Shown here: in pieces, positions 1 to 64,000 of the stretch
Layout: each line of letters opens with the position of its first letter
Numbering within the stretch: position 1 is the stretch's first letter
Origin: Epithemia pelagica
Lineage: Eukaryota > Protista > Bacillariophyta
Length of the DNA: 64,000 nt
Reading direction: 5' to 3'
Assembly (NCBI GenBank): GCA_946965045.2
Contig: OX337233.1
Location: 2,666,001-2,730,000 of the forward strand
Position numbers and translations under genes: made by a program
Notes under the pieces: model-generated
Told to the model about the DNA's origin: nothing
The model's database searches: none
Seen by the model: only the letters and a program-made list of their open reading frames with translations

Positions 1-33
1 ATCCGGTCGTCTCTTTTACTTCCAAGTAGAGTC

Positions 34-3000
34 TTGGGTGGACTTGCGGGAAAGTCGCCGATCGCAAATTCCAACAGATCGTATCGACCAAGCACCCGGA
101 AAATTGAGTTCAATTTCAATGCGCCACTACTTCGCTTCAAATGCGAGAATGATGTAGATGGTCGTGACTGCAACAGCAGCAACACCAACTCAACACAGTT
201 GCTGGATTTGTCGTTTCGCGGCATTGAAGGGTCCTGGACATCATCACTGCTGCCTTCTGGCGCTGTACACATTGCCAGCGAAGCAAAGCTGCGCGGTGTA
301 GACTGTGTGGATCTGTACCAAGGGGCGGGAGAAGAATTTTCACTTCTCATCTCCTCAATCCCACCAGAATCGATATTTAACTCGGAGAACCGTTCTAGCG
401 ATCGCTACATGAACAGCACAGACCTTGTGTCCGTCAATTTTGAGTCTTCGATTGGGAACACAAATCTTCAGTCAGGGAAAACAACATCACGCTTGAAAAT
501 TGCGTCTCACGAACTATTTGTCGAATGGAATGCAGAGACAATTGCCGCCGTACAGAAAGCTTTCAAAGTTCCGAATGAATTGATTCTTTCCAAAGATGAC
601 ACCGACTCCCAATCCGAGGAATTCTTTGACGCTGAAGAGGACGATTTTCACGATGCCGGTTCTGTCCTTACAGTGTCATCCGATGATGAATTCCCCCTGG
701 AAGACATTCCGTCTCTGCAATATCCTTTGGAGAGATATCAAATGATGGTGCTGGAAAATGGTGGTCTGCTCAAGCGTGATTCTTCTCCCCCAAACCCTGC
801 TGCATTGCTGTCATCTTTTTCGTCTTCTCCAACTACTGCTTCACCAGGCATCCCGCCATCGAATCCTAAATCGTTTGAAATTGCTTTCGATCTTTCCAAG
901 TTGAGAGTGAATTTCAACAAAGAGTCAAGACATAGAAGAGTGGTTTCGGCTGAAATGGACAGAACTTCTGTCCATTATTCCTCCAGGGAGGAAGGAGGAT
1001 ATATGGCCAGCGTTACACTGGGTAACTTTGTTTTATCTGATGCCGACAGCGTTGACAATAAAACTCTTTACCGAGAGATAGTGGGACTGAAAACGGATGT
1101 ACCCCTTGATCGTGGCAAGCAAGCTTCTTTGCTGCAGATGAAAATTGTTAAGAATCCTCGTTTAAGGAGGTTTGTTTCTGAACAAGTTGAACGAGAAGAC
1201 AGTGGAACTGCAGACGAGGAAAGTGTCACTATTGATACATCCAACGCAATCGTACAGGGCTGTGACATATATTTCAAAGCGGAGTTCAGTCCAATGCGTT
1301 TCGTCTACCTACAACAATTATGGTTTGAAGTGATCGACTATTTCTTTGAAGGAATTATTGGCTACGAAGTTTGGGGGAACAAGCGCCCGGGCCCAGTCCC
1401 TGAAAGCCAGCTGAAGTTCGCTCCTACTAACGCAAATGACTTCGCATTTACAAGATTTGATATTTCTTTGGATTCGCCGGTGATTCTTGTCCCCGTGTCG
1501 TACTGCTGCACAGACTTTTTGAGAATTGAGACCGACATAATAAAAGTTGGAAATAGATACGATTACAGCCCTTTACGGACCGAAAGTTCCCAGGACCAGT
1601 CGAAGTCGATGCTCAAACAACAATGGTTCAACAACTGTACCGTAAAAATTGGGAATGTGACGCTCTCAAGTTGGTCTGGTCGACGTTTGAACTCCTCCGA
1701 TGATGAGGTGAATGCTCGTATTGAGATGAATTGGCCTGCTGGGCCGACTGCATTCTTGAACAAACCGAAATGGAAGGTTAAGTGCAGCTTCGACAAGACG
1801 GAGGTTTCGTTGCTGCGCGAGGACTATGCATTAGTTCAGCACATTGTTGCTTCCAACTTTGGTGAAGGTTCAAGGCACCTTGATGAGTGGGACGCACTGC
1901 AGAATCTACCACCGTTAGTGTTGGAAAGATACAAAGAAGATATCATGGTCCATTTTGGTTACGACAAGAAGGATGTCACACCAACGACTTTTTGTGTTGC
2001 TCTGACTCTTCCTTATCTTTCCGTCTCTCTGCTGCAAGTCGACCGCTCCGAAACAGCCCTAATACGTTGCTTTGATCTTTCGTGGGATTACTGGAAACAT
2101 TCGGACTTGATTAGTCGACAAAGCATTTGTTGTGAAGTAAACTTAAGCAGGCGTGAGGATGATGGTTACGTGTGGTTGCTTTCTGGACAGGCCCCCGCGG
2201 AGAAAGACGAAAAGGCCGAAGCACTTCGACCATCGCTGGCTTATAAATCAATCTTCCGACCATCAGGTGATATTGAGCGATCTCTTGACATTGGCCAGGC
2301 GCTGATCCATGTTGGCTACCCGTCATGGGCCCTGGTGTCCGAGTTTTTTCGCGCTCTACCACCTCCTTCTTTCATATCTCCTGAAAATGTGATTCAGGTT
2401 GGCGATCGATGGTACAAAATCGCCGGGAGTTCAGCAGTACCCCGAGAGCCGAAAAGGTTCCGTAGTCTTACGTGGATTACGGCAAAAAAATCGAGGAGCG
2501 ATGCACCCTCTCGACAGCAAAATTCAGGAACGATCCGCTCAACTGTGCTGCGTTTTGGTCTCACCTTTCCTCAAGTTTCGTTCATTGCTGGACACAAAAC
2601 TCTTGTTCTCGCGATGGACACAGCTGATTATTACTATAGTCAGCATAGTGGCAATATTGAGACCTCCTTCAAAACGACGAAAATAAAGCTAACTTGTTCA
2701 GGGTCGAAGTCGTTTGTTGATCCGGATGAGCCAGTGTGCTTGGAAATTATTGGTATCAGCGGTTCGGTCCAAGACTACAAGGCCGGGACTAAGCACAGCT
2801 GTCACACACATACGACAATTGTGGATGTCGGCGCGATCAAATCTGCTTTGACTCACTCAGTTATCATGGAAGTGTATGAAGTGCTGTTACAGCTCAAGCG
2901 TGACGTTCGAAGCCTGAAAAAGAACGGCAGGGGAACCCAAAAAGAATCGACGGGAGACGATAGGGATAAGAGTTTTCATGCTCCAGAAGTTTTGCTTCGA

Positions 3001-6000
3001 GTTTCATGCGAGTCGATGGACGTTGAGCTCTATGATGACGCCGATAATTCTTTGTCGAGAGAGCAAAAATTCCTTCTGTTGTCCCTGGGCCCCATGGGCC
3101 TCTTTCGGAAACAGACTATATCCCTATTGTCACCGCCGAGTCCAAATGGTGCATTCGAAGAGTCAGCTGAACTTAGCATTCAAAACATCAGATTTATCGA
3201 CTGCATCCAACCCGTCGATTCCCCCTTTCGTCCCATGCTGGTTGCCACTCCTATGCATGATGCGAAGCCACAACGGTCGTTTCCCTCTCGAACTCTTGGT
3301 GACCACAGTAGATCACTGACATACGCAATTCATGTCGCGAGACTTGTCGACCTTGAGAGATGTCGCTACCTTATTGACATTCACCAGGTTGATCTCCAAT
3401 ATAACCCATCAATCGCTTTCAAGCTGCACAAAATGGCGATACGGCTTACACAAGGCTTTGTTGCTGCAAACCAGGCATTTCCACCAGGTAAAGAGCGATC
3501 TTTGACTCATGAAAAGGCTATTTTTGGTGTAGATGAGAAAGAGGTAGAGGTCTCAGCAAAATTACGACATTTTTCTGTTCGGTTGAATGTGGAGGACGAC
3601 CGGCGTTGCTTGGTTCATACGCTGGTTCAAAACACACGCATCGATTGCCATCAATCGAAGTCCTTTCTTGAAGTGAAAGCACTTGTGGATGATATCAAAA
3701 TTATCGATTCCGTTTCCATTAGTGGTGCGGTCGGGAACGACAACAGCATTCTTATGGTAGCTTCGGATGTGTCGGGGCCTCTGCTCGAAATTAAGCTGTT
3801 TTCTTTTCCACAGGCTTCAGGTAGGCCTAACCACACCATCCCAGAATGGGCTTCATCCTTGGCGCATGACAATGAAGTTGACGACATACTCGATATGGCG
3901 CTATCAAATGTGGACTTTGTTTTCTTGGCTAAGAGAACTTATGAGCTCTGTAGTTACCTGGGTCATTCGCTCCCTCTGAATAAAACGATGAGCACAAAAA
4001 CCAGCCGTACAACCGCTTCCGACAAAAAGACAAGGCGACGTTGCTTTAACTTCAAGACACAAAAAGTAACGTGCTACATCCCAAGCGACAGAGTAGCAGA
4101 GAATGGCCTCATGATCAGCGGGGACTTCTTGGTGCGATCAAGGATCTCACCTGATACTGCGATGGAATTGGAAGGGTCTTTAACAAATTTGTTGTGCAAA
4201 ATGTATTGTTCAAATATTTTCGGTAACGATACTCACGAAAACAGAATCGTCGAAGGAATCGAAGTGTTGTTCCATCTCGAAAAAAGACCCGACGGACGTT
4301 TACATGCAAAGTGTGGTGTCTCAGATGTGCAAGCAAGGCTTTGCTATACCGACTACGTACATCTGATGCAAGTCGCACAAGGAAACATTGCGCAACGTGA
4401 TGTGGTCCATGACTGTAAGACTGAGAGTCGGGATCCTGAACAATCTGATGAAGACAGTACAGATACGTCAAACAAGGAGGATGATTCTTCGTCGACGCAG
4501 TTCGAACTGACGCTAGCGTTAGCGGACGTCGCTTTGGTGCTTAGGCGAGATGATAAGAATTCTGGCAGTGATGTCGACTACGATATGATATTGTTTAGAG
4601 GCGAGAACTTTGATTTTATATTTACGAGTTCGAACGAAGGCCAAACTGCCGTGTTCTCTGTGAAACGAATATTTGCCTTTGACTTGGGGGAGCAAGGTCG
4701 GGTATTGCGCAGTGATCATTCTTTTTCGAACCAGGAATTGGGCCCAATGCCGATTGCCGTGATGGTTGAAGGTTACAGTTCACCGGAGCAAAACTCCTCA
4801 TCGCTGGAAGATGATGAAGATACGCAGATAATGGCTCGGTTGGACCGCCCTAAAGGTAATTCTACTGAAACACGAATCAGCCTGGTTATCAGTCGCCTGA
4901 GTGTTACAGCACTTTTCAGGCCGCTGGAAGAACTTGCCGCCTTCATTGGGCAATCGTGGACAGTAAATGAAAACCAGGGAATGAATATCGGAGTGGCAAC
5001 AGTCCGGACTCCTGAGCATTCGCCACGCCGAAAATCATTCACCAAGAGCTCGGACACATCACATGCTCCTGTATCACTTCGAATAGTTCTGCACTATCCC
5101 CGGTTCATGTTTGTCGCAGACGAAGGAGATCCGCACTCCCGTGCGTTGATTCTGCGTGGTTTGGCGCTTGTTAACGCGAACATGGCTGAGTCCACCGAAG
5201 ATGCAACATATGATGACGGAAAGTGCTCTCTTACTTCCGTAAACGGTGATTTCCAAAATATATCAAGTTACATTCTTCCTGATGTTGCTGAGGTCTTATT
5301 TGCAAGGGATAGCTATCGGATGCACATTGAAGACGTTTTGATTGAAACATCGCCCTACATGTTCCTTGAAGACCGTGATAATGATGGAAACACTGACGAA
5401 CCGATCTCTCTCTTACTCCCCGTCACCATGGGTGTGGAGTTCGAGCAAAGGTCCAAAGACTCAGTTGTTTACCAGCGCTCAATAGCCCTAAACATGGACC
5501 CCGTTTCTCTGATGATAAGCGCCGAAGACCTCCAGCTCATCCGACTTCTGGCCAAGAAATGGTCATCGTCTACCCATAGTGGCAGGTCGCATGGTCAATA
5601 CACCTACGATGTGGTTTTCGATTCACAGCGACTGGGGATCGGGCTCCGGAAAGTGGGCGCGGTCATTGTTGTCGATGCGATTCATGACCAACCTGTTGGA
5701 ATAGGTGATGCGCTAGTTGCAGTCAATGGACAAAATTTGATTGTCACTGAAGACAGTCCACTAGCAGATGTTGTGGAGCGTCTGAAGAACTCACCAAGGC
5801 CACTAAGGTTGACATTTTCTCGAGGAAAAGAAGGCGATGAGAAGGAGAAATCAGAGTTCGAGGAGACGGAGACAAAGAGCGATCATGTATACAGGGAGTC
5901 AATGGACATTTCACTTGCCAAAGCGTCGCTTACACTGATAGGAAACGAAGTTCCAATACTACGAGGCATTGTATCAACAACCCAAATGAATGTTGTAAGA

Positions 6001-9000
6001 AAAGTTGGAAGCTCTCACGACAGACAGGTGGCTTTTTCATCAGTCGTCTCCTTTGACTACTACAACCTCCGAATCTGGGGATGGGAGCCCTTTATGGAAG
6101 CTGGGTCAATTAAGTTGGCAGCTGACATGCACGATCCACTGGAAGGCTCGAAGACTTTAACTCTCGAGACAAGTGATTGCGTGCCAACACCTATTTCTTT
6201 CAACATCACAGACGCGTGTGCCTCAGCAATAAGCAAGTTGATGAAATGGGACACATCACCAGAAAACCATTCACTTGATGACACAGTTTTCGTCGAGGAA
6301 GCGAGAAAAGCGGCAAATGCTGCATTGCGGTTTGCCAAGCAGCAAAAGAATAGTGGATCAAAGCCATTTCTCTTACAAAATCAAAGCGGTATTTCATGCG
6401 CATTTGTTGTCCAGAAGAAAAGCTCTCCACACGTTGGTGGTCATACAACATCATTTGTGACGGTTGGCGACTATAGTGGCCTCCAGAACTACGATTCCTC
6501 CGAGATTTCAGAAATCCCTGCTGGGGGAGACTGCAAATTTCGCCTCGACAGGGTGGCGGGTACGCGTCAAGGTGACGGCCATGGGCGTGTTCCGAGTTTG
6601 ACTGTTGCATTCCAATCGGTTTTCGGTGTAACGCTTGAGCCTCTGGTTGATCTTCAGATCGTCAGGGCAGGGGTTACACTCCTACCGCTTGCATGTGAGT
6701 GCGATGGTCGCAGCGAGAAGTTTCAGAGGACCGTTTGGGTTTCATGGACTGTTGAACCGAGGGATGAAATGACGGTTCTCAAACTAAGCAGCACTTTTCG
6801 AATTTCGTCGCTCCTTCACACGCACCTAGAAATTGGTGTAGGACCTGACGAAGCTGGAAGTGCAACAAGAAGCCTTGGTACTCTTCCCGTCAACCATGAC
6901 TTTTTTCTTCCATTGTGGCTTTGCTTAAAAATGTCATTTGAACTTTCTATCCGTCCAGTTGGCGGAAATGCATTCTCTCCGCTTTTCAGTGTCTCTGAGG
7001 ATTGTGCTAGACCACACACAGAAACCGCTCACACCAAGTATGTGGAATGCCCTCAACCAGGCGCTGGTTCGACTTGGCTCGCAGCATCGAAAGATGGAGA
7101 TACAACTTCAACCTCGATAACAATTGATTGCGTCCTGACGCTTCTGAATATGCTTCCGATACCAGTTGAATGGGAGGTGTCGAAATCTCAGCTCATCGAG
7201 ACCACAATTGATGGTTCTTCTGTCCGCCAAGCGGCCCTGAAATCGGGAGAATCCGCTGAAATTCTTAGTGCTAACGATATGAATATCTTCGTCCGCATAA
7301 GAGAAGGACAGGAGTGGTCGCATTGGCTCTCACTTGAACCTTCGGAGCCCAAGACGGGGGGTATCATAGTTGTTCGGCTTACAGATATCTTCGGTGTTCC
7401 CCTTGATATCGGTGCTCGCATCGCTAGAAAAGATGTGGGATTTCGTGTAACTCTGTTCGCCGAATTGTGGTTCTTGAACACGACTGCACTAAATGTTTCA
7501 TTTGGGGTTTCAGCTGAAAGTATGCATATCGAAGAAACAACAAATAGTGATGAAGTGAAAGATGACATATCAACTGCTGAAGCTGCTTTGAAGGAGTTCT
7601 CGTCCCTTTTCGAAGCAGGAGACAACGGAAGAGGTATTCGAAACCAGGAAGATCAGAATGGTCGAACGGTGAATATGATGTTGCTTCCGTCGAATAGAGG
7701 CACGGCTATTGTTGAGGAGTGCTTCGAGTATGTTAAAGTGGAAAACTCGTCGGTTGTTCGGCGATGGTGGGCATCAAGTGATCCTTTGTCAACGCTCCCA
7801 GACCTTACGTTGATCCAAGAGGACGGAGAGGGGTGGTCCTGGATTGATCCTTCATGGGTACGTAAAGTTCGTGTTGGATTTGTGGTTTCACAAGAGTTTT
7901 TGTCTCAGCTGGTAATATTTTGTCATTTCAAACCACAGATTCTCGACACGTCCGGGGGAACTTGTGAGGGTTGGGAAACGGCTCCTCATATATTCTCTTT
8001 CTCAAGGAAACGCGACTTTCATGAAGCACACCCGTATCGGAGGAGAAGGTGGCATCGAACCAGAAGAAGCCCAAAGGCTTTTGTTAACGCATTCTTCCAT
8101 CGACCGTTCCCTCCTGATCCGGAACCAGAAACTAAAGAGAAGAAAGAGAGAAAAAGAAAGTCTCTTCAACTTGGGATTCAAGTAAATGGTGGAGATTGGT
8201 CGCTGATGTCACAGATCCCTGTCGCAGGTGTACTTTACGGAGTGATAAGGGCACCCTCATCAAGGTGGAGGAGTTCATCGAGTCGACCCGACGGAACATA
8301 CGAACTTTGTTACAATGTATCACCACTTGATGGCGAATGGGGCGATTTCTCAAGGTTAATGACCATTTCGTCTCGCTTTATTGTTCGAAACGATTCGAAG
8401 AACTTGGCGTTTGAGGTCAAGCAAGCGGGAACCGACGATTCAACAGCGATAGAGATTCCAATCGGGGGAACGGTGCCTTTCCACTGGGTCAATCACATGC
8501 GACCAGAACTGATCTGCGTTCGTCCATGCGTTGGGAAAGGTGATATCCCATACTACCGATGGTCCGGAGGCTTCGATCCCCTCACAATCGGTGTAATACC
8601 ACTGCGAATACGGAAGAGCCACAGTGAAAATGATGAGGAAAGAAAGGGGTCGTACGAAATGCGTGTAAGATCTCTGAAGGTTGAATCCAAAATAAGACCA
8701 GACACTGGAAGAACAGGAATAAACATATCCTTAGAAGAGGAGGATGAACGCGCAGATGGTTGTCTTTTTCGAATCGACAATCGCTCCCTGTTTCCTATTT
8801 GGGTTGCACAAGATGGTATCCTTGCAAACCCTCTATCCCCTGATTCTTACGACGATGCGGCAGCGGGTGATTGCCTTCTCCCGAACCAGACTATCTCGTT
8901 TGCTTTAGACGTTCCCTATCGCCAAGGCAAGTACAAACACCGGAAGGCTGCCACATTAGAGGAGCTGCTTCGTCTCCGTATAAGCCTTGCGCCTCTACAT

Positions 9001-11415
9001 TCGCGTTCGGGGATTGAGTCAACCAAGGTGGTTGCCTTGTCAAGAATTGGATCTGTTGTCCGGTTGAATCCATCCAAGCTTTCGATTCTCGAATATAGTC
9101 ATCGAAATGCCATTCAGCAAACCAGGGTCATTGGTGCCGTGACGAACGACGGACCAACTCGTGTCCTGCACTTAGTTATGATGAGGAAAGAAGAGAGCTT
9201 ATTTCCGAACCCTTTCACTGATGACGGTTCTCTGTCTGGTTCGGTTGGGCAATTGACAAACAATACGGATTCTAAAGAGCAAGCGATCATTGCAGGAGCG
9301 GAAGCGTCAATGGAAGCACTTTTTTATGACGCAGCGGCGTTTCCAACCCAAGAAGAGGCGTTGAGGTCGGCTATGAATGCGTTTGCCACCAGCACAGTCA
9401 AGCAGGGGGAAAGTTCTGGCCTTGATTATTCAACTTCCAGTGCAAAGAAGGAGGATAACAGGGGAGTTGTCATCTCATTTCGTATGTCGTTCAATGGTTT
9501 CATCTTCAGTCTCGTCGATTCTTCCCCTGGGGAAATTGCAGTCATAACATTGAAGAATCTAAATGCGCTGGCATCCTGGAACACCCAAAGAACACTGGAC
9601 TCTACTGTTTATGTGACGGTATCGCATTTTCAGGTCGACAACATGATTCCAAATTCTCCGTACCCAGTGGCGATAAGTCCAGAGGAATTCTATAGAGACG
9701 AGGTAGAGGATTCAGGCGAAAGCAGTGCTCCGGGAGCTCCGCCTCTGCTTGTAGTGGGGCTGTCATTTGGTCCTCGTCACAAGTCTGGTATCGCGATCCT
9801 CAAATCTGTCACTATTGCGCCCAGAAATCTAGCGATACGCGTGGATTTGGCTTTTCTTGTGAGATTACAGAAGTACGTGCTGGACCTTCAGAAACACTTC
9901 TCGAACAACACGAAAAAAGACGAATTAGTGATCTCATTGCCTGATCTAAAGATGGTGGAAGATGGTATCATTGCCGCTGCTCTGGCCGGTGTAAACAGCC
10001 AAAGATTGTACTTCGGAGGACTAACAATATTACCTTGCACCATCAAGCTCTCCGTGGCTCCAGCTAAAGCTCTTTCAGTGCAGCAGGCTGCCCTTGAAGG
10101 AGAAGAGAGTGCTGCCATTCATAGAGCTGTTCGGAAGGGTGATGTCCGACTTGGTGATAGTGCAGCTCTTCTTGGAGTAAAAATTGGAAATCGGAATGCG
10201 ACGCCTCTCGCCGTTATGCGAGGGGTGGTAAAAAGTATAGTGGTTGACGCATTGCTTCGTCTTGACGGTGCATCGCTTGCTTTTGCCGGGGTGTCACTTC
10301 AGAACCACATCGCTACGGGTCAGCAACTCGGATCAATCCTGACTGCTCATTACTTGGCGTCGCTCAGACAAAATGTTCCAGCATTGGTGGGTTCGATGTC
10401 GGCCCTGGGCAATCCTGCCGGGCTAGTGAGGGGTCTTGGAGACGGTGTTAGCGACTTTGTTCTTGAGCCAGTGAAAGGCTTTCAAAGAAGCGTCCAAGAA
10501 ATGGATGCGTCCTATTTGGTTGACGGAGTTGCCCGCGGCACATTGTCGCTTGCTCGTCATACGGTCGGCGGGTTTGCGGATTCCGCGGCTGCTCTCGCAG
10601 AAACGTTTTCAAAGAATATGGCCGTGTTAACGCTCGACCGCCGATATGCACAGAAGCGAGATCGAGGCGAAAATTTGCGAGAGTTGAACGATCTCAACGT
10701 GGCCCTTGGCCTGGGATCCGGATTCCAGAAACTGGCTCGCGGATTTGTGGAAGGTGTTACGGGTGTTGTGAAAGCTCCAATGCGTGGGGCAGAGAAAAGA
10801 GGTTTCGAAGGGTTTGCCAAGGGAGTTGGCAAGGGATTACTTGGACTTTTGGTGAAGCCAATCATTGGAATATCGGATGGTTTTACAGACGTTATGATTG
10901 GGGTCAAGGGCGCCATGGATGGTGCCGTCAACATTCCGGTATTAACCCAGATTCGTCCTCGGCGTGCGCTATATGGACGAGAGCGTGCCATTCGTACCTA
11001 CAATATGGCAGATGCCGTGGCATCGGCGTTGATGATGCGCACCCGTCTCGCCGGAGAACTGTACATGAGCCACGTGGACATGGGAGACCGAGTTGCCCTT
11101 TTTAGTGTGAAACGCATCCTCATGCTGGGTCCAAGCGGACAAGAGTTGTTAGTGCTCAAGTACAAGCACATTGAAAGTCTCGAGTTGCGTCAAATCACAT
11201 TGGCGGATGGTGAACCGGGATGGGGCATTATCATTATATTGAATACACCACGTCGCAATGGAAGCGAGGTGGAAGTAATCAATTGCAAGGAAAAGCACCT
11301 TGCATCAGAAGTCTGTTCTCAGTTGGAAATCGGAATGAGGATGATGTCCAACGATTTGGAAATACAAGCAGAGTCTGGTGATTGGACATCGACGGCATCC
11401 GCAACCTCGTCGTGA
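34..11415 (+). CDS. VPS13: VPS13-family lipid transfer protein, 5'-partial (upstream exons lie outside the window); probable in-frame 81-nt intron at 7858-7938
   Basis: 3793-aa ORF. It carries a canonical FFAT motif EFFDAEE (619-639), a VAB/SHR-BD-like repeat (SRFIVRNDS...VPFHW), the VPS13 C-terminal signature (NPAGLVRGLGDGVSDFVLEP...GFAKGVGKGLLGLLVKPIIG...IRPRR) and a PH-like tail. The ORF opens on TTG just after AG acceptor-like sites. Confidence 0.93.
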   Translation: MGGLAGKSPIANSNRSYRPSTRKIEFNFNAPLLRFKCENDVDGRDCNSSNTNSTQLLDLSFRGIEGSWTSSLLPSGAVHIASEAKLRGVDCVDLYQGAGEEFSLLISSIPPESIFNSENRSSDRYMNSTDLVSVNFESSIGNTNLQSGKTTSRLKIASHELFVEWNAETIAAVQKAFKVPNELILSKDDTDSQSEEFFDAEEDDFHDAGSVLTVSSDDEFPLEDIPSLQYPLERYQMMVLENGGLLKRDSSPPNPAALLSSFSSSPTTASPGIPPSNPKSFEIAFDLSKLRVNFNKESRHRRVVSAEMDRTSVHYSSREEGGYMASVTLGNFVLSDADSVDNKTLYREIVGLKTDVPLDRGKQASLLQMKIVKNPRLRRFVSEQVEREDSGTADEESVTIDTSNAIVQGCDIYFKAEFSPMRFVYLQQLWFEVIDYFFEGIIGYEVWGNKRPGPVPESQLKFAPTNANDFAFTRFDISLDSPVILVPVSYCCTDFLRIETDIIKVGNRYDYSPLRTESSQDQSKSMLKQQWFNNCTVKIGNVTLSSWSGRRLNSSDDEVNARIEMNWPAGPTAFLNKPKWKVKCSFDKTEVSLLREDYALVQHIVASNFGEGSRHLDEWDALQNLPPLVLERYKEDIMVHFGYDKKDVTPTTFCVALTLPYLSVSLLQVDRSETALIRCFDLSWDYWKHSDLISRQSICCEVNLSRREDDGYVWLLSGQAPAEKDEKAEALRPSLAYKSIFRPSGDIERSLDIGQALIHVGYPSWALVSEFFRALPPPSFISPENVIQVGDRWYKIAGSSAVPREPKRFRSLTWITAKKSRSDAPSRQQNSGTIRSTVLRFGLTFPQVSFIAGHKTLVLAMDTADYYYSQHSGNIETSFKTTKIKLTCSGSKSFVDPDEPVCLEIIGISGSVQDYKAGTKHSCHTHTTIVDVGAIKSALTHSVIMEVYEVLLQLKRDVRSLKKNGRGTQKESTGDDRDKSFHAPEVLLRVSCESMDVELYDDADNSLSREQKFLLLSLGPMGLFRKQTISLLSPPSPNGAFEESAELSIQNIRFIDCIQPVDSPFRPMLVATPMHDAKPQRSFPSRTLGDHSRSLTYAIHVARLVDLERCRYLIDIHQVDLQYNPSIAFKLHKMAIRLTQGFVAANQAFPPGKERSLTHEKAIFGVDEKEVEVSAKLRHFSVRLNVEDDRRCLVHTLVQNTRIDCHQSKSFLEVKALVDDIKIIDSVSISGAVGNDNSILMVASDVSGPLLEIKLFSFPQASGRPNHTIPEWASSLAHDNEVDDILDMALSNVDFVFLAKRTYELCSYLGHSLPLNKTMSTKTSRTTASDKKTRRRCFNFKTQKVTCYIPSDRVAENGLMISGDFLVRSRISPDTAMELEGSLTNLLCKMYCSNIFGNDTHENRIVEGIEVLFHLEKRPDGRLHAKCGVSDVQARLCYTDYVHLMQVAQGNIAQRDVVHDCKTESRDPEQSDEDSTDTSNKEDDSSSTQFELTLALADVALVLRRDDKNSGSDVDYDMILFRGENFDFIFTSSNEGQTAVFSVKRIFAFDLGEQGRVLRSDHSFSNQELGPMPIAVMVEGYSSPEQNSSSLEDDEDTQIMARLDRPKGNSTETRISLVISRLSVTALFRPLEELAAFIGQSWTVNENQGMNIGVATVRTPEHSPRRKSFTKSSDTSHAPVSLRIVLHYPRFMFVADEGDPHSRALILRGLALVNANMAESTEDATYDDGKCSLTSVNGDFQNISSYILPDVAEVLFARDSYRMHIEDVLIETSPYMFLEDRDNDGNTDEPISLLLPVTMGVEFEQRSKDSVVYQRSIALNMDPVSLMISAEDLQLIRLLAKKWSSSTHSGRSHGQYTYDVVFDSQRLGIGLRKVGAVIVVDAIHDQPVGIGDALVAVNGQNLIVTEDSPLADVVERLKNSPRPLRLTFSRGKEGDEKEKSEFEETETKSDHVYRESMDISLAKASLTLIGNEVPILRGIVSTTQMNVVRKVGSSHDRQVAFSSVVSFDYYNLRIWGWEPFMEAGSIKLAADMHDPLEGSKTLTLETSDCVPTPISFNITDACASAISKLMKWDTSPENHSLDDTVFVEEARKAANAALRFAKQQKNSGSKPFLLQNQSGISCAFVVQKKSSPHVGGHTTSFVTVGDYSGLQNYDSSEISEIPAGGDCKFRLDRVAGTRQGDGHGRVPSLTVAFQSVFGVTLEPLVDLQIVRAGVTLLPLACECDGRSEKFQRTVWVSWTVEPRDEMTVLKLSSTFRISSLLHTHLEIGVGPDEAGSATRSLGTLPVNHDFFLPLWLCLKMSFELSIRPVGGNAFSPLFSVSEDCARPHTETAHTKYVECPQPGAGSTWLAASKDGDTTSTSITIDCVLTLLNMLPIPVEWEVSKSQLIETTIDGSSVRQAALKSGESAEILSANDMNIFVRIREGQEWSHWLSLEPSEPKTGGIIVVRLTDIFGVPLDIGARIARKDVGFRVTLFAELWFLNTTALNVSFGVSAESMHIEETTNSDEVKDDISTAEAALKEFSSLFEAGDNGRGIRNQEDQNGRTVNMMLLPSNRGTAIVEECFEYVKVENSSVVRRWWASSDPLSTLPDLTLIQEDGEGWSWIDPSWVRKVRVGFVVSQEFLSQLVIFCHFKPQILDTSGGTCEGWETAPHIFSFSRKRDFHEAHPYRRRRWHRTRRSPKAFVNAFFHRPFPPDPEPETKEKKERKRKSLQLGIQVNGGDWSLMSQIPVAGVLYGVIRAPSSRWRSSSSRPDGTYELCYNVSPLDGEWGDFSRLMTISSRFIVRNDSKNLAFEVKQAGTDDSTAIEIPIGGTVPFHWVNHMRPELICVRPCVGKGDIPYYRWSGGFDPLTIGVIPLRIRKSHSENDEERKGSYEMRVRSLKVESKIRPDTGRTGINISLEEEDERADGCLFRIDNRSLFPIWVAQDGILANPLSPDSYDDAAAGDCLLPNQTISFALDVPYRQGKYKHRKAATLEELLRLRISLAPLHSRSGIESTKVVALSRIGSVVRLNPSKLSILEYSHRNAIQQTRVIGAVTNDGPTRVLHLVMMRKEESLFPNPFTDDGSLSGSVGQLTNNTDSKEQAIIAGAEASMEALFYDAAAFPTQEEALRSAMNAFATSTVKQGESSGLDYSTSSAKKEDNRGVVISFRMSFNGFIFSLVDSSPGEIAVITLKNLNALASWNTQRTLDSTVYVTVSHFQVDNMIPNSPYPVAISPEEFYRDEVEDSGESSAPGAPPLLVVGLSFGPRHKSGIAILKSVTIAPRNLAIRVDLAFLVRLQKYVLDLQKHFSNNTKKDELVISLPDLKMVEDGIIAAALAGVNSQRLYFGGLTILPCTIKLSVAPAKALSVQQAALEGEESAAIHRAVRKGDVRLGDSAALLGVKIGNRNATPLAVMRGVVKSIVVDALLRLDGASLAFAGVSLQNHIATGQQLGSILTAHYLASLRQNVPALVGSMSALGNPAGLVRGLGDGVSDFVLEPVKGFQRSVQEMDASYLVDGVARGTLSLARHTVGGFADSAAALAETFSKNMAVLTLDRRYAQKRDRGENLRELNDLNVALGLGSGFQKLARGFVEGVTGVVKAPMRGAEKRGFEGFAKGVGKGLLGLLVKPIIGISDGFTDVMIGVKGAMDGAVNIPVLTQIRPRRALYGRERAIRTYNMADAVASALMMRTRLAGELYMSHVDMGDRVALFSVKRILMLGPSGQELLVLKYKHIESLELRQITLADGEPGWGIIIILNTPRRNGSEVEVINCKEKHLASEVCSQLEIGMRMMSNDLEIQAESGDWTSTASATSS

Positions 11416-11758
11416 TGTGGCCCATTCGCAGACTTATTCACGCGCAGTTGGCTTCCTTCCAGACGAAAACAGACTGCAAGACAAGACTGTTGCTAGATTA
11501 TTTGTATGTATATTAGAACCATATTCATAGAGCGTATTTTGGTATATAGCTTTCAAACAAACAATCTGGCAAAATGGGAGATGCCGGAAAGTGCAGGAGG
11601 AGTCGCCCGTTTGTTTGTGACTATACAGTCATTGCGGCGATTGTTTTCTTCCATGCAGGAGAGAAGCTCGACCATAAGAGGATTGCCCTCGAATGAATCC
11701 TCCTTTGCCATCGGGTTTGTCCTGCTCACCCACACACACACGGCATGAGAGAGACGTT
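11266..11758. repeat. Direct repeat copy A (~490 bp): VPS13 3' end, intergenic DNA and a copy of the FKBP last exon
   Basis: Aligns by eye to 13968-14427. Long identical blocks such as GAGGTGGAAGTAATCAATTGCAAGGAAAAGCACCTTGCATC and CCCTCGAATGAATCCTCCTTTGCCATCGGGTTTGTCCTG are separated by substitutions and indels. Confidence 0.95.
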
Positions 11759-12216
11759 CTTGCTAGGTAGAACACTTCTAGACTGACCTTTACGATTCTC
11801 CTTTTCCCAAACTTATGATCCTAAAACTACGGACTCGGGCCGAAAAACTCCGCCGTGCTTTTCATACGTGTACTCTACTGTCTATAGTTATCTTGTAGGA
11901 AACCACGGTCATGCACACTGCATGGCACCAACATGGCAAACTCAAGCCGGTGTGCACCTCCAACTATATGTGCTAGAGCACTCCTCCGACCACCACGGAG
12001 TCAGTGTACTGTGACGGAATGAACGGGCGGCGATGGGTTGGCCATTTTGGTGGACCGTGTTGAAACCTGTCACTTCCGTACAGTCTTTTTAGGAACTTGG
12101 TTTTTGCCACGGCGCGAATGAGTGACTAGTGGGCCAATAGTGATTGCTGCTCTCTGGTTTTCGTTTCTTTGACCACCAACCGCACACCACACCAAGCAAA
12201 AAGAGACAAAAGGAAG

Positions 12217-13824
12217 ATGACCAAATCAACCAACGAAGATCGCCTCTTTCGCGCCAAGGAGGGTCTCAAAATCGTTGAGAAAAAATTGGAACAACTCAAG
12301 GCAAGCACTTCTCAAAGCGATACGCTGAATGGGGAAAAGTATGAGTTGAAGGACCAAATTATTGAGTATCAGAGGCAATGGATTGCGTTGGAAGGAGAGC
12401 TACGAGAGGGTCGCTACTTTGCTAAAGCGTCCGAAATATTTCCTAACACCGCCTTTGAGCCGAAGGGCATGGAGGATATTCAGGGCATGGCGAACAAGTT
12501 CATGCGTAGCTCTACTCACGCTGACACTGTACGCCGGCTATACAATGATCAATTAACATTGCTTGTGAAAGCCGCAAACGAATCCCCAGAACTGGACATT
12601 AGATCTCGCACTACAAGGGATAGCAGCTTTTCTTCCAGAAACACGGATCAGACACACAATGCAAATGCCTGCATCATCGAAACACTTGATGGCCACAAGG
12701 GGCACCAAGGATGTGATTCCGCCCAATTTGGAGCATGGTGGGCTCTTGTTTACCATTGGATGATTGGGGGGAACGAGGTAGATATTGACAAGCTGTTGCG
12801 GGCAATCAACGCCGAGGACGAGACTTTGAGCCGAGACGTGAACAACGGGCTCTACAATGCTCTGATCGCCATGGCTATGGGCGAAGTGACAGGGACGAGA
12901 GGCATGAGAAGTCACGAACGAAACATCTTACATGTTCCAGACCCCCACGACAAGTTTTAAGATAGTGGTTGCAACTGGGTCATCTTTCCGATCCAAACAA
13001 GAGAACAGATGCTGGAGTGGGACGGCGAGGCCTATGATCTTGCCATTTTCGTTGGCGAGGGACGAGTAAGTGATGAAGAAAACGGCAAGAAGAGTGCCAA
13101 CCACCAAAATGTGTGGAATGAGAAAAAGTCTCGGCATGATGAACAAGGAGCTGAGGAACAAGGAGCTGAGGAGGTATTGACTCGTAAACTCGCATCCTCA
13201 CCGGAGATCCAAGTTTGTAGTGTTCAAGACCTCACAACAGTAGCAAAAAGCTTGGGAGAGATGGGTCTCGCGCTAGCCGACCTGCATACGCGAGTTACGG
13301 GGGGTCCTAGAATCCTCGATCTAGGGGAGACCATCAGAACCAAAATTGTTGCTGGGAAACAGGGCAGAGCCACCAATAATCACGATGATATTGTCAACGG
13401 CATCAATGACCTATGTGTTCGTATTGAGAATAATGGGATTACCGTTCCTGGTCCACCACTGGAAAACCGTTTTGGTGAGGAGGGCAAGCATGTATTAAAA
13501 GTTTCTATTCGTGAAACGATTCCTCCTGATCCGATTGTGGTCGCTGCGAAAGGCGCCAACAATTTCTTTCGACAAAGGGGCATGAGACTGTTGACGGGGT
13601 GCAAGCCTGCTGTCAGCGATGATTCCGATTACAATTCCGAATCTGACTCATCCTTCGCAACAAGCAATGATTTGGATAATGCAGATGCAGTGCCATTGAT
13701 GCGTTCAACGCCTGTGACGCCGTACAAGAATTTTGTTGGGGCGGTTGTTGTCGTGACTCCTGACCTACTCAAGAACGGAGGCGACAATGAATCCGACAGT
13801 TTATCCTGTTCGACATGGAATTGA
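12217..13824 (+). pseudogene. HNH_2-like endonuclease ORF interrupted by one in-frame TAA (12958-12960)
   Basis: ORFs 12169-12960 and 13009-13824 are in the same frame, with only this stop between them. Read-through gives CIIE...CDSAQ...NILHVPDPHDKF*DSGCNWVIFP, which resembles the HNH_2 N-x-L-x-L...H..FD.g.w.i.P pattern, and later PDPIVVAAK. Confidence 0.6.
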
Positions 13825-13881
13825 GAACTCGCAACACGAGTCCCAATTCGATTGATCTGGTGTTAGGCCTACTGTCTAGGA

Positions 13882-13970
13882 ATCATGGTTGTGATCAATC
13901 AATAACATCGAGAGTGGTCTGAAGAGAATGAAGTCGCCCAAAAGACGTTGGAAACGCAGCAGTTGATGAG
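13882..13970 (-). repeat. Degenerate copy of the 5' end/start region of the LRR gene (source ~23943-24043)
   Basis: ATCATGGTTGTGATCAATCAATAACA...GAGAGTGG...GAATGAAG...AAAAGAC.TTGGAAA...GCAGCAGTTGATGAG matches 23943-24043 with substitutions and a short deletion. Confidence 0.9.
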
Positions 13971-14427
13971 GTGGAAGTAATCAATTGCAAGGAAAAGCAC
14001 CTTGCATCGGAAGTCTGTTCTCAGTTGGAAATCGGAATGAGGATAATGTCCAACGATTTGGAAATACAAGCAGAGTCCGCAACCTCGTGATGTGATCCAT
14101 TCACCGTCTTATTCATGCGCAGTTGGCTTCCTTCCAGACGAAAAACAGACTGCAAGACAAGACTGTTGCTAGATTATTTGTATGTATATTAGAACCATAT
14201 TCATAGAGCGCAGTTTGGTATAGCTTTCAAACACACAATCTGGCAAAATGGGAGAGGGCAGGAGGAGTTTGCCCTGTTGTGACTATACAGTGATTGCGGC
14301 AAGTGTTTTCTTTGGAAAACTCCATGCCGGAGAAGCTCAACCATTCGGATTACCCTCGAATGAATCCTCCTTTGCCATCGGGTTTGTCCTGCTCTCTCAC
14401 ACACAAACACGGCATGAGAGAGACGTT
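13968..14427. repeat. Direct repeat copy B: orphan VPS13 C-terminal coding fragment plus the functional FKBP last exon
   Basis: Matches 11266-11758. It encodes EVEVINCKEKHLASEVCSQLEIGMRIMSNDLEIQAESATS*, with 24-nt and 3-nt in-frame deletions relative to copy A. Confidence 0.95.
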
Positions 14428-15602
14428 GGTTTTGTTTTCGAGACATTTTGGCAATGGGACGACGACACTTACCACACGAATGACCTTGACATTGAACAAC
14501 AAGGTTCGATCGATTCTTGGGTTTTCCAAGACCTATATGGTTCCACACACAATAGACACGAGTTGTGAGGTCTCTTGCAGGACCTGCGGCGCTCCACCAG
14601 AGCTCAAAAACCACGTTGGGTGTCACGACAATGGGATGAACTCTACACTTACAAAATTGAGTGCCCGAATGCCACTAAAGGTGGCTGGTTTGGGACCGAC
14701 TCGTTCATGGGCGGAATCATCACTGGGATAGGAGAGGGGTCCATAGGGCACGACAATTTGACGAACTCCTCCTTGTTGCATTCCCAACAAGCCCTGCTCC
14801 AATCCCGGAACCAGTTTGCCCGACCCGACCACGGTGCGCTCATAGTCCAAATCCTTGTCAAAGGCCCCGCCCTGCGGACCTCCCTTGGCTTGAAAGGGTC
14901 GACCGAAATATCCAATCGTGTACCTGCAACGTGTCACACAAAACAAACCAAATATGAGTGAGCGAAACGACTGGATCCCATCTATAGATATCCCATATTT
15001 TCTCGTGATTGGCGTTCCAGGTCTTATTCCTGTTCAGCCGTCGTGTCTCTCTTTTTCCGTTGCTGGTTCTTACCCACTCCAATCAAACACCTAAGAGGGC
15101 GAGTCACAAAAAAGCGGGTGTGAGTCAAACGTCTGGATCCAATGGTGTGGGTGATGGACTCCCCCGAAAGTATATATATTCAGGGCGCGCGTCTCTCATC
15201 CAGCGTCTCTTTTTGTGGTTCGTTTCAAAAGAGTCTCTTACCACTCGATCTCCCACTTGTGCGGCCGTGGTTCCCGATTTTCCTGGTGTCACATCGCGAT
15301 ACGACCATGTTCCATCGTCCATTTGTACAAAGTCGGAATAGGTTTGGACAAACTTGGGGCCAAACATGTTTTCCCCTTCCGCAGCTGGTTCTTCGGCCTG
15401 TGCGGGAATGGACCCAACCAAGGATGCGGCCGTCGTACTACCAACGACCACCGCAAGATTCTGCAAGAGTCTTCTTCTATTAGTAGGAATGTCGTCCTCC
15501 GGATGGTTTGCTTCGCCACGAAGGAGAAGAAGGTTTGTGGTTGTGGAACGACCTCTAGCATCCGTCATGGGCAACGCCAATCGGTAGGTGGCAGGGTTCG
15601 CC

Positions 15603-15637
<35 letters not shown>

Positions 15638-15715
15638 TGGAACAAAGGCTTGCGCCGACCAGAGCAAGACCATGCAAAACCAGGTTGCTGTCTTCATCCT
15701 TGTCATCATCATCAT
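14350..15715 (-). CDS. Thylakoid-lumen FKBP-type peptidyl-prolyl isomerase (FKBP19-like), 5 exons: 15715-15242, 15090-15074, 14923-14653, 14532-14473, 14388-14350
   Basis: The spliced product reads GDRVVFDWSGYTIGYFGRPFQAKGG...GMQQGGVRQIVVP...GPKPATFSGIRALNFVLENPRIDRTLLFNVKVIRVDKPDGKGGFIRG*. All four introns are GT-AG and keep the frame. The N-terminus has a signal peptide+SAQAF, a Tat RRR motif and an AQA cleavage site. The start Met could be 15715 or 15697. Confidence 0.88.
15604..15636. repeat. (GTT)11 microsatellite encoding polyGln in the FKBP transit peptide
   Basis: Perfect trinucleotide run. Confidence 0.95.
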
Positions 15716-16089
15716 CCTTGTTGTTTTGTCGTTTTTGGACAAGAAAATGTCTGTCCAAACGACGACGTTGACCATTTGAAAAGTGATGACAGCTGACAGC
15801 TGACAATGTGATGGAAAAGATTTGAATCACGGATTGTCACGCAGATAAAACTACCCATCGATCGTTTCAGAATTTTCCTTTTTATAATTAGCGAAAACAT
15901 AGACTCCACAAACGATGGTATTTAACAACCCGGACAAGAATGCTAAATGCTATGAAATTCAGAGGTACGTCATCTTCTGTCAATCCGGGACCCTGATGAC
16001 TCATCCGAGACATCACCCATCAAAGATTCATCCATTTCTTCCAAACACACCCTTTTATATCATATATATTTCATTGCATTGTGTTCACC

Positions 16090-17112
16090 ATGAAACGTTC
16101 GATCGCGGTGATTGCCTTCCTTCAATCGGTGGTTGTTACAACCGGATGGGTGGTGACGCCGTCCGTTCCTGCCTCATCCCTTCCAACTCGTCGTCTATTG
16201 AGTCACAACCACAACCATGTACAATCACCGGATCCAGATACCAGGATCCAGGAGGCAGCAAGCGACGATGACGAGGGCCATGGCAATCATCTTGGGGCCG
16301 CTGTAGGACGTCGAACCTGGTTGTCGCACCAAGCGCTGGTAGTAACAGCAGCCGCCACTGCCACGGCAACCGTGATGGTCCCTCCTCCGCCAGCCCATGC
16401 CTTGATCAAGGGCAATGCCCCACCCTCCACCAAAAAGCCCGTTTCGGATCGACCCAAATGCCGGAATATTGAAGAATGTCAAGCCTTTGCCGAACAAGCC
16501 GAAGCCGAACGAGCAGCCGAAGCGGCAGCCAACCAAGTCGATGCTCAAGTCACGGCCAGCGGAGTCCGATATCGCGATGAACTAGATGGGACTGATGGTG
16601 GCGTAAAAGCCAAGGCGGGCGATACTGTCGAATTGTGTTTCAAAGTCTTGAAATTGGGCAAACGCAGTTACGATGGTTTGTCGGGAGAAGGCACGGTGGT
16701 CTTTTCCCGAGGATTTGGGTTGGAAAATGACGAAGATCAACCGGGTGACAAAACCTTTATCACAACGCTGGGGGCCTTGAGCAATGTCGTGGCCTTGAAC
16801 GATGCTGTACCAGGCATGAAAGAGGGTGGCCTGCGTCGCTTTGCCGTCTTGCCCCAACAAGGATGGCGCAAACCGGGGCAACAATGCGATGGCGGTCCTG
16901 GTGGATCGGGAACGGGCGGTGACTTGAGAACCGACTATGTCGTGGTCCCCACCGCCACCATGGTGGCCGAAGAAGCCTGTTTTGATACCTTTAAGCAACC
17001 CTTTCCCACAACCTTTGCCCAACAACGGCGCATGGCCCAACGGTTTGACCAATCGCTCATTATGGAAGTGCAATTGGTCAAAATACTGCCGCCCAGTGAA
17101 GGCGGATTGTAA
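16090..17112 (+). CDS. Thylakoid-lumen FKBP-type peptidyl-prolyl isomerase
   Basis: Signal peptide, Tat motif GRRTWL...AHA, then an FKBP fold (SGVRYRDELDG...AKAGDTV...GMKEGGLRR...SLIMEVQLVKI). Confidence 0.85.
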   Translation: MKRSIAVIAFLQSVVVTTGWVVTPSVPASSLPTRRLLSHNHNHVQSPDPDTRIQEAASDDDEGHGNHLGAAVGRRTWLSHQALVVTAAATATATVMVPPPPAHALIKGNAPPSTKKPVSDRPKCRNIEECQAFAEQAEAERAAEAAANQVDAQVTASGVRYRDELDGTDGGVKAKAGDTVELCFKVLKLGKRSYDGLSGEGTVVFSRGFGLENDEDQPGDKTFITTLGALSNVVALNDAVPGMKEGGLRRFAVLPQQGWRKPGQQCDGGPGGSGTGGDLRTDYVVVPTATMVAEEACFDTFKQPFPTTFAQQRRMAQRFDQSLIMEVQLVKILPPSEGGL

Positions 17113-17342
17113 CAACACACTCGACATTCGTTTCCGCACGGGTGACGTGACAACAACACCCGAGACTCGACAGAGAGTGTGTGTGTGTGCCGCCAATTGC
17201 AACAAGGGGAATACTAGATCTACCGATATGCTGTTGCGTGCTCTGGAGCACGCAACAACAATCACTCTCCACCCTCATGTTCTGTGCCACTACCAATAGT
17301 ATTCCTACAGCTCCTGCCCCTTCTCCTCCTAGAATGAATGAA

Positions 17343-19076
17343 TTAGGCTATTTGATCGTGTGGTTTGCCAAAATCATGCATGAGAATACAATTGTCGGCA
17401 CCATCACTCACGAGTCGTTGTCCATCGGTCCACAAGGATCCAGCCCATACCTTGTATCCCTGAAAGGAATAGTGGGGTTTGCCTGTGTTTAGGTTCCAAA
17501 TGCGCACACATCCATCTTGTCCCAAGGACACCACCATGTCGGGGGAGGGACTGACCAGGGCCTTGATGAGACCACCGCCAAAATGACCCAATCCCATGGA
17601 TTCGAGCGGTTCCACCAGGGGCTGGTCCGGGTTAATGGTAATGGGGCCGTTTGGAGTGTCGTCGTCGTCGTCGTCATGGTCCTGCGTGTCCTCCTCTTGT
17701 GGTGTGGTGGGAACCGTCAAGGCCAGGCGTTGACAATACATGCTCCCATTGCTTCCACCACACACCAGGGACAACCCATTTGTGGTTGTCGTTGTCGCAG
17801 TTTCGTCGTTGTCGTCGTCGTTGTTCTTGGTTTGGTAGTTGCTGTTGTCCGGAGTACCCCGTGGGGCATCTGTCGTCGTTTGCACAAAACAGGCATGGGT
17901 CGGATAAATATTGGCCGATCGACGTTCGGACGAGTCAAAGGGTGGATACAAGGTTGCCAGAACCGTGCCACTTGTCGTCGTCGTCGTGGAGGGAGTCTTT
18001 TTGGTTGCTCCCTTGGTCGAAAACAAGTGAACGGAGCCTCCCGCCACGGTGGCGACTCCACACTCATAGTCGGACGCCAAATCAATCGACAAGATACAAC
18101 CGTCCAACTTCCAACAGTGCTGGGGTGTCGTTTGCAAGGCCAGGGGTAAATGGTCGAGTGCATACACGTGCACGTTTCCGGTATGCGTTCCGACCCACAA
18201 TTGAGTGCCATGGTCGTGAAATTTCAGGCACGTGACATACTGGCCTTGTAAGGCGGGAATGGACCCTTGCGAGATCAATAGGTGATGATTGTTGGTGGTG
18301 GATCGTCGCCACACTCGGACTCCCCCACGTCGAGTCCCTTCGCAAATGAGCGATCCGGAAAAGGCAATGGACAAGGTTCCACCTCCATCATAACTCCCAT
18401 ACAGGTAACGCAAGGTTTGTTGCAGGGCAACATTTTGGTCGTCGTCCTTGTCGTTGTCGTCCACCACATTCTGGCTGCTGCTCGTGGTTTGAGCTAGAAT
18501 TTGACCCGTTTCCAAATGTCCCAAATACAAGGTTTCTTGTGAACTGCCACAGACGACCAGGGGATAATCGACATCGAGACGACGGACCCAATCCGGTACG
18601 ACCAAGGCCAAGGTAGAGTGACAGTCTCCTCGCGTCCAGTGTTGGACCAAGTCGTGACGTTGTTGGGCCAGTTGTTGGGCCCGATGGTTCAAACTGGCCA
18701 GCCACTCGTCGTCGTCAGTATCCGTATCATTGTTGGTGGGAAAAGGGAACGACTCGGATTCACAATCACTACTACTATTACTACTCCGATCCTCCTCGGA
18801 TTCATCTTCTCTTCGAGTACTGGACGCCACTCGAACCAGCCAGGAACTTCTTCTGCTGGAGCGGTCATGGCGGAGCAAGACAGGAGCTCGTCGTGGAACT
18901 ACCATATGATACGTCCAGCCCTGTCGAACAAAACAGGACAGCAGCAGCAAAAGGAACAAACGATTGCTACTACGGATAGGAGTGGGTGCCATTCTTCGTA
19001 AGAATGACATGCTCAACATTGTCACATGCCGTTCGATCTTTTTTTCTCTGTGATGGCGGCGATGGAATTCGGACAT
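17343..19076 (-). CDS. WD40-repeat protein with a possible N-terminal targeting peptide
   Basis: 577-aa ORF with beta-propeller-like repeats (GGVRVW, LWVGTHTGNVHVY, VVSLGQDGCVRIWNL, LVSDGADNCILMHDF). Confidence 0.75.
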   Translation of the reverse strand: MSEFHRRHHREKKIERHVTMLSMSFLRRMAPTPIRSSNRLFLLLLLSCFVRQGWTYHMVVPRRAPVLLRHDRSSRRSSWLVRVASSTRREDESEEDRSSNSSSDCESESFPFPTNNDTDTDDDEWLASLNHRAQQLAQQRHDLVQHWTRGDCHSTLALVVPDWVRRLDVDYPLVVCGSSQETLYLGHLETGQILAQTTSSSQNVVDDNDKDDDQNVALQQTLRYLYGSYDGGGTLSIAFSGSLICEGTRRGGVRVWRRSTTNNHHLLISQGSIPALQGQYVTCLKFHDHGTQLWVGTHTGNVHVYALDHLPLALQTTPQHCWKLDGCILSIDLASDYECGVATVAGGSVHLFSTKGATKKTPSTTTTTSGTVLATLYPPFDSSERRSANIYPTHACFVQTTTDAPRGTPDNSNYQTKNNDDDNDETATTTTTNGLSLVCGGSNGSMYCQRLALTVPTTPQEEDTQDHDDDDDDTPNGPITINPDQPLVEPLESMGLGHFGGGLIKALVSPSPDMVVSLGQDGCVRIWNLNTGKPHYSFQGYKVWAGSLWTDGQRLVSDGADNCILMHDFGKPHDQIA

Positions 19077-19259
19077 CGAGAAATTCTTTCAAAATATCTT
19101 GGGCGACCATCACACGACCGTTTACGCGACCCTTTTGTCACTGAAAAACCTGAGCTGTCGCTACCCTCGTAGTCGCAGGGGGTAGCAATTTATCTCGCAA
19201 ACAAGTCCAAAAATACCTGGAGTAGTCCTAGAATATAGAGAGAATGCAAGTTCTTCTTC

Positions 19260-19424
19260 TGGGAGGCTTGCCTTTGGATGCTTCCAGTCCTGTGCATGTC
19301 GAAGAACGGTCAAAGATGGATACATGCTTGAGTTCGGGACCAATTACGCTTAGCAAAATAGCCACGAGATGGACTTCCTAGGTGCCACCTACGAGCTTAT
19401 AAAAGACCTTGGTGCGAGAACGAG
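19260..19424 (-). repeat. Degenerate internal fragment of the LRR gene (source ~23473-23655)
   Basis: TGGGAGGCTTGCCTTTGGATGCTTCC...GGTCAAAGATGGATACATGCTTGAGTTCGGGACCAATT...GACCTTGGTG.GAGAACGAG matches 23473-23655 with a short deletion. Confidence 0.92.
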
Positions 19425-19439
19425 CTAGAGGACAACTCA

Positions 19440-21998
19440 TCATGAGATCCTCATTCTCTTGCTTGTTGGTCTGCCCATGAGTTGCAATGGTTGTGACGAA
19501 GAAGTGTAGATCTGTGCCACATGATCAGTGAGCTCCGTCACACCGTGATCGGTAGGCTCCTTCTCTTCGATCACCTTGTAGAGGTCTACCACAGGCAGCA
19601 CTGTCTTGGCCGTGACCAGCGCTTCTCCGTCAAGTACGACAAAGTGCGTGGTTTTTTCACTCAGGAGTTTCAACGTACGTTCGCGTGAGTCATGAGCGGA
19701 CAAACCCGCCGTCGTCTTTCTCGGAGCAGGCTCAAAATCCTTGAATTTATGGAAGGCCAGAAACACAGCAACAGTTTTGCTCTTGTCATCCCCAACCCCT
19801 AAACCCTTCATTTTTTCGAAAAAGTCCCAACACATCCTCCAAAGGTTGTTTTGATTTCGAACGACTTTCGCCGCACAGTAAACTCTCCATGGCTCCCTCC
19901 CTCGAATTGTGACGACAGGAAACCCCAAATCAACAATGTTTTCGCCAGTGAACTGTGGATCCTCTAAACCACAGTAGACTTCCCCCCTTTTCCAATCGGC
20001 CTTATGTATTCGTGCATTATACACGAAGGGTTTGCCTAACATTCTTGGGTCTGGGTTGAACTGCATGCCAGTCGGCGACAGCAAGGTCTTGTAAAGTTCC
20101 GATGAAAGGAAAGTCAACTCACAGGCAATCATCCGTTCAAAAAAGTGGCCCTTGTCCGAGAGAACACTCCTGCTTGCATTTGTGAAGAACTCGTACTCAT
20201 TCATGTTATCACCATCTGTTGCCCTACCACATATGTCAGAGAGAAACCGCAGAGAGCATCCAACCGGAATCAAGATTTCATCAGTCTCATATTTCACGTC
20301 ATGGTGAATGGTGACTGCACCCCCCAACGCATACTGTTTCACTTCGTTTGGAAGCTCATCACTGGGCAGCTTGAGTCTCCCATTAGTCACCGTTCTATTC
20401 CAGGCGCTAGGATACACAATGAGAGCCAACAGGGAAAGGGCGGCCTTCCGGCCATCTCCAATGCATCTGAGGATAGGGGTATTCCAGTCCCTATAAGCAG
20501 CTTCTGCCGCCTCCTGGAGTCCCTCTCTGGATACCTCTTTGTGAATCCCAACACGCAACTCAAGCTTGTATGCCAAGAACTGCAAAGCTCGACGGTTCGC
20601 ACACATTGGCTCAATCAGAGTATCTTGATCTTCATCCTGGACTGAATGGAAGTCAAAATGTTTTTTCAGCAGGTTCTTACCATAATCCGGTGGAAAGCCT
20701 CCCTCCAATGAGTAGAGCTTCACTTTCAAATGTGATCCACTGTTTGATGCCAGTGCCGCACAAAAGTTCGTTCCCGAAAGAGCCACCCTCAAATTGTTTC
20801 TTTCCGATGTGAAAAAATTGACGGCGTCGCCAAAAGCAGGCATGTCGTAGTCAAACATGTTCTCTGATTCTACGTCTTTGGAAACAACTTTTGATCCCAT
20901 CAACAACTGCACTTCATCAAAATGCATCACTTGAATTTTATTCTGGCCTGCGCTTTTCTTCTCTATTAATTTCTCCACAAATTCCGTACAGGTTGCTACG
21001 AACACGTCCTTGCCAGCAGCATAGCACTTAGGCGGACCTTTTTCTGTTTCGGCCAATTGGCGAAGCTCTTGAATGAGGGGGTGGGCGTCAGTGAGCTTCA
21101 CTCGATCATAGGAAGCTGCGATGCTCCTCGCCGCCTCTTCCACAGTCCTCGTTTTTCCGGCCCCAGGAATAGCCATCAAAAGCACTGAAGGATTGTCAGT
21201 GGGTGGATCTGACATGTCTTTTGTTAGTTCCTTGTAAGCTGTATCTTCGTAAAAATCAGGGATACTGCCTGAGAAAGAAACCGGGAGAGAAAACAAAGTC
21301 TGGTGCAGACTAAGTTCTGAAAATGGCACCTCTTGCCGCTGTTGTTCAGGCGAAGAAGGAGGAGTAGAAGCTCCGGGGGGTTGGTAGCGAAGCAAAATAG
21401 GGGCACCGTCTTTGCGTGGAATATTCTTCAACTCCTGCAATGAAGTGACTTTCGAAAACTTGGTCCCACCTCCTCCGTTGTTCTGGCCTACGAACAAGAC
21501 GAATTGTGATTCCGTTACATCCGCACACGATGCCACCATCGCACGCAGTTCGTCAAACGTCCGTACCTTACCCAGCTGAACTACCAAGCCAGGACCTTCA
21601 GAGGCTTCGTTATAGGGGATAAGGTGAAATGGACCAACGGGAAGCTGCGGGTATGAAGTAGCTGGCGTGACTGTGAGTTCCGCACCAGACAATAAGCACC
21701 GAGACAAACAATCGTTAGTTAAAGGACGACTTGAATAAATTCAACAATAAATCAAGGACCTACAGCACAACGACTTACCACCATATGGTTTAACTATTTC
21801 AACAAAGAGGCCAGAGACGTTCTTTGCCGCCAACAAAGTGTCCCTGGACACAAATTCGAGGGCGCTCTTTGTCGTAATCAGTTGACTTTCAAGCTCCACA
21901 ACAACTTTTTCGAGGTCCCCATCTTTTATGAACTTCGTTATTTTGGGATAGTTTTGCTTCAGAAAATCAACCGTAATTATGGGGTTGTCCTCAGCCAT
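19440..21998 (-). CDS. Crinkler/RHS (CR)-like protein: N-terminal header + P-loop NTPase + PD-(D/E)xK-like nuclease domain; exons 21998-21779 and 21670-19440 (816 aa)
   Basis: A GTAAGT...ACTAAC...CAG intron (21778-21671) joins ORF 21741-21998 in frame to the long ORF. Motifs: Walker A AIPGAGKT, Walker B VMHFDEVQ, sensor LSGT, and a C-terminal KGHFFERMIACEL...IVDLGF...CAAK. Confidence 0.72.
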
Positions 21999-22735
21999 TG
22001 TTCCGACTCTATCGCTCGTTGCTGTTAATAGTCAAAGTGTGTCTTCTCTGCCGGCGCTCTTGCGTCTTCTTGAGCGTGTATGGCTGATTATTGTTGCTGA
22101 TTGTCGTCGTACTGTTGCTTCGTCCACTGCTGTTGTAGTAGTAGTTGTTGTTGCTGCTGCTGCCACCACAACGCTTGAGGATCGTGGTTGCTTCCCTTTT
22201 GGTGGGAAACGAGGAGCAACACGACGCTTCGCTTTTCTTCATTTGAGTCTCACGTAGGTTGTTGTTGTTGACGATGTTGTTGGTGTCTGCTTCTTTCTCT
22301 GCTGTTGTTTCCAATTATATTCCAGCGGGCTGTGGCTGCCGTCTCGGGCTGAGGAGGAATCAATGTTTTCAATGGTCAATTTGTTGTGCTGTTTGCCGCC
22401 CCATCTCAGATTTGCAGAAAAACCTCATGTGATGCACTTCAGTCAGAAACTCGTGTTTTAATAGCCGTTTCGCCATGCGCGCGGCGGCGCACAGTATCAT
22501 GCACAATGCCACCCAGAGAGGCCTTTTAGCAGACACAACGACAGTTATGACCGTTAACGACAAACCCATCCTATCTGGATCCGATATCGCTGGACGATAG
22601 AAATAGAAAGACCTGTCAGATGAGAGCTGTCAGAGTCAGATACGATGTTATTATACTTACAGGAGCTACAGAGAGAAAGCAAAGATTGTCCAAGTGCCTC
22701 AGTGTTTACACATTTGCTTCTGGCGCGCGATGCCA

Positions 22736-23947
22736 CTAAATACATTGCATAAACGACAGGACTCTTGCCACGACGTAGTCGAGCATGGAGAGTTCGCTGG
22801 CCCACGAAGGAAACAAGGACGTCTTGGGTTCCTTCTTGTTGTACGGATGCGACGGCACAATGGCTTGGGAAAAGGCTCGACGACTGGAATACGTCGCTCG
22901 ACCTTGGGCAATCTCCAGGAAGGATTCCGCGTCCAGGTCTCGCAAATGGACGAGTTTGCAGTGACTCAAGGCTAGCCGCTTCAAACACGTCCTCGACTGA
23001 ATGGCACTGACAAATGAAAGATAGTTGGGAGAATCGGACTTGACGTTGGTAAAGAGTCGATTGCAGGAACACAATATAATCTCCTCCAGAGCACAGCAGT
23101 GATTCAAGAGGTGGGCCAAGGTGGAGAGGGAAGGTTCTCCAATCTTGCTCTTGGAGATATCGAGCACTTTGAGCTGATAGCACATGGCCGAATCGATCAA
23201 AGCGTCGACTAATCGCTTCAGTTGGTCATCCGTCAACTTCCAATTCCCCAAATCCAACCGCTGAATCCGTGGATGGCCTTGCAAACCAATGACTAAATGC
23301 TCCAAGAATTCGTCATCAATTTGACACCCATACAACTTGAGTGCCTTGAGACTACGATTGTTGGCCAACATGTATCGTAACTGCAGTCCATTGACTTTTC
23401 CTCGAAGGTCGGTCCTTTCAATGGCCAGTCGTTCCAGTGAATACACATGACCCAGACATCCAAAGACTGAAATGGGAGGCTTGCCTTTGGATGCTTCCGG
23501 TCCTGTACATGTCGAAGAGCGGTCAAAGATGGATACATGCTTGAGTTCGGGACCAATTTTGCTTAGAAAAATAGCCATGAGATGGACTTCATAGGTGCCA
23601 CCTAGGGAGCATCGGTCAAAGACAAGCTTATGCAAGACCTTGGTGTGAGAACGAGGAGCACCACCCGTGGCACGCTGGTACTTGAGGAGTTCCCATTTCC
23701 GCATAAGAAATCCAATGGCAAACCGGTCCAAGTGGACTCGATCTAGACGAAAGGTGTCCTTGTCTTCTTCCCATTCTTCTTCAATGGCATCCATTGCCTC
23801 GCTTCTTCGGAGGTTGCCATAGCTCGTCTCACTGTCTTCTCCGTCGTTCACGTCGTCGTCTTCATAGTCCGTGCAAGTAATCGATGGAGGCCGTTGAGGG
23901 CCTTCTGTAGGTGCTTGTGCTGGTTCATCATTGATTATGGATATCAT
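22736..23947 (-). CDS. RNI-like leucine-rich repeat protein
   Basis: Repeats such as LKALKLYGCQIDD, IQRLDLGNWKLTD, LKVLDISKSKIG and LKRLALSHCKL. The first ATG is at 23947 and the 3' end is uncertain. Confidence 0.8.
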   Translation of the reverse strand: MISIINDEPAQAPTEGPQRPPSITCTDYEDDDVNDGEDSETSYGNLRRSEAMDAIEEEWEEDKDTFRLDRVHLDRFAIGFLMRKWELLKYQRATGGAPRSHTKVLHKLVFDRCSLGGTYEVHLMAIFLSKIGPELKHVSIFDRSSTCTGPEASKGKPPISVFGCLGHVYSLERLAIERTDLRGKVNGLQLRYMLANNRSLKALKLYGCQIDDEFLEHLVIGLQGHPRIQRLDLGNWKLTDDQLKRLVDALIDSAMCYQLKVLDISKSKIGEPSLSTLAHLLNHCCALEEIILCSCNRLFTNVKSDSPNYLSFVSAIQSRTCLKRLALSHCKLVHLRDLDAESFLEIAQGRATYSSRRAFSQAIVPSHPYNKKEPKTSLFPSWASELSMLDYVVARVLSFMQCI

Positions 23948-24455
23948 GGTCGTGATCAATCAATAACACGTTGAGAGTGGCATGAAAAGAATGAAGCAAC
24001 CGAAAAGACATTGGAAATTGGAAGTGCAGCAGTTGATGATGAGATTATTTGTCCTTCTCGGCTTGTACCTAACCGACACAAAGGACTAATGTGGTTGTGT
24101 GGCGACACGTGCTGACAACTATGTTTGTATGACCGCCTGGCGCGTTTCCGTCTCATTTTTGTAGGTGCAAAGAATAGGAGTAGTTTGTACCAGTATCCCG
24201 ATCCCTATCCGAAACGACAGTGATTTCGAACTGCCCCATTGATCCATGGCGCATAAAGAGCCGTTGGAATCAGCGCACTTTCCTACTCGTAAGTAAATAA
24301 CAAAATCACATATCGTACAATAGATAGCTCTCTTACAATTGCCAAAGATGTAGTACAATCTATGCAATCTAAGAATATATAGGTGCACCCTTCGTCGTTG
24401 TCTCTCCCCGTTTGACCATGAAGAAAAAAGAGTGAACGACGAACTGCAAAACAAC

Positions 24456-25175
24456 ATGAGGACGCCGTTCGCATCACCATCCTCCTTGCAATCATCCTTG
24501 CGACGACAGCGTTTTCTCTTGGCACACATGAACTATGCTCGTCTCAAAGCCCCCATGGATGATCCCAGCATGTACGAATTTCGAATGGCCATGGATCCAA
24601 TCAATGCCTTGGCCAAGACGACACCCGGCTTTGTTTGGTCACTCGATGAAAATGAGCAAGATCATCCAAACGCACAAGTAGAAGAAGAAGAAGAGTCTGG
24701 TTCAGTGTCATCCTCGTCGCTATCGTTTGGATCCAGTCACAACAACTCCATTTCCACTTCGTTGCAACGTGACGCCGTTCCCCTCTTGCAACAAGATCCT
24801 TTACTAATGCCGCAACTATCGCTTTGGCAAGACATGGCGTCCTTGCAACATTTTGCTTTTCAATCTGGTCATGCCATGTACCTGAAACGCAAACGTTTAT
24901 GGTTCACGGCACCCTGTGAACCACCCTGGGCGGTTTGCTGGTGGTGGAAACGTCCTACCAGCAGCAACGACGACAAGACCACGACACCCAGGGACGGTAT
25001 TCACTATCCGCAAGACGACCAGGACTATCCGACCTTGAAAGATGCCTTTGATCGTCTGGCGTTTTTGCAAACTCATGGACCGACGGCATGGGCCTTTGAT
25101 TTTCGGTCCTACAAACAATTTCCCATGCCCGACGACTCAGACACTGACAAAGAAGACAACAACAACGATAATTGA
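24456..25175 (+). CDS. DUF3291-like protein
   Basis: LAHMNYARLKAPMDDP...INALAKTTPGFVWSL...LSLWQD..SLQHFAF...WF...WW...AFDRLAFLQTHGPTAWAFDF resembles the mainly bacterial DUF3291 pattern. It has no introns. Confidence 0.75.
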   Translation: MRTPFASPSSLQSSLRRQRFLLAHMNYARLKAPMDDPSMYEFRMAMDPINALAKTTPGFVWSLDENEQDHPNAQVEEEEESGSVSSSSLSFGSSHNNSISTSLQRDAVPLLQQDPLLMPQLSLWQDMASLQHFAFQSGHAMYLKRKRLWFTAPCEPPWAVCWWWKRPTSSNDDKTTTPRDGIHYPQDDQDYPTLKDAFDRLAFLQTHGPTAWAFDFRSYKQFPMPDDSDTDKEDNNNDN

Positions 25176-25820
25176 CCTTGAACCAAACTGTACCAAACAA
25201 TTAATTTTCCCTCACTCAGGGTATTTCGAGAGTCGCAGTGGTGAGCAGGCTTCTTTGCTTGTTCACATTTGGCCCAATCTTTGTTCCTTTCAAGGAACAT
25301 GACTTAGAGTCCATAATATCTCACTGTGAAATCTTTGCGATTTGATAAGGTTTGGACTATCTCAAGAAACTTAATTCGATTGACAACTCGGTCGAGGCCA
25401 TGCCACGTTGCTGAATGCTGAACCTCCATTTCGTGTTGCAGCAATGTCGAAGTTGACAAAGAAAGCGTCACAAGTCACCCCATGAATGGAAGTACCGAGA
25501 GGATCGTTGTAACATGTCAGCGGCCTACGAAGCCGAGGCTACAACAAAACGTTTCTAGCAGAGGACAACACACTCTACATGGTGAGGTTTATCGTTTTGC
25601 CTTCGTAGTCCTACGAATATAGACAATGTGTGTTAATCGATAACTATACAATGGTGTTATGTACAAGAGGGCGTCTGATGTAGTGTTCACACCAGAGAAA
25701 AAGTGGCCAGTTGCATATGCGACAACCAATCAAGAAATGCTTGAATGATACGAGGAGTTGCTGGGAAGCGGTGGAATAATGAAAAAATGAAATCCGTAGA
25801 GAAAGACACGGTCAGTTGTG

Positions 25821-26576
25821 TCATTGTTCTTTGGATAGTTCGCTACTGGTGAAGGACGCATGGGCAATTTCTCGGGCATACAATCGGCTCCCGAGACTGA
25901 ATCGACGACTCTTTTCATCCACCGGGCACTTTCGTGGTTTTCGTAACAAGAAGCGACGAGGCTTTGCTCGCTTCTCTCCTGGATGTTGTCCTGCCAATAC
26001 TTGATTGAGGATTCCCTGATGTCGGTCGCTTCGATCATGCCAATGTGGCATGTATTCCGCAATATAAGGCTCTAATCCAACCAGGTTATCAATCTGTTGG
26101 TACAGTTCAGCCAATTCGGTACGTGTAACACCACCAGGGATCTCCTCATGTTCTACCTCGTCCTCACCAGAGTAGTTCATGCAACCCAAGTGCGCTCGTT
26201 CCAATACCATGATTTTTTCCTTAATAATTTCTGATTCACACGATTTCTCAACACGGTAGCGAACTCTTTGCGCAAATATCTGATAGTCTGTGGAAGAATA
26301 CCATCTCTCGTTGCTCTCCTTTGGTATGTGATGGAGCTGGTTGGAAGATTCGTCAAATCGGACGACTTTCTTTTCGACATCGGCCTTTATTTCTTCGTCC
26401 TCCAACAAGTTCTTGCTTCCCTGTGATTTGGAACCAAAACGAGGACGAAAGCGTCTCAGTGTAAAGTTTTCCACGAGGCGTTGCAAGTCGCCCAAGTCCT
26501 TTATGCTCATTGTCAGATCGTCATTGCCAAACAACTGTTTGTTGGATGATTTCTTGGAAACAGCGCGCTTTGGCAT
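25821..26576 (-). CDS. Hypothetical protein (V-x-F...WY...GLE pattern)
   Basis: 251-aa ATG ORF with KKVVRFDE...RWYSSTDY...LVGLE. I recall this pattern as common in diatom hypothetical proteins, but it is unverified. Confidence 0.6.
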   Translation of the reverse strand: MPKRAVSKKSSNKQLFGNDDLTMSIKDLGDLQRLVENFTLRRFRPRFGSKSQGSKNLLEDEEIKADVEKKVVRFDESSNQLHHIPKESNERWYSSTDYQIFAQRVRYRVEKSCESEIIKEKIMVLERAHLGCMNYSGEDEVEHEEIPGGVTRTELAELYQQIDNLVGLEPYIAEYMPHWHDRSDRHQGILNQVLAGQHPGEKRAKPRRFLLRKPRKCPVDEKSRRFSLGSRLYAREIAHASFTSSELSKEQ

Positions 26577-28547
26577 CGTTGTTGGAACTCTTTTGTTTTA
26601 CAAGCTGGTTCACGTTGCGCAGTGCATGAGTATATTAGTGTAGAAGACTGTACTGGAAAAAATCGTACATAAAATTCTATAGTGATTTTCCGCAGCACAG
26701 CACCCATGACAATGACAATGACAATGGGACGTCCCGATGTTTGGGCAAATACGATGCCATTCATGGCCGCAAGCACAAGAACTGCTGCAACTAATAGACG
26801 AAGTAGGTTTAATTTGTTTTTATGGGCACAGCTAAGGAGATGGAGAATGATTGTCCACGATGCTCAGCAGTGGAAATACGTTCACTCCTTGTGGAGACTG
26901 AACTACAGGTCGAGATGCGCGACACCCCTATGATTTCCTACTACTTTTATATCTATCCTATCGATTAGGTTGGGTGGTGCTTCGCATCTCGGCTGGTGAA
27001 TGGCCATTGTCGCATGAAGCGGTCACTTGTCGTTATTGCATTTTGCATTTTACGATATGTGCGCGACAAAATGTGAGGAGCATGAAAAAGTAACTGGTTC
27101 GAAACGCTGGGGTAATGTGGGATAAAGTGTAGTATACAATTTCCCACTCTGAAAAACTCATGCACTTCGCAACGTGAACCAGCTTGTAGGTAGTTTGTGT
27201 TCCAATTTTTGAAGGAACATGATCAAATGTTCCCACTGCATCTGAACTACCGCTGTTTTGGGGTGACATGTGTGAGCGCCTCAAAAGTAACAACACTCCT
27301 GTGTTGAGTAAACAACCACAAGACACCTCTTCGCGAAGCGTATCCATGTGGGTTGGGCTGAATACGAATACGATCCTTCGTATTTCGCGGAAGAAAAAGA
27401 GAAGCGAGTACCCGCGCCCCACAAGCCACAAGACGCTCGGGCTTTCGGTGCGACTGAATCAGTCGCATATTTGACACCAGAACCCCGCCACCTTCGCACT
27501 GCATACTGCATGACACGAGAGTGTGGTTGTTGTATAGGAGTGATCGTTCATGGTGGGTGATAGTTGATCAATGGGCGGAAGTATCCGTTGTCAAGGCTGC
27601 TCGATTGCCCATTTTGTGACCGTTATTGCTTAGACTCGACATCAACATGACTTCGAAACGAGTCTTGAGCAAGATACAGAGCTCTAAATGCCAAATTGCA
27701 GCCACTGGAGGTGTCTCAACTCTGTATCATTCCATCTGATGACTCAAGAATTGTTCGTAGCCCTACCTGTACCACTGCATGAGAGCCGAAACCTTGTTTC
27801 ACTCATCCTTAGGATCTGGCTTCCACCTCCATCACGGAATTGGAATCTTCAACGTGTTGAGTATACATAACACTGGCAGATTCGCAATCATTTTCATTCA
27901 TGACAAGTGGAGTAGAGAAGTTTTGGTTGTGTTTCCTCCTGGATCATTGTGTCCTTGTCGACGTGCGACGTTGAGAGTTGAGATGCTTCTGAATTTTCCT
28001 GCACTTGGAGCTTTCCCCCATATCTCCCCCAATCCCCCGAGTCATTGAGAGTTGAGAGAGTCATCATCAGCGGTCACAACGAACGGCGAACTATGTCTCA
28101 GAGACATCAGCACCTTCACAATTTTCCATTCCATTTCTCGTTTGATCAAGTCTCATAAGAATCCCAATCTTATCGGTGGACGTACTGGAAGCAACTTGAT
28201 ATGGTTAAGCTACAAGGATCTCCCCGGTCCTTGGTTGCGACCACAGACGAATTGGCCACTGTTTCTCCTAGGTTGGACATTGCTCTATAGTGCGGGGCTT
28301 CTACAAAACAATTCGAGGCCACCACTCCGCTACCTAGGCAAAGCCTTTTTGTTGCTGTCCGATGGGCAATCCAGGTTCTTTGTACTACGACCTGTGATCT
28401 TACATAACGGATTGCCATACGAGAAGGAATCATTGAAGTGATTTATATGCGTCTTTGAAAAAACCAAACTAAATCTTCCTTGGTGTTTGCCCCATGCTAT
28501 CTCTGCAATGTAAACCAAACACTTTTGGAACCTTGCTTGATAGTTCC

Positions 28548-30476
28548 TCATACAGATCTTCCGGTGGAATTGGATGCAGGAGAAAGAAAAGCCAACAAAT
28601 TCGAAACAAACTCCGTCACCGCATCTTCTCGAGCTTTTCGAAGTGGCCATCCGAGTTTCTTCTTCAAGCTTGCTACGTTGTCCGTTATTTCTTCGACCAA
28701 GAGGCTTTCCCAGTTACTTTCCGTGGCTCGCGGCTGGGACTGGCAAACGGCCCATATCCGAAAGCGCGAGTATGGTTTTGATTGCTGATTTCGTGTCTTG
28801 GCGACCTGATCCAGTCTTTGTTGAGCAGAACCAAGTTCTGGTAAGACGTCGCGTGGGAGTCTTCCCGACTCAAGGACATACCGAAAGTGATCGCGCAACA
28901 CATTACGCAGCAATTCATTGTCGAGCGGATCAAAATTGGAACAGCGACATAAAAAGTGACAATCGGATGGAAAAGTGCTTGCGAGAAACTGTGCTTGAAT
29001 GGGTTGCCCATGTGGCAATGGGGGAGGAGGAGGCGGTGGTGGCAGAGGAAGCGTCCCTGCTTGATCAGAGAATAGGTCTCGAAGGAATTCTTCCTCACTG
29101 GGTAGTCTATCAAATTGGTCGTTCATGAGGATTGAATCGAAACTCTGGTCAGTTTGATGACGAGCCTGAAAGGGCTGAGCTGTATTCAGTACATGGATGG
29201 AAGCAACTGGGGACACTGCATGTGGCCTTGACCATCGAGCAATGTCCATGTCGTGCTGTTGGATGTTGAATGCCTCATGGAACAGCAGCAGGTACAATCG
29301 CTTGTCCATGGTTTGCTTCACCGTGCCTCGTTCAAGGCGACCCATCAACTCGCGACGGTCCTGTTCGGAATAGAACGTTCCATCTAGATAGTGCAACTCG
29401 CAAACCCAGTCCAGCCCAATCTTCACCTGGCCTTGTGGGTCTGTGGAAATGATTCCATGCAAGGACTGTGCACGTTCCATCACCAAACATACCTTGAGGA
29501 TGCGAAGAATCCGTGTCATACGAAACACGCGCTTGATTGACGCAGCAAACTCTTGTGATCGTCCGTTTCGTTCCCATGCACCAACAATTTCAAACAGGAG
29601 GCTCAGACAAAGCTGATGATCTTGATGAAGGATGAAGGCCCTTGCATTCCATTGATCATTCCGCAAAGTGATGTACAGCTCCCTGGCCCATTCTTCTGCA
29701 TCTTGAGATCCTAAATCGTGATAGAGTCGTTCCAAAGGTATCTGCAAAGAATCATCCTTGTATGCATCCACAAAGTGGGAAACTATGACATCGTTCTTGT
29801 TTTGTTCGCCTGATAGGGGACGTGCAAGTGTTAAAGTGATGGCGGCCGGTTTCTGATCCATACTGTTCCTAGTTGTGTCGTCCCTTGTAGAAAGACTTTC
29901 GCAGATGACATGGCCTTCCTCAACACTGACCAATGCGGGAAGTTCCCATGTAGCAATTTGAGTGTCTTGCATTAACTGAAATTGCGGCGTGTTGATCAAC
30001 TTGTAGAGGCGACGGTCCATGGTCGGATATTCCGCGTCGTCTTGAAGAGAGGCAGTAATCCATTCGTAGAAGCCAGGGTTCGTCTTCGCGAGATGCGACT
30101 CTTGATGCAGGTGTAACTCGGAGAACCAGGGCCTTTTTCTGTAGAACAATATGTGAGCTCGTTCCATGACAACACAAACGCGCACACTCCGCTGCAATCG
30201 ATCAAGTCCAAATGTGCTTGCAATATCGTGTTCAAATACCTGTGGGTTCGGCGAACCATCCCACTCATTGACGAGTTCGTACAGCAGATTTAGACACGTC
30301 AAGTGATCGCGATGTATGGATGTCACTTGTTCGTTACTAGGTTCCTTGTGCATCCTCTGATACAGCCTTTTCGACGATGTTGCTGGATCGTTGCCCATTT
30401 CCTCGTCGAGTCGACGCAAGCAACTCTGAAAAGAGGGATCCTCATAGACGCCCACAAAGAAGCTGATGGTCTTCAT
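28548..30476 (-). CDS. Hypothetical protein with a duplicated ~180-aa domain and a poly-Pro tract
   Basis: 642-aa ORF whose aa ~5-184 and ~233-422 align. A GTATGA at the stop may be a donor site, so the 3' end is uncertain. Confidence 0.75.
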   Translation of the reverse strand: MKTISFFVGVYEDPSFQSCLRRLDEEMGNDPATSSKRLYQRMHKEPSNEQVTSIHRDHLTCLNLLYELVNEWDGSPNPQVFEHDIASTFGLDRLQRSVRVCVVMERAHILFYRKRPWFSELHLHQESHLAKTNPGFYEWITASLQDDAEYPTMDRRLYKLINTPQFQLMQDTQIATWELPALVSVEEGHVICESLSTRDDTTRNSMDQKPAAITLTLARPLSGEQNKNDVIVSHFVDAYKDDSLQIPLERLYHDLGSQDAEEWARELYITLRNDQWNARAFILHQDHQLCLSLLFEIVGAWERNGRSQEFAASIKRVFRMTRILRILKVCLVMERAQSLHGIISTDPQGQVKIGLDWVCELHYLDGTFYSEQDRRELMGRLERGTVKQTMDKRLYLLLFHEAFNIQQHDMDIARWSRPHAVSPVASIHVLNTAQPFQARHQTDQSFDSILMNDQFDRLPSEEEFLRDLFSDQAGTLPLPPPPPPPPLPHGQPIQAQFLASTFPSDCHFLCRCSNFDPLDNELLRNVLRDHFRYVLESGRLPRDVLPELGSAQQRLDQVAKTRNQQSKPYSRFRIWAVCQSQPRATESNWESLLVEEITDNVASLKKKLGWPLRKAREDAVTEFVSNLLAFLSPASNSTGRSV

Positions 30477-32049
30477 CCTTTTGCAAAATTGATTGCTCGA
30501 AAGTTTGACTGCAATAGGAAAACTCCATCCAATGCCATTCTTTCTAAGAAAACGACGAATCTAGAAAGGATACACCAAACGGACAACGAATCTTCTCAAA
30601 AGCGAATGATGTGCGCTGTTGCGTCGTTGGGCGCGATTCGGACAAGCCCTATCGATAAAACAGAATGACTGTAATCGTAGCTGGTAGGCTACAATCCAGA
30701 TTCTCCATCTATTGTGAAGCGGACCTCTAGGGTGTATTTTGGGGGATGGAGGGAGAGTTCGGGGATTCGGAAGAAGAGAAAAGAGAACCATCATCTGACA
30801 TCTCGGATCTCAGGGAGAGAGTGCATGGTGCAAAGTGCAATCGATGCAGCACCAACCTCCAACAAAAGATTCGAGATGCGAACAAATAATGGGGAAAAGT
30901 GATATGAAAATACGAAAGTGTCACATTCATTGGCCGGTCCCAGATTCCGTTGCTGGATGGCACTGGACACTGGACACTGGACACGTCCATCTACAATTCC
31001 TTCTAGTCTCCGAGGCGACTGGGGGTATGTCAGAAAAAAAAAGTTTAACAGAGAGCTGTAACCGACAAATTCCGTTTGAAGAAGTCGGCACCGTCGAATG
31101 CCATCTCGTAGCTCGTAGCCCACGATGTTCAACAAATTTGAAATTCGCATGGACTGTTACAATTTACAACAGTTGGAATTCCGGCCGAGGAATAAATAAT
31201 GTTCCAAGTGGAAGCGGCCGAGGTTCATGAAAGAATTCGCCCAGTTTTCATGCTCACTCGAGTACGAAAATGTTGACGCAAGTTCACGCAAGCGGTAAGC
31301 TATTATCTCAGTCCGGAGTCTGGACATCGGATGATGTGTCGCTGTGGATTTTATGAGATGCTGTATACTTCAAACTCTTGCTAGACTGCGTGCAAATATT
31401 GTACCGAGATTTCCAATCCAACATGGTTGACACCAAGTCCTTTTCGTCACCCTAGGGACAACCAGCAGGAGTGTTCATGGTGCAATTGCCCAGAGACTGC
31501 TTGCCTCCAACCCAATGACAGCACTAAATAGCTATGAAGGTGACCCAAAGATACTCCTAGATGCCTAGCTTTGCCCATCTGCTTGACAAACAATCGTGCC
31601 ACTTTTCGCCGCGTGCCAATTCACGACCACGAGTTTTCGTTCTTCGTGTTCATCTGTGGTTTCTGGTAAGGATACAGTATACTCCCCTACTCGAAGGGAG
31701 TCAGGAGTCTGGAGGGTGTTCATAGTTCATAGGAGTAGATAGTAGAGGTAGATAGAGCGTTTTGTGGTTTGTGGGAAAAAGGGCGGGGAACGCAGGGATG
31801 CGACTGATCCCGCGCATTCGCGTGGGTTTCTGCGGGACTGTAGACTCCAGTACACCTTTTACACAGAAGTCCAAGCCAGCCATCTGGCGCGGGCCTTCCT
31901 ACGAGGACGGCAGGCGTCTTCAAAGAGGATGAAGTCGAGCGATGGACTCATTTCTCAGACGGCGCCAAAATCTGCTGCCACTATTATATTACCAAATCGG
32001 TTGTCATTTGTTGTCGTTATCATTCTGTTGTTGATCAAGTTGTTCCGCC

Positions 32050-32917
32050 ATGTTTGAAGCTCGCCTAGTCGAAGGATATATTATGAAGCACATCATTGAT
32101 GCTCTCAAGGACCTTGTAAATGACACGAACGTGGAATGTGGTCCGGAGGAGATCAGCGTACAATGTATGGACTCGGCGCACGTGTCGCTGGTGGCCGTCG
32201 AACTGGCATCCACCGCCTTTGAACAATATCGATGCGACCGACAACTGACTCTTGGTGTGAATTCGGCAAACTTGTCCAAGATTTTCAAAATGATGAATAA
32301 GGACGATATCTTGCTCATGAAGGCGGAAGACGAGCCGGAAACTCTTTCTCTCGTCTTTGAAGGCTCCAAAAATAACACTATTGCCGACTTCGGTGAGTCC
32401 GACAACTTCGCAAACATGTCATCGGTTTTAGAGTACGCTCATTTGAATTGTTGTTTATACAGATCTTAAGTTGATGGATATCGAGGCTGATGTACTCCAA
32501 ATTCCTGACACGGAGTACAAGTGCAATATTCGTATGCCAAGTGGTGAATTTCAACGTATTGTTCGAGAGATGCAAGTTTTGGGGGACACATGCACCATTT
32601 CTTGTACCAAGGAGGGTGTCCGGTTCAGCACAACTGGTGAATTGGGTACTGGCAATGTCTTGACAAGGGCCAACTCTGCCGCCGAGAAAGAGGACGAACA
32701 GGTTACGATCGACATGGAGGAGCCGGTGGAATTGCAATTTGCTCTCCGATACCTCAACATGTTCACAAAAGCTACAGCACTTTCCAACACTGTTAGTATC
32801 TCTATGTCTCCCGGAATACCTATCATGGTGGAATACCCCATTTCGGAGGTGGGTTTTGTCAAATTCTTTTTGGCGCCGAAAATCGAGGAAGATGGAGAAG
32901 AGGAAGACCAGCAGTAG
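32050..32917 (+). CDS. PCNA: Proliferating cell nuclear antigen; intron 32393-32462
   Basis: MFEARL...MDSAHVSLV...YRCDR...IADF|DLKLMDIE...RMPSGEFQRI...ISCTKEG...FALRYL...FLAPKIEE. The phase-1 GT-AG intron joins the two ORFs. Confidence 0.97.
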
Positions 32918-33207
32918 TTACTGTGTCATACCCCGCACGGAATCCATCTGCAATTACGAATAGAGGGGAATGTCGAACAGGTAGACATGAGTTTATTGTT
33001 TTGACAATCGTTCCAATTTTCATTGTCTATTCATAGTAAAAAATGCCGCACCTCAAATGCGCGCCGTCGAAGCGCAGAAGGATCAGTCGGCGCTCTAGGG
33101 CTTATATGAATACACGTGTGGCTTGCAGAGCTAGCCATTCACCTTCCACATGTCCATCCACAAATCAGCAATTAGCACATGCCGATGTGGCTTATTTCAT
33201 TTCGACC

Positions 33208-34112
33208 ATGTCCGGACTCAGCGAAACAGTGTTTGAAGCGAGTCTCAATGAAAAGGGTGCCATTTTCAAGGAAATTATCAATGGTCTCTTCCGAGCAGAA
33301 ATGTATGAAGCAGTGTTTGAGTGCTGCCATGAAGGGATAAACATTCGATGCATGGACGCGCGACAAGTTTCGCTGATTGCCGCAGAATTCAAGTCAGACT
33401 CGTTCAGCTCATACCGATGCGACCGACCATTCTCACTTGTTTATAGCCTTTCTTTCCTTTCAAAATTGTTCAACGCGATGATGGACTGGAATGATTCATT
33501 GCGAATAGAATCTAAGGATGGGGACGAATCACTGACTTTCTTTTTTGAGGACAGCAAGAAAAGAACTATTCGTGAACTAAGTAAGAAACCATGAGGTCTT
33601 TTTACCCATTCCACGCAAATTTCACTTGGTATTCTTCAGTGATAACTCAGACTTTGCATTCCTGACTATATGCAGCACCAAAGCCTCTGGATATTGACCT
33701 TGACCTTGTAAATGTTCCAATTGCACAATACAACAGTTGTACTCGAATGCCATCCGGAGACTTCCAAGCAATCATGCGAAGTATGTACCTTAAGGATTAC
33801 ACATGTACGATTTCCTCGTCAAAGGAAGATGTCCAGTTTATCTTCAATGAACAGGATGGCGCAGAAGAATTTTTCAAAATCGAAGAAAATGAAAAAGTGT
33901 CGATATGCCATGAAGGAGAGCCCCTTCGAATGGAACTTTGTCTTGAACTCCTCAGCAAATTTACACAGTTGACGCCACTAGCCAATACTGTTGGCATATA
34001 CATGTCTCCTCAGAGACCTGTTCTGATAGAGTTCCCCATTCCTCAAGTTGGATTCGTAAAATGCTTCTTGGCTCCGAAGATTGTAGAACACGAAGACGGC
34101 TATGCGGACTAG
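33208..34112 (+). CDS. Divergent PCNA-like paralog; intron 33581-33675
   Basis: VFEASL...CMDARQVSLI...YRCDRP...REL|TPKPLDIDLD...RMPSGDFQ...GFVKCFLAPKI. The GTAAGA...CTGAC...CAG intron is phase 1 at the position homologous to the PCNA intron. Confidence 0.88.
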
Positions 34113-34312
34113 CGGCTACCAATGCAGAACTCGGGTCAGAGAATCCTTCCTTCCACATCAAATGGTAAAAAGGATGGGGGACTCCTAGGCAAAGAGGGCT
34201 TCTATACGAGAGATTCGCAGTTTTGTTTGACTTGTATGTTAATCTATATTGCTATCCGTTTCACCTTCCGGTGGCACCTTGGAGCTCAGACCCTTCAAGT
34301 AGGGCCGCTTCT

Positions 34313-35656
34313 CTAGAACGCGAACCGAACTTCAGGTTTACCACGAAAGGGAACTTTTGCCGCGTAGATGGATCCTGCATATGGTTCCCGGCTCAGATCA
34401 CGCTTTTCGGCGGCCGATGAAATAAATAAAATGTCCAGATTGGGACCACCAAAGCAACAACACGTCAGTTGCGAAACACCGTGAGCCGGTGGCACAAGGA
34501 CGCGAAAGACAATATCTCCCGTTTCGGGATGTAGCCGATACACAAACGAAGGACCTGCACCCTCGCGCCAAACGGCATTCCAGACGTAACCCTCTTCATC
34601 AACACAAGAGCCATCCGGATTGCCTTGTGAATGCTTGTGCAACACTGTTTGCGCTGATAAATCCAGGGATCCTTTCTCGCAGTCATAGGGAAACTTCCAA
34701 ATGGTCCTTTGTGGGGAATCGGCCAGGTACATGGTCTCACGATCATGAAAACAAATGCTGTTTGTCACCTGAATGTTTTCGTAGATTGGTTCGTGTTTCA
34801 AAGACACCGAGGCATCGCCGTTGGACTCCGACATGGAGCCTTCGCATTTGAACACTTTCATGTAAACATTGGGATCGCCACCGAAATATCCACCGCAAAG
34901 GAATCGCCCTGTCGGATCACATCGTCCGTCGTTCAAACGGGGGATCACGGTCGGATCGCTTTGTCGATCCTTCAACCGTGTTGATGGAACCACGGGCGCC
35001 ACGGGTTCACCGACACTGGGAGCACTCAATATCCAATCCTTTATCGTTGACGTGACTGGTGTTGTGGAAGGCTCAATGGATGGTGGCAGTAACCGGCAAA
35101 GCTGAAATCCATCTTCAAACGCACAAAGGAACCCTTCCTTGCCTTTTGACCGCATGGCAAAGGACCCTAGCATTTGGGGAAGATTCACCTTGACCAATGT
35201 CCCTGGTACAGTCTCTTGGTCCTCAATCTCGGAAGGAAGACTCAATGCATAAAAGTGTTGATCGTTAATGTCAGTCCACAACAATTGGTTCTTGTCGTCG
35301 TCAAACAGAATGCATTCCCCCAAATTGCATCGGATATTCAACATCAACGTAGCCTCCATGGACTCAACACCATCTTCCCCTTTTGAGATGACGTTGGGCA
35401 TGATACCCGCTTTCCATAAACTAGCTGGCAGATCCACAGAAGATGTTGTGCATGATAGAGGCGAGGCTTCCGACGATGTTGTGAACGTCATGTTTCTGCT
35501 CTGTCTCGATAGTGGATTGCCCTGAAAAGGAGATGTGAGACCGCCAGAACTGGAGCGAAGTGATTCACGAGTAGATTGAACGAGTGCGTCAAATCTTTGG
35601 GAAAATACAAGAGATGTAGTACTTGCACTTGTTGTCCGTCGCAGCATTAAGGCCAT
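34313..35656 (-). CDS. SMP-30/gluconolactonase (regucalcin-like) protein
   Basis: LGECILFD...LLWTDI, RLNDGRCDPTGRF, NSICF, PDGSCVDEEGYVW, TCCCFGGPNLDILFISSA. The first ATG is at 35656. Confidence 0.9.
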   Translation of the reverse strand: MALMLRRTTSASTTSLVFSQRFDALVQSTRESLRSSSGGLTSPFQGNPLSRQSRNMTFTTSSEASPLSCTTSSVDLPASLWKAGIMPNVISKGEDGVESMEATLMLNIRCNLGECILFDDDKNQLLWTDINDQHFYALSLPSEIEDQETVPGTLVKVNLPQMLGSFAMRSKGKEGFLCAFEDGFQLCRLLPPSIEPSTTPVTSTIKDWILSAPSVGEPVAPVVPSTRLKDRQSDPTVIPRLNDGRCDPTGRFLCGGYFGGDPNVYMKVFKCEGSMSESNGDASVSLKHEPIYENIQVTNSICFHDRETMYLADSPQRTIWKFPYDCEKGSLDLSAQTVLHKHSQGNPDGSCVDEEGYVWNAVWREGAGPSFVYRLHPETGDIVFRVLVPPAHGVSQLTCCCFGGPNLDILFISSAAEKRDLSREPYAGSIYAAKVPFRGKPEVRFAF

Positions 35657-36169
35657 GATCGACGGCCTCTCGACTCTCGAAGCTCGAAGATCCAAAATCC
35701 AAAGTGCCGACCCGTCCGTCAGTCGCTGCGATGTGTTTTACCCCCTTTGCGATTCATCCTATATGGTACCCGAATTTTGTTGTTGACGACCCCGCCCCCG
35801 CCCCGAGTTTAATGTGTCTACAATGGGATGGGAGCTAAACCTATTCATCACGAGCCAAACGACGTGTTCATTCTGCTTGTATAGTTCCAGAGAAGAACAA
35901 ATGCAACAGAAAGTCTCAGGAAGCCAAAATAAACCGTGATATAGACAGGCCTTGCATTTGTACAATGCCGACTATGACCTGCCAATCAAGATCTACGAAA
36001 GAATAATGTCACTCGTAGTTTCCAGTTGAAAGATGAGGAATTCTTTTTTTTTCTCGTGTTAAAACAAGCATTACATCTCTATACATCATTACTATGGTTC
36101 TCTATCATGAAATTGAATCTTCTCGAAACTTCGGGACCCTGTTGTGTTTCACATTGGCAACATCCAGTT

Positions 36170-36712
36170 CTAACTGAAGCCAGGCATTATGCGCTTACGG
36201 TCCTCCTGTCGCCTCTCCCCTGTCCAGTTAATACCTGGACCCGATCCCAAAAGAGACTTGGACTGCTCCCTCTTGTACCCTCCCTTCGCATAGTCCTTGT
36301 CTGTCTTGTTCCATTTCAGACGCAACGCCCCAAACACATCCGAGTTATCCCAATGTCCACCTCGGACCATGTATGGGACTTGTTCGCGTTTGATTTTGCC
36401 CTGTTTGAGTTGTTCCCGGTATCCAAAAGGGGCAAAGGCGTGACCGGTCTCCCCCTTTTCATATGCTTCTTGCCATGCTTGCATGCTTCGAGACTTGAAA
36501 CCTCTGGGTCCGAGTCTACCTAGATCCTTTCCGACACGTTTTTGGTCTTGTTTCTTGATGCTGGAGTATTGCTCTGGTGTCAAACCCTGGGGGACATAGG
36601 CATTGAGACTGGTGTCTCGTTGTGTGACCTGCGGCTGAAGTCCAGGTGTGACAAACGCCTGTGTGTTGGAGGCAAGGAGGAATAGTGCAACGAAGAGAGA
36701 TTTGTTCATCAT
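36170..36712 (-). CDS. Hypothetical plastid-targeted protein
   Basis: Signal peptide followed by TQA-FVTP (ASAFAP-like motif), in a 180-aa ORF. Confidence 0.75.
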   Translation of the reverse strand: MMNKSLFVALFLLASNTQAFVTPGLQPQVTQRDTSLNAYVPQGLTPEQYSSIKKQDQKRVGKDLGRLGPRGFKSRSMQAWQEAYEKGETGHAFAPFGYREQLKQGKIKREQVPYMVRGGHWDNSDVFGALRLKWNKTDKDYAKGGYKREQSKSLLGSGPGINWTGERRQEDRKRIMPGFS

Positions 36713-37211
36713 CTTGTCTGTGAAGAGTTCTTTAATGTTCTCAAGCGCAGCGTTGGCTTTCCTTTGCTTTTTGATTTTGTGATACGTTTAGAGCTGTCTT
36801 GAAACAACCTCGGTGATTTTTTGGATGAGTCGGCAAAAGACTGAGTCTGCGGGTCGGTGAGCAAGCTGGTTCCGAATGCGAACTCTGCGACTGAATCAGT
36901 CCGACGTTTGTGTACTATTCTGTCTATAGTAATCCAAATTCCGCGATCGCTCACCTGCCCCATCACCAGTGACTCAGTCCAATCCGGGACCAACAACTCA
37001 TTGTCGATGCGGAACATTTCTCCGAACAACGGATGAGTAATATCAAGTGTCATTTGCCATGTGAGTGGTGAGAACAACCTCATCATGTACATGATGAAAG
37101 TCATCATGATTTGTTTCTCTCATCAACAGCACATTCAATGTTTGAAGAAGTACACTGTCCACGAAACCGAGCAAGTCCGACGACAGTCAAGTGCCTTTGC
37201 GCTCGACACGA

Positions 37212-38759
37212 TCATGCACCCGTCAACCTGCGTGACTCGTCAGATTGTTGTGGTTGTTGTTGCTGCCATGTGTTCCAGCGGTGAAGAATTCGTGCCTTGA
37301 TGGCATCGTTACAAAAGGCATGGTCCAACGACTGCCGTACCAAGGATTGCAAACGTGCCGTATTCAATCCAAAGGCATGTTGGAGCAAGACCAATTCTTG
37401 TGTCGCATTGGTTCCAAACACACCAGGATCATCCGTACAAACTGCCAATGGAAATCCAGCATGGACCTGTAGTAGATCATCTTTCTCCGTTTCTGACTCC
37501 GGTTTAACACCAGGTCTTGGTGTCACCCATTCAGTGAGAGTTGGATGATGTTGTCGCAAGGCTTGCACAAGTAAATGGTGATGCTCATGATACGAATGGT
37601 GTTCGTTAGGGTCGGTCTGTTTGGCATGACAATGCTGAGCCAATTCCAATGTCAGTAGGTTGGATGTGGGACACGTTTCCACCGCAATGGGGAGCTCCCA
37701 CAACTGTTTCTTCAAATCCTCTGGCAAGAGCAAGGCATGTCCCAATCGATCTGGACCAAAGTCGAGCATGTCCTTGGCTTCTTGTCGTGCACATTGTTGT
37801 TGCTCTTGTTGTTTCTCCGTCATGGTCGCATCGTTTTCATTGTCCGTTTCCGCACACGGCACTTCGGCACAATGCAAGGTAATTCCGAGACGTTGTCGTT
37901 TGTCACGATTGGTGGCTTTTACTTGCTCAAACAAGGGACGAAACAAAGCAAAGTCTTGCTTGGTTGGATTGCCACCCATATCGACACCAACAACCATTGG
38001 ATCTGGATCCATGATGGAGCTCTTTGGAGCATCAGGATGCTCGGAACCAGCCAATTCGATAGCCAGGGCAATGTTTTCGGTAGCCTCCTCAAATGATTGT
38101 CCTCGATCAACGGCAACAATCAATCGACAGACCATGGGAAGACGAACAACAACATTGTTGTCATGTTGTGATGCGGTTGCTTCCACTTCTCTTTGGTACC
38201 TTGCTTCTTCTTGAGCTTCAAAGTCACGTATTACTTGTAATACGGTTTGAAGGTAGGCCCGTTTATCGCTCTTTTCCGGTAGATCCTTGGTGTCATTGGA
38301 ATGTCGGACGAGCAAGCATTTGGGTGTTGTTCGCAATTCCAAATACACGACATGATGGTCCGCAAAATCCTGCAAGGCTTCGAGTGTGATTCGTTTCAAT
38401 GCCTCCAAATCATTGACCGCATTGGGGATTTCGGCAAACATGTCAAAGCAGTCTTGTAAACTTCGAGGTGACACGTGATACATTTGAGGATTATTGTCTT
38501 CTGACGATTCAATCTTGTGTGCCACATCCTGTTGGTTGTCGACAGTTGTATTACTTTGCGCCCAAGAAAACAAGTGCGACGACAGGGTCACGTTTCGTTC
38601 GTGGGCCAAGGCAAACAAGGTTTCTTCTCGTATGCAGCCGTTCAAATGAGCATGCAATTCAACCTTGGGCCATTGGAAAATTTCCTTGTACGATGTTTGT
38701 ATCGCATCCAGATTCGTCTTGCTGTCAATTGACGCTGACCCTTTCATTGTCGTCGACAT
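37212..38759 (-). CDS. Adenosine deaminase-like protein (ADAL/N6-methyl-AMP deaminase type)
   Basis: KVELHAHLNGCI, YLELRTTP, ITLHCAEV, DRLGHA, ETCPTSN, CTDDPGVF. HAHLNG is characteristic of the ADAL branch. Confidence 0.88.
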   Translation of the reverse strand: MSTTMKGSASIDSKTNLDAIQTSYKEIFQWPKVELHAHLNGCIREETLFALAHERNVTLSSHLFSWAQSNTTVDNQQDVAHKIESSEDNNPQMYHVSPRSLQDCFDMFAEIPNAVNDLEALKRITLEALQDFADHHVVYLELRTTPKCLLVRHSNDTKDLPEKSDKRAYLQTVLQVIRDFEAQEEARYQREVEATASQHDNNVVVRLPMVCRLIVAVDRGQSFEEATENIALAIELAGSEHPDAPKSSIMDPDPMVVGVDMGGNPTKQDFALFRPLFEQVKATNRDKRQRLGITLHCAEVPCAETDNENDATMTEKQQEQQQCARQEAKDMLDFGPDRLGHALLLPEDLKKQLWELPIAVETCPTSNLLTLELAQHCHAKQTDPNEHHSYHEHHHLLVQALRQHHPTLTEWVTPRPGVKPESETEKDDLLQVHAGFPLAVCTDDPGVFGTNATQELVLLQHAFGLNTARLQSLVRQSLDHAFCNDAIKARILHRWNTWQQQQPQQSDESRRLTGA

Positions 38760-38941
38760 GGTGCTGTGATTGTGGTCAAGATTTTTTTTCGATCTTTTCA
38801 GTCGCGCAAAAATGGCGTGACATGCCACAAAAAGATTTTTTGTTTGACGAGTGGCGCAGGGATCAAAGAAGGTCGATGGATAGATTCATTCATCCAAATC
38901 CCAGAGGATAGCAAGTCTCGTTCGCAATCTGAACCACAACA

Positions 38942-40504
38942 ATGTCATCGTTTCTGGGTGCGGCTGCAGGTCGCCGTTGTTTTGGTTTGAACGCTTGGAG
39001 GAGTCGCACCAGTTCATGTCGGCCATCATTTTGGGAATCATCTTGCACGGTTGTCGGTCCATCCTGTTTCTCGTTGCCAAACCAGGAGGAACGTTCCACC
39101 ATGTCTAGTCCTGCTAGGACACTTCCGTCGTCATTGTACCGGTTCTTATCCACCACCAAGTCGAATCACCAGTCTCCTGGTGTCACAAAACGAACCCAAC
39201 AACACACTGTCGTAGTTTCGTCATCGACTAGTCGCCGATTTCAATCCACCACCGCGGAAGCTCCTTCGACGGTCCCCGTTTCTATTGAAGAAGCTCGTGC
39301 TGTAATGACGCAAGCCTTGCGCAAAATTGGATGGGATGATTCGGATGCTGCCTTGCAGGCCGAAATTATGGTCGCTGCCGAATTGTGTGGAAACAATCAA
39401 GGCTTGGTCAAAATGTACAATCCTCAACTCATGGCACCCTCTCCTAATGCCGGAAAACCCACTGTCGAACGCGACACACCATCCTCGGCCGTGATCAATG
39501 CCAATCAAGCACCGGGCATGTTGGCCGCCGTGACGGCGGCCGATTTGGTCGTGACCAAACTGGAGTCCACCACCACAGTATCACCGCCCTCGATTGCGGT
39601 GGTATCGGCCTACAATACTTCCACATCCAGTGGTCAACTAGCCTTTTATGTGGAACGGATTGCCCGTCAAGGATTGATTGGAATTGCTCTGTGTAATTCC
39701 CCCGAATTTGTCGCGGCCGCACCCGGAGGAGACCCCGTCTTTGGGACCAATCCCTTGGCCGTGGGCATTCCACAGGGCAAGGATGTAGCGCCCTTTACGG
39801 TACGTGTACCATGTAATATACGACTCTGCAGGAAAGATTGCTTCCGTATGATTTGTTCCGTGTGTCGAAACCACACGAATGGAAACAGAGGACGAGACTC
39901 CTTCATTTAGAGATGTTGTATCCATTCGCAGACAGTCTGCACCGCTATGTGGGTGCAGTGAATACTCATCACTGTGCCACTTGTTTGTTGTTTGCGTATC
40001 CTGTTGTTTCAGTTTGACATGGCCACTTCGGCCATTGCCTTGTTTGGTGTATTGAGTGCCAAGGCCAAGGGCGAGGCTTTGCCGGAGGGGGTTGCCTATG
40101 GAAAAGATGGAGCACCAACAACCAATGCCGCCGAGGCCTTGGAGGGTGGAGCCATTGCTACCTTTGGTGGTCACAAGGGTGCCGGCTTGTCCTTGGTGGT
40201 GGAATTGTTGGCCGGTGCCTTGTCGGGTGGTGCCGTACTGGGACAAGTGGAATCGAAAAAGGTGGCCAAATCCTGGGGACACACCTTTGTCGCGATTCGA
40301 CCCGAGGCCCTGACGGATGATTACGAAACCAAGGTGGCATCCGTCTTGGCGACCGTCAAGGCGTCGGGACCCCACATTCGGATTCCCGGAGAACGATCGG
40401 CACAAACCGCAGCCGAACGTCGAGCCACTGGTGTCATGCCCATTCCGACCAAAATATGGGAGTCCATTCAACGAACGGCCAAAGAGGGTTTGCCCCGGTC
40501 TTGA
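38942..40504 (+). CDS. Ldh_2-family (type 2 malate/L-lactate/sulfolactate) dehydrogenase; intron 39800-40012
   Basis: FGTNPLAVGIP...PFT|FDMATSAIA...FGGHKGAGLSLVVELLAGALSG...RIPGERS. The Arg/Ser-rich N-terminus resembles a mitochondrial presequence. The start could be 38942 or 39101. Confidence 0.88.
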
Positions 40505-41101
40505 TGAGAAGAATGAAGGAGTTTGTGGACGACGACCGTGAGAGGTAGCGCTCTTGGACGAATAGACCAATTGCCCAATGAAACAATGATCCTTAAACAT
40601 GTGTGGCGTTGGCATAGGTAGAGTATACATAGTTTGAGAGAGAATCTTCTAACAAAAATACTATGCATTTAGTGCCGCCAACGGGATTGTTTGCCTGTAT
40701 TCAGCAGGCGCCTGGCTCCGTCCCGTGGTCCACGTGCACGAAATCCACCAAGCGGCGCCATCGCCATCCCGACTCTCCTTTCCAATAGCCAATAGGGTGC
40801 ACTCTTGAGAGATTTGCTCTTTCCCGCTTCATCATCATTGCTTCCCCTCTTGAATGCGGCTGCCAAAAACATACTTCTTGCCCACGTTTGCACTTATGAT
40901 CCAAGAGGCATTTAAAATGTTTTTGGAGACTGCTCGTAATAGAATTATCAAGTCCACATGGTCGCCATCATGAATGTCAAAACAGTCATCAAATTCATTG
41001 CGGTCACTGGAGTTTGAGTTGTTGTCATAAAGCCGACGACGACGGACCGTCTCCAGTGTCACCGCCTCCAGTGTCACCGTTCCCATTGTCACTTTCAGTC
41101 T

Positions 41102-41968
41102 TTACCTCAAGTTTGTACCCAATGTCGGTTCCACAAGGATTGATGAGAGTTCCCGGGGAGAAGATTCTGCTCGTTGAAACCTTTCTCTCTGGAATATCAC
41201 AGCAACGCCCAGAGCCAAAAGAAGTACGGCAACACTGATCCATAAAAGAGTCCTTGGCATTGCCTGGAGCCACGTATAGCGTGTCAAAGACCAGTTACTT
41301 GCATCGTAGGAGATGGCTTCCTTGTTCATTTCAGAACCAGTGGCTGCTTTGTCCAAACAACCATTGGTTGAAGTGGAAGAACTCGACAGCGACGAATATT
41401 GACGCCCCGGTGTCGATGGCGGTGGTCTTGGTTGCTTCCTGATGTTGCTGTTGGACAAGGATGCTTGTCGAACAAACGTTTCCGAAACATCCATGCGTCC
41501 TGTCGGAGGATTGTCGATTGTTGGCACGCTGGTAGGATCGTTGGTGGGTCGGTTCGAGCGTCGGGACAATCTCGGTGACTGGGATGACAATGAGGAATCT
41601 CGCACCTTTTCCTTTTTACATTTCATCAAATCTACACGATCATGGATTTTTGTTGTTCCATCCAAGAAGGAGAACGTGGACGCGAGGCTGGACCAATTCC
41701 CATTCCACGGACCAGTTGTAGCTGTCGGCGTCGTACACACAGCAGCCACAGCCACTGAGGAAGACACCAAGGGGTTATCTTGCTGTTGTGTGGCTGATAA
41801 TGACCTAGGAAACTGCTGCCCATCCAGACCCAGAATGCTTTCTTCTTCTTCTTCTTCTTTTCTTGGCTTCTTGCCCTCTGAGGAACCTTGAACGACAGCT
41901 CCTGATACTGAGACGGAATGACGAGTATCTTCCTGATTGTTGGCATCCAGAGTCGACGAAGCAGGCAA
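41102..41968 (-). CDS. Hypothetical low-complexity protein with one predicted TM helix; 3' structure uncertain
   Basis: 288-aa ORF with the hydrophobic segment LLWISVAVLLLALGVAVIF. The same frame stays open from 41101 to 40835 after the TAA. Confidence 0.4.
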   Translation of the reverse strand: MPASSTLDANNQEDTRHSVSVSGAVVQGSSEGKKPRKEEEEEESILGLDGQQFPRSLSATQQQDNPLVSSSVAVAAVCTTPTATTGPWNGNWSSLASTFSFLDGTTKIHDRVDLMKCKKEKVRDSSLSSQSPRLSRRSNRPTNDPTSVPTIDNPPTGRMDVSETFVRQASLSNSNIRKQPRPPPSTPGRQYSSLSSSSTSTNGCLDKAATGSEMNKEAISYDASNWSLTRYTWLQAMPRTLLWISVAVLLLALGVAVIFQRERFQRAESSPRELSSILVEPTLGTNLR

Positions 41969-42589
41969 TTTGCGTTTCCGGAAACCCTACGAACGAACCA
42001 AAACTGCTACATGGATTATCATCTGCGTTCTTGGTGGTGACCATGGTGGTGGTGGTGCTTGCGGCGGCGACGCCATTGCCCTCTCTTGCGAATTGATTCA
42101 TGTCCAAATAATCCTTAGCGCCATAAAGTCAACCATTTTTCTTCGTTTCGATAAAATATTTAGACCATCCGTGACTTGTACAATATCAAAACGTTAGAGA
42201 GTTGAATCTATGAAGAAATGGGTAATGGGTACATCAAATCTCCACGTGGAATGAGCAGGAGAGATCATACCCTCGAAGACAGGCTTGCTCGCATTCGTGC
42301 GAGTGGGAGTCAACTACCAATTCCTGCGAGTGAGGGTCTATTCCCACCACGTCGGGGGAGTCAAAAAGGCACAACCCAAAACGGACCGAGACGGATCTTT
42401 TCTATGGATTCCATACTCATAGAGATTGGAGACAAGAAGGATCATCTGCAGCTACAGACAGTTGAGACTTGAGGGACAAGTTTTGTCGTCATCATTCCAG
42501 CGGCTGTTTGGATCAACTATCACGACGGTATCCACGCCATTGCAATCGCATCCGGTTTTGGCAAGAGACAAGACAGAGAACACCAAAAA

Positions 42590-44209
42590 ATGAGGCTTCT
42601 ATCCTTCCACCGTATGGTGGCTACGACACTGTTTACGATTCTGTCAGTGACAATGATATCGGCCCAGGAAGAGACAAGGAAGTTTTCGTATCAGCACCCG
42701 AAACATGACGAGGTGATCCTTCCTGGACATACAGTCCAAGAATCGTATAGCTTGCCCTTGCCCCATATGTATTTGGATACAACGCAATTGCCTCGTTCCT
42801 TTTCCTGGGGCCATACGGATAAGGGACGATCCTATTTGACCAACAGTTTGAATCAACATATACCACAATATTGCGGCAGTTGTTGGGCCCACGCCGCCGT
42901 CAGTTCCTTGGGGGATCGTATTCAAATTGCACATGGACTGCATCGTGATCCAAACAAGAACGAGGACGATGTGTGGATGGACGAATTCAATTTATCGGTC
43001 CAATTCATTTTGAATTGTGGCGCGGACATGGCTGGATCGTGTCATGGAGGATCGACGAGTGGTGCCTTTCAATTGATTCAAACTCGAGGATATATTCCAG
43101 TGGATACCTGTCAACCCTACCTGGCCTGTTCGGGAGAAGAACAACACAATAGCTCCTTTGGACCCTTATGCTCCCACGTAGACACGTCGTGTACGCCTCT
43201 CAACACGTGTCGAACGTGTGCACCGAATGGAGACTGTCGTCCCATTGCACAATTCCCCAACGCCTCGATTGCCGAATACGGTATCTATCATTGGCCCACG
43301 GTCGCCATGATTCAAGCCGAAATCTGGATGCGAGGACCGGTCAAAACCTCCTTGGATGCCACGCTCATTCAGGATTACCCCGGAGGTGTCTTGTGGAATG
43401 CCAGTCAATACCATACCGACCAACACAATCACGGTGTTTCCATTGTCGGATGGGGATACGATGAAGAAAAGCAGAGGCAATATTGGATTGTACGTATGAT
43501 TAGTATCTTTTGGAGCCCTTGCGTGTTAGAAATAGGACGATAGAGAGGGAATCAGTGTTCTCACATTTCCTTGTTTCTGTGGCTGATTGCTGTCGCTGTG
43601 GAGATAGGTTCGAAACTCATGGGGTACGTTTCTCTCAATTTGCCATGACTTGAACGCCTTCATTGGCCTTCATGCCTCTTTGTTGTTCACCAGAGTCATC
43701 TAAAGAAGCAGTTTGGATACCCTTCCAACATGTGTCTTGTTCCAAATCTATGCACACTCACGGTTGGTTTCTGTTTGTTGTCGTGATGCTCTCGTGTTCA
43801 GGTCAATACTGGGGTGAAAGTGGATTTTTTCGTGTCGAAGTGGGTCACAATTTGTTGAATATGGAACGCAAAATCACCTGGGCCACACCCAAACATTTCT
43901 CCACGTACGTATCGAATGGCGTTGTACGGTGCTTGTTTGTCAGAATCGTTTTGGTGTTGTTTGTTAATGTTTGATCACCTCACGAGACATTGTGGTGACT
44001 GTGGTCTTGTTTTGCTTTTTCTGCTGTATGATTCGGCTTTGGGGGTTCACAGTTGGAAAAAGAACTGCCCCCAACCAGGACAACCAGCCGAGGAGTGCCT
44101 GACAGCGTTTGAGTATGTCGATCCTTGGCATCATGCCGAGTTTTATGCACAACTCCTCGCACAAGGGAAATCTCGCGAGGAACCTATTGTCACGAGTGTG
44201 AACGTGTGA
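42590..44209 (+). CDS. Cathepsin Z/X-like papain-family (C1A) cysteine protease; exons 42590-43489, 43608-43623, 43802-43904, 44053-44209
   Basis: Signal peptide, QHIPQYCGSCWAH (catalytic Cys), NHGVSIVGWG (His), and spliced YWI|VRNSWG|QYWGESGFFR (Asn). All introns are GT-AG. Confidence 0.92.
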
Positions 44210-44556
44210 CGGCAAGGAACCGAAAACAAACATCAACTACATGGATTGGATTGGAATCCCGAAAACCAACCTTTTCCATGTCGTTTGAACAAGAGCACGA
44301 AGTAACTATCATAGTAGCATGTCCAAAAATACTTGACTTAAAAAGGTCACCAATCATATTGGCTACTCCTACGTTCATGTTTCTTCCTAGTCACTACACA
44401 CATCAGGTCTCCACTTGCCCCGTGTAATGCTTCACGCATTACGTCCAGTTCGGTATGCCCGATATAGATGGTCATCTCTCTACGCTAAACAAGTCGGTCA
44501 ACAAAAGACGATAGCGGGACTGGAGGAAAATGGTGTCTATACGAATCATGTTGTTA

Positions 44557-45111
44557 CTAACCCACTTTGACAAATCGGCGTCTGGCGGCTTCCTTTTTGG
44601 AAATTTTGACACGTTCATCGTCATCCATTTTCTTGACCGGTTCTTCCTTTTGTTTCAAAATCACTTCAATGTGGGCTGGTTGACTGGCGTATTTTCCGAT
44701 ACGACCATGGGCACGGTAGGTTCGTCTGCGTCCGGGAGGCGCCCGGTTCACTTGTGCATGGCTAATGTACAATGTTTCCGGGTCCAAACCCTTGGATTCG
44801 GCATTGGCAATGGCGTTCTTGACCAAATTCTTGTAGACGGCCGTGGCCTTGACGGGCCAACGACCTTTGGAACCCGGTGATTTGCATTGTTTGGCCATGG
44901 CCTTGCGACCAATACCACCCGTGTATTTGACAAAGGGAATTACGGCCTTAAAGGCCAGGACATCGTCCAAGACTTTGAGGCACTTTTGTACATTCATTCC
45001 ATTGGTGAAATGGGCAATCTCCCGACAGTGCTTGAAATGTACGCGAAGATGAGATCCCCGAGCTTTTGACGTCTTTTCGGGGACGTCGGGTTCTACACTG
45101 TAACGAGTCAT
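44557..45111 (-). CDS. RPL17: 60S ribosomal protein L17 (uL22); probable 5'-UTR intron 45315-45113
   Basis: MTRYS...KARGSHLRVHFKH.RE...GRWPVK...NAESKGLD...RRRTYRAHGRI. The C-terminal few residues may involve another intron. Confidence 0.96.
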   Translation of the reverse strand: MTRYSVEPDVPEKTSKARGSHLRVHFKHCREIAHFTNGMNVQKCLKVLDDVLAFKAVIPFVKYTGGIGRKAMAKQCKSPGSKGRWPVKATAVYKNLVKNAIANAESKGLDPETLYISHAQVNRAPPGRRRTYRAHGRIGKYASQPAHIEVILKQKEEPVKKMDDDERVKISKKEAARRRFVKVG

Positions 45112-46024
45112 TCTAAAGGAATCACACCAAACGAGAGGGATCACATACTGAGGAATTTCGTCATACAACGAGACAAGACGACAATGGTACTCGACCCATT
45201 GAAACAGACAGCAGGCAGCAAAAGAGAGTATCACCAAACTAACACTCTTTCATTCATTTCACATCGATTTCTTTCTACTCCGATACCAGTAATTTCATTG
45301 TTCTTGTTGACTTACCTTCAAAGACCAACGAATAGGAAAAGTCAATGGAATCGCACGAGTCCTCTTGTCCTGAGACTTGACTTCCTCTTGTTGATGCGAC
45401 AAGGGAGGAGGACGGTCGAACAAAGTAAGTAACCGTGTAAGCAGTAATCTGCTAATTCGTGACTCAAAAAACTGCATCATTCCCGTGTAATATTCGTGAC
45501 CCATACCAACGGGACTGAAACGAAATTTGTGAGGGAACCTTCCGTGACAAGCGCGGCATGCGTACATGTCCGTTGAACGTCTATTCGAACGCGGCGCTTG
45601 GTTCGTGCCAGTCCTGTCGAGGAATTTGAACCCATCCTTCCCGCCATCCCCAAAGCGGAAGCCCTCACATTTTTCAGGGATCGACTCCCAGGATTCGAAT
45701 CGTTAACACACAGGGATGATGAATGTGATGGTGTGGGAAAGACTATACAGCGACCCCCCACCAAGAGTATGCCCCTCACAAATCACAAAACAAAAGAAAG
45801 TGTTCTCTCCCAAAATCAATCAAGGGCTTCGGAGTCCAAGGTAGTAGTGTATGGGGCAGTGTGTCCTATGGCACCGCTCCTCTGAAATTTCTGGATCCAA
45901 ACCCCAAATAGTTCACCACCGTTGGGTGCTTCACAAGCACAGCACGGTTCTACCACCAATCCTCTATTTTATGAATGCCGCAAGGGTCGTCTTCCCTGCA
46001 AAGCAGACATTAATAGTCAATACC

Positions 46025-48398
46025 ATGTGTCCGTGGTGGCGACAGCGACGAAAGCACTTCTATCTGATAACGGCACTACTATTGTTGGTGGACGGTGGTC
46101 AGGGAGAACCACTCTCCTGGTCTCCTCGCCACGACAGCCTCGAGGAGGAGACTGTTCAGAGACGAGGTGTTGCTGTGGATTCTTCCAGAGATCTCCGAGT
46201 CAAGCTACTACACTACATGGATGCGGCATCCGACTATTACCACTACAACAGACCCGAAAAGCACAAGAGTTCCAAATCGTCTCCCTCGAAAAACGATCGA
46301 TCCTCCAAGGCATTGAAATTTACCAAAGAATCAAAGTCACCCAAATACCCTTCCGACTACTACGACTATGACAAACCCCACAAGCAAAAGTCAAAATCCT
46401 CCCAATCGACACACGATCGATCTTCCAAATCATGGAAATCTCCCAAAGAATCCTATTCACCCAAATCCAGCAAAGACAGCAAGTCGCACAAATACGACGA
46501 CGACGACGATTCTGTTTCCAAAGGTAAAATGGAAAAAGGAAGCAGCAGCTCCAAGAAGGGCAAAAAGGAAAAAGAGCCATCTCGGCCTCCCTATCCCAAG
46601 CCAACGACCAAACCAACGTCACGACCCACCTCCAAACCAACCCCCAAACCTTCCCCGGAACCAACGTCCAAACCAGTTCCCACGGAAGCTCCACGACCGA
46701 CACCACGGCCATCTCCGAACGATACTCCTCGACCCACACCACGGCCCAACGAGCCAGTAATACCCACTTTCATACCCACTGCACTGCCATCGTCCAAAAC
46801 ATCCGTGGTACCGACGGTGAAAACCACGCCACAACCCACACCGCCACCCGTGGATCCTCCATCCCCTCCCCCGACGCCGTCGCCTACTCTACGGGTAAGT
46901 TCGATCCATAGTCTTTCCAAAGTGCTGGACGTTTCTCTCTGTGATTCGGTTCTAGTACGACTCGTGGACCGGGAGTGCAGATTGCGTTTTTGTTGCCGCG
47001 TGTTCTCACAAAATGTTTTCTTGGTTTCCTCAATCGCTACAGCCAACCATCCCACCCGTGCTACCAACAACTAGTCCCACCACGAATCCAACAAACAGTC
47101 CTTCTCCTCCACCGACCGATTTACCCACAGTTACGCCTACCCTGAGACCCTCGGATCCACCGACCAGTTCACCGTCTCTTCGTCCAACCCCAGAGCCTAC
47201 AGGTTCTCCCACTTCAAATCCAACAAGTGCTCCCACACTCGTTCCGACCGACCAACCATCGGCCTCCCCCACGATTCTCTTTAATGGCTGTGTTCCTCCT
47301 GTTTCCGTCGAACGACGGGAAGAAATCTTTTTTGGGTGGATTTCCACAGTTTCCGATCCAGTTCTGGTCAGTACCCCGGGGACGCTCCAGAACCAAGCCT
47401 TTGACTGGATTGTGAACAAGGATCCTGCGAAACTGTGTCCTGTGGACGAAAACGGCGTGTCGAATGAACGTGTCGTGATTGAGCGATATACCCTCGCACT
47501 CTTTTACTTTACCACCAACGGAAACTTCTGGTTTGAGTGTTCCAGCAATCCGATTAACTCGCAGTGTCCCGATGATAACATTAGTGATAGATGGCTGACA
47601 CGAGGATCGGTCTGCGGCTGGTTCAATGTCACGTGCACGGAACAAGACCATGTCGGAGCGATTATTCTCACCAACAATCTGGCTGGACCGATTGCGTCCG
47701 AACTGGGTTCTCTGCAAGATCTTACCGTCTTGATATTAGAGCACAATGAAGTGAATGGGACAATACCCTCGGAACTGGGAGCAGCGAGCACTCTGATTCA
47801 ACTGGACTTGTCGGAAAACAATCTTATTGGTCCAGTTCCCGCTGGTTTGTTTGATGCCACCACAAGTATGCGTTTCCTCAGCCTGAGGGACAACCAATTC
47901 ACGGGGGAAATACCGTCCGAGATTGACCGGTTGGATGCCTTGTTCAATTTGGAACTTGACAATAATCCCTTTGGGGGAGGTCTTCCCACGATTTTGGGAA
48001 GTCTGCCTTCCATGACATTTTTGACGCTTCACAACAATGGCTATGTCGGACCAATACCACAAGAGTACGATGGATTGGATCTGTTGCGGCAATTCAACAT
48101 TGAGAAAAACCAACTATCTGGCATTCTTCCCGACTTTTTTGGTGACGTGCCGAATATGGAGATTCTCAACTTTGGAGAAAATAAGTTTTCAGGCACCATT
48201 CCCTCGGCCTATGGAAAATTGGTCAATCTGGCGGAATTGTACCTTCAAGAAAACGAGCTGATCGGTACCATGCCGCCAGAGATTTGTCTCTTGAGAACCA
48301 CAGGGAGTCTCCGAACCTTAACGGCGGACTGTGGCACTGCTTTTGGTCCTCCCAAGGTTGAATGCCCTGCCGACTGTTGTACCGTGTGCTTTTCATAG
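46025..48398 (+). CDS. Secreted/surface LRR protein with a Lys/Ser/Tyr-rich N-terminus and Pro/Thr stalk; intron 46895-47042
   Basis: Signal peptide, a KxxK-rich block, PT repeats, then plant-type LRRs (LxxLxLxxNxLxGxIP) and a terminal ADC...ECPADCCTVC. The intron is phase 0 GTAAGT...CAG. Confidence 0.88.
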
Positions 48399-48622
48399 CA
48401 CTCCTTCGGACTGAGATGTTCGGTGTATTAGCGGAATTCCGTGGGATCAAATCAAAGACATTTGGGGTATTATGTATACTATGTTCCTCTAGCGAGAACT
48501 GTAAAAGTAGAGCAAACTTGTATCATTATTCAACTTGTGAAAATTCACCCAAGGGCCTACTACATACAAACAGTCGTGCGCAAGTCTGCTGTTTCTCAAC
48601 CACACGAGCATTCTCTTTCTTT

Positions 48623-49505
48623 TTAGTCTTCATCCAATTCATCAAGCGCTGAGGCTGCTGTACTACTACTGTCCAAAGTACCATCAAAGAGACCACCAGC
48701 ACCGCCGCCGCCAGGAGGACCTCCCATTCCTCCCATGTTCATCATGGCTTTTAGTTGTTCGCTGTCCATATTCTTGTACAACTCGGCCGCTGCTTGCATG
48801 GCTTCTCTCCATGCTAATGGCGACAAAACGTGGATCAAACGAGATGGGAGTTAAAATCAAGGTGATGAGACGATAAGAGTCATACTCCGATAGAGACGAC
48901 GAGAATGAGCACATCGAGGTACAGATTCTAGACTTACCGACCGGATCGTCAAGTAGCTCGGCCATACCTGGCATACCCGTCATCATACCTTTGAGCATGG
49001 GATTGTTGAGAATCATTTGACGAGCTTGCTCCAACATTTCTGGGTTGTTCATGTATTCTTGAAACATTGGGCTGTTCATGAGACTGGTCATTTGTTCAAA
49101 GCTTTCATTCATACTGGGCATGCTTCCACCCGCACCGGCTCCTCCGCCCATTCCCTTTAATAATTCATCCAGTTTTTCCGTATCGACCCCCGACTTTTTC
49201 AAATAATCCTTCATGGCATTGGCCGTGTCCGAGGTTGATTCCGCCGGTGTTGTGGTTGTTTCAATCCCATCGGGTACGACCGCCGATTTGCTCTTTTCTT
49301 TTTTTGCTTTGCTTGAAAGTACCGGAACCATATTCAATTGCGAACCATCTTCCACTCCGGCTTCTGTCAAGTCCGTCGAAGGGGACAACCTCTTGCCACC
49401 AAACAAGACGTGATGCTCTTTCGAATTTCCCGAAGCTTCCTTCATTTTGGCCTTGAGATCTTCCACGGTGGAAACGTCATTGATCTCATACTTTGTCCCT
49501 TTCAA
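48623..49505 (-). CDS. Ubiquitin-like domain + STI1-like (ubiquilin/Dsk2-like) protein; intron 48937-48814; 5' end unresolved
   Basis: LQVTLKGTKYEI...VEDLKAKM...VLFGGKRL...LTEAGVEDGSQLNMV (UBL), followed by Met/Asn/Pro-rich MNSPMFQEYMNNPEML...NNPMLK (STI1-like). No UBA domain is visible. Confidence 0.75.
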
Positions 49506-50376
49506 TGTGACTTGCAGATTTTGGAGGGGAGTTTTGGCCAGCGCACAGCCGATCCACTGTCAAAAAGGGGGACAGGGAGATCAGCGGCATGGAACAACGA
49601 TAAGCATGAATGGAGTCAAAAGCGCGATATATAGTAGATCACGCCAGGAGAACCACGGCAAAACTATTCGGTGGCACAACAAGTCTATACCACAACACAT
49701 ATCCAATGTCACGTACCAGAAGCGATCCAACAAGTAAATACGTTATTTGAACCATGATTGTTTCTTCAAATGAAAGTAATGGGAGTCCCAGTCGATCGGT
49801 GTAATGCCGTCACACCCAAAGTTGATTTGTGGCAAAAAGAATTTGCCGATATTCCACGTGTCCAAATCTTGGTTGATGGCGGCGGGGCGTGACTGTCACA
49901 CTGTCTGGGTCTGTGCTGTTCAACGGCCCCACTTGACAGAATGACATCTGTCGGATTGACAGATATACGTTCCATTCCTCCTAACCGATCACAACGATCA
50001 AGATCAATGGAATGGTATGAACTACTGCAGCACTCTAGATCCATCGAGTTCCATTCTATGGCCCTTTTGAGTTTTCTAGAGGTGAATGAAAGTGTCCGAA
50101 CAGCACGTTGGAACCCGGATGGAACGATTTATCCGATGATTCTGGCAAGTCACTTAGCCATGGTAGCTCACGTCACTAAGCCAAGGTAGGAGAAGATAGC
50201 TCGAGATCTTTCGCAAAAGGATCGCGAATCACGAATCACGACATGGACCATCCGCATCACTGATCCATTCATTCATCACCCGCCGCTCCTTCTCCTTCTC
50301 GGGTGTTGCTCCTTGACGAATTGCCAGTGATCGAGAGTTTGGACTTTTTGGTTGGTTATCATTCGTGTAGTACAGA

Positions 50377-52716
50377 ATGGGTGTTTCCTCGTCGGCCAAC
50401 GGGTTGGTGGAAGAGGAAGATACCCTCTTGCAGCCGTCGGAAGCATCGAAAGATGCTGGCACTGCGGATGAAAGAGACAGTGGTGCACAAACTCAGGATG
50501 ACGCCCTGCCTCATACACAACAACAAGAATTTGCCTCGAATCCAAACAAAACTGACATGCCGGAGAAGAAGGACAACGATGGCCTCGATCGTCCAAACGA
50601 TGCTAGCGACAAGAAGAAAAAACAAGAAGTAGAAGAAGAAGAAGTAACTGTGATTCCCTATGTGGGAACATTTTATTCTCAAGATGTGGATGAACTCAGT
50701 CCGGAAGAAGAGGAAGAATATTTGCGGTTGTACCAACATACACCCACCAAAACAACTTCTCCTCGACAATCACGCCGACGACAACCACAACCACAATCTC
50801 GGTCGCAACCTTCTCTGGTGACAAGAATATCCAAAAAACGAGATTCACCACGGTCATCTCCACGACTGCTCTTTGAAGTAGTTCGAGAAGAAGATGAGAA
50901 CGAGGAGGGGGAAGACGACGGGCAAGGAGCCAGCCATGGTATGGGGGAGGATCAAACAGGAAATTGGAGCAATCAACAGGGCCAGGAGGATGAAAACGGC
51001 ACAAGATGGACGGGTGAGAGAGGACGCACCACATTTCGGAGATTGTCGCGACAATTTTCCCAATCCATGGCTCGTCGAAGATCGTCCATTGAAGAACGGT
51101 TGCCCAAAACTCCTTCGGGATGGGCCATTTTGTTATCCGCCATTGGGGCAACCGTCTTGGCCTATGAAATACAATTGCAACAAAGTTTGACGGCTCCACC
51201 TCTAGTGTTTGGACAATGTTGCGATACGAACAGCAACAATGCTAGTAGTACGTTGACCACAAACACTGGAGCAAACCGTCCCGACAAGAAGGAACCTCCA
51301 CTGTATGCCATTTATCGAGCCTTGACAAAGTTTCCTCATTCCATCTTACGGCGCACCATTCAACCCAGTTTGTTTGTTGGAACTAGAGGTCTACTGGCAA
51401 GTACAGCGGCATATCTCGTGGGAGGGCCGGGAGCGACGGAGCGTCATTTGCGCTTTCGTGAAATCATGCCCATGACCATGGATGGTGCCCAGGTGGGCAT
51501 TGACTGGGAATTGCCACCACTGCATTTATCTCCTGAGGATATGAAAGGCACACGTCGATCCCAAGAGGAAGAACGGCGCAAGAATGAAATCTTGCATGGT
51601 CCCATTTCAACATCGGTTGTATTGATATTGCATGGCATTAACAACGACGCCAATTTTGGCTATGTAAGATCCTTGATGCGCGCCTGTTGCGACAAGGGAT
51701 GGGTAGCGGCTGGAATGAACTTTCGAGGATGTGGTGGTGTCCCCATGACGACACCCCGAGGATACAATGGTGGGTATACCGGGGATCTGCGGTGTGTCGT
51801 CCAGCGCATCGTGTCGCGCCTGGCCCCCAACGGAGCCTATCTGTGCATTGTGGGCAATTCCCTGGGAGCCAATCTAGTGGGTAAGTACTTGGGCGAAGAA
51901 GGCTTGAGTGGAACACTTCCAGACAAGGTTGTGGCTGGTATAACCTTGGGAAATCCCATGTTTATCAATTCCGCCAAAATCGAATTCCCCTATGGTCCTC
52001 TACTCGCGCTGGGCATAAAAAAGAGCATGATTGAGAACTGGTCCAATACATGGCCTTTCTTCAAACACGACCAGCATTTTCGGAATCGTGCACTTCAGTC
52101 TTTGGCTGCCATTCAAATTAAAGATTGTGATATAGCCATGGCGCCACTCTTTGCCCGGTCAGATCCACTCTATCCCTTTGGATTTCGAGTAGGACATAAA
52201 GACGGGTCGGCCTATTGGAACGATGCAAGTTCCTATCGATTGATCCGTTTCATTCCAGTCCCCACCCTCCAGATCATGGCAGCCGATGATATGCTTTGCT
52301 ACAACAACTTTAAGGGAGCATTTGCCTATAGTTTGGCCAATCCCAATGTCATGATGGTGGAAACACGATGCGGAGGACACTTGGGGTGGCAAGAATCACC
52401 ACCCCCACCACCATCATCCGAGGCCAATAAGACTAATGATGAAAATTCGAGTTCGTGGAAGCGCCGGGTTGTTACGGCGCTGGGTGGGGGTGGATCCACG
52501 AGTTGGGCCAATGTCGCCACAACCGATTTTATCGAGGCCGTATTGGAACTCAAAGTGCAACAAGAACAAGAACATTCGGATCAGTCACTGCCAAGTCAAA
52601 GTACTGGTTTGCCACACTGTTTTCAAGGACACATTCTGCCTACGATACCTTCGGGGAAAAGTTCGACCTCGCCATCCTCGCCAATGAACGCTCCGTTGAT
52701 TCGATCGCGGCTATGA
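50377..52716 (+). CDS. Alpha/beta hydrolase, ABHD1/3-YheT-like esterase
   Basis: VLILHGINND, MNFRGCGG, VGNSLGANLVGKYLGE (nucleophile elbow), AADD, TRCGGHLGW. Confidence 0.88.
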   Translation: MGVSSSANGLVEEEDTLLQPSEASKDAGTADERDSGAQTQDDALPHTQQQEFASNPNKTDMPEKKDNDGLDRPNDASDKKKKQEVEEEEVTVIPYVGTFYSQDVDELSPEEEEEYLRLYQHTPTKTTSPRQSRRRQPQPQSRSQPSLVTRISKKRDSPRSSPRLLFEVVREEDENEEGEDDGQGASHGMGEDQTGNWSNQQGQEDENGTRWTGERGRTTFRRLSRQFSQSMARRRSSIEERLPKTPSGWAILLSAIGATVLAYEIQLQQSLTAPPLVFGQCCDTNSNNASSTLTTNTGANRPDKKEPPLYAIYRALTKFPHSILRRTIQPSLFVGTRGLLASTAAYLVGGPGATERHLRFREIMPMTMDGAQVGIDWELPPLHLSPEDMKGTRRSQEEERRKNEILHGPISTSVVLILHGINNDANFGYVRSLMRACCDKGWVAAGMNFRGCGGVPMTTPRGYNGGYTGDLRCVVQRIVSRLAPNGAYLCIVGNSLGANLVGKYLGEEGLSGTLPDKVVAGITLGNPMFINSAKIEFPYGPLLALGIKKSMIENWSNTWPFFKHDQHFRNRALQSLAAIQIKDCDIAMAPLFARSDPLYPFGFRVGHKDGSAYWNDASSYRLIRFIPVPTLQIMAADDMLCYNNFKGAFAYSLANPNVMMVETRCGGHLGWQESPPPPPSSEANKTNDENSSSWKRRVVTALGGGGSTSWANVATTDFIEAVLELKVQQEQEHSDQSLPSQSTGLPHCFQGHILPTIPSGKSSTSPSSPMNAPLIRSRL

Positions 52717-53356
52717 GACATGATTCGATATGGACGGGACATCAGTTTCCATCGTTGGGTTCTTGGTTCTTTTTTATTTACAATAAGCTTGATGGTTGAG
52801 CTGGTTCTGCAGAGGAGTTTGCTACTGTCTCACAAGGCGCTTGCCAAGTGCTCGTTCAACGAGCATGACGTGTTCCCTTTCGATTCAAATGTAATGAAGT
52901 CTCGTAGAGACTGACGGCGATGGGCAAATTATTGCCCGCTGAAACAGTTTCAAAGACTCTGCTGCAAATTGAAAAGTCCCGCTGGAATCTGTGGTATCAG
53001 TGAATTGGACGGTACCACCAAACAACACAATCTTGATTCAAATGTTGCCTATTTGCTCCAGTTAAAAGGTATAGACTCCAGAGTTTGAAGCTCTAAATTT
53101 TGATGAACACTGAAGCTCTCGATAATTTTCTGCGCTAGTAAATGGACTACCGATCAACAGATTTTAAGTTCTGAGTTCTCCGGAGCGTGCAAAGTTCATC
53201 TATGGGCGAAAGGAGGATGATAGTCGTTGGTAAAGATGTGAAATTATGAATGATGGATGTCCTGTTATAAATAATGGGTATAAAATATGGAATTGTTCGG
53301 TGCCTTCGTTGCAGTACTCTTATGCTTGCGCCCCATCGGTGATTTAGATCGTTGCC

Positions 53357-56300
53357 TCATCCACAAAATGTGCAACAATCACACTCAACAAAGTTCGGGT
53401 TGCCACTGTTAAGACAGTCAGCAGACAAAGCTGTGAGCGGATCGCCCCTTAGATCACAAACTCGTGCCGGCATTGTCCCTCCAAGAAAATTGCTATGGAA
53501 AAGCGCTTCCTCTGGATGAATTTTCGGTTGAAGATAGACCCATGGTGTTAGCTTCGCTGTACGACTGAAAGTAGAAACAGGAACAAAGTAAGCACTTACG
53601 GAGATTTGACAGTTGCCCAACCTCGTCGGGGATGGATCCACGAAGTGTATTTGATTGCAAGTGAAGGATTTCTAGATTTTCCAGAGCAGCGATTCTTGTA
53701 CTGATCTGGAAATCAAAGAAGTTGGTATCGAGCTCAAGAATTCTTAGACCATTGAGATCATAAAGCGATAAGGGAATATCACCTGTTAGGAGCTGGAAAC
53801 TAAGAGATAGCTCTTCGAGCCTAGAAAGTTCAGTAAAAACGTCAGGAATCTTTCCTTGGATGGCTCCATCTTCAAGAACCAGTACTCTCAGCTCAGGAAA
53901 TTCTCTCAGCTCTGTGTTGATAGCACCAGTCATTCCAATCCTCTCTGTAGATGTAAAATTAGACAAAGAAACGTGAGGATGATGCGATCCCCAAAACGAA
54001 GTTTGAGCAAACATTGTCTTACCTAAGGATATCTGAACAACTTCATCGTATTCTCGACCAAAGTCAAAGCAAACTGCCCCGCCCCATTCACACTCAAGGC
54101 TCGGTGTCAACCAGGCATCTGATCCGGTTCCTGGAATGATTTCAATATCGCATTTTGCATTCGCGTCAGCAATCGCCACGGGGTCTGAAAAATCTGAAGG
54201 GGCGCTACATTTTGTCCATCTGTCTCCTCGTAAACTGTAGTACATAGTCGCAAGGGAGTAGCGCTGGATCAAGTTAGGATCGAATGGACAAAGATATCTA
54301 GTGTCCTCTTCAATAAGCCATCGTGCTGCTTGACCTTGGGGAGTTGTTTCATCCTGTATATCTTGCAAGGATGAAGCTTGGGTCAAGAAAAGCAGTATTT
54401 GAGAACGTCTTTGAGATTCGCTCAAGTTGCATCTTGGAGTGGGCGCCGCGGATGGCTCTACTGGTGGTTGTCCTGGTGTCGGATTGTTTGTTGGGTTGTC
54501 TGTTGGGTTGTTTGTTGGGTTCAACGTGGTCGGAGACACTGAGGGGACATTGGAAGGGCTGGGACTGGGGTCATGAGTTGGTGAAACAGATGGAAGGAAC
54601 GACGGTTCGTCAGTAGGAGTTTGTGTCGGTTCAACATTGCTTGGTGGAACTGAAGGTTCACTTGAAGGAATTTGCGACGACGGTGACTGCGATGGATCAG
54701 CTGTCAACACTGGTGACGGGGAGCTGTTGTCTGTGGGAGAGACAGAAGGATTTTGTGAAGACGAAGGTTCTGTCCCACTGGATGGACCCTGAGTTGGGAG
54801 ATGTGACGGAGCTGTGGAAGGAAGATGTGACGGAGCTGTGGAAGGAAGTGTAGTCGGTTCAGACGATGGATTTTCTGATGGCTCGGTGGAAGGCAATAGA
54901 GAAGGAGTCGTTGTCGGACCACTGGAAGGCATTTCAGTAGGCACTGAACTTGGATTTGAAGAAGGATCAACAGAAGGTTGAGTAGAAGGAGCTGCTGTTG
55001 GGTTAGTTGATGGCATGTCTGACGGTGGAATCGATGGTAGTGCAGGAGGGATAATTGATGGTAAGTGAGAGGGAGTGTCCGAAGGAGTTTCCGCAAGAGA
55101 TGGACCATGTGTCGGTGCCTGGCTTGATGGGATGGAGATTGACGGTTCACTGGATGGCTGAGATGTGGGTGCGCTGCTAGAATCGAAGGGACTGGAAGAA
55201 GGGTAATCTGACGGCCTAATGGATGGAATACCAGTTGGGTCAGGAGATGGGAAATTGGTGGAGTTGACCATTGGTTGGATTGAAGGGACGGCTGTAGGAT
55301 GCTCACTAGGCTCTGTGGATGGATGCGGAGATGGCTGGATTGGCTGCCCGGACGGTAACACTGAGGGGAAACTTGACGGATTCGGTGTCGAATCAGCCGA
55401 AGGTGTGACCGTGGGGTTCCCATTTGGGGAAACTGTTGGTCTCAACGACGGAAGTGAACTTGGAAATTCTGTAGGGAAAGTGGACGGCTCTCTCGATGGA
55501 ATGACTGTCGGCTGATCTGAGGGACCAAGTGATGGTTCGGTGGTGGGCTCATCAGATGTTGGTTCCATAGTGGGTGTGGTACTTGGAGACAAAGAAGGTA
55601 ACATTGATGGCTTGGGCGAAGGTTCAATTGTCGGTTGGCCAGATGGATCTCGCGATGGACCACTCGATGGCATTGCCGACGGCCTCAATGTCGGATCTGT
55701 CGATGGCAAAACAGATGGTGTTCCGGAAGGACTTGAACTGGGAGAGGTCGTTGGATCCTCCGATGGCTGTCTAGTCGGTTCTGATGTTGGTATTTCTGAC
55801 GGCATGCTTGTTGGAAAAGCCGATGGAAGCTCTGTCGGAAAACTCGAAGGAATCTCTGATGGAGTCATGCTTGGTATATTCGAAGGGCGAGAAGATGGAT
55901 TTTCCGACGGTAAAGACGAATGAGTGATTGACGGCTGCTCAGACGGCAGTCCCGACGGAGAGATTGACGGCTGTTCAGACGGCAATGACGAAGGATTCTC
56001 AGAGGGCAATGATGAAGGGATTTCAGAAGGTTCTTCAGATGGTGTCGATGAGGGAGTTTTCGATGGATGATATGACGGTGTCGATGAGGGATTGCTCGAA
56101 GGATTCTCAGATGGTGTCGATGAGGGATTGCTCGAAGGATTCTCAGATGGCTCCGATGAGGGATTGCTCGAAGGATTCTCAGATGGCTCCGATGATGGGC
56201 TGCTCGAGGGCGACAAGCTAGGACTGCAGGATGGAAGACTTGATGGAAGGTCTGTTGGAGTGGTGGATGGTGACTCGCTCGGCGTTTCCGACGGCTCAGA

Positions 56301-57020
56301 CGATGGTCTCATACTTGGTTGGTGGCTTGGGTTATGCGAAGGTTCGATAGTCGGGTTATCCGATGGAGTTGACGTGGGAGTTCCGCTCGGAGAGTTGCTG
56401 GGCAATGATGTTGGTACCTCACTCATACTCAATGCATTTCTAGCCCATGGATGCGTGATCATGTAATCTTTAATATCAAAGCCCCTAAGAACTCTCTCCC
56501 AGAATTCGGGATCATCTTGTATCACTTCTTCTTGCTTTTCTTCCAATTGACGAGAAACTTGCGCACCACAGGGACCATCCGCTCGTTCATTCGTCGGTTT
56601 CGTCGAAGGCTGCTCTGTCGGTTCCTGTGAAGGCTCTTTTGTGGGTGTCGTGGAAGGGCTTTCAGTAGCAATAGTTTGTGTCAACGGGTCTTTGGATTCT
56701 TCTTTGTTTTGATTGGATTTCGCGTCGGCAATAACATCTTTAATGCTTCCCCGTCCATGGTGATGTGCTTGAGCCACAATATCTTCGAATCCCAAACCTA
56801 TGGTTCTGTCAGTGCTTGTTCTTCGACCGCCTGATAATGTTGAAGCTCTCTCAAGTTTCCGTATTCTATTTTCACTGCTCTCCTCTGTAGATTGGTTTAT
56901 CTTGGAAGCATGAACTCCCCTCACAGAGACAAGGCTTGGAGTTGTTGTCGCAGCCAATGCAACTAAAAGTAAAGTTGCTGCTGCTACCTTTCTTCTATAT
57001 ATTGTTCTCTTTGACCGCAT
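53357..57020 (-). CDS. Secreted/surface LRR protein with a very long Pro/Ser/Thr stalk; introns 54022-53945 (in-frame) and 53599-53512
   Basis: Signal peptide, more than 700 aa of PSxx repeats, the conserved block TPQGQAARWLIEED...IQRYSLATMYY, LRRs, and a terminal ADC...ECDCCTFC. It has the same architecture as 46025-48398. Confidence 0.88.
56038..56210. repeat. Coding 36-bp tandem repeat (~5 copies; PSSNPSSE/TPSEN)
   Basis: Units start at 56038, 56074, 56110, 56146 and 56182, with consensus GATGGTGTCGATGAGGGATTGCTCGAAGGATTCTCA. Confidence 0.9.
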
Positions 57021-58013
57021 GGGACTTCTTGACAACACTCTGTGAGCTTATAGCTTCGTTTCACAAATATAGATGAGTTCCGTCTCGGTGGCATCGGATC
57101 TCATTCTTTCAGCCGGAGATGAAACCATTGGCACCGATTTGTGCATGTCAGGTGGATGCACAAGATGCGTTGGTTTGTCGTCCGACGCACCTTGGCGATA
57201 TCCACATTTAAGTAATCTTCTGACAACGGATGATGTGAAGGTTATTTAAGATCACAGACCTAATTCATATGCGTGAGTGTAAATATCGAATGTCACACTA
57301 TCCCAATTTCACCTTCGGATATGTCCGTTGAATGATTCCTGCTTTTCCATACGCGAGGCGGGCCATCCTTTAGCACACAATGGAAAAATTTGTTGCACAT
57401 CCGTCCATGCTTATGAAGAATACCTACATCTATTCTTCCTCTCACCCTATTCGCTCGTCGTATCCAGGGAGACGCCATTATGGATCGATTTCCGTAGTGG
57501 ACGAGGGTATTGGCGAAACGAAATCTGTGTAGTCTTTGAAATAACTTATCTGAACAGAGCTGAAGCTCGGACCAATCCAATATTTCCCATGACCAAGCGT
57601 AACCTACGTTTCCCTTGGATCCATGGTCATTTCATTGCAAGCGAGCTACGGGCTGATATTATTTTCCATCTTCTCGTAAAGAGAGATGCATACTTTTTTA
57701 TGTGCTCTAAGGTATAAGTACTCCTTACTCCACTAAGGTTATCAGGATGCTAAGCTTACCGGTAGCTTAACATGACACGGACGACGGTCGGACGATATGA
57801 ATAGTCCAAGATCTTTTTAGCCTAAAACGAGACGTCGACTCTTTACAGAAAGGCAAGGAAGAGAAAAGATACAAGATACAACGAGGCCTTGCTCCAACAG
57901 GCTTTTGAATGAGCTGCTGGCCTTGGATGGAGAGCCTTGCGAAAAAATGGCATCTCTCATTATTTGAACATTCCGTGTGTTTCGAAACACGTTTACTTTG
58001 CTAAAGGCCTATC

Positions 58014-59414
58014 ATGTCGAATGACCACACTGAATCTGCTCCTGCCTCAACGGTAGATCCTACAAAAGCGACGACGGAAACTACCATGGAAGATGTCAAA
58101 ACCGACGACCCTGCCAATGACGATCGCGTTCCCGTGACGATTCTTTCGGGGTTCCTTGGATCGGGCAAGACGACTCTACTTCGATACATTTTGGAATCCC
58201 ACGAGCACAAACAAAAGGTTGCTGTGATTGTCAATGACATGGCCAGTCTCAACATTGACGCGTCGGTCGTCGGTGGGGACTACGATTCCATCGTACAAGC
58301 CAAAAAGGAAATTGTTTCTCTTTCCAACGGGTGCATCTGTTGCGCGCTTCGCGGTGACTTGATTCGAGAAATCAATCGAATTCGAAACCTGGGGAAATAC
58401 GACTACGTTTTGATTGAATCCACGGGCGTGGCGGAACCTCAACAAGTGGCCGAAAGTTTCTGCCTCGACCCTGCGACACAACAGCTCGCCGAAGACCCAT
58501 CTCAAATGCTTTGGACAGTTGCGCGTCTTGACACGTGTGTGACTGTATTGGATGCCAAGGAATTTCCACGTCTCATCAAGTCCGTCGGTCGGTTCAAGGA
58601 TCTGTTTACTGATGGTTTGGAAGAAAACGATCCGTCGGGAGAAGGCAAGAAAAGTATTGCCAATCTTCTCATTGAACAGGTCGAGTTTGCGAATGTGGTC
58701 TTAGTCAACAAGGTTGATTTGGTTTCGGACGAAGAACGCGAAAGTGTCATTCACGTTGTCAAGACGTTGAATCCCAAAGCCAAGATTTTATCAACGTCCT
58801 ACAGCAAACTTGATCTCAAGGAAGTACTCAACAGCTTTCGATTTTCCATGGATGAGGCGCGACTGAGCGTGGGATGGCTCGATTCGCTCAAGCGGGCAAG
58901 GGACGAAGAAGTCAAGACCGAGACAGAGGAATACGGTATCTCGTCGTTTGTGTACAAGGCACGAAAGCCGTTTCATCCAGCTCGCTTGTCTGCTTGGATT
59001 CGTCGCATCTTTCACTTTTGTCATGAATGGCAAGAATTAAACGATGAAGAGGCCAAAGAAGTGGACGATACAACGCAATTAGCCACGATGGAAGAAGAGT
59101 TTGGCCAAATCCTTCGCTCGAAAGGTATCTGTTGGATCGCAGGATGGGACTCCATGCAAGTATCATGGTCCAATAGCGGACGCATCCTTCAAATATCTCC
59201 CATGATGCCCTGGTTTGCCGAAATCCCTAAAGATCAATGGGAGAAGCGCACGACTGAAGAAGTTGAAGAAATGCGAAAGGACTTTGAAGAACCTCATGGG
59301 GATCGACGTCAAGCAATTGTTTTTATTGGCATCAATCTGAATCACGAAGCCTTGATTGCATCCCTGGACAAGGTTCTTCTGACCGACGATGAGATGAAAC
59401 AACACTGTAGTTAG
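58014..59414 (+). CDS. COG0523/CobW-family G3E GTPase metallochaperone
   Basis: GFLGSGKTT, IVND, SNGCICC (CxCC), IESTG, NKVD, and a CobW_C domain (RKPFHP..RSKG...GDRRQAIVFIG). Confidence 0.93.
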   Translation: MSNDHTESAPASTVDPTKATTETTMEDVKTDDPANDDRVPVTILSGFLGSGKTTLLRYILESHEHKQKVAVIVNDMASLNIDASVVGGDYDSIVQAKKEIVSLSNGCICCALRGDLIREINRIRNLGKYDYVLIESTGVAEPQQVAESFCLDPATQQLAEDPSQMLWTVARLDTCVTVLDAKEFPRLIKSVGRFKDLFTDGLEENDPSGEGKKSIANLLIEQVEFANVVLVNKVDLVSDEERESVIHVVKTLNPKAKILSTSYSKLDLKEVLNSFRFSMDEARLSVGWLDSLKRARDEEVKTETEEYGISSFVYKARKPFHPARLSAWIRRIFHFCHEWQELNDEEAKEVDDTTQLATMEEEFGQILRSKGICWIAGWDSMQVSWSNSGRILQISPMMPWFAEIPKDQWEKRTTEEVEEMRKDFEEPHGDRRQAIVFIGINLNHEALIASLDKVLLTDDEMKQHCS

Positions 59415-60106
59415 TTCGGTGGTATGGCTTCGAGGGATTATGCATACTCCTCAGATAAAACCTTTCATACATAAAGATTTTTCCTTTCTTGTGTCTTTCA
59501 CCCATGTACTTTTTCGTTTCTTGGAGCAATCCTCCGTTTCACGTCCGAGCATGCACTTGCTCCTCGTCGAGCTACGAAACGGTTTGGTAATCCGAAGTGA
59601 AACCCACACTCAATGCCACTTGGCACTTGGTATGTGATATACGTCCAATGTTCCGACCCTGGCTAAAACAGTTTCGACTTTGGCGTTCCTTTTCTGGACA
59701 CTTCTCTTGACTTTCTTATTGATACTCGTACTCGTATACTCCTAGAAAAGCAATCGGCAGCTCTGAGGTAGTTACTCCTAGGTAGCTAGTTCATACGCGT
59801 CACGGATGCATTCCGCGACCGCAACTGCGCCACGTCACCCAGAGGAACAAGAGGCCTTTTCGAGAGACCCCGGGGGGTGGGCCTGTGGGCCTACCTTATC
59901 TCATGTGTCCATTCACGGATAGTTTTATGATTTTTCCCCATGAATATGGATAATTTCCGAGTAAATCGTAAATTTACTTTCTATTTTAGCGAGTATTGCA
60001 GCGATAGAATCTTTCGTGGCACGACAGCCAACCAAATCCTTTCGTTGTCCCATTTACAAGAAGATCATCAGTCTCTCAACGATCGGTGTAGAGGAGTTGT
60101 CCCATC

Positions 60107-62008
60107 ATGTCGAACGACGATGCCGATGACGACCGCGTCCCGGTGACAATCCTTTCGGGGTTCTTGGGCGCCGGAAAGACGACCCTGCTTCGATACATTT
60201 TAGAGTCTCATGAGCACAAGCAAAAGGTTGCTGTGATTGTAAATGACATGGCCAGTCTCAACATTGACGCTGCCGTTGTGGGTGGAGATTTCGGATCCAT
60301 TGTTCAAGCCAAGAAAGAGGTCGTTTCGCTTTCCAACGGTTGTATCTGTTGTGCCCTTCGTGGAGACTTGATCCGAGAAATCAACCGCATCCGAAAACTT
60401 GGTAGCTACGACTACATTTTGATCGAATCGACCGGTGTAGCGGAACCCCAACAGGTGGCGGAAAGTTTCTGTGCAGATCCTGAAACGCAAGATCTGGCAG
60501 AAGACCCGTCTCAGATGCTTTGGAATGTTGCACGCCTTGACACATGTGTGACCGTGTTGGATGCCAAAGAATTTCCGCGTCTCATCAAATCCGTCGATCG
60601 ATTCAAAGACCTATTCACGGACGGATTGGAGGAGAATGATCCTGACGGTGAAGGTGAGAAAAACATTGCAGACTTACTCATTGAACAGGTTGAGTTTGCC
60701 AATGTCATCCTTGTGAACAAGGTAGATTTGGTGTCTGAAGAAGAACGTGAACAACTAGTCCGGGTAGTTTCCACGTTGAACCCGAAAGCCAAGATTTTGT
60801 GCACGTCCTACAGCAAGGTCGACCTTAAGGAGATTCTTAACAGCCACTTATTTTCGATGGAGGAGGCACAAATGAGCGCTGGGTGGCTTGATTCCTTGAA
60901 AGAGTCAAAACATGGGGAAATCAAGACAGAGACGGACGAATACAACATCTCATCGTTCGTTTATCGAGCACGTAAACCATTCCATCCTACACGCTTGTCT
61001 GCTTGGATACGACGAATCTTTCACTTTTCGCAGGAATGGAACGAAAATGACGTGAAGGACGACTCGGAACAACTTGCGTCCATGGAATCAAACTTTGGCC
61101 AAATTCTTCGCTCCAAAGGTTTTTGCTGGATTGCCGGACGAGACAACATGCAGGCATCGTGGTCAAACAGTGGACGTCTTGTCCTCATTTCTCCCATGAT
61201 GCCTTGGTGTGCCGTTACTCCCGAGAAGGAATGGGTTGCCGAAACACCCGAAGAAGTTGAAGAAATGCGCAAAAACTTTGAAGGACCATACGACGATCGC
61301 CGCCAGGCAATTGTCTTCATTGGAATTCAGTTGAAGAAAGAAGCTCTGATTTCGTCCCTGAATGAGTGCTTGCTTACTGACGCCGAATTGACAAACCACT
61401 CATTAACTGCCAACTATCGATACCATGATACTCTTCCTGCTTGGTTAAAAACTTATGAAGAACCAGGCGAAACCTTTTGTCCAATATTGCAGGTTGATCA
61501 GAGACACAGGTTTGAGGTTGCACCAGGTCTTTTATTGCGCATAACCAACCTTGCCCTCGACATTCCTATTGAAATGGAGACTGATCCAACAGATTACAAG
61601 ATATGTGCGAAAATATGGTTGGACCAAGGCGAAGGATCGGACAAGGAGTCGCGCTTGTTGGCAACTCTACGCTCTGGATTCTCTGAGCAATATTCTCTTG
61701 CTGTTGAGGTGGCTTCGAAAGTTGTCGAACATGAGGAAGGAGGCGATGAGGAAGAAGAGGAGCACGAGCATGATCACGTGCATGAAGCGGAAAGCACAGT
61801 GCACTGGCTACGAATGGAGCTGATCACTAGGGCGACTGGTAAACGTAGTCATACAGGGGAGACGTTGGCACCAGACTGTGAGGGAGTGCGGGTGCACGCT
61901 TTAGGATCAATCATGCTGCATCCTTCGCGTGAAACGGAAGGAGAAGAAGACAACGAGGATGAAGAAAATGGAGAAGCGTGTGCATTACACGGTCACAACC
62001 ACAAGTAG
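60107..62008 (+). CDS. COG0523/CobW-family GTPase with a C-terminal nucleoplasmin-like domain and His/acidic tracts
   Basis: Has the same GTPase and CobW_C motifs as 58014-59414, plus a ~200-aa extension (LLLRITNLAL...LLATLRSGFSEQYSL...VRVHALG, then an acidic tail and HGHNHK). Confidence 0.9.
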   Translation: MSNDDADDDRVPVTILSGFLGAGKTTLLRYILESHEHKQKVAVIVNDMASLNIDAAVVGGDFGSIVQAKKEVVSLSNGCICCALRGDLIREINRIRKLGSYDYILIESTGVAEPQQVAESFCADPETQDLAEDPSQMLWNVARLDTCVTVLDAKEFPRLIKSVDRFKDLFTDGLEENDPDGEGEKNIADLLIEQVEFANVILVNKVDLVSEEEREQLVRVVSTLNPKAKILCTSYSKVDLKEILNSHLFSMEEAQMSAGWLDSLKESKHGEIKTETDEYNISSFVYRARKPFHPTRLSAWIRRIFHFSQEWNENDVKDDSEQLASMESNFGQILRSKGFCWIAGRDNMQASWSNSGRLVLISPMMPWCAVTPEKEWVAETPEEVEEMRKNFEGPYDDRRQAIVFIGIQLKKEALISSLNECLLTDAELTNHSLTANYRYHDTLPAWLKTYEEPGETFCPILQVDQRHRFEVAPGLLLRITNLALDIPIEMETDPTDYKICAKIWLDQGEGSDKESRLLATLRSGFSEQYSLAVEVASKVVEHEEGGDEEEEEHEHDHVHEAESTVHWLRMELITRATGKRSHTGETLAPDCEGVRVHALGSIMLHPSRETEGEEDNEDEENGEACALHGHNHK

Positions 62009-62288
62009 GACTCTTCAACCCCTAAGGCCATCCTCTATGGTGCGAGTATCGAACCTACATTTTAATCATTGAGGAATTCTTATCGGCAGTTTTATATCTT
62101 ATGGAGTAGGGAGGTTGACTTTGTTATCGCTTTAACAAACCTTCATGAGAAAGCTCCATGGTGGTTGGGATTACGGATTCCGAAAACGCGATTCTTCCGA
62201 TACTTATGTGCGATTGCAATGTGCACAAACCACGTCACCGGGCCACTTTTGGTTTGGGGTTTCCATTCTTAGATTTAGCCTGATCACC

Positions 62289-62867
62289 ATGATGATTCGA
62301 TCCAACTTGTTTCTAATCTTTTCTTCTCTGAGTTACGTGTGCTCCCTCAATGTCCATCCCCCCGTGGCGCGCAGAGACGCCGTAAAAAGCATCACCCAAA
62401 TGGTATCTGCTTCTCTTGGGTCCTTTGCCATGATGCCTTCCTTGGCGGCCAGGGCATCCGAGAACGACGACCGAATTTCCGATACCGAGATCAAAGAAAC
62501 GGTAGAGAAAGACATCTTGGAGCGGCAGTTCTTGGTGACTGGGAACTTGACGCCTCGGGTCTATCGTCCCACAGCAACCTTTACGGACGAAATTGATACC
62601 TACCAAATGGATCAATGGATGAAAGGTACACAAAAGTTATTTGTGGGTGAAAAATCAGAGATACGGTTGGTTGGAGACGTCATGGTATCACCTGAGAAGG
62701 TAGAATTCCGTTTCGACGAAGATCTCATGTTCCGAATCCCTTTTCGTCCGACTGTCTCTCTGACCGGCAAAGTTGTACTTGCGCGAGACGAAGCCGGGTA
62801 CATCACATCGTACCAAGAGTTTTGGGATCAAGATGTTGTTTCTGTTCTCAAGACGGCCAAGTTCTGA
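62289..62867 (+). CDS. Hypothetical NTF2/SnoaL-like (DUF2358-like) plastid-lumen protein
   Basis: Signal peptide, Tat-like ARRDAV...ARA, then FLVTGNLTPRVY...FTDEI...ITSYQEFWD. Confidence 0.7.
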   Translation: MMIRSNLFLIFSSLSYVCSLNVHPPVARRDAVKSITQMVSASLGSFAMMPSLAARASENDDRISDTEIKETVEKDILERQFLVTGNLTPRVYRPTATFTDEIDTYQMDQWMKGTQKLFVGEKSEIRLVGDVMVSPEKVEFRFDEDLMFRIPFRPTVSLTGKVVLARDEAGYITSYQEFWDQDVVSVLKTAKF

Positions 62868-63107
62868 ACGCAGTGTCTTATTTCAGTTACCTGTTGCCTC
62901 TATTAATCGTACTGCTCGTTAAAATGTTTGTGATCTTGGACCACAGTGAGTCTTGAGATCGTTCGGCTATCAGTAACTCGATACATCAGTTTAAAGAAGC
63001 ACTACTTTGCTTTTTCTTTCAGACGCTTATCAACCTTAAATACAAGCGCTACTCCCGACAAAGAACCCCATCCATTGCATCAATTGACCAGAGACATCTT
63101 GAACCAT

Positions 63108-64000
63108 TTAGTCTCCTCCACGTCTAGTGAACCTTCTTAGGAATCGTCGAAGCCCTCGTTTTCTCTCAGGGTGATCGTCGTCACTGTCACCGTCTTTGCC
63201 GTCTCCTGGCTTTTTGAACCCGCGTGTAATGGCAATGCGTGCCTCTTCCAGAGTGGCATCGGGTCCGAGTGGACTCTGCGTGTTCTTTCGTCTATCCTTG
63301 TAAAAGTTTGGATCCTTGGTTCGTTCCAAGTAATCATCTCCCTCTACTTCAGCTAGAATATCAATAGGAAGCTCTGAATCAAAATCACATGCAAGGACAG
63401 TGATTGAAATCTCTTCTTCCATGGCTGGATCAACCAAAGCACCAAAGATGATGTTGGCATTGTCATCCGCGTTCTCGTAAATAACCTCACTAGCTTCGTT
63501 GATTTCTTGAAGTCCCATATCTTCTCCACCGACAATGTTAAAGACAATGCGTTTTGCCCTTTGAATTGGGAAGTCCAATAATGGACTCGATATAGCCGCA
63601 ACAGCAGCATCCGATGCGCGATTCTTGCCAATTCCGGTACCAACACCCATGAGAGCTGTTCCAGCATCTTTCATGACAGCTCGAACATCGGCAAAATCTA
63701 CATTCACAAGACCTGCTTTCAGAATGATTTCTGAAATCCCAATGACACCCTGCCTCAAAATATCATCGGCCACAAGAAAGGCATCCGTCACGGGTGTATT
63801 GTCTGGAACGATCCGTAACAATTTATCGTTGGACACAACAATCAAAGTGTCCACATGTCTGCGCAATTCCTCAATAGCTGCTTCAGCCTGTCTCATTCGA
63901 TTCCTTCCTTCAAAGGCAAAGGGTTTGGTAACAACACCTACTGTCAAACACCCACAATCGTTCTTGGCAATTTCGGCCACTACCGGTGCCGCACCGGACC
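63108..64000 (-). CDS. ftsZ: FtsZ (probably organellar division protein), 5' part beyond the window edge
   Basis: [57 protein letters not shown]. Confidence 0.96.

Follow-up and report, generated by a model that had tools for sequence, protein, structure and literature searches.

What is a nucleoplasmin-like domain doing at the end of a metal-delivery GTPase? The question is raised by a gene of the diatom Epithemia pelagica, found in the 64,000-nucleotide stretch of contig OX337233.1 that we analysed (the window). COG0523 proteins are the main candidates for cellular Zn/Co chaperones, but little is known of the clients they serve or of the assemblies in which they work. An earlier note, made from the DNA letters alone, described the gene product as a COG0523 metallochaperone fused to the nucleoplasmin-like (NPL) fold of histone chaperones, a combination of which it knew no description. 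Both the oomycete pathogens and the diatoms, which account for a large part of primary production in the ocean, are stramenopiles. In the ocean, diatom COG0523 proteins serve as markers of Zn/Co stress (PMC9010474).

Our analysis makes it probable that the protein is an intact COG0523 metallochaperone with a true NPL tail and belongs to an old family of such fusions, in which the tail would assemble a ring and aid the binding of metal or clients.

An intact COG0523 protein and its tail-less neighbour

The 633-aa product of the gene (Table 1) is identical to a protein on record for the contig (P0001). Its two Pfam domains score far above their gathering cut-offs: 166.3 bits against 20.7 for cobW and 65.3 bits against 22 for CobW_C. 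With both domains and all of the GTPase and metal motifs present, GCICC among them, the protein belongs to COG0523 by sequence, and the identity first assigned to it stands. Its N-terminus does not look like a signal or transit peptide.

A tandem paralogue without the NPL tail is the sister of the NPL-bearing gene (SH-aLRT 99) and is nested in an NPL-bearing clade. No remnant of a tail was found by tblastn downstream of this paralogue or elsewhere in the window. The tail is presumably dispensable for basic COG0523 activity, because the sister works without it. For experiments, the tandem genes offer a natural pair with and without the tail. The gene neighbourhood offers no metal-related context, its members being an alpha/beta hydrolase, a PT-repeat/LRR protein, a 240-aa ORF without annotation and an FtsZ fragment.

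Table 1. Features of the fusion gene and its tandem paralogue (nucleotide positions in the window; residues of the 633-aa protein)
Feature	Nucleotides	Strand	Residues	Remarks
Tandem paralogue, COG0523 without NPL tail	58014..59414	+		466 aa; 78% identical across the shared part
Whole gene: COG0523 GTPase, CobW_C and NPL tail	60107..62008	+		633 aa; single ORF; no intron seen
cobW G-domain (PF02492)	60140..60799	+	12-231	Pfam E 6.7e-49
Walker A GFLGAGKT			18-25	inside cobW G-domain; intact
GCICC metal motif			78-82	inside cobW G-domain; intact
ESTG motif			107	inside cobW G-domain; intact
NKVD motif			204	inside cobW G-domain; intact
CobW_C domain (PF07683)	60947..61372	+	281-422	Pfam E 4.7e-18
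Linker motif YHDTLPAW	61421..61444	+	439-446	between CobW_C and NPL sandwich; family consensus YxDPLPPW
NPL-like eight-strand β-sandwich	61466..61921	+	454-605	predicted from model, VIA-align, Foldseek and Pfam NPL in the family
His/Glu-rich insertion, variable, β6-β7 loop	61715..61798	+	537-564	contains EEEEEHEHDHVHE, aa 548-560
β7-β8 loop with conserved GKR(S/T) patch	61829..61885	+	575-593	KKRK-type basic cluster here in many relatives
Acidic tract EGEEDNEDEENGE	61937..61975	+	611-623	string located in protein
C-terminal Cys/His motif ACALHGHNHK	61976..62005	+	624-633	string located in protein

A tail with the nucleoplasmin-like fold

Some 200 aa follow CobW_C. How do they fold? An AlphaFold model of this tail built from 9 sequences reached a pLDDT of 71.5 (70-71.5 over the five models), with core blocks at about 90. 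When it was compared with 48,161 representative PDB chains, the nine best were all nucleoplasmin or NPL proteins, with Z of 12.2-9.0; the first unrelated chain, at Z 7.5, falls 1.5 to 4.7 Z units below them. The best VIA-align match, AtHDT1, superimposes over 94/94 residues with an rmsd of 1.8 Å. A separate model from two sequences agrees, its best 7 of the 48,161 chains again being all nucleoplasmin/NPL (Z 10.4-8.1). Foldseek, which the earlier note had suggested running, placed HDT2, NPM1, HDT1 and FKBP43 on top with probability 1.00 and a TM by target of 0.75-0.79, and the ten best named matches by language-model features were all NPL/Nucleoplasmin. Structural matches begin at model residue 21, or aa 454; the start noted from the letters, nucleotide 61470, lies at aa 455, where the sandwich begins.

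On the window protein the Pfam NPL family (PF17800) scores 13.1 bits (E 0.16), against a gathering cut-off of 23.4. Among 62 homologous tails it matches 29 at E ≤ 0.01 (best 1.3e-9), and one relative, P0010, exceeds the cut-off with 30.5 bits. Pfam families other than NPL have no match in the 62 tails. PF03066 (Nucleoplasmin) gives none at E ≤ 0.01 in these tails, nor at E ≤ 1 in the window tail. Searches of PDB sequences with the tail alone (phmmer), with a 9-sequence profile or with a 62-sequence profile retrieved no NPL chain, and the tail is 9-21% identical to solved NPL chains. The larger profile returned just noise at E of about 1, on PLC-gamma. Because the PDB sequence searches gave no NPL chain, homology rests on the Pfam profile together with the fold. 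By these two measures the predicted β-sandwich is a true homologue of the NPL domain, and it is nearer to the NPL branch than to the nucleoplasmin core of PF03066. The nucleoplasmin-like fold first suggested for the tail is thus borne out by the structural ranking, by Foldseek and by the Pfam profile in the family.

Anatomy of the tail

Every tail string quoted in the earlier note is present in the ORF: LLLRITNLALD (at aa 475), EEEEEHEHDHVHE, VRVHALGSI (at aa 594), EGEEDNEDEENGE and HGHNHK. The acidic tract, the His/Glu loop insertion and the Cys/His end that it named could all be placed in the tail. The linker is well kept, its columns over 62 tails holding Y in 50, D in 57, L in 57, P in 43 and W in 45; in the AlphaFold model a short extra strand (tail residues 15-17, aa 448-450) comes just past it.

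The His/Glu insertion is modelled as low-pLDDT coil between strands 95-103 and 132-141. In 62 relatives this β6-β7 loop ranges from 6 to 61 aa, and only 8 of them have at least four His in it; counts of 5-14 His are seen in the window protein and in its relatives from Ditylum and JGI. The acidic region after the sandwich is short in the window protein, at about 28 aa. Among 61 family C-tails, D and E make up at least 30% in 52, at least one Cys or at least three His are found in 45, and CxxGxC occurs in 9. Besides the YxDPLPPW linker and the variable His/acid loop, the family has an acidic tract and a Cys/His terminus in common. The polar tail residues W504, D506, R522, E527, Q528, R569, E571 and H597 are also kept over the 62 tails. 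Since the His-rich loop occurs in only 8/62, the conserved part is the fold and its own polar residues, not the metal-rich inserts.

An old stramenopile fusion

Is the architecture peculiar to Epithemia? A survey of its distribution, another suggestion of the earlier note, finds the fusion kept in at least 60 protein clusters from diatoms, one chrysophyte and oomycetes. The genera include Ditylum, Fistulifera, Pseudo-nitzschia, Seminavis, Cylindrotheca, Amphora, Rhizosolenia, Striatella, Dactyliosolen, Chlorochromonas, Saprolegnia and Aphanomyces. It is also found in complete transcripts of relatives from MMETSP, and a 670-aa marine homologue retains the tail at 44-50% identity. Because this homologue and more than 60 others retain it, the tail is a conserved domain, and its origin by chance extension of an ORF is ruled out.

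A word-index search with the tail as region returned that 670-aa homologue only, and when the same kind of search was run for the tail as a stand-alone protein of 110-350 aa, nothing came up. In an exhaustive representative search the tail gave 10 matches, 3 of them repeat-protein noise. P0005, P0009 (NHL repeats) and P0011 (FG-GAP) were dropped as tail homologues because Pfam shows them to be repeat proteins.

The claim of novelty survives in part. We found no paper joining nucleoplasmin and CobW, none tying nucleoplasmin-like or NPL domains to COG0523 or G3E, and nothing relevant to the fusion in the literature on oomycetes; as far as the literature was searched, the fusion is undescribed in papers. 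As an architecture, however, it is common and old in stramenopiles, not rare, and it is implicitly catalogued already, because, among the 120 best homologues, precomputed Pfam annotation records PF17800 together with cobW/CobW_C in 8.

Alternative readings

Could two adjoining genes have been merged by mis-assembly or by a read-through ORF? We found nothing in favour of this and give it practically no credence. The ORF is uninterrupted; the junction is crossed without joints in the DNA-like runs X1-X3 and also in the gene-only run X4, the contig of X4 spanning 60101-62087 and so covering the ORF; and the same architecture recurs in over 60 homologues whose genomes and transcriptomes are independent, some of the transcripts being marked complete. 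The tail might instead be a spacer, a generic jelly roll whose likeness to NPL is only convergent and which has neither NPL-type assembly nor NPL-type function. Such a spacer would fit the low identity to solved NPL chains and the lack of NPL matches in PDB sequence searches, and unrelated folds commonly reach Z of 7 to 8 with β-sandwiches. The lead of the NPL matches over the first unrelated chain, the close superposition on AtHDT1 and the PF17800 matches, one of them above the gathering score and with no other family competing, make convergence very improbable.

If the domain is genuine, what does it do? It might serve as a metal store or buffer, its pore, His/Glu loop and Cys/His terminus raising metal capacity and feeding the GCICC site without client recognition. 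His-rich tails provide metal-binding capacity in HypB, UreE and SlyD. The His-rich loops seen in the window protein and in its relatives from Ditylum and JGI, and the Cys or several His in most family C-tails, are consistent with such a store. His-rich stretches, typical of G3E chaperones, occur in about 40% of all COG0523 proteins and are mostly found close to the C-terminus (PMC2770081), and the pore of the FKBP39 NPL domain is reported to bind the divalent metals Zn, Co, Cu, Cd and Mg (PMC4414354). That binding is weak and promiscuous, however (PMC4414354), and the sandwich is present in all members while the His-rich loop is confined to a few, so a store alone seems unlikely. Alternatively, the protein could be a nuclear or nucleolar factor. 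Its NPL ring and acidic tract would, in the manner of nucleoplasmin, NPM1 and Fpr4, bind histones, ribosomal proteins or further basic proteins of the nucleus, and its GTPase would metalate nuclear clients that require zinc, for example zinc-finger regulators, RNA polymerase subunits or zinc-ribbon ribosomal proteins. Every characterised NPL protein is chromatin-bound or nucleolar (PMC4414354), a nuclear COG0523 protein that binds CCM1/CIA5 is known in Chlamydomonas (CBP1/ZNG3; PMC12891040, PMC13368412), acidic tracts are nearly universal in the family, and the N-terminus of the window protein points to no other destination by way of a signal or transit peptide. Of the 62 family tails, 25 contain NLS-like basic clusters of the form K[KR]x[KR], where shuffles gave 2.9 (maximum 8 of 500), although the sequences are related and the count is not one of independent events. 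They lie in the β7-β8 loop, or in the C-tail where the loop has none. The window protein and its closest clade, however, have GKR(S/T)x only, with no K[KR]x[KR] or [KR]3 cluster, and a classical basic NLS is lacking from the window protein; the Phaeodactylum COG0523 protein ZCRP-A, which may or may not be kin to the fusion family, was seen near the ER and not in the nucleus (PMC9010474). We regard the nuclear role as possible but doubtful.

A proposed role

Most likely, in our analysis, the NPL domain would oligomerise a Zn/Co metallochaperone and help it to bind clients. By homology with pentameric NPL domains, the tail would assemble the chaperone into a ring, with the GTPase modules as arms. 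The flexible His/Glu loop, acidic tract and Cys/His terminus may collect Zn(II)/Co(II), hold basic metal-requiring clients, or both. Transfer of the metal out of the GCICC site would be controlled by GTP, as it is in other COG0523 proteins, and the window protein would act in the nucleus or the cytosol.

Is a ring plausible? G3E GTPases usually act as dimers, and a five-fold ring is for that reason not obviously suited to them. NPL domains form very stable pentamers, and those of FKBP39, Fpr4 and HD2 are described as pentameric (PMC4414354). In the canonical pore, His-x-Ser or Arg-x-Thr lies on β3, Asp on β5/6 and Tyr/His on β8 (PMC4414354). The window protein has R478-I-T480 and H597 at the putative pore positions, as placed by motif resemblance and not by structural alignment. 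At the same motif level, the pore columns of the 62 tails hold T in 25, R in 6, N in 6 and H in 4, then S in 29 and T in 10, then H in 57, and no conserved counterpart of the Asp is evident. The canonical pore residues thus appear not to be conserved in the fusion family. Because the putative pore-His column is mostly Thr (Arg here) and the Asp is not evident, pore chemistry, and perhaps assembly, may differ.

The most specific version of the proposal is rather unlikely: a five-GTPase zinc-chaperone ring on an NPL hub that would work in the stramenopile nucleus or nucleolus and metalate those ribosomal proteins, RNA polymerases or zinc-finger regulators that require zinc. If true, it would couple Zn/Co supply directly to ribosome and chromatin biogenesis, and it would be the first nucleoplasmin fold used C-terminally with an enzyme attached, as well as the first G3E metallochaperone to form a pentamer. 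The family-wide fusion gives testable hypotheses for a whole stramenopile subfamily: on stoichiometry (a chaperone ring), on the compartment and on the kind of client (basic proteins of the nucleus or the ribosome). It also widens the known range of NPL domains to a C-terminal position and to a G3E GTPase as enzyme partner.

Comparison with known systems

The fusion shares the eight-strand sandwich with the NPL proteins (Drosophila FKBP39, yeast Fpr3/Fpr4, plant HD-tuins HDT1-4 and AtFKBP43/53; Z 12.2 for AtHDT1 and 9.9 for FKBP39), and in both an acidic tract follows the domain. Fpr4 tolerates a 50-residue loop insert, and the window protein likewise has a long loop insertion, although between β6 and β7 instead of β4 and β5. 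In fungal NPLs His-x-Ser is replaced by Arg-x-Thr; the window protein resembles them here by motif, not by alignment. The domain is C-terminal in the fusion but N-terminal in described NPL proteins, and the paper that defined NPL has N-terminal architectures only (PMC4414354). It is joined to a G3E GTPase, where those proteins have an FKBP isomerase or a C2H2 finger. The pore His/Asp pair, compared at motif level, appears not to be conserved, and the window protein's short acidic region contrasts with the long charged, mostly acidic, disordered region of NPL proteins. NPL proteins form pentamers and associate with chromatin; in the fusion both features would be putative. The nucleoplasmin core (Xenopus nucleoplasmin, NPM1, Npm2 and Drosophila NLP) has the same fold, with Z of 11.2 for NLP, 10.8 and 10.2 for NPM1 and 9.8 for Npm2. 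It likewise has acidic tracts, but the fusion tails do not match PF03066.

On the GTPase side, ZNG1/CBWD is the eukaryotic COG0523 protein that metalates methionine aminopeptidase 1. This protein and bacterial ZigA, YjiA, YeiR and CobW have the GTPase core, CxCC site and CobW_C in common with the fusion, and His-rich stretches are common near their C-termini (PMC2770081). None has an NPL domain or a known ring-forming module. Diatom ZCRP-A, compared by description only, is a COG0523 protein with a CxCC motif, like the fusion, and is induced by Zn/Co scarcity, which supplies an ecological setting of Zn/Co limitation; it localises near the ER, and an NPL domain is not mentioned for it (PMC9010474).

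Chlamydomonas CBP1/ZNG3 (CobW, CobW_C and a C-terminal WW) is, like the fusion, an algal COG0523 protein with an added C-terminal interaction module, and it is nuclear and bound to the zinc-finger regulator CCM1/CIA5 (PMC12891040, PMC13368412). What was added there is WW, not NPL, with no oligomerising domain, and CBP1/ZNG3 is limited to Chlorophyceae and Trebouxiophyceae whereas the GTPase-NPL family is stramenopile. By analogy, CBP1/ZNG3 is a precedent for lineage-specific add-ons that steer COG0523 proteins to particular clients. The parallel between the stramenopile fusion and the nuclear CobW-WW protein of green algae suggests that such C-terminal additions aim eukaryotic COG0523 proteins at their clients.

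Results

An intact COG0523 GTPase joined to an NPL-family tail

The 633-residue product of the fusion gene consists of an intact COG0523 GTPase covalently joined to a sandwich of the nucleoplasmin-like (NPL) family, a design that is kept across stramenopiles. The sandwich bears flexible segments that are acidic and rich in metal ligands. An identical protein (P0001) is recorded for the same contig, OX337233.1, and the closest homologues are diatom proteins. Every string that the earlier note had quoted from the tail is present in the protein, at the place given for it.

Features of the fusion gene, its product and the neighbouring ORFs
Feature	Position	Strand	Remarks
Long ORF	53493-57038	-	1181 aa; PT disordered repeat region, leucine-rich repeats at C-terminus
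COG0523 paralogue without NPL tail	58014-59414	+	466 aa; directly upstream of fusion gene
Fusion gene	60107-62008	+	633 aa; ORF without interruption
cobW G-domain	aa 12-231		Pfam, 166 bits
GFLGAGKT	aa 18		intact motif
GCICC	aa 78		intact metal motif
ESTG	aa 107		intact motif
NKVD	aa 204		intact motif
CobW_C domain	aa 281-422		Pfam, 65 bits
Tail	beyond aa 433		200 residues; last third of the ORF
ORF downstream of fusion gene	62145-62867	+	240 aa; hydrophobic stretch close to N-terminus; no Pfam match
ORF with FtsZ C-terminal domain and end of tubulin/FtsZ GTPase domain	63108-63980	-	probably one exon of a gene for an organelle-division FtsZ, continuing towards the window's end

Contigs from four sequencing runs were compared with the window. 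The DNA-like runs X1-X3 cover everything, with no joints at the junction of GTPase and tail. Contigs of X4, a run whose kind is not on record, lie only over gene-sized stretches (57880-59555, 60101-62087 and 62166-63095), the second being a single unbroken contig that spans the junction and the third reaching over the ORF directly downstream. Because they lie over genes and are absent over the spacer at 59601-59982, X4 is probably RNA. It differs from the window gene at 13 bases, with the reading frame unchanged, and is probably the transcriptome of another strain or allele. Several relatives with the fusion are transcriptome ORFs marked complete; the fusion is therefore a single mRNA.

The fold of the tail

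AlphaFold predicts an all-beta tail of eight strands from two sequences (pLDDT 59.7). With nine sequences pLDDT rises to 71.5, the core blocks reach about 90, and all five models fall between 70 and 71.5. The models were compared with 48,161 PDB representatives, all against all and independently of Foldseek. Ranks 1-7 for the two-sequence model are exclusively nucleoplasmin/NPL chains (Z 10.4-8.1), as are ranks 1-9 for the nine-sequence model: AtHDT1 (Z 12.2; rmsd 1.8 Å over 94/94 residues), Drosophila NLP (11.2), two entries of NPM1 (10.8 and 10.2), Plasmodium nucleoplasmin (10.7), FKBP39 NPL (9.9), Npm2 (9.8), AtFKBP53 (9.1) and NPM2-H1.8 (9.0). The first unrelated chain scores 7.5. Foldseek is in accord (nucleoplasmin/NPL, probability 1.00, TM by target 0.75-0.79), and searching the ESM Atlas by shape with the tail model returns NPL-FKBP and NPL-C2H2 clusters among others. 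The fold that the earlier note had read from raw sequence was correct.

A model of 61406-62005 also matched a chlorophyte methionine aminopeptidase cluster in the ESM Atlas (555 aa, Peptidase_M24; 124 residues, TM 0.50). ZNG1, a COG0523 protein, has MetAP1 as its known client; the match could be a chance beta-sandwich resemblance.

Does the likeness extend beyond shape? The curated Pfam NPL model (PF17800) gives the window protein 13.1 bits, under the 23.4-bit cut-off, and gives 30.5 bits to one relative (P0010) and 18.9 and 19.0 to two others. When the tails of 62 homologues with the cobW-CobW_C-NPL architecture are scanned singly, 29 match NPL at E <= 0.01 (best 1.3e-9) and none matches any other Pfam family. 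Protein-language-model features of the window tail also indicate NPL. Neither the tail nor its profiles matched anything when the PDB was searched by sequence, in keeping with the 9-21% identity seen in structural alignments. The likeness of the tail to NPL is homology, not shape alone.

Anatomy of the tail

Ahead of the sandwich the 62 tails share a conserved linker, YxDPLPPW. The near-invariant polar residues of the sandwich are W504, D506, R522, E527, Q528, R569, E571 and H597 (window numbering). The loop between beta6 and beta7 is acidic, 6-61 residues long, and His-rich (at least 4 His) in eight tails; that of the window protein holds 5 His and 13 Asp/Glu within 30 residues. A KKRK-type cluster is frequent in the beta7-beta8 loop, and members without one there often bear one in the C-terminal tail. 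The pattern K[KR]x[KR] is present in 25 of the 62, against 2.9 expected from shuffles, in related sequences whose events are not independent. An acidic tract follows the last strand (D+E at least 30% in 52/61 tails), and 45 of 61 C-termini carry Cys, several His or both, nine of them with CxxGxC.

The window protein ends in ACALHGHNHK. In the alignment of the 62 tails (A3), its clade has AC(x)L and then His residues at the terminus, whereas raphid-pennate relatives such as Pseudo-nitzschia and Seminavis have a double-Cys ending of CxxGxCP type. These are two distinct terminal metal-ligand motifs on one shared scaffold.

Spread of the fusion and history of the locus

The cobW-CobW_C-NPL architecture is common. 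BLAST with the window tail as query detects a tail in about 64 of the 120 best full-length homologues. A tail-only word-index search found one match, a 670-aa marine homologue with 44-50% tail identity and a much longer His-rich loop; an exhaustive search of 1.84 billion representatives brought in a further seven true relatives, alongside three false positives that are repeat proteins. Carriers include diatoms (Ditylum, Fistulifera, Pseudo-nitzschia, Seminavis, Cylindrotheca, Amphora, Rhizosolenia, Striatella, Dactyliosolen), the chrysophyte Chlorochromonas and the oomycetes Saprolegnia and Aphanomyces.

The product of the upstream paralogue is 78% identical to the fusion protein over the shared part and ends where the tail would start. 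An unrooted tree of 111 homologues, built from the GTPase and CobW_C regions, joins the two genes as sisters (SH-aLRT 99); the pair falls within a well-supported clade of 12 diatom proteins that bear NPL. Because the pair is nested there, the upstream copy lost its tail after local duplication; tblastn detects no remnant of the tail downstream of it or elsewhere in the window. Tail-less proteins make up two older clades as well (4 and 25 rows), again nested among NPL-bearing branches. The tandem genes form a natural pair, without and with tail.

Discussion

COG0523 proteins, among them CobW and ZNG1 with MetAP1, bind Zn(II)/Co(II) at CxCC in a nucleotide-dependent manner and transfer it to client apo-proteins (PMC9010474; PMC12891040). 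NPL domains form very stable pentamers (PMC4414354). Most likely the window protein works by ring assembly: in the best-supported model, drawn from established knowledge, the NPL tail would assemble the chaperone into a ring, and its acidic, His and Cys tentacles may gather metal, hold basic clients, or both.

It may act in the nucleus, as the earlier note proposed. The known relatives of the NPL domain speak for this hypothesis, as do the NLS-like clusters seen in many members of the family and, in Chlamydomonas, a nuclear CobW-WW protein; the window protein itself, however, has only the basic patch GKRSH and no clear NLS, which argues against assuming a nuclear location. Ring assembly through the tail is the reading we prefer for its mode of action.

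Both domains are well known singly, and the principle of adding a module to a COG0523 protein has a 2026 precedent in CobW-WW (PMC12891040). We found no description of the COG0523-NPL combination in the searchable literature, which bears out the view that the fusion was undescribed; automatic Pfam annotation, however, already marks it in some relatives, since PF17800 stands in the stored annotation of 8 of the 120 best homologues. The fusion is widespread and ecologically relevant.

How does it compare with NPL proteins described before? The paper in which the NPL domain was defined recognizes three architectures: NPL by itself (nucleoplasmins), NPL plus an FKBP isomerase at the C-terminus, and NPL plus a zinc finger at the C-terminus (HD-tuins); in each of them the domain is followed by a long acidic region (PMC4414354). 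The defining features are the pentamer, the strand architecture, the hydrophilic pore and, to a smaller extent, the interfaces; pore residues are His-x-Ser (Arg-x-Thr in fungi), Asp and Tyr/His, and near the pore FKBP39 NPL binds Cu, Co, Zn, Cd and Mg weakly and promiscuously (PMC4414354). The window protein has Arg-x-Thr on the strand LLLRITNLAL and His597 on the last strand, a correspondence by motif resemblance only; on the same footing, the first pore-like position is mostly Thr across the 62 tails and the conserved Asp is not evident. In all described architectures the domain is N-terminal (PMC4414354), whereas here it is C-terminal. Given this position, and with pore residues comparable by motif alone, we class the window protein as the bearer of an NPL-family domain placed in a novel context rather than as a typical NPL protein.
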